From the NCBI RefSeq assembly GCF_963506605.1, contig NC_083276.1, positions 115,010,001 to 115,074,000 on the forward strand: 64,000 nucleotides of DNA, written 5' to 3'. Shown in pieces: positions 1 to 64,000 of the stretch. The stretch is from Zootoca vivipara. Its lineage: Eukaryota. Every line of letters starts with the position of its first letter. The stretch's first letter is position 1. A model generated the notes under the pieces. That model was not told the origin of the DNA. It did not search any database and saw only the letters and a list, made by a program, of their open reading frames with translations. The position numbers and the translations under genes were made by a program.

Positions 1-3000
1 GTAGAACTCATGCTCCACATATAATTATGCCACATATAATTATACTTGCAACTATTGAACTAATAATAGCCTTCCTTTCTTTCTCCTTTAATGAAACCCA
101 GCTTCCCCCCTCTCGTGTTATTTTTACCTCCTGTTTCCCCTAAGTTCAGACAGCAATATTATCTGTATCTGCTTTCTTCCAGTATTTCATATAAATGTCA
201 ACCACTCTATCTCGGGAACACTTCACTGACATCTGACAAAAACGCCTTGGTTGCGATCCTATGCCTATTGACTAGGAGTGCACCTTTCCATTGCAAGCAG
301 CAGGCCTTTATGCCCAAAATAAAAGGGGAGGAGATACAACAGTATTTAGAGCATAACTCCTCGTTGGAACATTAGTTCATCCTCAAAGGCTGCAGTACCG
401 AGAGGGCAAGCGCAATCCGTATTTTGGATCTCCACCAAAAGAGGAGCCAACCAGTAGAAGTGCTTGCCCTGGGACATGATAGATTCAACATTTGCACAGG
501 GAAACACGGCATAACTTTATCCTGTTAAAATGCTAATCCTGCTCATTATCTGGAAAGAGCTTAAGAGAGGCACAAGTTAGGCACCTTGCACCTGCAATTA
601 TCTCCCCAGAAACTGCACAATCAGCGTTTGCTGTGATCTGCAGCCACAAACCGCAGGAGGATGGGAGAGGGGGAGAGAGAGAGAACAAGCTTGAAGCCCC
701 AAGAGCCGTCCAGTACAAAACAGCCTTGCAGAAACATAATCAGAAACACACCATCTCTGTTTACAAACTCAAACGTTTACAAGGCGATGTTTGGAAGCCC
801 CGGCAAATTTTGCACACCCGGAAAGGAGAGGGAAAAAAGTTCACTTACTGTAGAAGCCCTTCCATTGTCCCGAACCTGTTGCAGTGGGGGGAAAGAGGAG
901 AAAGAAAATAAACAAAACCATTTCGTATTGTTGTTTTTCCATGTATAGATGATACTAATCATAGTTCCGGGGGGAGGGGGAGCAATACATGCATTGCATC
1001 TCTATTTAGATAGGAGAATGTTAAGGACACAGGCAGGCATTGCATATAAAGGTGGCAAATCAACACACTCACCACCACCCCATTGTTGATTTGCCTCTTT
1101 TGTTAAATTCTTTTTGTAATAAAAGCCAGCGAAATTAAATATTTCAGTCAGGGTTATCATGTAATTGTATACGATCATCCTTACTACTAGTTTCAACTAT
1201 GTTTTCATAAAATGTTTTATCTGATAAAGATATATTCTTCCTCCAACTAGGCTAATCCCAAAGTGTCATAAAGCTTACCAGCGTAATGAATCCCTGAAGC
1301 GCCCTGGCCAGCATTTAGTCAGTAACCCGCTTGCTTAAAATCCATACCATTTTCCCAACATGAACTTGTGAATATCATCATTATTATAGTACATCTATTT
1401 TACAGTTTACTTAAACAGATCTCCCTTTTTCTGTCTGTGTCTTTATTCTCTTATTGTAACAAATAAATTCTACATCATCAACCACGTGGAGGGGGGAGAC
1501 TATTTAAACAATGTTTTCAAAGAGAAAGAACCAAGGTTGAGGTATTTTGCAAAACATCCCCTTCACTTTTGCTTGCGCTATCCCTGAGAAGGGCTGTATA
1601 GACCCCCAGACCAGCTTAAAACAGGGAGCAATCATTCCATCGATGTATATCATCTTATCTTTCTTTCCGTTCCTCCCTTCACTCTCCTTCTAAAATAACA
1701 GCCAGAACGCAGTGCCCCTTGAAATCTCTGCAAATTAATCACTTAATGAAGGAGGTACCGGCTTAAACCGAGGTTGGTTTCTTTTACAAAATTAAAATTA
1801 AAACTGTCGACGTGCGATTTACTGACAGCCCTCTTAAAACTTGGAGCAAATCCGAAGGAAATGCTATTCCTATAATACTTCCGGGCTTCCCTGGATCGGA
1901 TCTTTTCATTCATATACAGTTCCAGAGAACACTCAGACACACGGTCACTGGAGAGAGGGACTCGGTCACATATGGAGCGCAAGAAGAGACTTACTTGTGA
2001 GCTTTGCCAAAGGGAAGAGGAAGAAGCAAAGGTCCTGGGCGCTTGGTTTCAGGCAGAGGTCTCCTGCCTAACACTTTCCCTGTCACTGCTCCCAGGAACT
2101 AAAGCATCTGCACTTGTATGCTCTTAAACTAATTTATGGTGGGAATTATATTTTGGCTTGTCAACTCTCAAGCCATAAAACAAAGTTTATTGGAATCACG
2201 TGCTTCGAAAGAGCCACTCAGGACTTATCTCGACGGAACAATAAATAACCTCTAGCTTTAAACTTTTATTCACTTATATAAAGAGGGTCTGGAAGGAAGG
2301 GGGGTGAAAGAGAAGGGGGGAAAGGGGGTAAACCCACACACCCTGCGTTCTATGAAATTTAAAGTAGTCTAAAATAGCGAGCGCCAGGCACTGGAGGCCT
2401 TGCCTGTCTGTAGCCTTTAGGCCAGGCTCTTTTTTAATTAAATAATAATAATAATGAGTTGTGCGAGGACAGGCCCCAGTGGCAGTTTAGATCTCCCCTT
2501 TAATGAGGAAAGGAACGTGTGATTTTCGCTGTGAGTACCGTTTCAAAATTTATTTGAATGAATATGTATGTGGAGTGGTGGGAGGGAGGAGGGAGGGAGG
2601 GAGGGAAGGACGATTTTAAGCGACACCAAAGGCCATCACTTTTGTGAAATCCTCCCAGCTAGCCCACGCCCAGCCTCGTCTCTATGGTCAGGCCCCAGGC
2701 ACTCGGGTTACGCGATCATCCAGGCGGCTTGGCATGCACACAAAACTTTGGAGGGAATGGTGCCGTTCTGCAGGATAAATGGTTCTGTTGTCTAGGGTTT
2801 GTCAGAGGAAGAGTGTGTTTATCTATGTCTGTTTGCTAAGCAGCTACGGGAAGTGCTGGGGGCCGGGAATCGACCGATAGCAAAACCTCCATGTGCAGGA
2901 GCAGCGCAGCAGACGTTGGGTGGGAGCAAAAGAGAGAGGAAGGCCATCATTTTCAGCTCCTGCTTGGAAGCTTCCAAGAGGGATCTGGCTGGCCACCGTG

Positions 3001-5014
3001 ATATCCAGAATGGATCTAGCAATACAGTTCAGCAACTCTTTATCAGGCGGCCTCTTCTGGGCCCCTTCACACTAACCAAACTGTTTCGCAGCGCAAGGAG
3101 ATACACGGGACTTGTAAAAGTGACAAAACAGCTCAGTCTATTCGTGTCGTCGTCCCCCTCCGCCGCCTCCCGAAAACTTTGATAGCTGAAGCTTTAAGGA
3201 GGGGAGTCATAAAGTAATAAAAAGTAGTCTGGTGTGAAGGAAAGGTAGGAGGCAGCAGAGAGGGAGCGGGTGAGTAAGTCAAACTGGATCTTAAAGAAAC
3301 TAAAATTCTGAGACACCGGAAGTCAAATGTCCCTTGGAAGGTATAGCCTTTTGCATGCAAAGCTGTGTGTGAGAGTGTGTATGTGAGATATAAAACTGGG
3401 GATGGCAGGGATAAATGCTTATCCAGTTGTGTAGGTCAATGGAAGATAATTTTTTGTAAACAATACTCCAAAACGAAACAAATAAGATAAAACGGCAAGG
3501 CAAGAGAAAAGCAAGTACCCTCTGACATTTAAAATGAGCAGAGCATAAATGTTTGAATGGAGAAGGCCCCGCCCTCCACTTGGCTCTCCTGCCATGCGAA
3601 TTGATCTTATTATTACAAGGAAATGATTTATGAAAATGACTCCAAAGCATGGGTGTGCATGCGTCGCTGTAAGGCTGTAAAGTTCAGCCTCAGAGGAAGG
3701 TATCCGAAGTCATTTAGGAGCAGGACTTTTGTCATATCCTGGGGGGGGGGCAGGATTCTTAGGAACAAATGCAACTGACGTTCACCTGCTGGAAAGACTA
3801 GATTCTTTTTAAGGTTCCTCGGACCAGCACAACTTCCCTGCATCTAGTTCAAGCAAAGTGTTTGGAAGTTTATATACTATTTTAAACTAGCGTTTTCTCA
3901 CCCCACCCCCTCGTATATACATTACTTTAAAACAGTAAATCTCCCCATGGGAGGGGGGGTTAAGAGAAATTTTCATGTGTGGAGGAAGTGTGTTATTTCA
4001 CTGCAATGTGCGCAGAGATTCAAAACATAAATTAGGTCTCTCGGTTTAACAGGCTTACCAGCCACTTATGTTGAAAAAGTAGCCACACTCAAATCCCAAT
4101 TTTACTTTAAGTGACACCTTCGGTGACACCGTGGAATACGTGTTCAGAATTTCGGGCTCTCCTAGTTTTCTAAGATGTTGTTCAAATAGTATAAATATTT
4201 TTTTAGAAAAAAAATTAAAAGCATTGTTCCAATCCAAGAGAAAGTCTGCTCAGCTTTCCAAAGCAAATGAAGACTCAGATAAGCCAAACGGGACAAAATG
4301 ATAAAAACTTTTTCCAAGGGACGGGGAACACAAAAAGAAAAAACATAAGCAAATATTTATGGGGCACGGATTCGGGTCAGTAAGCCGCCACGAGGCTGCC
4401 TTGTAAATCAGGCCCCCTGTTACACTCAAATTCCCAAAACTGGTAATCTGGAATACTTGAATTAAAGACAGTTTAAACGATCCATGTGGATCATGTGCAT
4501 TAACGGACATTATTGATTGATTAGACTTTGATTTTGATGGAACTTGCCTTCAGAAAAGTGTGCTTAAAGGCTTGCGTCTGCCGTTTAGTTCAGCTGCTTT
4601 AGTTTAGCTATCAAACTGAATTGAAGCTCCAGTGACTTGCATTAGTACCTCTCTTGGAGTAGAGTCCTACCACTGGACTTATGCAGCGCAACTGTGAGAA
4701 GGACTAACATTGTTCTCAGTGTGTCTGGTTTCAATGACACAAGTTTAGAATGCAATTTCCCTTCAAGTACTACCTCTTACCTTGGTTATTGATTCTGTGT
4801 GCAGTCCTGAAGATGAGGATTTGTTCTGAGAACATATTATTGACATTAGCACTAAGGTTTCTACTATTGGACATAGATTCTAAAAGGTCGCCCCCTTTCC
4901 TGATCTTCATTTGGATAGTGTCTCGAGACCACTTAACAAAATAGTATTTTGTCCCTTCTGCAAAAAAAATCCTTCTAGCTGTGGTCCAGGTCCCATGACA
5001 TCAAAGTTCCAAGC

Positions 5015-5150
5015 CAGGGTGCTCAATGTGCTGCTCTCCATATATTTTGGGCTACAACTCCTATAAGCCCCAGCCAGCATGGCCAAGGGTCATAGATGAT
5101 AGGAGTTCTCATTCATAACACATTGAGGACACTACGTTTGGCCACCCCTG
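5015..5150. mobile_element. Degenerate hAT-type MITE related to 7997-8132
   Basis: CAGGG...CCCCTG ends, shared internal CTACAA.T.C motif, same 136-bp length. 8-bp flanks TTCCAAGC / TTCTAAGT. Confidence 0.6.
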
Positions 5151-7234
5151 TTCTAAGTGGACACATGGACATCTGAGGTGCTTGATTCCTGCTTTACTCA
5201 ATAGGCCAAGTTCTTGCCACAGTGCTCAACCTGTGTCTGGGCTGTACTCTTTTAGAACCCCAATCACATGGGGGCTCGAGTGATTGAACATACCTCCATA
5301 CCCTCCACCCAAAACCTGTGTGGAAACCTTCTCCCAAAAAAAATCTAGTTTGTTTGCTTTTTTTCTATTCCAATAATTTTGTTTGTAGGAAGAAGTATTG
5401 TGCCATGTGAATTCCTGCCTGCAGCCTGAGATACTAGGACCCAAAATAAAGTTTGCTACTTTCTGTGATAAGTAGAACAGAGTCAAACGGTACAGTAGAA
5501 CTGTGATAAGTAGAAAAGTCAAATGGTAGAGTCTGTGAATACAAAGCCAGTAAGATTCATTATCTAATACACAAGGCTAGCAGCTGGTTTGTCTCCTGTT
5601 TTTGCACAACACAGAGACTGGTCACTCAGTCTAGGTCTCCCATATAAGGCACTGCAGAACATCTTAATTTAGGGTTAGCCCAACCAAGACATCTTCCTGC
5701 CTGGTGTGCACAGCAGCATTTTGCCAGTTCCCACTCCCCCCAGCCCAGTGAAATTACTTAATACCCAAGACCCGCTATGTTTTTTGGACCTGAACCAGGA
5801 AACCCTGCAAGCACACACACACAATAACAGCAATAATGCTGTTTGAAACTATCCCTTTGAAATTCACTCGCTGCCCTAGAATCACCTCTTCCTAAACTCA
5901 TACTTATACTTGTTAGTTGTTCCTCAGTGATTCAATAAATGTGCTCTGCACATGTTGAGAGACACTCAGGTCTTCACATTTTCCTGGCTCAACCAAAAAG
6001 TTCTGTTTTCTAGCCATGAAGACTGGCCTCAAATCAAATGCTTTGTGAATATAAAATAGCATTTAGACGTGTTTCTGTTTTCTCAAAGTTATAGGAAGCA
6101 CATCACGAAGCTAGTTAAAAGTTTTAAACTGCAAAAAGAGAGAAAGAAACAGGAAAAAACATACATTTTACAATGAGCGCCACAACTAAGGAAATGACCT
6201 GCCATTTTTTAAGTGGTCATCAAAGATAACATAGGCTTCACTGGTGACTATATGCACCTAGAAGGGAAATGAGCATAGAAAATCAGATTAGGAACAGAGG
6301 GGTCCAGTTTACAGGTGCAAAGCCTTCTTTAACAGGCAGGAAGAAATACGGTCAGAAATAGATTCCCCCGTGCCCCCCCCTACTTCTTCTGTACAAACTT
6401 TGCACTAAATCAACTAAACTCGTGCTGGACCGTGATCAAAATGCCAGCACAGATTACTTGGTTATTTCTCAAAACGATAAGTGCATAAGAAGTCAGTTTC
6501 AGCTCCTTGACGCTAGCCCATACAATTTAGGATAAATGCATCCACTGGAAATTGGCAAGGGGTTTAATGCCCCGAAACCACAGAAAGGAGGAAATAAGGC
6601 AAATGAGCTGTAGGAGGAGATGACGTGGCTTTTCATTAAATGTGATCAAGGATACATCAGCAGAAAGGGAAAACAGGGAGCGTTCTCAGGTGAAAAATTA
6701 GAAGTTTGCAAAATGGCTCGGTTCAAAGCGGGTTAGTGCTATGCGGAGCCTTGAAAAGTCCTGGCCCCAGAGAAGGCGCGCGCAAAGGAGAGAATAACTT
6801 CGCTTTTATCCCGATTCTCTGCAAGGAAACAGAACAGAAGCCCCTGGATATGAACACAATAAGATCGAGTCAAACTCAAGCTAATAACTTGCATTTAATG
6901 TAAAAAGGACTCAAAGTAAGAACTCTTGTAGAGTTATTCAAGAGATTGATACATTTATTTACCACACAGTAGATCCATCCCGAATACATTTTACCTGGAA
7001 AATTTTACCTGGAAAATAAGCCCTTTAGTTTTAACTGCCATCAGAAATCTGAGATTTTGCACCTCAGCTTAAAAACCTGCTCTTGTTTTGCGAGCGGTTG
7101 TAGCCAACTAAGCCATACTCTGAGTAGAACCACTGAAATCAATGATCTTAACTTACTTAACTCTAATGATGTAGTTTCAAACTGTCTACTCTTGAGTAAC
7201 ATTGGATATCACCCCAGATCCAAAGTGTGCATTC

Positions 7235-7345
7235 ATAGCACCATAGAATTGTTGAATTGGAAGGGACCACGAGAGTCATCTAGTACAACAACCTACAATG
7301 CAGGAATTGTTTTTGCCCAACGTGGGTTTAAACCCATGACTTTGA
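7235..7345 (-). mobile_element. CR1-type 3' end fragment
   Basis: CATAGAATTGTTGAATTGGAAGGGACC...GTCATCTAGTACAAC is the reverse of the CR1 3' terminus. Similar to 60966-61076. Confidence 0.6.
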
Positions 7346-7966
7346 TATCCTTTGCTGCCTCTGACGAACTTCTACAGCTGCAAAGAGGGTTGAGCTGAGT
7401 GAAAGTCCCACTGAAGCATCTTTTGCCCTTTGTAGGACCTGATTTCACGTCAGGTAGTTGTCATTCCCCTGATTTAAATTCTACAATCTGATTTCATCAG
7501 CTATACACATTCACCTCAAAAACGTGTGCTGCCACCCTAATCTTAGCTACTAAGAAGTAAACTCAATGGGTTTCAATTCTTAGGATGGTGACCCACGACA
7601 GGAATTATATGGGAATAGGTTCAATTGAAGCAATTGGGTTAGCCTCTGATTGAAAGTGCATGGCTGATTAGGCAGGATTCAGTAGCCAGAAGAAGGACAC
7701 AGGTAACTTTTCCTCACTGGAAAATATTAGGCAGGTTTGGGGCTTCACAGAGCTCTTTCTCATTCCAAGAACTTTTGAAAAGAAGACAGCATAAGAGACA
7801 TAAGAACATAATGCAAGCCTGTTGGATCAGGTCAATTGGCCCCTCTAGTCCAGCATCCTGTTCTCAAGGTGGCCAGCCAGATGCATGTGGAAAGCCAGCA
7901 AACAGGATTAGAGCATGAGAACACTTTGCCCACCTGCAATTCCAAGCAACTGATATTCAGAAGAAC

Positions 7967-8258
7967 CCATATACAAAAGCCCTGTACAGGATAGGGCAGG
8001 CATAGGCAAACTCCGGCCCTCCAGATGTTTAGGACTACAATTTCCATCATCCCTAGCTAACAGGATCAGTGATAAGGGATGATGGGAATTGTAGTCCCAA
8101 ACATCTGGAGGGCCGGAGTTTGCCTATGCCTGGTATAGGGAAGCTTTTTAAGGTTTAATGCTTTACTATGTTTTTATATATGCTGGAAACCACCCAGAGT
8201 GGATGGGGCAAACCAGTCAGATGGGTGGGGTACAAATAATAAATTAGGATGATGATGA
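7967..8258 (+). mobile_element. LINE (L2-like) 3' tail, itself interrupted by the hAT MITE
   Basis: ...CACCCAGAGTGGATGGGGCAAACCAGTCAGATGGGTGGGGTACAAATAATAAATT. A related reverse copy lies at 26320-26465. Family assignment is from memory. Confidence 0.5.
7997..8132. mobile_element. Non-autonomous hAT-type MITE
   Basis: Near-perfect palindrome CAGGCATAGGCAAACTCCGGCCCTCCAGATGTTT...AAACATCTGGAGGGCCGGAGTTTGCCTATGCCTG. 8-bp flanks GGATAGGG / GTATAGGG match 7/8, consistent with a hAT TSD. Confidence 0.8.
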
Positions 8259-8644
8259 TGCCTCTGACAGTGAAGGCAGTGACCAGTAACCGTTGATAGC
8301 CTTCTCCTTCATGAATTTGTCTAATCCTCTTTTAACTTCATAACTTTAAAATGTAGTGTGTTTGACCAACAAGAATTTGTTTTGATCACCCAGTCACATG
8401 GCAAGGAACCTTGCATTTCTTCAGGATACTGTAGAATCATGTCTTGATTGTGTGGCCATTCATGTTGATCAAGTCCACTTTCTGAGGACAAATGAACTGC
8501 ATTGCTCAATTAGACTAAGGCGCTCTGTTTCAAACAGTGACCAGGCTATGAAAACTCATAACCAAGGGATTAAAAATTTGGCATGTCTCATAGGCACCTT
8601 GTCCAACACCTGGTACTCGGAAGTATGCTGTCTGAACATGGAGA

Positions 8645-8855
8645 CAGGTAGGTAGCCGTGTTGGTCTGGGTCGAAGTAAAAATAAAAAAATTCCTTCAGT
8701 AGCACCTTAAAGACCAACTAAGTTTTTATTTTGGTATGAGCTTTCGTGTGCATGCACACTTCTTCAGATACCTTCAGGTGCATGCACACGAAAGCTCATA
8801 CCAAAATAAAAACTTAGTTGGTCTTTAAGGTGCTACTGAAGGAATTTTTTTATTT
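8645..8855. mobile_element. Penelope-like retroelement terminal remnant (inverted arrangement) with target-site duplication
   Basis: Perfect 78-bp inverted arms at 8680-8757 and 8778-8855. Flanking direct repeat TGAACATGGAGA at 8633-8644 and 8855-8866. Contains a hammerhead motif typical of Penelope termini. Confidence 0.75.
8733..8772 (-). ncRNA. Minimal type-I hammerhead ribozyme motif
   Basis: Minus-strand RNA GGUAU-CUGAAGA-A-GUGUGCAUGCACAC-GAAA-GC-UC-AUACC: stem I GGUAU/AUACC, CUGANGA and GAAA cores, palindromic stem II, UC cleavage site. Confidence 0.8.
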
Positions 8856-9040
8856 GAACATGGAGAGTTTCACATAGCTAGGAAAATAGCTGAGCAATGC
8901 CTACCCAACTAAATGAAGAGAGAAAGCCAACTTAATGTGAGATGTGACATTTTAAAGATCCAGGGTCTGCAGTCCTATGCACCCTGAAGTAAGCCCCATT
9001 GAACTCAGTGTAGCTTACTTCTGAATAGACATAGGAATGC

Positions 9041-9199
9041 AGGAAGCTGCTTTATATTGAGTCATTCCAGTGATCCACCTAGCTCAGTATTGGTTACACT
9101 GTCTGGAAGTGACAGGGGACATTCCTAGCCCTTCTTGGAGATGCCAAGGATCTTCTGCATGCAAAACAGATGTTCTGCCACTGAGCCATAACCTTCCCC
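9041..9199 (-). mobile_element. tRNA-derived SINE (squamate type), degenerate
   Basis: Minus strand begins GGGGAAGGTTATGGCTCAGTGGCAGAACATCTGTTTTGCATGCAGAAG (A-box TGGCTCAGTGG) and ends ATAAAGCAGCTTCCT. Confidence 0.6.
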
Positions 9200-10409
9200 T
9201 GTGTATAGTATTGTGTTGTATAAGTTTGTGTTATGAAGGCAGATGCTCTGACTCAGGAAAGAAGAATATGGCACCTGGATGGAGACCACAAGTGTGAAGA
9301 GGAGGGCAGTGCATATCTATTGCACATGCCAATGGGAGATGGGGAGACAGAGAAAGGGGGGGAGAGATGGTTGTGTGGCACAGAAGGTCAATCTAGGCCA
9401 AGTACTTGTGTCATGACTGTGGAAGGTGAACCTTGAAAGAGTCCAGTGAATGAGGTTGCGAGCTATGGGGGTAGGGAAGGCAGACAGAAAGAAATAAAAA
9501 GCTAGACATGCAATTTGCTTTTATCACCTACAATTGGGAAGACCACAAACCAATGGACTGGATGCTTGCAGCCCTGTTAGAAGTAAGAGACTTTTGAGAG
9601 GAATGGCTACCATTTTAGGGGCCATCAGAGATCAAAGGGAAAGCAAAGGAAGCAGGAGAAGAACAACATCAAAGATCAGACAGATGATGGTCCCCTGGAG
9701 TAACTAGCTGTGACCACTTGTTTGCTATGGTACAAAAGGCTGTCTATACAGCCCCATAAACAGGGACTGCACTTGAGGGTGAGGAGGCTGGCTGATGGTA
9801 TTTTAAATGGCACTGGTCTGTGGGAGACCCGGGGAGTGTAGTGCAATGATTATGGGCCATTTCAACTGTGGTTTTTAATGGGTAGCTGTAATATGTCTTT
9901 CTTCTGGTCTAAAGACGTCTGGCTGACTGGCTGCACCCACAGGTATGTGCATAAGACTGAAAAGAAGGGATGGAATATAAGCACTACTTATGGGGCAGTC
10001 CTGTGCACCCTTGAATTCATTGGGATTTACTTTCAAGTCAAAATAGATAGGATCAGGCTGTGAAGTGCATGGAGGCCTAGCAGATGAACAAATATGTAGC
10101 TCTCCATTGACCTCAATAGCTTGCCTTGGCAAATCTGCTCTTAAAATCTCAACTCTGACTGAGCCTATCATAGTTACTCAAAAGTAACTTTCATTGGGAT
10201 CTACTCTCAATGCCGTGTATGTAGGATTGTAGCCTTCCAGTTCAGTTTTGTAAACGCAGTGAGATTTAGGCTGCAATCCTATTCCCATTTACTTGAGAGT
10301 AAGACCTTCTGAACTGACTATTACTCGCTTCTGGATAAACATGTGTAAGATTGCCCTGTTAATAATACAACTTCCTTGAGTGGAGTGCAGCTGGCTTCCA
10401 GTTTCAAAT

Positions 10410-11175
10410 GTTGGGCCAGAACTAGCCAAGTGAAATTCAACAGAGATGGAAATAAAGTCTTGTATTTGTGTAACTAGAATGAAAGACACAAATATAGAAT
10501 TGAAGCAGCCTGCCTTGGCAGCAGTACATAGGGAAAGGATCAATAAAGGACCAATAAGTTGATCATAAGCTAAACATAAGCAGTATGATGCAGTTGCTAA
10601 AAAAAACCCAAAACACCTAAATGCAATATTAGGATATATTAAAAGAAGCATAATGTCCAGATAAAAAAAGCAATAGTTCCACTATATTCCATGCTGGTTG
10701 GGCTATAACTGGAGTACTGACAAAATGGAGCATGGCCAGAGGAAGGGGACCAGGGCGGTGAGTAGCATGGTATCCAAGTCTCATGGGGAACCATAAGAGA
10801 AGTTGTCTAGTTTTAGTCTGGAGAAAAGTGAATTAATGATCACAGCCTTCAAATATCTGAAGGACTGTCATGCAGAAGAAGATGGAGCAGGCCTGTCCTC
10901 TGTTGGTCCAGAGGGCCAGACTAGAACTCATGGGTGGAAATGGCAAGAAAGTAGTTTTTATCTAAACATTAAGAGAGAATGGCAAGTGCTGTTCAAGAGT
11001 GCAATGGGCTGCCTCCAGAGGTGATAGCATCTGGGGTAGCCCCTGCTGGAGGTCTTTAAGTAGACTGCCATATGGCAGGGATCCTGTCACTGAAACCTGC
11101 ACTGCAGATACTGCACTGACCAGGAGATTGGACTGGATCACTTCAATATTCCCTTCCAACACTATGGTTCTATCA
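10410..11175 (+). mobile_element. Old CR1 LINE fragment (end of ORF2 plus 3' UTR)
   Basis: Decayed ORF2 C-terminal peptide (FSLEK...MITAFKYLKDCH...GPEGQTRTHGWK) and 3' end TTGGACTGGATCAC...CCCTTCCAACACTATGGTTCTAT. Confidence 0.75.
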
Positions 11176-11600
11176 GGGTCAAGAAATGTAGAGCATTCCG
11201 AAACTATTTAGGCTCCTCCCCTTCCCTAAAACGGTTGTAGCTTGCTTTCCAGAATGCTGAGAATCAAGAGTGCCTTAGCCTCTCATGAAATTACAACTCC
11301 CCAAATGTGAAACTGGTTAAACGTGTAGTTTAAGCATGAGGTTACATTAGTCAAGGAAAGGGACTATTATTATTATTTCATCTGATCTCTTGTGACAATT
11401 GCTTAGGGAGGGCAAGAAAGTGTCACAGAGATCTAGAATTTCGTGATAATTTTCTTCCTCGAACCTCCTTGCGCGGGGTGGGTTAAGAGAGGCTTTCTGG
11501 GCTGCCCTTGCACATTGCGGGTCCCTGCCATGTAATAGATCAGCAGAGTCACTGCAGCCGCTGATCTTAAGATGCACAGGACTGCGAGGCTTGTCCTACA

Positions 11601-11614
11601 GCGCCTTCTCCTGG
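11601..11614 (-). promoter_or_regulatory. Candidate CTCF motif in the HoxD4-HoxD8 interval
   Basis: Minus strand CCAGGAGAAGGCGC, 12/14 consensus, in non-repetitive CpG-containing sequence. Confidence 0.5.
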
Positions 11615-14600
11615 ACGAGCGGCCAGACGACAAAGTGACTCTTCACATCACAGGGGCTGGTGGGCGGGGAGGGGGAGGGAGAAGAGGGGCAGGGTCTCCA
11701 TGTGACATCTGCTCCCAAATCAGATAGAAGAGGATTAGGGAGAGGGGGAGAGGAAAGGAAATTAGATGGAGTAGGGAATCCCTTCTGGGAAATAACGGCA
11801 AGGATGAACCGCACCTTTGTGACACCCGTCGACTCAAATATCAGGTGTGTGCAGAAGGCCTTCTGATTACTGTATAGATAGTGTCCCTTCAGACTCTGAA
11901 AGATTCCTACCATCCTGAGCGTAGTCATGAGAGTGTGTGCGCGTTTGCACGGTTGCAGGCTTCACTCTCCAGCGATCTTCTTACATAAAGCACGTATACA
12001 TAATATTAAACAATGTTTTGATGTTGAAGAAGGGGAGGCATCCCGCTTTAAGTCAATATTAAAAGAGCTATTTATTTAACAGCTGAAACTGAAAAGCACG
12101 TCTGGCTCGCGCGCGCGCGCACACACCCACACCCCTCTGAATAAGTTTGCTCCAAGAGGGCGCTGGACAGGAAACGTGGAGCTGAGCTGTTTTGTTCTAG
12201 GCCCAGGCTGAGGGTCTGAGAAAAGCAGCTGAGAATGTGTGGAGGTTGTTTAAAGGGATGGGAGAAAAGGAAGCTGGCAGTGTGGACGGAGATCTGAGGC
12301 TGCATGGGGGAGACTGCGCTAGCCAGGCCGTTCTGCGTCCAGCACAGGAATGCAGAGGGACACAATAAAAAGGAACTTAACGAGCGACTAGCAAACAGGA
12401 AGGCAGAATAGGCTGGCAACGTTTCAAAGGCAAAACGAGCCTCTGACACCACTCAAGGCGAGACCCCAGACTCTTAACATCCTTCCTGATCCTTGGCTGG
12501 TTCCTTGAGCAGAACCGTTGGCCTCAATAGCAATGCGTCCAGGCCCGGTCGGTGACTAACACAATGTGGGAGTTCTCTGTTCTGCAGAGTGAAGAGAGGC
12601 CTGTTGCTTGGCCGATTTCAGAGTCAGTCGGCCAGACAGAGACAACAAACCAGTTGCCAAACAACCAACAAGCATTGAGGCCCATTATCTCTTTCTAGCT
12701 AAAGATCTAGTAAAATCGGTCTGGCACCCAGGAGTTTTAACCCGGGCCTAGCCTTGTGCCAGATTGTGGCTAAGGGCTGCTCCATGAAACCCGGTGACTG
12801 CAGCCTGGAAGCCACATGGATTTAAAGGAACTGCGCCGACCTTTTTCTTAACCCCACATAGCTCCTGCCTCCGCGTCAGGTCTGTGTCTTCCTGGTGGTG
12901 CTTTGAAACGGTCCAACATAAAAATAATAATAATAAAGTCTCCGGTTCTTCTTCTTAAATCTCAAAGCTGGGCTGATTCATTCCCAAAGCGCAGATTGCT
13001 GTCAGTTTGGAAGAACTGATGACTATCCTAGGAGCCCAACCCAAACCCGCAACCCTACCTTGATACAGCTACCCATCCATTGTTCACTTTTATGTCTGCA
13101 AACAAGAGAAAACCGGAGGGCAATAAGGTTCTCCAAATAAAGCTTTAGCTATCGCCACAAAGAGCTCTAAAACAATGCGTTGCTTTTCCTTCTCCTTAAA
13201 GTGCTTGGTCCCTCCTCTCACTTCCACCTTTTATATATGTATATATGAAAGCCCCTCAACCCATTTCCCCCTTCCCATGCTGGGATCATGCAAGTATTTG
13301 TGTCTTCCCCACGCGCGCACCCCCCCCCCCAGCACTTTAACTCACACGTTTCATGTTTGCTACCCTCAGCTTCCTATTTGGAAGATTTTGAAAGGGGAGA
13401 TCCCCCCCCCTCGCATCCAATTAAACTACACTTCCTCTTTAGGAAAAGGCAGGTTTTCAAAAGCCACTCGACATAAGGATTTTTAGGGAGATATTTATCC
13501 CGTGTGGTGTTATTTTCTGTCTTAAGCTCTGTCCCATTGACCAAATGAACTGTTTATGGCGATTCCTTTTTCCTCTCCCCCTCACCACCCCACACTCACT
13601 TCCTGTTTTTTAGCTCTTAACACTAGCAGTAGCAGCATTCAGTGCCGCAATGCAGTAGAGCTGTAAATACCTTTAACAGCTGCCTGCCAACCAAAGAGTG
13701 AAATACTGTCTTTGTTCGGATTCTTTCTCCCACCCCCAGCTCCAAGCACTCATACAGCAGCCCCTGAGAAATATAGTTCTCTGGTGTGTGTGTGTGTGTA
13801 CACACCACGATTAGATTTTTAGAGCTTTGGGTGAGTGGGTATTTAAGGGCACTGAACCCACCACTAATGTACAAAAGATCTAGGCAACATATGAACGGGT
13901 GGAGGGTTCTTCTTCACTAAGAACATGACCATTTCTGAGATTATTTTTCCTTACACAAATTGTTGCCTTGTTGTGCATTTTCAGCGAGAAGTGATTAAAC
14001 TATCCACGTTTGACCACTGGATGAATTCTCCTTTCTTGAGGGGGTCCTAACGTGTCTATTTATGAACACTTTCCTTTTTTTAGGGGGAAATGAAATTAGC
14101 AGCCCCAAATACAATACCCCCCAATTAATTTGATTTCAGTAAGCTTGGGGGCAAACTCTCATGAAACTCTGTGGAATTTACAATGGCAGGGTGGTCGAGC
14201 CTAAAACTGTATGCCTAAATTGCGGTTTAAGGTGGGAAAATGTACTGAAATCAGTGCCCCTTTCTTCCAATGAATCGAATGCATTTAGAATCAAGAGTCT
14301 GGGTTTTTCAGCACCAAGCACTCTGGCACTTTAAGTTGAAGAACATGAATATATTCTGTAAAAAGAACAGTCATCCAGCATACATGATTTTGTTTTGTTT
14401 TGTTTTGCTTTATTTCTTTAAATCCAAGTACTGTATATTGGGTTACGGATCTACGATGGGTTAGATCTTATGGTTACAAAATGTGGAAATTAAGATTTCA
14501 AGAATGCAAAGGCAAACAAACCAATCAACATTGTTTCTCCAATTTTGCTATAATAAATGCAGTCTGAGAGGGAGGGAAAGGGAGAAGCAATATATACCAG

Positions 14601-16132
14601 AGGGGAAAGTGGGCGGACTTATATATGCACACATGATTATTTTTATTTAGGATGGTTTGCGACTTTCTGCTATAAACTGTAGCCATTAAACTGTAATCAA
14701 CAATCACCTTGCAAGATTGTGATGGTGTTTTACTCCCACCCAACACCCAGCCCAATAACTTTCCCTAGACGGATTGCTAGAAATCCAGAACTTCACATTC
14801 TGTAGACTTGATCGAAAAAAGAGGGGAAACCGGATTCGAGTGATTACGTGTTGACTTCCAACAAGTCACAAAAAGGATATACCAAGTAGTCATTCTTTAC
14901 AGAATAAAATTTGAGTGCATTAGCAAGATTGAAATTTATTCCTATCACCGATCAGTTATTTTAAATTGTGGGGTGATCAAATATTTATGCATAGTAGTAC
15001 GGCCCTTAAACAAAACTGATGTAAAAGCAACATTACATTAACATATTTAATGCATGTATAAATCACATTATGCAAACCAGTTTTCAGGAAGATAATAACA
15101 TAATAAAATACATTCCGGAAGAGATAATCGACCTTTTTTTTTTAAAAAAAATGATTTGTCTAGACCGGACAACAGCCCTCCTTTAAAAATAAATAAATAA
15201 ATAAATAAATGGGGTGATAATTCAGCATAAGATTTTAAATAGAAATAGAGACGCCTAAGGCTACATTACAACAACGACAAAGTTATAGGGGAAATATATT
15301 AGATATCTGTATCCAGTCTGCAATCTTAAGCCATATTTACTTAACAATTAATTCCCACTGTAAGGAATTTATTCACTGCCAAGAAAACATGGATAAGATT
15401 GGACTGTCTAGAGCTGTATGTATTATTCCCTTTCCCATAATTGTTGCTATGAAAATAAACGTATTGAATCCTCATGTCACCCCGCTTACAGCCAGAAAGA
15501 CAGACAGATAATCTCCCTTGGTTCAATTAGGCCTGATCGATATAAAATACATTTTTGAAAACGTCTGAGCACCACGGTGATGTCATCCTCCCGCTAGACC
15601 ACAATAATCCGCAACGCCTTTACTCCAGAAGTCGCTGTCTTGCTACATAAGAGTAAGTACCTGCTACGTTGCAGCCATATTGGTGTCTGCTTAAACCTTC
15701 CACGGGTTAGCTACCGTGGAACATGCCACATGGGTCTGCTCTTTATGACAATGCACACTAGGAAGTGTTTTGACCGCCCTAGAAAAAAGCACCTAGCCGC
15801 TGCTCGATCCATTTCAAAACTGTTATATATATCCGACAGTATGACACAAACATTCCTCGCCATCCCTCCCGCAAAGTACAGTTTTAACAAACCCCTGATG
15901 TTTTAATGACTGCAAACATTTGGCCTTCGCTTTGCAAGTAAAATCCCAAAACAGGGTCATGTTTTCTGTTTAGGATCCCCCCCTCCCCGCCCTCCCAGTC
16001 ATCTTGGTAGGATTAATCGGATGAAAAGTCGGACTCCTCAGAACAGAAGAAACCACAGATCGTAAGCCAGTCTCCCTGCAGCAAATCTGGGCGTAGGAGC
16101 GCTCAGCTTTGCTCATTATTAGTGACCCGGAT

Positions 16133-16134
<2 letters not shown>

Positions 16135-16190
<56 letters not shown>
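16135..16190. repeat. (AC)n microsatellite
   Basis: Read directly. Confidence 0.95.
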
Positions 16191-16191
<1 letters not shown>

Positions 16192-19100
16192 ACCTGTTGA
16201 CAATGAGAGGCATGCGGATGGAATCCTGCTGTTAAGAAAAACCACTAAAAGGGGGGAGCAACAGCGCACAAGTAGAAATTGCAGAACATCTCAGTCCAAA
16301 TAATTTTGCTAGTAGTTTTTGTTTTGGGTTGTTTTTTTAAAAAATTCTGCTACGGCATTTTCTCTTGCTTCCTAACCTACTCTTGCCTCCCCAACCTCAG
16401 GGGCATTCAGTTCCACTAGCTGTGGAGCCACGCTGGTGGGGCGGGGGGAGAGTGCCTCTCTCAGCCTTGTTCTCCGTGGCATGGAAGCCTCAAAAGCCAG
16501 ACAGGTGGCAGCAGAAGGCGGCGAAGCGCTTCCAAGCCTAACCCATCGCACCTCCTCGCCTCTGTTGCCTCAACCTGGGCGAAGAAAAAACCACAGGCGC
16601 TTGCAGTGATGGGTGCCCGCCTTGCCCACTTTCTTTTATGACCTACGGAGTCATTCTCCGGCGCCTGAGCGAAAGTAGGAAGCCCTGCAGCGATGGAGAC
16701 GAGTCAGGAATAAAATGGGGGGGGAAGGAGGAGGAGGAGGTGGTGGTGGTGGAAAACGAGAGCTGAAAAATCCCTTACCCGTTCGCTGCCCCGGTGGAAG
16801 GGCGTGGAGCCCAGCCGCATCCCTGTAATCCATTAGGGGTCGCGTTCGGTAGCAATCCGAGTCCCATCCCGATCGGAAAAGCCAAAGGAGGCAGGCAAGG
16901 AAGGCAGGCAGGCAGGTAGGGCTGGGAGGAAGGAGAGCTCGCTAGATAAACAAGCTGCCTTGCTGGCAAAGACAAGGGAGCTCTGCCCCCCCCCTCACAG
17001 TCCCTCCCCGCCCACTCTAACCCTTCACCACACTCCGCGTCTCTGCTATGACTGGAAACTGGCAGGGTAGCAGCGGAGGAGGGTGGGCGTTTGCGTGTGT
17101 GCGCGCGTGTGTGTGCGAGCGCGTGTTGTTTTTAAACCCCTTGGACCGGACTGGATCGGTACTCAAACATCATAGCGAGCGCAATGCACCTTATCGGAGA
17201 CAAAGGTTAGAAAAAGAAGGGTTGAGGCTGTGGGAAAGACAGAATGCAAAAAAGCGGGAGGGGGGATTCGCCGGGGAAATCTGGAAGGGAAAAGGAGGGG
17301 GAAGGCCGTGAAAGTCATCAGCGCTCGCACATGACCAGGCGCAGCCAATGACGTGCCCAAATAGGTCATAAAAGGTCTATTACGAGTTGTAAATTCTCTT
17401 CAAACAAAAAGGAATTTACTGCAATTCCTTGCGGGTTTTTTTTTTTAACCCAGGCTGCTGCAAACAGTGGGTTTTGTTTTCCTGGGTTTATTTCTTTCTG
17501 CCTTCTCTCTCTGCTGTTTGTCTTTACACGCTACCAAGGCTCACCACCACCTTTCTGTTTCCTTGGCCTGTCTCAGGGAGCAGCAGATCGGTGGGAATCG
17601 TCTGAATGATTGACGCAGCCCAGTCAACAGCCCCCTTACCCCGGAGGCCAAACGCTGCAGAGTAGAGGCCCTGATTCGGAAGCGTTTAGCCCAAACACAG
17701 GGGCCTAAACCCACCCCCTACGCCTTGCCTGTGAGCAACGCAAAAGCGCGTAAAAGTCCATTTGCTACGGGGTCGGGAGGAAGTCCAGCAGGCAAGGCCC
17801 CTTTTGCTAGGTGTACATTATGTCTAGGCCGCTCGGCACTGCCTCACTCCGACCCTCCTCCCCGTGCGCTGGGAAGGTTGAAGGGGTTGGGAATGGGGAA
17901 CATCCCAATGAAACTCAGCTCCTGAAAATCTCGAATCTACTTCACTCCAAAGGCTCGTCACGTTCCCGAGCTCCTGAAAGCTCCGTTTGGAGTGGCAAAT
18001 AAAAACCACCCGCTTGTGCGAATTAATGAGCGTCTCTTCCTTGTTGCAGGAAAAAGCCTCTCCAGAAGCTTTTCCGGCCCCGGCTGCGGATGGAACGTTG
18101 ACGAGAGACAAAGCCTCCCTTGGCTGCCGATCCATTGATTTGTAACGTTCTAGAACGCGCTGGAAGTTCTGCGCTCTGAAGGAGTAACCAGGCATTCTAC
18201 CGGATCTGCGATGGCAAAAGAATTCGAGACATGGAAAGAAGGGTGGGCGAGGGAGACAAAGCATGCCTCCAGTGTTTAAAACGGCCTCCCCTTCTTGAAC
18301 TTTAAATCTCAACCGCACCCAGTATTTTGTCCACACACGCTACAGGGACGTTTATTCTGGTTCCGTTCTCTTTCATGCAGCAATTGGGACTGACTGAACT
18401 GCACACTTAAGGGTACTCACTGAAAAGTAAGGCCCCCCCTAAACTCTGCTGCGCACTTACAACTGAGCAAATGTGTGTACAAATTGCATTATTTGGATGT
18501 TCAGCGCGATTCACTTTCTTCCGCTGAAGATAGGCTGGAAGTGGTGGGGGAATTAGTCGCTGTCTGTAGTGTGGATCCCACGGAAGTACGGGATCCAAAC
18601 TGTTTACTTGGATTTTGTTGCTTTCCTCCGCAACCCAAAAGGCAGCCTTTAATAAATGGCGAATTCATCCAATTATTTATGGCCATTTATGTGGGATTAG
18701 GGTTTTTTAAGCGCCTTCTGTTCGAAAGGACGTTCCGGGCGGCCTGACAGGTTCAGACTCACTTGATATTTGCTTCCAAGTCAGCTATGTCATTGGGGCT
18801 GGTTTAAATATCTAAGATGTGGGTTTCTCGCCTTGAAGGACCGCATAGCGACTTCGCAAGCTTGATTTCCACCCGATTCCAAAATGGCCGCTTCCTCGTA
18901 AATAATCAGGATCGACAAACTCTAGGGCAGTGTTATGTTTGATGGTATTAATTAGATTCGTCATTCATGATGAATTGTGGATGTTAATATATTGATTAAA
19001 TACATTAAAAAGCATACTGCGTTACAATGTGCACTTACAGATAAATATATTCAGGAGAATGTGTGCAGCAAATATTCGGATTGCCCTCCAAAATCAATTG

Positions 19101-21379
19101 TCTTCAGACATTTTAATCCAATTTTGGAATTAGCGTTGGATAAATATCGGATAATACCTTTTTCTAGTTGAAAGGGTTTACGGTTTAAAATTCTCAAAAT
19201 GACCTCTCCCTCCGCTAGGGCTCAATTGAACTAAGGCTGCATAGGTACCTTCGTTGCAAAGGTATTGCTACTTTACCAATAATGTCTGCAAACATTTAAC
19301 TTGTATATTTACATTTAAAATAAAATCACTACCCCTTCTATATAGATTTCTGGAAGTTCGCTTGCCTTAGACCCGCATAACTGATCCCAGGCTGACCACT
19401 GAGACGTTTTGCCGCATTTATGCAAATCACTGCACCAAATTGTTTTGCTTCACAGTTTTTGCCGCAGTTCCTCTACGTGAACGGGTTCCCAGTCCACTAT
19501 GGCGCTTGTAGAGGAATGCGGTGGCCAAGGAAGGCGTTTCCGGCGGGGAGGGGCTATTTTCTGAATTCGAAAAGAGCCTCGAAAAATATTGGCGCTGAAA
19601 GCATATTCTGCTGTCTTCTTAGCCAGCAGATTTCACAGCTAACATAGCTGCTGAAATGTACATATATACTAAGGAAACAATTAGACCAGAGCGAATGGTA
19701 ACACACAAACAAGCAAAACAAAATGAACAAGACCCTTTCTCTCTCACCCTCCGTGTGTGCGTGTGTGTATGTCTATGGGGGAATCTTCTAGTTAAAGCTA
19801 AATCCTCCGGATTCTGGTTAGATGAGAACAGACTTTGACCTGGTATCTGTTCACTCATTTCGCCTTATTCCCCTTCACCCTCTCTTTAAAGATTGGGAGC
19901 AGGATAGCAAAGTGAACTTGTTTCAGGGGCTTTGATATGAGCAAAGAAGAAACTATTGACTGTCTCCAAGACTGTTAATTAGAACAATGGGAGCGATTCA
20001 GCCACAGGACTTCAACACATTTCAGTTCTACTGGTCACACACAAAGAAGTCCTTAGGACTTACAGCCACCTAATTTTGGCTGTTAAAAGTGGTCCGAGTT
20101 AACACGCCTTGCAGCGAGAAAAAGACTTGATGAAGTGGTGGACAGGGTACCAGTACGATGATGGAGGATTGATGCAAATATAATGCCTCTCAGTTTTGAT
20201 AACTCTGCTGTTCTACATGTTACATATAAAAGGAGCTACCAAGAGGTTGCTGATTTCCTACCCTTTGGGGTCTTTCGGGGTTTCTGTCTACAATGGTTAT
20301 CACCCATCGAACAGGATTTGGTCCCGTGGAAAAGCAACGGAACTGCGCTTAGTTGTAACTAACTGAAGTCGAATTCTTACCCAAGGGATTTAGTCACTAC
20401 TAATTTTTGATGAAGTGTGGCTTCTTCTGCATCTATGGGCGTCTTCATACACAATTCCTCTTAGGCCTCTTGTGTGTGGTTTCTGGGGGCTGCGGGGGGG
20501 GGGCTCCCCACACCATTTGAAAGCCGTTATTTCCAGCAACAGACAATTTGAGGTTTCTTGCGCGAGAAGGCTCTACCTTTTAATTATCTGCATGATTTAA
20601 GATTGAGAAACCACCTCTTTGAAATTACCTGGAGAATTCTGGTGGTGTCCTTGCACTTTGATGTGGAGATATGATTACCTGATTGGAGATAGAGGCTTCA
20701 AGCCAGCGCCCGTGTGAAAGTCCTTAATAAATCCCGTTGAAGTGAATGGGATTTGATAGCATTAAGGGCAGGCAGGATCACCCAAAAGCCGAGAAATAAA
20801 ATCAGCCCTCCCTTAGTTTTTTCACCAACAAAGCGGTGTGTGGGGGGTGTTATTTGTTTTTATTTATTTTTTACTGGGGAGAAAATGTCGAAAATAAAGC
20901 TAATGTGTAAAAAATGTGTAAGCCAGTGGGAATCTCACGCGTAATTCAGAACCTGGGATAGGGTTTTTTTTGTTATTTTGCTATCACTCCGTGCAGTGTT
21001 TTCAGTCGTTTGCAGGGCTTCCATGCTTTGATAGTCTTAAATTGCCCGTTTTCTGCTGAATAACAGCTACAACAAACCTACAACAGACATTGGACAAAAT
21101 CCATGGAATGCTGGCACACCTGGACCCCACAGGAATCAATGGATTTCTGATCGCAAGTGTATTGCACATGCGGGCCACAATCCAGCGATGAATTAGGCTA
21201 AGTATTCTTGCACAGGTGCCTTATTTATAGTGCTTAAGCACTCTGACCTTCATCCTGGGATTATAGGCATTAACATTGCACAGGCCCGTTATATCTTGGG
21301 ATTCTATGAACTAATGAACCCAAATAGCGGTGTGTGTCCCCCTTCCGCAAGTTACGTCCATCTGCAGCGATTTCAGAGT

Positions 21380-21580
21380 TGGCTTCTGGAGCAGCGCATG
21401 GCTGAATCCCTTGCCTGCTGTTAGCTCAGACCTCGTTCCAATCCCGTCGCAGCCACTAATACCTGTCAGTCTCATCTCCCTTTTACTGTGAGGATAATAC
21501 CGACCTCCTACCTTACAGTGCTGTTGTATGTATGGCACAGACAGCACGTGAAAGCCTACTGCTCAGGGTGGTTTTTATTA
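21380..21580 (+). mobile_element. Degenerate CORE/MIR-like SINE
   Basis: GGATAATACC...CCTACCTTACAGTGCTGTTGTA...GTGAAAGC resembles the CORE-SINE core. Confidence 0.35.
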
Positions 21581-22329
21581 CTCCTGTAAACACTAATTAT
21601 TGCAACAGCTAAAGTCTGACCAAGATGAGGATGAGGAATTGCACCTCTCCAAATGATGGGAATAACATGAAGACAGTCCCTGCTGCATATATGATTTTAA
21701 ATAATAATAATAATTCAGCCATAGTGTTAGTAGTAAGAACGGCAAGTTTTTATAAATGTAGTCTGGGAAATCCTTAAAGTTTTAGATGGTCAATTGAAAA
21801 AAGGATGCTACTAATCAAACTTCTGCTTTACTTCCAACCCAGACTTAGAAATACGCAGGGATGCTGTACGAATGACATAGCATACTAGTGGGGGGGCGGG
21901 GGGCGGCGCTTCGTCTTGCTGAATCCAGCTAGCCCGCCATACTTTCTTCAGCAGCGGCCTGAGCAGCTTACATCAAGCAAGGCATGAAGAAATGGAAAGA
22001 GGCATCTCGTGGTGTTTATCTAGTAATATGGTAGACTGCTCCCTTGTGACGGGGATGGGTGGAGAAGGTTTCTGCAACACCAGACTAGGACTTTCCATTA
22101 ATTTTAAACCTCCTTGCTTTGATGGGTGTCCCACTGTGCTCACTGCAGCTTACTCGAAATTGTCCATAGGACTGCAGCCTCTGCGACCCAGCGCAGAGAA
22201 AGCTGGTTGCCCCCTTAAGTCCCCCCAATTGAGACCAACATTGCTTCGTATTGAATTTATTTATGATTAATTTTGAACTGGATTGGGACCGTGCCATATT
22301 CGAGATAGAAACATCAGGTACCTTGTAAC

Positions 22330-22410
22330 ACAACCCTAGGCATGTCTACTCAGAAGTAAGCCCCGTTGAGTTGAGTGGGGTTTACTTCCAAGTCTAGGAT
22401 AGCTGCCTGG
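22330..22410. repeat. Short palindromic interspersed repeat (MITE-like); related copies near 8963-9035, 9993-10060 and 10268-10358
   Basis: Shared core GTAAGCCCC.TTGA...AGTG..(C/T)TTACTTC with CCTA...TAGGA(T) inverted flanks. Confidence 0.55.
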
Positions 22411-23026
22411 ATGACCTGATCCGCCCTTCCTCTTCTTCTTCCTGTACTTGGCAATGCAACCACTTCCAAGGGTCAGGCCTAAAACATGCTTCCTTGAAAG
22501 AAATCCGGTTGAAAACTGAAGTCTGTGGAAGTCAGTGCACTGAAAACAGTAGCACTCCATGGGTACATGGCAGGGGTTTTCCACAGAGAACCGAATAAGC
22601 CTCCCTTAGCAGATAACTAAACGCTTGGATACTTTTCATTTATTTTTTTCAGTAGCTACCATAAGGCTAATGTAACTCGGGGAATGCTGCAGCAAATGCG
22701 TAATGAAGCTGCGCGCTAGAGCTGTACCCAAATCATGCCCGCTGAGCGCCGAAGAAAAAAACCTCGTGCGGTCAATGCAGGCAACAGCGAACGCTGTGTC
22801 CTTGAACGCCTCGGCCTCGTAGCTGTTGGACGGTTGGGCTATTCTCTCAGCAAAACCGCGCAAGTTTGCTTGGGGTAATTTGACCTACGTTTTCTCAGTC
22901 TCGCTGCACTTTTGGGCTCCACAGAGAGGTGGTTGTTGTCGTTTTTATTAAAAACAAACCAATCAGCCAAGAACAGGAACGTAGGAAGAAACCTGACGAC
23001 GGATATTACAGTGGAATCACTTTTGT

Positions 23027-23032
23027 TTTATT
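23027..23032 (-). terminator. Probable HoxD8 polyadenylation signal
   Basis: AATAAA about 570 nt after the stop with GT/T-rich downstream sequence. A second AATAAA lies at 22944-22949. Confidence 0.4.
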
Positions 23033-23599
23033 TCGATCAATTACCGATCATTCAGTATCAATGTGCCATTAAAATATCTCCTCCTTCTCCCCCCCCCTTT
23101 CCCACACCCCCGCAAAAAATAATAATCATTATAATGTCTGAATTAATTTACTTTACAAGAAATAAGTTGGAAGGAAAGTTTGAGATTACAAGTGCACTTG
23201 CTTGATTCGCGCATTTGGGTTGGGTTTTGGCTTTTCTGTGCTTGGGGACAGGAGAGGAGAGCACCAAAAAAGAGAAAGGAAGGAAGAAAAAGACCGAAGA
23301 GGGGACGCGTACAAAATTGCTATATAGTTTTCGGTATCAAATTCCACGTGGAGAAAGATGCAGCAGTAGCAGCCAGCTGGGACTCCGCTTAGGGCGCCCC
23401 GGGTGCAGTAACAAATAAAATAAAACTCTCACCTAAGTACATAAACATCAAAAGGTAGCTTTAAAAAACAAACAGACAAGGTCGGGCCCTTGTGAAAAAA
23501 GTGCCTGAGTAAGACCTGTGAAGGCCGGGAGGAGAGGCTGCTGGTGCTCTCGCGCCCCCGCTCTCGCTCCCAGGCATTGTCTTTCGCCAAGAAGAACCT

Positions 23600-23901
23600 T
23601 CAATTCGTCAGGCCTTCTGCTCCTTCTTCTAGAAGGTCCTCCTGGGCTTCTGTCTTGGCCTCCTCTCCTTCCTTCCCCTCCTGCCTGCCGGCTGGGAACT
23701 TATCTTTGTTGTTCTCCTTTTTCCACTTCATCCTCCTGTTCTGAAACCAGATCTTGACCTGCCTCTCCGTGAGTCCGAGGGCATGGGAGACCTCGATCCG
23801 CCTTTTCCTGGTCAGGTAGGGGTTAAAAAGGAACTCCTTCTCCAGCTCGAGAGTCTGGAAGCGGCTGTAGGTCTGTCTCCCTCTCCGCCTACCAGGAGCT
23901 G
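23600..23901 (-). CDS. HOXD8: HoxD8 coding exon 2 (homeobox)
   Basis: Acceptor TAG|CAG then [70 protein letters not shown]. Spliced CDS 873 nt = 290 aa. Confidence 0.96.
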
Positions 23902-24529
23902 CTATTTGAGACGAAACAAAAAAGCACAGCGTTTCTTTAAAACGAAACGAAACCGCCGCCGCCGCCCCAAATAAACTGAAAACAAGTAGAACGCCCCCGC
24001 CCCGCACACGACGCGTGCTTAGAGATCTGGAGTACATCCTAAACTGGTTTACTGGGAAATAAGTCCCACGGGGGTCTTCGTGACGCCCCTTGGGAATAAA
24101 TGTTATCTAACTCCGTGGGATGTACTTTCCACTGCATGGCCAGAGGCTGAGGCAAGTATATTCGATCCAGCTGCATTCCAGCGAACAAATTTAGCGCAGG
24201 CACGTTTATCCAGAAATAAATCCCACTGCACTCAGCAGGGTTTCCTCTCCAGGGAGGAGGTTGAGGAATCCCCTTTAAATCAAAGTACTCCGAGTTAGCT
24301 GGTCTAGGGCTGTTTGCCTCGCTTGTGCTTAACGCACCACAGCAGCAGCAGCCTGAAACAAGACTACTTCTGAAGACTGGTCTAATTGTTTGTTTGTTTC
24401 ATTCATACCACGATTCATAACATTTGTGACTTAACGGCCTCCAGTACGTGGTGGGTTCGGAGGGGGTGGAGTGGAGGGAATCGTGGAAAGTGTGCTGGAA
24501 CCTGGAAGGTATAACAGCAACGCAATAAT

Positions 24530-24729
24530 NNNNNNNNNNNNNNNNNNNNNNNNNNNNNNNNNNNNNNNNNNNNNNNNNNNNNNNNNNNNNNNNNNNNNNN
24601 NNNNNNNNNNNNNNNNNNNNNNNNNNNNNNNNNNNNNNNNNNNNNNNNNNNNNNNNNNNNNNNNNNNNNNNNNNNNNNNNNNNNNNNNNNNNNNNNNNNN
24701 NNNNNNNNNNNNNNNNNNNNNNNNNNNNN
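24530..24729. other. Assembly gap (200 N) in the HoxD8 intron
   Basis: Run of N. Confidence 1.
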
Positions 24730-24918
24730 GGGATAGATGCTGGGTTGTAATTTGTTTTGGCGAGGAAAGGCATGAGACGCACAGAGGGAAAAGGGGGCTG
24801 TTGTAACAAAGGCAGGAGGGGAAAGGAAGAAAGGAAGAAAGGAAGAAAGAAAGAAGGCAGCGACTGGGTTGCCGCGGCGCCAAGGCAAAGAGAAGCGGGG
24901 GTTTCGCTCGCGTCCAAC

Positions 24919-25489
24919 CTTGTGGTCTCATCCAGGGGAACATTGGAGAAGGAGACGCGCCCTGATTTAAGTGCTCTGGGTCCTCGCCAATATTAGCACT
25001 GGACGATTTACAGTCAGGATACTGGACCAGCTCGGCCTCTTGGTGTGTCGTAAAAATCGGCTGTCTCTGTAAGTTATCGTATCCGTAAAACTTGGCAGGC
25101 TCTCCCGGACAAGGCAGGCCGGCGCAGGGGCCCTGCGGGGCCGGAGGAGGCGGTGGCGGCGGCTGGTGGTGGTGGTAGGCTGAGGGGCTTACTCCGGATA
25201 GGTGCCCGTGGTGCTGCTGGTGATGGTAGTATTCCGGGCCGCTGCCGCCCGAGCCAGGCCCAAGTGGGGGCTGCGGAGGGGGAAAGCCCGAGGCGGCGGC
25301 GGCGGCTGCTGCGGCTGCTGCAGCCGCGCTGTTCCCGTAGAGCAGGGCGGCCGCGGCCGCGGCGGGCGCAAAGTGACAGTCGTAGTAAGCGGGATTGATG
25401 GGCTGCTCGCCCCCTCCTCCTGCTGCTGCTCCTGCCGCCGCCGCTGCTTTGTACTTGGAGTAGAGCGGATTGACGAAGTAGGAGCTCAT
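24919..25489 (-). CDS. HOXD8: HoxD8 coding exon 1
   Basis: ATG at 25489 gives MSSYFVNPLYSKYK; motifs FYGYDNLQRQ, ELVQYPDCKS and hexapeptide MFPWMRPQ present. Donor G|GTTGGA. 571 nt, phase 1. Confidence 0.95.
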
Positions 25490-26319
25490 CGGAGGGCGGC
25501 GGCAGGGGGGCGGCGAGCGGAGGCGCCACCACCAGCAGAAGCAAGAGAAGGAGGAGCAGCAGCAGCAGCTGGGCCAGCCGAAGCCCACGAACCACTGCCT
25601 CGCTACTCCTTCCTTACTCCTACTTTACTCAGCCGGGCCGCCGCCGCCGCCCCTGCCACCAACTGCGGACGGCAGCGCTGGGAAGGTCCGGAGCTGGGAT
25701 CTAATCGCTGCCCGACTGACTGACCTGCCTCACTGCTTTTACTATTTCCTATTAGGCACACACAGGCAGCTCCGCCGCAGCAGCAGCAGCCACACACTCA
25801 CATGGGCCGGAGTTCAGGGCAAGGCAGGAGAGCCTGTTGGCTTCGGTTTACACTCACCTCCCGGAGGCAGAAAACGAGCCCGGGGAAATAAATAAATAAC
25901 AACGCTGCAGCCCCATGCAGCCATCCATGCAGCCAAAGCTTGTCCCACCGGCTGTTCAGGCGAGCGGCCTCTCTTTCTTTCTTTCTCTCTCTCTCTTTCT
26001 TTCTCTCCCCACCCCCACCCGCTTCAGCCTCCACACCCGCAGCCGTATGCATATTTTCTCGAAAACTCACCAAGCAGAAAGTAGGAGAGATCAGGGCGAG
26101 ATAAAGAGTAAGCACTGGGCTGTTGGATGGGGAGGCCTAGTGGAGTCCAGCTTGGGGTGGTGGGGAGGGAGAAGAGGTGCTGTGGCTGGTTTGATGACAA
26201 CCCCTGCTGTAAATTCTACTTTTACTTTTGTTTTTTAAATGAGACTATTTCTAGGCCAAGCCTTGAAGCATACCCTCCAACATTTCTCCGATAAAAAATA
26301 GGGACATTTTTTAAAAATT

Positions 26320-26465
26320 TAATTTAATTTAATTTTTACCCTGCCCATCTGACTGCTACTCTGGGAGGCTTCCAACATGCTTCATATTAAAAAAAACACA
26401 TAATGAAACGTTGAACATTGAACAACTTTCCTATGCAGGCCTGCCTTCAGATGTCTTTTAAAAGT
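26320..26465 (-). mobile_element. LINE (L2-like) 3' tail
   Basis: ACCCTGCCCATCTGACTG...ACTCTGGGAGGCTTCCAACAT is the reverse complement of the tail at 8150-8245. Confidence 0.55.
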
Positions 26466-26471
26466 TCTATG

Positions 26472-26659
26472 CAGTCATACCTCAGTTTAAGTACGCCTTG
26501 GTTTGAGTATTTTCAATTTAAGTACTCCGCAGTTCCGACTGGAACGAATTAATCCACTTTCCATTACTTTCAATGGGAAAGTTCGCTTCAGGTTAAGTAA
26601 GCTTCAGGTTAAGTACAGACTTCCGGAACCAATTGTGTTTGTAAACCGAGGTACCACTG
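26472..26659. mobile_element. Tc1/mariner-superfamily (Tigger/pogo-like) MITE
   Basis: TIRs CAGTCATACCTCAGTTTA ... TAAACCGAGGTACCACTG. Internal duplication GCTTCAGGTTAAGTA. Confidence 0.65.
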
Positions 26660-29644
26660 AAGTTACTTCTCTCCTCGGCTGGGGGAGGGGGGGTGTCGCA
26701 TAAGCCATCATTAGATCCTTAGAGCCCTGAGACATGAAAACATCATAAAGGAGGACACGTGTCTCTGGACGTGTACAGAGTTTTGACCCAACTCCCCCAC
26801 ATACCAGGGATGATAGGGGACCAGAGCTTCCACTTCCGGGATCAAAGGGCATGGCTTTTAGGCAAGCCCTGAGCAGTGGTGCCGCTGCCCCCCCCATAAA
26901 GCCATTATCCACCGGCATTGGAGAAGGGAGGGTGTCGTTCCTGCGCTCAAATCCAATGGTATTGGTAAAGTCCAGGCCCAGAAGGTCATAAACCATCAAA
27001 GGATGGAGGGGGCAAGGGCAGGGGGAGGCCCAGGCAAAGGGCGGAGATGTTGGGCAGCAAAACTAGACGAAATCAATGGGTGTTTTGCCATTGATCTCAA
27101 TGGAATGTGGATTTCCATTAGGTAAGCAAGTAAATAAGTAAGTATAAGTAAAATAAATGAGGCTGGGGGCATGGAAAGCGAGCTCAGGCTAGCAGGCCGA
27201 TTTCAAACGCGATGCCCATTTACCCTTGACGCACTGCGCGCCTGGCTGCAGATCCCGGATTAATTGATACTTAATGGAAGTCATGTCCATGAATATGCTT
27301 TCCATCATTTCACCCTTGGTGGACGTCATTAGCCAAGCCAAGCCAAGCGAGGGAGAGTGGCGGGTGGAGAGTGAGCGAGTACCGGCGAGCACTAGCATAG
27401 CTGGCGGGGCCGGAATCCCAAATAAAGGAATGTTTTCCGAAGTGGAAGGGACTGAGAGAGGGAAGAGGCTGAGGAGGAGGAGGACAGCAGGATCGCGCAG
27501 TAGCCTTTCCCCAACACCCTGGGCAGTACAGGCCGCTGCCCGCATTTAAGCGTCTTCCTTTCCAGAGCGGGAGGCACGAGTTTTGGCCAAGGCTGGCTCC
27601 TCTTTTCTTGGTTTTGGGGAGCCACCCGAGAAGGGCGCGCTGGACTTTCCTGTTTTCCCCTGACGCTTGGGGTGGAGGAGTCTGCTGAAAGGGACGGCGG
27701 TGTTAGATCCCAGGCAGGAATTCGAATACACACGACCTTTCTTTTTGGGTGCGGGGGGGGGGGCAGTTTCCCTGTGGTTAAAACCAAAGCGGCTGAACAG
27801 TGTGGGATGCAATCATGTGGACAGATTCCGAGATGCAGTAGCGTTTGCCCTCATTATTTGAGGAAGGGAGAAAGGGAAGGGGCGGGGCCTATTATTATTA
27901 TTATTACTATTATTACCACCACACACTTCTTTATCTCACAACATAACTGCCATTCCGTTCTGGACTCACTGCAAAACTAAACTAAGAATAAAATATATGG
28001 GTGAAATGTGCACAGAGCCGGACAGAGAAGCATCAGAAGACAGACACGACAGTCTGGTGTGAGTTCAATAAAAATTTTGTGGTTACATGACATGTCTCTT
28101 TGTCTTTTTTTCCTCTCACGATAAGTTGTCCTTTTCTTTTCTTTTCTTTTCTTTACAAATACTAGCATTTATCCCCCGCCCGCCACGTTTTTTCACGTAA
28201 CCCAGCCGCATAAAATGTACGCTGTGTAGTTTCCATTTTGCGTTTCCCTTTTATAGTTTTATGTTGTGAGCCGCCCTGTGATCTTCGGGTGAAAGGCGGT
28301 ATACACATTTTATTAATAATAATAATAATAATGACTAAAATGTATTTAACTTTACTAACAAAGGACATTGGGTGGGGGAAATAAAATTCCACAATAATTT
28401 AAGGAACCGAACATTGGACTATAACTTGGGAGACGCGGGAGGAATAAGAGCGTTTTGAGGAAGCTTCTCCATCCAGTTGTGTTGAGGAAAGAAGGTTGCA
28501 GTATTGCTTAATCAATGCTGTGGTGGAGCTTAGATAAACCAAACTCTGCTACCGTACTTACGCTGTGAAAATACGTTTCCTTCTATGCAGTAAAACAGGC
28601 AACCCTACTGATACAGAGGGAATCATTTTTATCTGCAGAAATAGATCCGGGCCTTATAAGCTTTTCTCCAGTGTTGACAGTGTTCGCTCGAGTGGAGTTA
28701 CAACCATCAGTTGCTTCAACTATTTCAGATTCATCGGAGCAAATGTTGAAGCGCGGAATGAAAGACCAAATCCAGCGCTTTCTCTTGGGATACAGGGAGA
28801 TCCAAATTCTTCAGTGAATTGATTTTCTCCTATTGACTTACTATAGTCTAAAGAAACCCCCTTACCGTTTATTAAGCATATCTGATAACACCCTTTTGAG
28901 ATGTTTTGTTAAGATGCATAATTGTGTGCGCATCTTTTTAGATTCTGGAATCCTACCACAGGGGTAGGAGGAATGGTTGCGTGCGTGAAGAAATCAAATA
29001 CAAGTTTAATGGCAATGCAATGGAAAACCCTTTCGTCGCAGCTGAGTCTCTTTTAGAAAAAGAGAGGTCCCTTGTGCAGTTCTTCTTAAACCTAATCCCA
29101 CTCTATATTTCCTGGGTTTGAAAAAGGAGGGTAACAACAGACGGGAAATATATTAGAATACCTTCCTGAATTTAGAATACGTTCTGGTGGTGGTTAGAAT
29201 AACAATAAGAAAACAAGCTGCGGCCATTAGATGTTCGATCAGCATTGATTATTTCTTTTATGTAAAACGTGCTTTTTATACGCATACATACTGTATTTAT
29301 AATTGAAAGGAACTTTTTGTAAAAATTCTGATAATACAAAGAATGAATTGATTTCGCCTGTAGACACAAATAGCCCCCCCCCCGCGCTTTTATTTTACAC
29401 ACCCATAGTCTGCAGAAATTAAATTTAGTGTCACTGGCAAATTTATACGGGTGGATACTTTTTCAGGTGCTGACTGCGTTCTTCTAGCCACTTAATTAGT
29501 TAGATCATAGTAAAGAACGGTCATGTGCGTTTATTTTTAGCTACAAACACAAAATTCATTGATTAAAAGAAACAGCCTGTACATATTTTAAATAAACAAA
29601 TAATCCTGGCCGGATACAGAAAATTATCAGAATATGGAGCAACA

Positions 29645-29658
29645 CCGCCCTCTAGTGG
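29645..29658 (-). promoter_or_regulatory. CTCF motif between HoxD8 and HoxD9
   Basis: Minus strand CCACTAGAGGGCGG matches CCASYAGRKGGCRS at 14/14. Confidence 0.8.
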
Positions 29659-31384
29659 TGAGATGAAATCTTGTTCGGCAACCCGGGTTGACGCCACACG
29701 TTTATGCTTTTTCTACGATGAATGTGAAAGAAAGATATTTGCAAGGAACACTTGCTTGTTGTTTCTAATAAAATATTTCTTTTTCGTTGGCTAAAGACGA
29801 TTAAAGTCATGCAAAAAAAAAAATCCAAGGAGCGTGCAATGGTTACAAAGAATGAGAAATATCCTTCATATTTACAAGTAAGAAGGGGTATATGCCAAGT
29901 CCTATATCTTGAATGACGGGGAAATGTTTACAATGATTACACAATGCTGCCTTTTGTTATCAAGAGTACAGGACTCTTTAATCATAGGAATTTTGCTTAA
30001 CCAAAGAAACGACTTCTTTATGCCTAATGAAGTCAGATTAAGTGAAAAAACGAACGAGGAAGCACGTTGCTGTTTGCATAAAACCAAACCTCTCGTTTTT
30101 TGTTTTGTCTGTTTCTGTTCTATGCTTCGATTTCAAGCTCAGAAACCTTCCTGCCTTGAACTTGCCTATGTCATTTTATTTCTCCCTTTCCCCATCGGAG
30201 ACCTGGTCAGTTTCGGCTTGCGCACTTACACTTGGAATCATAACAACATCCACGTTTCTGCTTTATTGTGACACTCAACATATCCAAAAAGAAACGGACT
30301 CTTAAGCAAATGTCCCTTGGCTTATTGGAAGGGGAGGGCTAGTGGTTTGGGAATGGCAGCGTTTCCATGTTTCCATGCAGATCCAGCTACATAGCTGGGC
30401 TGCAGTGGCATTTGAAATAAATAAACGTGGACTTGGGTTCAAACCTCGGCAAGTTTAGATCCGGTCCCGTTCCAGCCAAGGAGGACCTTCCCCAACGTGT
30501 CGCCCGTTTCAAGGTCTAGGTATTGCCCTAACCTTTACGGGTGTTGTTGCTCTTGCACTCTTTTTGCACACCAAGGTTCCTATAAGCGCTTCCTCTCTTT
30601 TTGTTTTTTGTTTTCAAAAGAACCCCTGACTTTCTAATATATGGCTACTTCCAGGTCCATTGGCATACCCAGCCGAATTGGTCTTAATCTCCTCACTTTT
30701 CAGACTTCAGCGGCGTCCAAACTGCTGTCTCGCCCAGCCGGGGTGACATATTGAAATTTATAGTACGGGATTTTAAGACCTGGTTTTGTCTGCATCGGTG
30801 TTCTATCCTAACAAACGCAAACATCAAAATAAGATGGTCTCAAAGAGAGAAAAGCGCCATCGCATATCGTAAACTCATTAGGTCCAGACGTCTAGCCTTC
30901 TCAATGGTTTTATTACGCCTCGGTTCTTCCTGTTTTAAAAAGAATTATAGGTATAGGGTTGACAATGAATGGGGAAGCGAGGCAACACCTTTTCCTAGGC
31001 CTTAATCGCTGTGGGTCTTTCTGAGGGGATGGGGGAAGTGATAGCATCTACAGACCCCCAGGTCTCTGTGCCTGTTTCCTTTCACCTTAAATCTTCTTTC
31101 AAATGGCTTGAGAGGCCATGTTTTCCTCGAGACGCTTAATTAAAATGGTGCCTCACATCAGAACAATGCTCCTCTCCTTCTCTAAAATATCCCAGTAGCC
31201 TGCTGCCCACCCCTCAATGTGCAGTGTGTGTGTGTCTGTGTTTAAATACAATGTACATACTGTACATGATTCAGCTAAAGTTTTTAACACTTGGACGTTC
31301 CATTTATTTCCATCGAGGAGTTATGCATGTGCTGAAATTTCTACATCAGGGTGGCTTCAAAGTCCTTATCAGAAATTCACATAT

Positions 31385-31416
<32 letters not shown>

Positions 31417-32237
31417 CGCGCATATATCTGGTGATACTTGCCGATAACCGTATGATCGAAAAGGACGTATACTAAAGCAAATACCGACAGAGCTGATCAT
31501 CAAGTCTATCTATCAAGTGTCTTTAAGGTTCAAGATTTTGAATGGGCGACATGGTGTCATAATTATGAACCAACTTCAGTCTTATTTGAGGACAGCGGAA
31601 TTTGCCCTATGTTGTCCCTACATATCCCCACCCCTGAAATTGCTACATGAACCTTTCGGGGGTTTTTTTGGAGGGGGGGAGTTGGTTATGTTTCGGATTT
31701 ATTTTTTTAAGAAAGGCAACGAAGCTTGCGCCACGCACCCTCATCCACCACTCACAATTGCAATCAGGAAATATTCTCAGAAAAGAAGGTCGTAGAGGCT
31801 ATGAACCCGGGGCAAACGCTCTCGACCTGCCCTGGTATGTATCTCCGCATATTTAGACCGTTGCTTAAAGACCGGTTCTTTTGCTCGGTTGCTGGCAGAG
31901 GTGGGGAAGAGAGATTTGGGAGCAAGTCAGGTTCAAATAGAAAAGATATCCAGGAGGAGTGGGGAAGGAAAGGAAGCAGGGCGGGCGGGGGTCATGCAGG
32001 CCTGCTCTATTATACCGGTACTAGCTGTTGTACAGTTGACCTGCTGAAACCCTTCCTTCATGTCCACGATTTGTATAATAGTATTCAGGAGTGGAGAATG
32101 GTGAACCTGTGTCGATGAAGACCTCCTGCCTCTGGGACCTCCTGCCTCTCTAGGTACAGAGGAAGCGTCCCTTCGTCTGCAAATGGCTTCCTGCGGGTTA
32201 TATGCAAGGCATCTTTATTACAGAGAAGAGAGCGCAG

Positions 32238-32403
32238 NNNNNNNNNNNNNNNNNNNNNNNNNNNNNNNNNNNNNNNNNNNNNNNNNNNNNNNNNNNNNNN
32301 NNNNNNNNNNNNNNNNNNNNNNNNNNNNNNNNNNNNNNNNNNNNNNNNNNNNNNNNNNNNNNNNNNNNNNNNNNNNNNNNNNNNNNNNNNNNNNNNNNNN
32401 NNN
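32238..32403. other. Assembly gap (166 N)
   Basis: Run of N. Confidence 1.
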
Positions 32404-33421
32404 GTTTATAGTCAGGCGCTGTCTGTTTACTTCCACTTTGTAGAGAGAAGTCAAAGGCAAACCGCGGGCGCGTTTGCACTCACATTACAGCACATCTCAT
32501 TCCCCAGCACACGAAAACCCCCACCTTCCCAGTCACCCAAATGTTGGGAATTTTATTATTACTGTTATTTCACCAGCTCAGCCTTTATTATAATAACCTA
32601 TGACAATTACATTATTATTATTATTATAAAAAATAAGTCCTTAGGTAAAGTTCCAGGCCTCAGGCAATGGGGACGGGTGCTCAGAACTGTTAAGCCGCAG
32701 AACTGCGGGGCCTGTGGAAGTTAATACTGGTTCAAGTACCGCTTTTAATACAGTGCACTGGAGAGGGTGAAACGGGAAGCCAGGGGGGAAGATAATAAAA
32801 ATATTTTATATTAAAAGAAAACATAACCTGCAGAAGGAAAGCGATGCACAGGGTCAGGAGTTCTCCCCTCCCCGCTCTCCGCTTTTCCTTTTTTGAAAGT
32901 CCGAGGTAAACGCACTATTGCCATCAAGGTAATCCTCGCTGTCATTCAATATTATCGTCTTCATCGCCGCCTTTGCCTTCAGTTGGGAAAAGCGACTGTC
33001 CCGTCCCCCCCACCTTACAACCCCGCCACTCTCTCTCTCTCTCTCTCTCGTCTAGGGTAACTTGGTAGTAGCATGTCAAACATTTAGTATTTAGATAAAG
33101 CCCCCCCAATAAAATAAAATAAAACCCTAACGTGCACTCATAATATCTTAAAACCAAACTGGAGGCGCGGGGAAAGAAGCAACTTTTACCAAATACATTC
33201 TCCACACCCAACCCTTTTCCTTTCCAAAATACCTGACATCGACCACATTACTGCTATCTAAAGAATAAACCCACCAGATCAATAGGAAGTTTCGAGCCAG
33301 TGAACCTGGCAACATAATAATATTAATAATGACAATAACAATAATTAATATCGATACTTTTGTGTGTATCTTCGTAGAAAGCCCAGCACATTTCCACAAA
33401 CGCACGCACACCCTCAAGGCG

Positions 33422-33663
33422 CTAGTCCCCTTTATTCCCTTTTTCCTTGTTCATCTTTTTCATTTTCATTCTTCGGTTCTGAAACCATATTTTAACCTGC
33501 CTCTCGGTCAGGTTTAAAATCCTAGCCACTTCGTAACGGCGGTCGCGGGTGAGGTACATGTTAAAGAGGAATTCCTTTTCCAGTTCCAGAGTTTGGAATT
33601 TTGTGTAAGGGCAACGCTTTTTCCTCGTGGAACGAGCGTGAATCCAGTTCGCGGCGGGGTTAT
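33422..33663 (-). CDS. HOXD9: HoxD9 coding exon 2 (homeobox); absent from the supplied ORF track
   Basis: Translated by hand. Acceptor CTCCAG| then [80 protein letters not shown]. Spliced CDS 1185 nt = 394 aa. Confidence 0.96.
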
Positions 33664-34077
33664 CTGGAGAAGGGAGACCAAGAAAGGGGGGGGGAGAGAA
33701 GGTCAGGGTTCGGAGGGAGAAGAGGGGCAGGCATTGAAGTAAGGGAGAGGGTTGGGTAGGGGAGAAAGGTCGTTAAATTAATTTAACGGAGGATGCCTGC
33801 TCTTTTCACAATTGAGGAGGAATTATCATAAAACCTTGAATGGCCCGGTCTGTTTACTGTACAAATGATGTCTTCTTGATGGCCGTAGGTGGTTATGGGG
33901 AGCCTTTTTTATGGGTGCTTGTTGCCGCTTGCGCTCGAGTAGGCGTCTAGACGTTTTTATAGGTTAGTAAAACTATCGGTTTTGCACATTGGAGCCTTAC
34001 AGGTTGGGGCAATAAATCAAAGCGGGTGCAATTTCTTTTCTTTCTCTCTCTGGCTCGGATTTTTTTTTTAAACTTAC

Positions 34078-35020
34078 TTGGGTCAAGTTGCTGCTGAGGC
34101 TTCTCCTCTTTCAGATCGCTGCTGGGGCTAGCATTGCGGCTGCAACCAGACGCTGGCTTGGCCGGGGCGGCGGTACTGCTGTTGCTGCCGGTGGTGGTGA
34201 CATTGCTGGTGGCTGCAGCTACGGCGGCCGCCGCAACCGGGTGAGAAGAACCGTTGCTCACTGTTGTTGTTGTTGTTGCTGCTGCTGCCGCCGCCGCCTT
34301 CTCGCGGGGCTCTGCCAGGAAGGAATTGCACGTGTACTCGGGCCCATTGACCCCCGAGGGCTCCCTAGACGGCGCGCACTCAGTTCTTTTGGAAGGAGAA
34401 TCGGAGCTGCAAGACGAGGAGGAGGAGGAGACGGTGGCAGAGGAGGAGGAAGGAGAGGGCCCTACCGGACCGGCGGCGGCGGCTGCCCCGCTCTCCGGCT
34501 TGACGATCCCGTAGTGGCGCGCGCTGGAGGAGCCACCGCCGGCGCCGTTGGAGGCGATGTTGGTCGCCGCAGCAGCCGCGGCACTAGCGGCGGAGACGTT
34601 GCTGTTGCCTCCGCCGCCGTTGCCGGGGCTGCTGGGGAAAGAGGCGAAGGGCTCAATCCAGGAGCGCACGTATCTGCCTCCGCCGCCTCCGCCGCCCTCG
34701 CCCGGTCCGCCTAAGTGCGGCTGGGGCATGTAAGGGTGATAAATGCCGGGCATGGGCGCCGGAGGCTGAGGGTGCCACGAGGCTGGGAAGACGGCCGACT
34801 TAGGCGCGAAGCTGCAGGAGGAGAAATCCGAGCCCTCGGCCACCACACCTGAGGATGGCCTGGGGGTCGCATGGTGACCTCCCTGCAGGAACCGGGCAGC
34901 CCCTCCGACGCCTCCGACGCCTCCTCCTGCTCCTCCGACGCCGCCACCGTACACTTCCTCGCTGTCGTGGCCTATGAGGGAATCGACATAGTAGTTACTG
35001 AGGGTGCCGCCGGTCGACAT
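34078..35020 (-). CDS. HOXD9: HoxD9 coding exon 1 (optional in-frame upstream ATG at 35050)
   Basis: [34 protein letters not shown] and HYGI motifs of Hox9. Donor A|GTAAGT. 943 nt, phase 1. Confidence 0.95.
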
Positions 35021-35144
35021 TTTTTGGAGGCTCCCTCCGTAGCAGGGCATATGATGGGGGGAAGGCAAAAAAGGTTACTCTGTTAACTGTAGATGATCGC
35101 CTGGCCCAGAGAACAATCGTAGTATTTTGCAGGCGGCCAGGCTC

Positions 35145-35200
35145 AGCCATTGGTCCCTCCGCCCACGTGATCATATTTACCAATACTCCAAGTAAATCAA
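35145..35200 (-). promoter_or_regulatory. HoxD9 proximal promoter
   Basis: PBX-HOX site TGATTTAC (35192-35199), E-box CACGTG and two CCAAT boxes 100-150 nt above the upstream ATG. Confidence 0.65.
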
Positions 35201-35964
35201 TCCGCTAAACTGAAGGGGTTGCTGTGATTCAAGCGGAGGTGGTGGTGGGGAAAGAAGAGATAAAGAAAGAAGGAAAAACCCAAGAAGGCAACAAGCTAAG
35301 ACAACAATCTCCCCCCGCCTTTAAAAAACAAAAACAAAAAACAAAAACCTCATTCCCATCCTCTAAGGAAAACACTAGTCTCCAAAACGTGTAATTGTAT
35401 ACAGGCAGAGAGAGAGAGAATCCTTCCACTCTCTTGCCTTAGCAGGACTCCAAGCGGGCGTGGCGCGCTACTAGCAGAAGCAAGTTCGGGGACTATTTGT
35501 TCGCCTCCTTTGAGAGATTCCTGCCATTCATTCCGCTGCCTTCAGCCTCAAGCAACACGGAAGTTCTGCGAAGGCTTGGCTTGTCCTTGTCTTTGGAAGT
35601 TGCCGAGGAAAACCCCCATTGAAATCATAATAAGAGAGAGAGAGAGAGGGCGAGAGAGAGGGGGGGGGAGGGGGAACCCAGCGAGATCCCCGCCTGTGAA
35701 AACAAACCCTGCCAAAAACTGAGAGTGTGTAACGACTCCTCATAAAACAGGGAAATGTTACAGTAAAAAAGAAAAAGCGCAACAATGCAGGAGAGGGCCA
35801 CTTTTCCAGAACAGCTCTTGGTGTCGTTTCCTTTAAAAGGAAAAAAAAAAAGGAAAAACAGCAACACAGGGGCAGAATTGAATGATTGAAAAGAGAGAGA
35901 GAGAGAGAGAGAGGAAGGAAAGAGCTGCCCATTGTGTTGTTTTAAAACAGGTGGAAGACCTCTC

Positions 35965-36050
35965 CGCAATGATTTTATGCCTTTCAATAAAAATTTTATG
36001 AGGTGCATTTGATTATAGATTAATGTGTCCCTCTAATAAAATGGACTGAT
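35965..36050 (-). promoter_or_regulatory. HOXD9 upstream Hox cross-talk region (HCR)-like element
   Basis: Minus strand GGGACACATTAATCTATAATCAAAT plus flanking TTTTATG sites. Matches my recollection of the mammalian HCR core. Confidence 0.6.
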
Positions 36051-36059
36051 GGCACACGA

Positions 36060-36066
<7 letters not shown>

Positions 36067-36112
<46 letters not shown>
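36067..36112. repeat. (TC)n microsatellite
   Basis: Read directly. Confidence 0.95.
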
Positions 36113-36116
<4 letters not shown>

Positions 36117-61076: not shown

Positions 61077-62563
61077 GTGTCCCTCTGTTTCCCCACCTCC
61101 CCGCGGCAGACTAGCAGGGCGGCCCCTCTGGAAGCGAATGCAACGGGAGGCGCGTAGACGTTGCTTATTAACACGCGCGCGCGCATGCACAAGTATGCGC
61201 TCCGTTTGCTTGTGGCGGAGGCGCCTTCCGTTCCAGTGCAGCAATCGTGGTGTGAGACCAGGCGACAATGCCTGCGCCTGGAAACCGAAGCAATAAGGCA
61301 AGAATAGTCGAGAAGCCACTCCTCGCTGTCAAGGGACAAAGAACACAGAACGGGATCCACTAGGAAAGGCGGCTTCCTCGGCTCTCCCCACTGCAGCGTA
61401 GGCCCCACCGCCACGCGCAAAATAAGACCCCGCGTAACATCTTCACCGCTCCCCGCCAAAATCTGCATGAGAAATACTAAAGATCCAGGGAACAGCCTAA
61501 CACCCCTCGAGCATTTTCAATTCACACAGATTTTTGCTTCAGGGCAAGCAAACACAGCCGCGGTTTTGTCACTTCCATCTTCCTTCCACTCCTGGGAGAA
61601 ACGCGAAGATCTTCCCATCTTCTGCTCCCAACCACCTCCCCATCTCTCTCTGTCTGCCCCCCCCCAACTTTTATCTAACAATCAGGGCTCCAAAAAGTGG
61701 GGGAGGGGTTGTTCGAGCAATCCAGAGACCACGGAGGGGGCTCAGGGCATCGAGGCACAAAACGCTGGAATGCCTTGCGAAGTAACCGAGGAAGATGACA
61801 GCCAAGCCTTGACTGCGAGGTCACGTGCCTTTGTCGCAATAAATACATGTGCGCGCATATGCGCGCGTGTCTGTGTGTAGCTATTTCAAAATAATGCATT
61901 TTATTGTGAACCACTTTAAAAAAATGTTCCAACGCTTCCTTGTTTTGTGGTTTTAGTAAAACAAACCCCCACAACAGCCCCCCCCTCCACTCACACCCTG
62001 CATCCTACTGCAATGTAGCTGGAGCCATACACGGATTACCTGCCAATGCAACCATTTTTGGGCCTTTCCCATTCAGCCAGTCACACACAATATTCTCCCT
62101 TTGCTTTCACGCAGTTCCAGGCGGCGGGCGGGCGTTCGACGCGTTCCTTCCCCCAAACTGAAGCCTTGGTGAGGGTGGAATGAATGTTAAAGAACATAAC
62201 AAAAGAAAGAAACAGAGGAGGGGGTGGGGTGGGGAGAGCTGACACCACACATTTCCTTTATTATAGTTACTTCCTTCCCCCTTCAGCCAAGTAGTGAGGC
62301 TTTCGCCGATTTACAAAGCCAAGCAGGTTGATGGGGGGCGGGGAGAGAGAATCTGACTGCTTGGGCTAGACCCCTGTCAACGCTCCCCTCCAGATTTTGC
62401 CTGCGTTTTCGCCTGGAATCCGTAGTGGCTTCGCTTCGCCTCGGTTCGCGTCGCTTTGTTGTTCCTCTGCTGAGCCGGGAGACAGCCGCTCCAGAGGCAA
62501 GTTCATGATTAACAGGGAGGAAGAGAGCCAGCCCCAAGACGCCCCCCTCCCTGGGCGGCGTCT

Positions 62564-62802
62564 CTAGTAGAGCGAGAGCGCCTGCTCGCGCATCACCACG
62601 CGCTTCTTCTTCATCCGCCGGTTCTGGAACCAAATCTTCACTTGCTGGTCGCTCAGATTCAGTCTGTTGGACAGCTCTTTCCGCTTCTGCCGGTTGATGA
62701 ACTCGCTGAGGAGGAACTCGCTCTCCAGCTCGGTGATCTGTTGCTTCGTGTATGGCTTCCGTTTCTTCCTCGACCTCCCTGGCGTAGGGCACCAGGGCAA
62801 AC
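62564..62802 (-). CDS. HOXD12: HoxD12 coding exon 2 (homeobox)
   Basis: Acceptor TTGCAG| then [79 protein letters not shown]. Spliced CDS 849 nt = 282 aa. Confidence 0.96.
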
Positions 62803-63349
62803 CTGCAACAGAACAAGACACATCGAGAAGGGGGTTTGTGTTTGGTTCGTTCTTGCTTGGCGCGCTTGGTCTGACCGAGCTGGGCCCCCGTTGCTCTGGG
62901 TGGTCTAACGCAAGCGCGGAGGAAGCCGAGCTTATGGCAAGGAGGTGGGGAAGCCTATTCCAAGAAAGCAAGGCGGTTTTTAATCCTCTAGGATTTAAAC
63001 CTGTAGGATTATGCGCTTTGGGGTGGGATCGAAGTGATGCGCCGCAGTCCGATTTTGCACAAGTCCCATCCCGAGCAAGCGCCACTGAACCCAGAGGGAC
63101 TTACTCCCGACGCAGGATCAGGCCTAGGGTGTTGGTGGCGGCGATCCTACTCAGATTTCCATGGAAATGAAATCGGTGAGGCAGATAGGCCTAACAGCTT
63201 TACCGTGGAAGTAATCTCACCGAGTGTACCGGAGTTTGGGTGCAACTTTTGTGAAGGCTCAGGGACTGGGGGTTCATTGGCTGGGGAGGGTTGGGTTGGG
63301 TTGGGTGGGTGGGATTCTCTCCTCTATCTAGCAGCGAGAAGGCACATAC

Positions 63350-63959
63350 CGTCCTGCAGAGGAGGTCTGAGGTTTGGCTGGGTTGCTGCGGGCGGGAGTG
63401 TCAGGTTCAAGTTGATGGCGTGCTTGAGGTCCTCCTTAAAAAAGCCCGAGGCGGAAGAATCCGCGTTCAAAAGAGACGCTGATGCGTTGGGCAGGCTTCT
63501 CGGCTCATACCTGAGCCCTTTGGCCTGAGTCGCCGCCGCCGCCATCCTCACCATTCTCCCGCAACTCGAGTCGTCGGCCAAAGCTTCCCGGCTCTGCCTG
63601 CCTCTCTCGTCCTGCTTGGGAGCGGCTTCGTGGGCGGAGTACTTGGGATGGTGGCCGTCCAAGGCGGCTTTGCTGCCGCTGGGGTTGAGGCTAACACCGG
63701 GGAGGGAGCCAGTGGCTGCGGCGAGGTAAGACGGAGCCTGCGACGAGCCGCTGAGTACGTGGCTGGAGGGCTGAGCTGGGCAGGAGCTGGCGCAAGTCCA
63801 CGCGATGGGGCTCCTCGGGTAGGAGAGCGCGGGCAACGAGGCAGCCAGCTGGTGGCTTCCATTAGCTCGCAGGTTGGGGAAGTAAAAGGAGTCGGCGGCA
63901 GAGGGCAAGTTCAGGAGGGAGCCCACGTAGCCCGGCCGGCAGAGGCTGCGATCGCACAT
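63350..63959 (-). CDS. HOXD12: HoxD12 coding exon 1
   Basis: ATG at 63959 gives MCDRSLCRPGYVGSLLNL...SFYFPNLRANG, the Hox12 N-terminus. Donor G|GTATGT has its GT at 63349-63348. 610 nt, phase 1. Confidence 0.95.
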
Positions 63960-64000
63960 TTTCCAACGCGAAGGACGTGCGCTTCCTCCGTCTTTATTCA

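Follow-up and report, generated by a model that had tools for sequence, protein, structure and literature searches.

A short Penelope-like insertion with a hammerhead motif, predicted to be inactive, in the HoxD8-HoxD4 interval

Minimal type-I hammerhead ribozymes are described from the pLTRs of metazoan Penelope-like elements (PLEs), where a full core is combined with a stem I of 4-5 bp, an unpaired base between positions 9 and 10.1, a G10.1-C11.1 pair and a palindromic 15.2/16.2 helix without a loop (PMC4209133). They are known in reptiles and mostly occur as single copies of truncated elements (PMC4209133). Cleavage by a single minimal hammerhead is reported to be undetectable, while dimers cleave little in vitro (Cervera 2014, PMC4209133). 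PAc of the green anole is a lizard PLE of the Poseidon clade which likewise carries a hammerhead; according to its description, internal reverse transcription (RT) starts define the tail, both target strands are extended and uncleaved RNA is the main template (PMC11167929). The PAc hammerhead cleaves only with the element protein (Frangieh 2024, PMC11167929), is dispensable for insertion and, in the same account, no RNA-seq reads end at its cut (PMC11167929).

Insertions of endonuclease-bearing (EN+) PLEs are characterized by head-to-head inversion, a tail on one arm and a target-site duplication (10.1101/2021.04.23.441226; PMC3846280), the tail itself being a described PLE feature (10.1101/2021.04.23.441226). 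Their pLTRs contain a TATA-like box and a TCACT Inr-like sequence, a pair known from rotifer pLTRs (PMC3846280), and a Zn-finger-like or Cys-rich linker between RT and endonuclease (EN) is a feature of Neptune and Nematis (10.1101/2021.04.23.441226). The inversions have been attributed to self-priming on an antisense template (Arkhipova et al., PMC3846280). In squamates, Penelope repeats are already known among the interspersed repeats of lizard Hox clusters; the cited passages differ from the present case in describing neither hammerheads nor single polymorphic insertions (PMC9498476, PMC6791295). The gene mir-10b has been placed between HoxD4 and HoxD8 (PMC9498476).

The window considered here is a stretch of 64,000 nucleotides. 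The minus strand carries all the homeoboxes, five of them inside the window and two to the left of it. From the homeodomain sequences, we take them to be D12, D11, D10, D9, D8, D4, and D3. On the same strand, the HoxD8 homeobox lies at ~23.7 kb, miR-10 at about -2.1 kb and HoxD4 between about -3.8 and -4.6 kb. A hammerhead motif in Hox-sense orientation follows the HoxD8 homeobox after ~15 kb and precedes miR-10 by ~10.7 kb; the homeobox and miR-10 positions thus bear out an earlier reading, made from the sequence only, which had placed it in Hox sense between HoxD8 and HoxD4. The D8-D4 interval is rich in repeats. Another high-copy hairpin insert, MITE-like and consisting of 58-bp arms (97% complementary) around a 20-nt spacer, occupies 7997-8132, and contig depth and loose ends reveal more high-copy repeat fragments near the insert at 8130-8340 and 8980-9195. 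Elsewhere in the window, an imperfect 85-bp palindrome with 79% self-match is present at 48834-48918.

The hammerhead is part of an insert of 210 bp (8645-8854) with a 12-bp direct repeat on both sides, which represents a target-site duplication (Table 1). The insert consists of the first ~128 nt of a Penelope-like terminal repeat placed head-to-head with a 78-nt inverted arm. Read on the minus strand, the inverted arm (8854-8778) is followed by a 6-nt junction and the hammerhead, after which come 53 nt of pLTR and, last, the 35-nt tail. The 128-nt sense arm is up to 99% identical to dispersed copies. This build, with its inverted and 5'-truncated arm, its tail at one end and its target-site duplication, is that of EN+ PLE insertions, with the difference that the HoxD copy is a non-coding stub: tblastn with the family protein found no PLE coding sequence in 104 kb, i.e., the window and 40 kb beyond its left end.

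Table 1. Coordinates of the insertion and its flanking duplications within the window.
Feature	Position	Strand	Remarks
Target-site duplication, left, 12 bp, TGAACATGGAGA	8633..8644	+	Empty alleles skip 222 = 210 + 12 bases
PLE tail, on one arm only	8645..8679	-	Inverted arm ends at query position 36; tail 26-mer occurs 4,238 times in the genome
pLTR 3' of hammerhead	8680..8732	-	95-99% identity to best dispersed copies
Minimal type-I hammerhead motif	8733..8772	-	Predicted cut 8738/8737; G8772 is not the family's genomic base
Inversion junction	8772..8777	.	CTGAAG on (-), a re-copied core piece, includes the extra G; alike in copies L014, L016, L017, L140
Inverted arm	8778..8854	+	100% complementary to 8680-8757; stem II, GAAA and cut site present; no CUGANGA, no tail
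Target-site duplication, right	8855..8866	+	Matches left copy; empty alleles

On the minus strand, 8772-8733 reads GGUAU CUGAAGA A GUGUGCAUGCACAC GAAA GC UC AUACC and contains the core elements CUGANGA, GAAA, and UH in type-I order. Every core position is present, as the sequence-only reading had claimed; likewise, C17 corresponds to base 8738, the base at which the cut had been predicted (8738/8737), helix III is the loopless AGCU palindrome recognized before as vestigial, and the inverted arm indeed has no CUGANGA. Folded alone, the motif is predicted to form a stem I and a stem II of 5 bp each, the latter with a CAUG loop, at -10.1 kcal/mol (z -1.75). The proposed 5-bp stem I holds for this copy only, as stem I of the PLE family comprises 4 bp (GUAU/AUAC). 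The fifth pair involves G8772 of the junction, a position occupied by T in full-length copies, and is accidental, whichever origin G8772 has. With a stem I of 4-5 bp, an additional base ahead of stem II and the G10.1-C11.1 pair, the family shows no structural difference from the described metazoan PLE hammerheads (PMC4209133). The assignment to a Penelope-type minimal hammerhead, a type thought to need a dimer, is confirmed by the AGCU helix without a loop and by the RT and GIY-YIG domains of sister copies described below. All testable features of PLE minimal hammerheads and of truncated EN+ PLE insertions are thus present in the HoxD copy. A stem-bearing descriptor found no other minimal hammerhead in the 104 kb, 8733-8772 being the sole match. 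The Rfam 15 hammerhead models, proposed earlier as a check, yielded no match, either at the gathering score or with an E limit of 10. Matches to Rfam miRNA families at 8700-8850 all score below the gathering score and reflect the long hairpin.

The 38-nt ribozyme core has 13,219 exact matches genome-wide without strand bias (6,547 on the plus and 6,672 on the minus strand), a count which takes in close subfamilies with different tails; the reversed 38-mer has none. The family is thereby unusually uniform, like the case of D. virilis (PMC4209133). The density is one per 109 kb, equivalent to 0.59 expected per 64 kb and P = 0.44 for at least one, which puts the presence of one hammerhead copy in a window of this size, as well as its position and orientation, at chance level. 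Longer sister copies (L008, L010, and L035) contain a 600-aa frame with the domains RVT_1 (E 1e-12) and GIY-YIG (E 5e-05), and the motif comes after its 3' UTR. Their RT-EN linker contains a Zn-finger-like CNKPRCQLC ahead of GIY-YIG and is, by its sequence, of the Neptune/Nematis kind, while PAc belongs to the Poseidon clade and has an ORF starting inside stem II (PMC11167929). In the HoxD-copy family, the ATG contained in stem II opens a frame of 11 codons only, and the likely start of the element ORF lies just past the tail, where five copies (L015, L056, L061, L067, and L118) lead to an ATG in good context. Immediately before the tail, the sequence has a T-rich tract and CAG like those of 3' splice sites; the candidate intron reaching from the ribozyme 5' edge to this CAG has a poor donor. 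Related subfamilies (L023, L087, and L122) have the ribozyme in common, with another upstream region and a clearer TATA box.

Copies were further sampled by the tail alone, which has 4,238 exact matches. From the first 100 listed, 80 were taken, the rest being the last 16 and four more units of a single tandem array. The inverted arm is present in 34 of the 80 sampled copies and a short head-to-head hairpin with ribozyme sequence in 22; for 21 of these 22, a duplication of 11-17 bp was detected, and they span 166-255 bp. Two head-to-tail arrays were also observed, one with five units at 598-bp intervals, of which at least four have an exact ribozyme (L056, C1:2777324-2779741), and one with three tail matches 263 bp apart (C1:22262882-22263433). 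Such arrays resemble retrozymes and, in contrast to the HoxD copy, would allow dimers in cis.

A search among sequencing runs listed no RNA run with this sequence, a result without bearing on expression. Over 7900-9500, the window was compared with contigs from four public runs. A contig of sample X5 (organism A) joins 8630 to 8853 with 202 and 210 letters on either side, and one of X12 (organism B, a related organism) joins 8632 to 8855 with 418 and 323 letters on either side. The 222 bases missing from both correspond to the insert and a single duplication copy, and so these contigs represent the pre-insertion site. In X8 and X4 (organism A), contigs from the unique flank reach 23-24 letters into the insert, which is below the bar of 31 letters and consistent with a filled allele. 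The empty site was therefore seen in one of three samples of organism A, the label of the best-matching sample, and in the single sample of organism B. The insertion thus looks polymorphic within the species, in the sense of the same label, and absent from a relative.

Taken together, these observations very probably reflect a recent, dead-end 210-bp insertion of an endonuclease-bearing PLE, in which the hammerhead end lies head-to-head with an inverted partial copy, and whose ribozyme, by prediction, is not active at this site and probably plays no part in Hox regulation. Its boundaries, the 12-bp duplication, the copy number, the RT and GIY-YIG domains in sister copies and the empty allele elsewhere are direct observations. 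If a Hox-sense RNA were transcribed across the site, it would contain the inverted arm ahead of the ribozyme, and this arm would base-pair with stem II, GAAA and the cut site during their synthesis to form a duplex of ~78 bp. In agreement, folding predictions assign -147 kcal/mol (z = -20) to 261 nt including the hairpin, whereas a fold constrained to the hammerhead lies 39.2 kcal/mol higher, with stem pair probabilities of 0.0; removal of the inverted arm raises these to 0.48-0.57. All of these energies are equilibrium predictions. The earlier proposal that the antisense arm precedes the ribozyme in Hox-sense transcription is correct, and sequestration by this arm, raised there as a possibility, is also what folding predicts. 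Both tested features of an exapted host ribozyme are lacking, as the insertion is neither fixed nor conserved at the orthologous site (X5 and X12 are empty) and, by prediction, does not fold as a hammerhead in its transcript context.

A passive effect without catalysis is conceivable in carriers, in which the ~78-bp hairpin in Hox-sense read-through RNA could be edited, diced or silenced via family small RNAs and thereby slightly alter HoxD4/miR-10b output. A polymorphic insertion can still affect carriers of the filled allele. The near-perfect, long and stable hairpin lies upstream of miR-10 on the same strand, and the TE load of anole Hox clusters is reported to correlate with altered HoxD13 expression (PMC6791295). 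However, many copies across the genome share the build (22 of the 80 sampled), and the allele is not fixed, which makes such an effect improbable.

Considerably less probable still is the earlier model of active self-cleavage in long Hox transcripts, either with the antisense arm as its switch or with element RNA and protein supplied in trans to complete the site. The core is intact, stems I and II are predicted to form with a probability of about 0.5 once the arm is removed, and the anole PLE hammerhead does cleave when the element protein is present (PMC11167929). Against this stand the penalty of 39 kcal/mol imposed by an arm that is transcribed first, the inactivity of monomers and weakness of dimers in vitro (PMC4209133), the chance-level position and orientation of the motif and the absence of the insertion at this site in other genomes (X5, X12). 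Moreover, no second ribozyme copy was found within eight mismatches in the 104 kb, and so no cis dimer is available. The notion of an on/off switch is not supported, as a predicted gap of this size amounts to a lock; given that the hairpin build recurs in the sampled copies, the supposed antisense switch is a by-product of insertion, and it is missing in X5 and X12. Nor is that of a Hox-relevant cleavage site, in view of the identical, strand-unbiased copies genome-wide and the empty site in these two samples. The fallback offered by the sequence-only reading, an inert TE relic, fits best.

A monomer of a non-LTR retrozyme, excised by its ribozyme and reinserted through circular RNA, is the least credible origin: retrozymes derive from PLE pLTRs (10.64898/2026.07.22.740005) and the family forms tandem arrays elsewhere (five units on C1), but the HoxD copy is single and inverted rather than composed of head-to-tail units bounded by cut sites, no sampled copy starts at the cut (+34) and only two of 80 start within +28..+40, so that the head-to-head build and the ends largely refute a retrozyme origin for the HoxD copy.

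The ends of the sampled copies are informative about how such stubs arise. With the G of GUAU numbered 0 and the cut +34, 5' ends fall at -11..+21, the ribozyme 5' edge, in 35 of 80 copies and between -260 and -12 in 14, while 16 extend off the fetched edge. Inverted arms terminate in the same zone. A ribozyme-cut origin of the stubs was rejected, given that none of the 80 starts at +34. A smaller cluster at -7 (4/80; L057, L089, L103, and L109) coincides with the start of an Inr-like TTTCACT and may be an alternative start. Full copies contain a TATA-like word and TTCACT just upstream of the ribozyme.

Genome-wide, 9,614 matches (a number obtained by subtraction) have T, the genomic base, immediately before position 0; 2,390 have G, 758 have A and 457 have C. 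At an internal control two bases further in, G occurs 244 and A 321 times, giving a G:A ratio of 0.76 compared with 3.2 at position 0. Among 30 inspected G copies, 29 do not run into the element 3' UTR; the G follows a complete duplication copy in three and is possibly part of the duplication in four. CA precedes the G in nine of the 30, as expected of a fold-back piece, and fold-back pieces ending CTTCAG account for part of the G excess. The origin of G8772 in the HoxD copy is ambiguous, since this base may also have come from the re-copied CTGAAG as its last letter. A G-bearing subfamily as the source was mostly rejected, since 29 of the 30 have unrelated or junction sequence upstream, while L122 looks like such a subfamily.

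In full-length L1 insertions, an extra G marks cap copying (PMC11702581); a literature search, mostly at the level of titles, found no statement on cap copying in PLEs. The evidence tips slightly towards the stub being a strong-stop-like run-off copy of the capped 5' end of uncleaved Penelope RNA, with a transcript starting at the first base of hammerhead stem I, RT primed internally by the two target ends ~128 and ~92 nt further downstream, the cap copied as an extra G and the two cDNAs joined head-to-head. Stalling of RT at the two stems might also produce the cluster of 5' ends; it leaves the extra G unexplained. Clustered 5' ends and an extra G would also fit a capped sense template better than the antisense self-priming suggested for PLE inversions (PMC3846280).

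For a run-off copy, the element's GIY-YIG domain would cut the target with a 12-nt stagger and RT would begin internally ~128 nt into the element RNA, at the tail, read through the uncleaved hammerhead and run off at or near the capped 5' end. The TATA-like/Inr sequence upstream of the ribozyme would be left uncopied. As for the second arm, the other target end could have primed its synthesis at a second start site (~+92), or stem II, being palindromic, could have allowed snap-back. Extension of both target strands on a mainly uncleaved template, as described for PAc (PMC11167929), is thereby proposed for the HoxD-copy family.

For Hox biology, the insertion is of little consequence, a further piece of transposon in a Hox cluster of lizard type, usable at most as a presence/absence marker for effects of the insert on HoxD4/miR-10b. 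For the PLE family, the cluster of 5' ends and the extra G bear on the open question of how inverted ends form and what purpose the hammerhead serves, and they provide a precise, testable prediction of the transcription start site. If the run-off origin is true, thousands of stubs would map this start site and show that the ribozyme leaves the template uncut, and a capped sense template would be indicated for Penelope's inverted ends.
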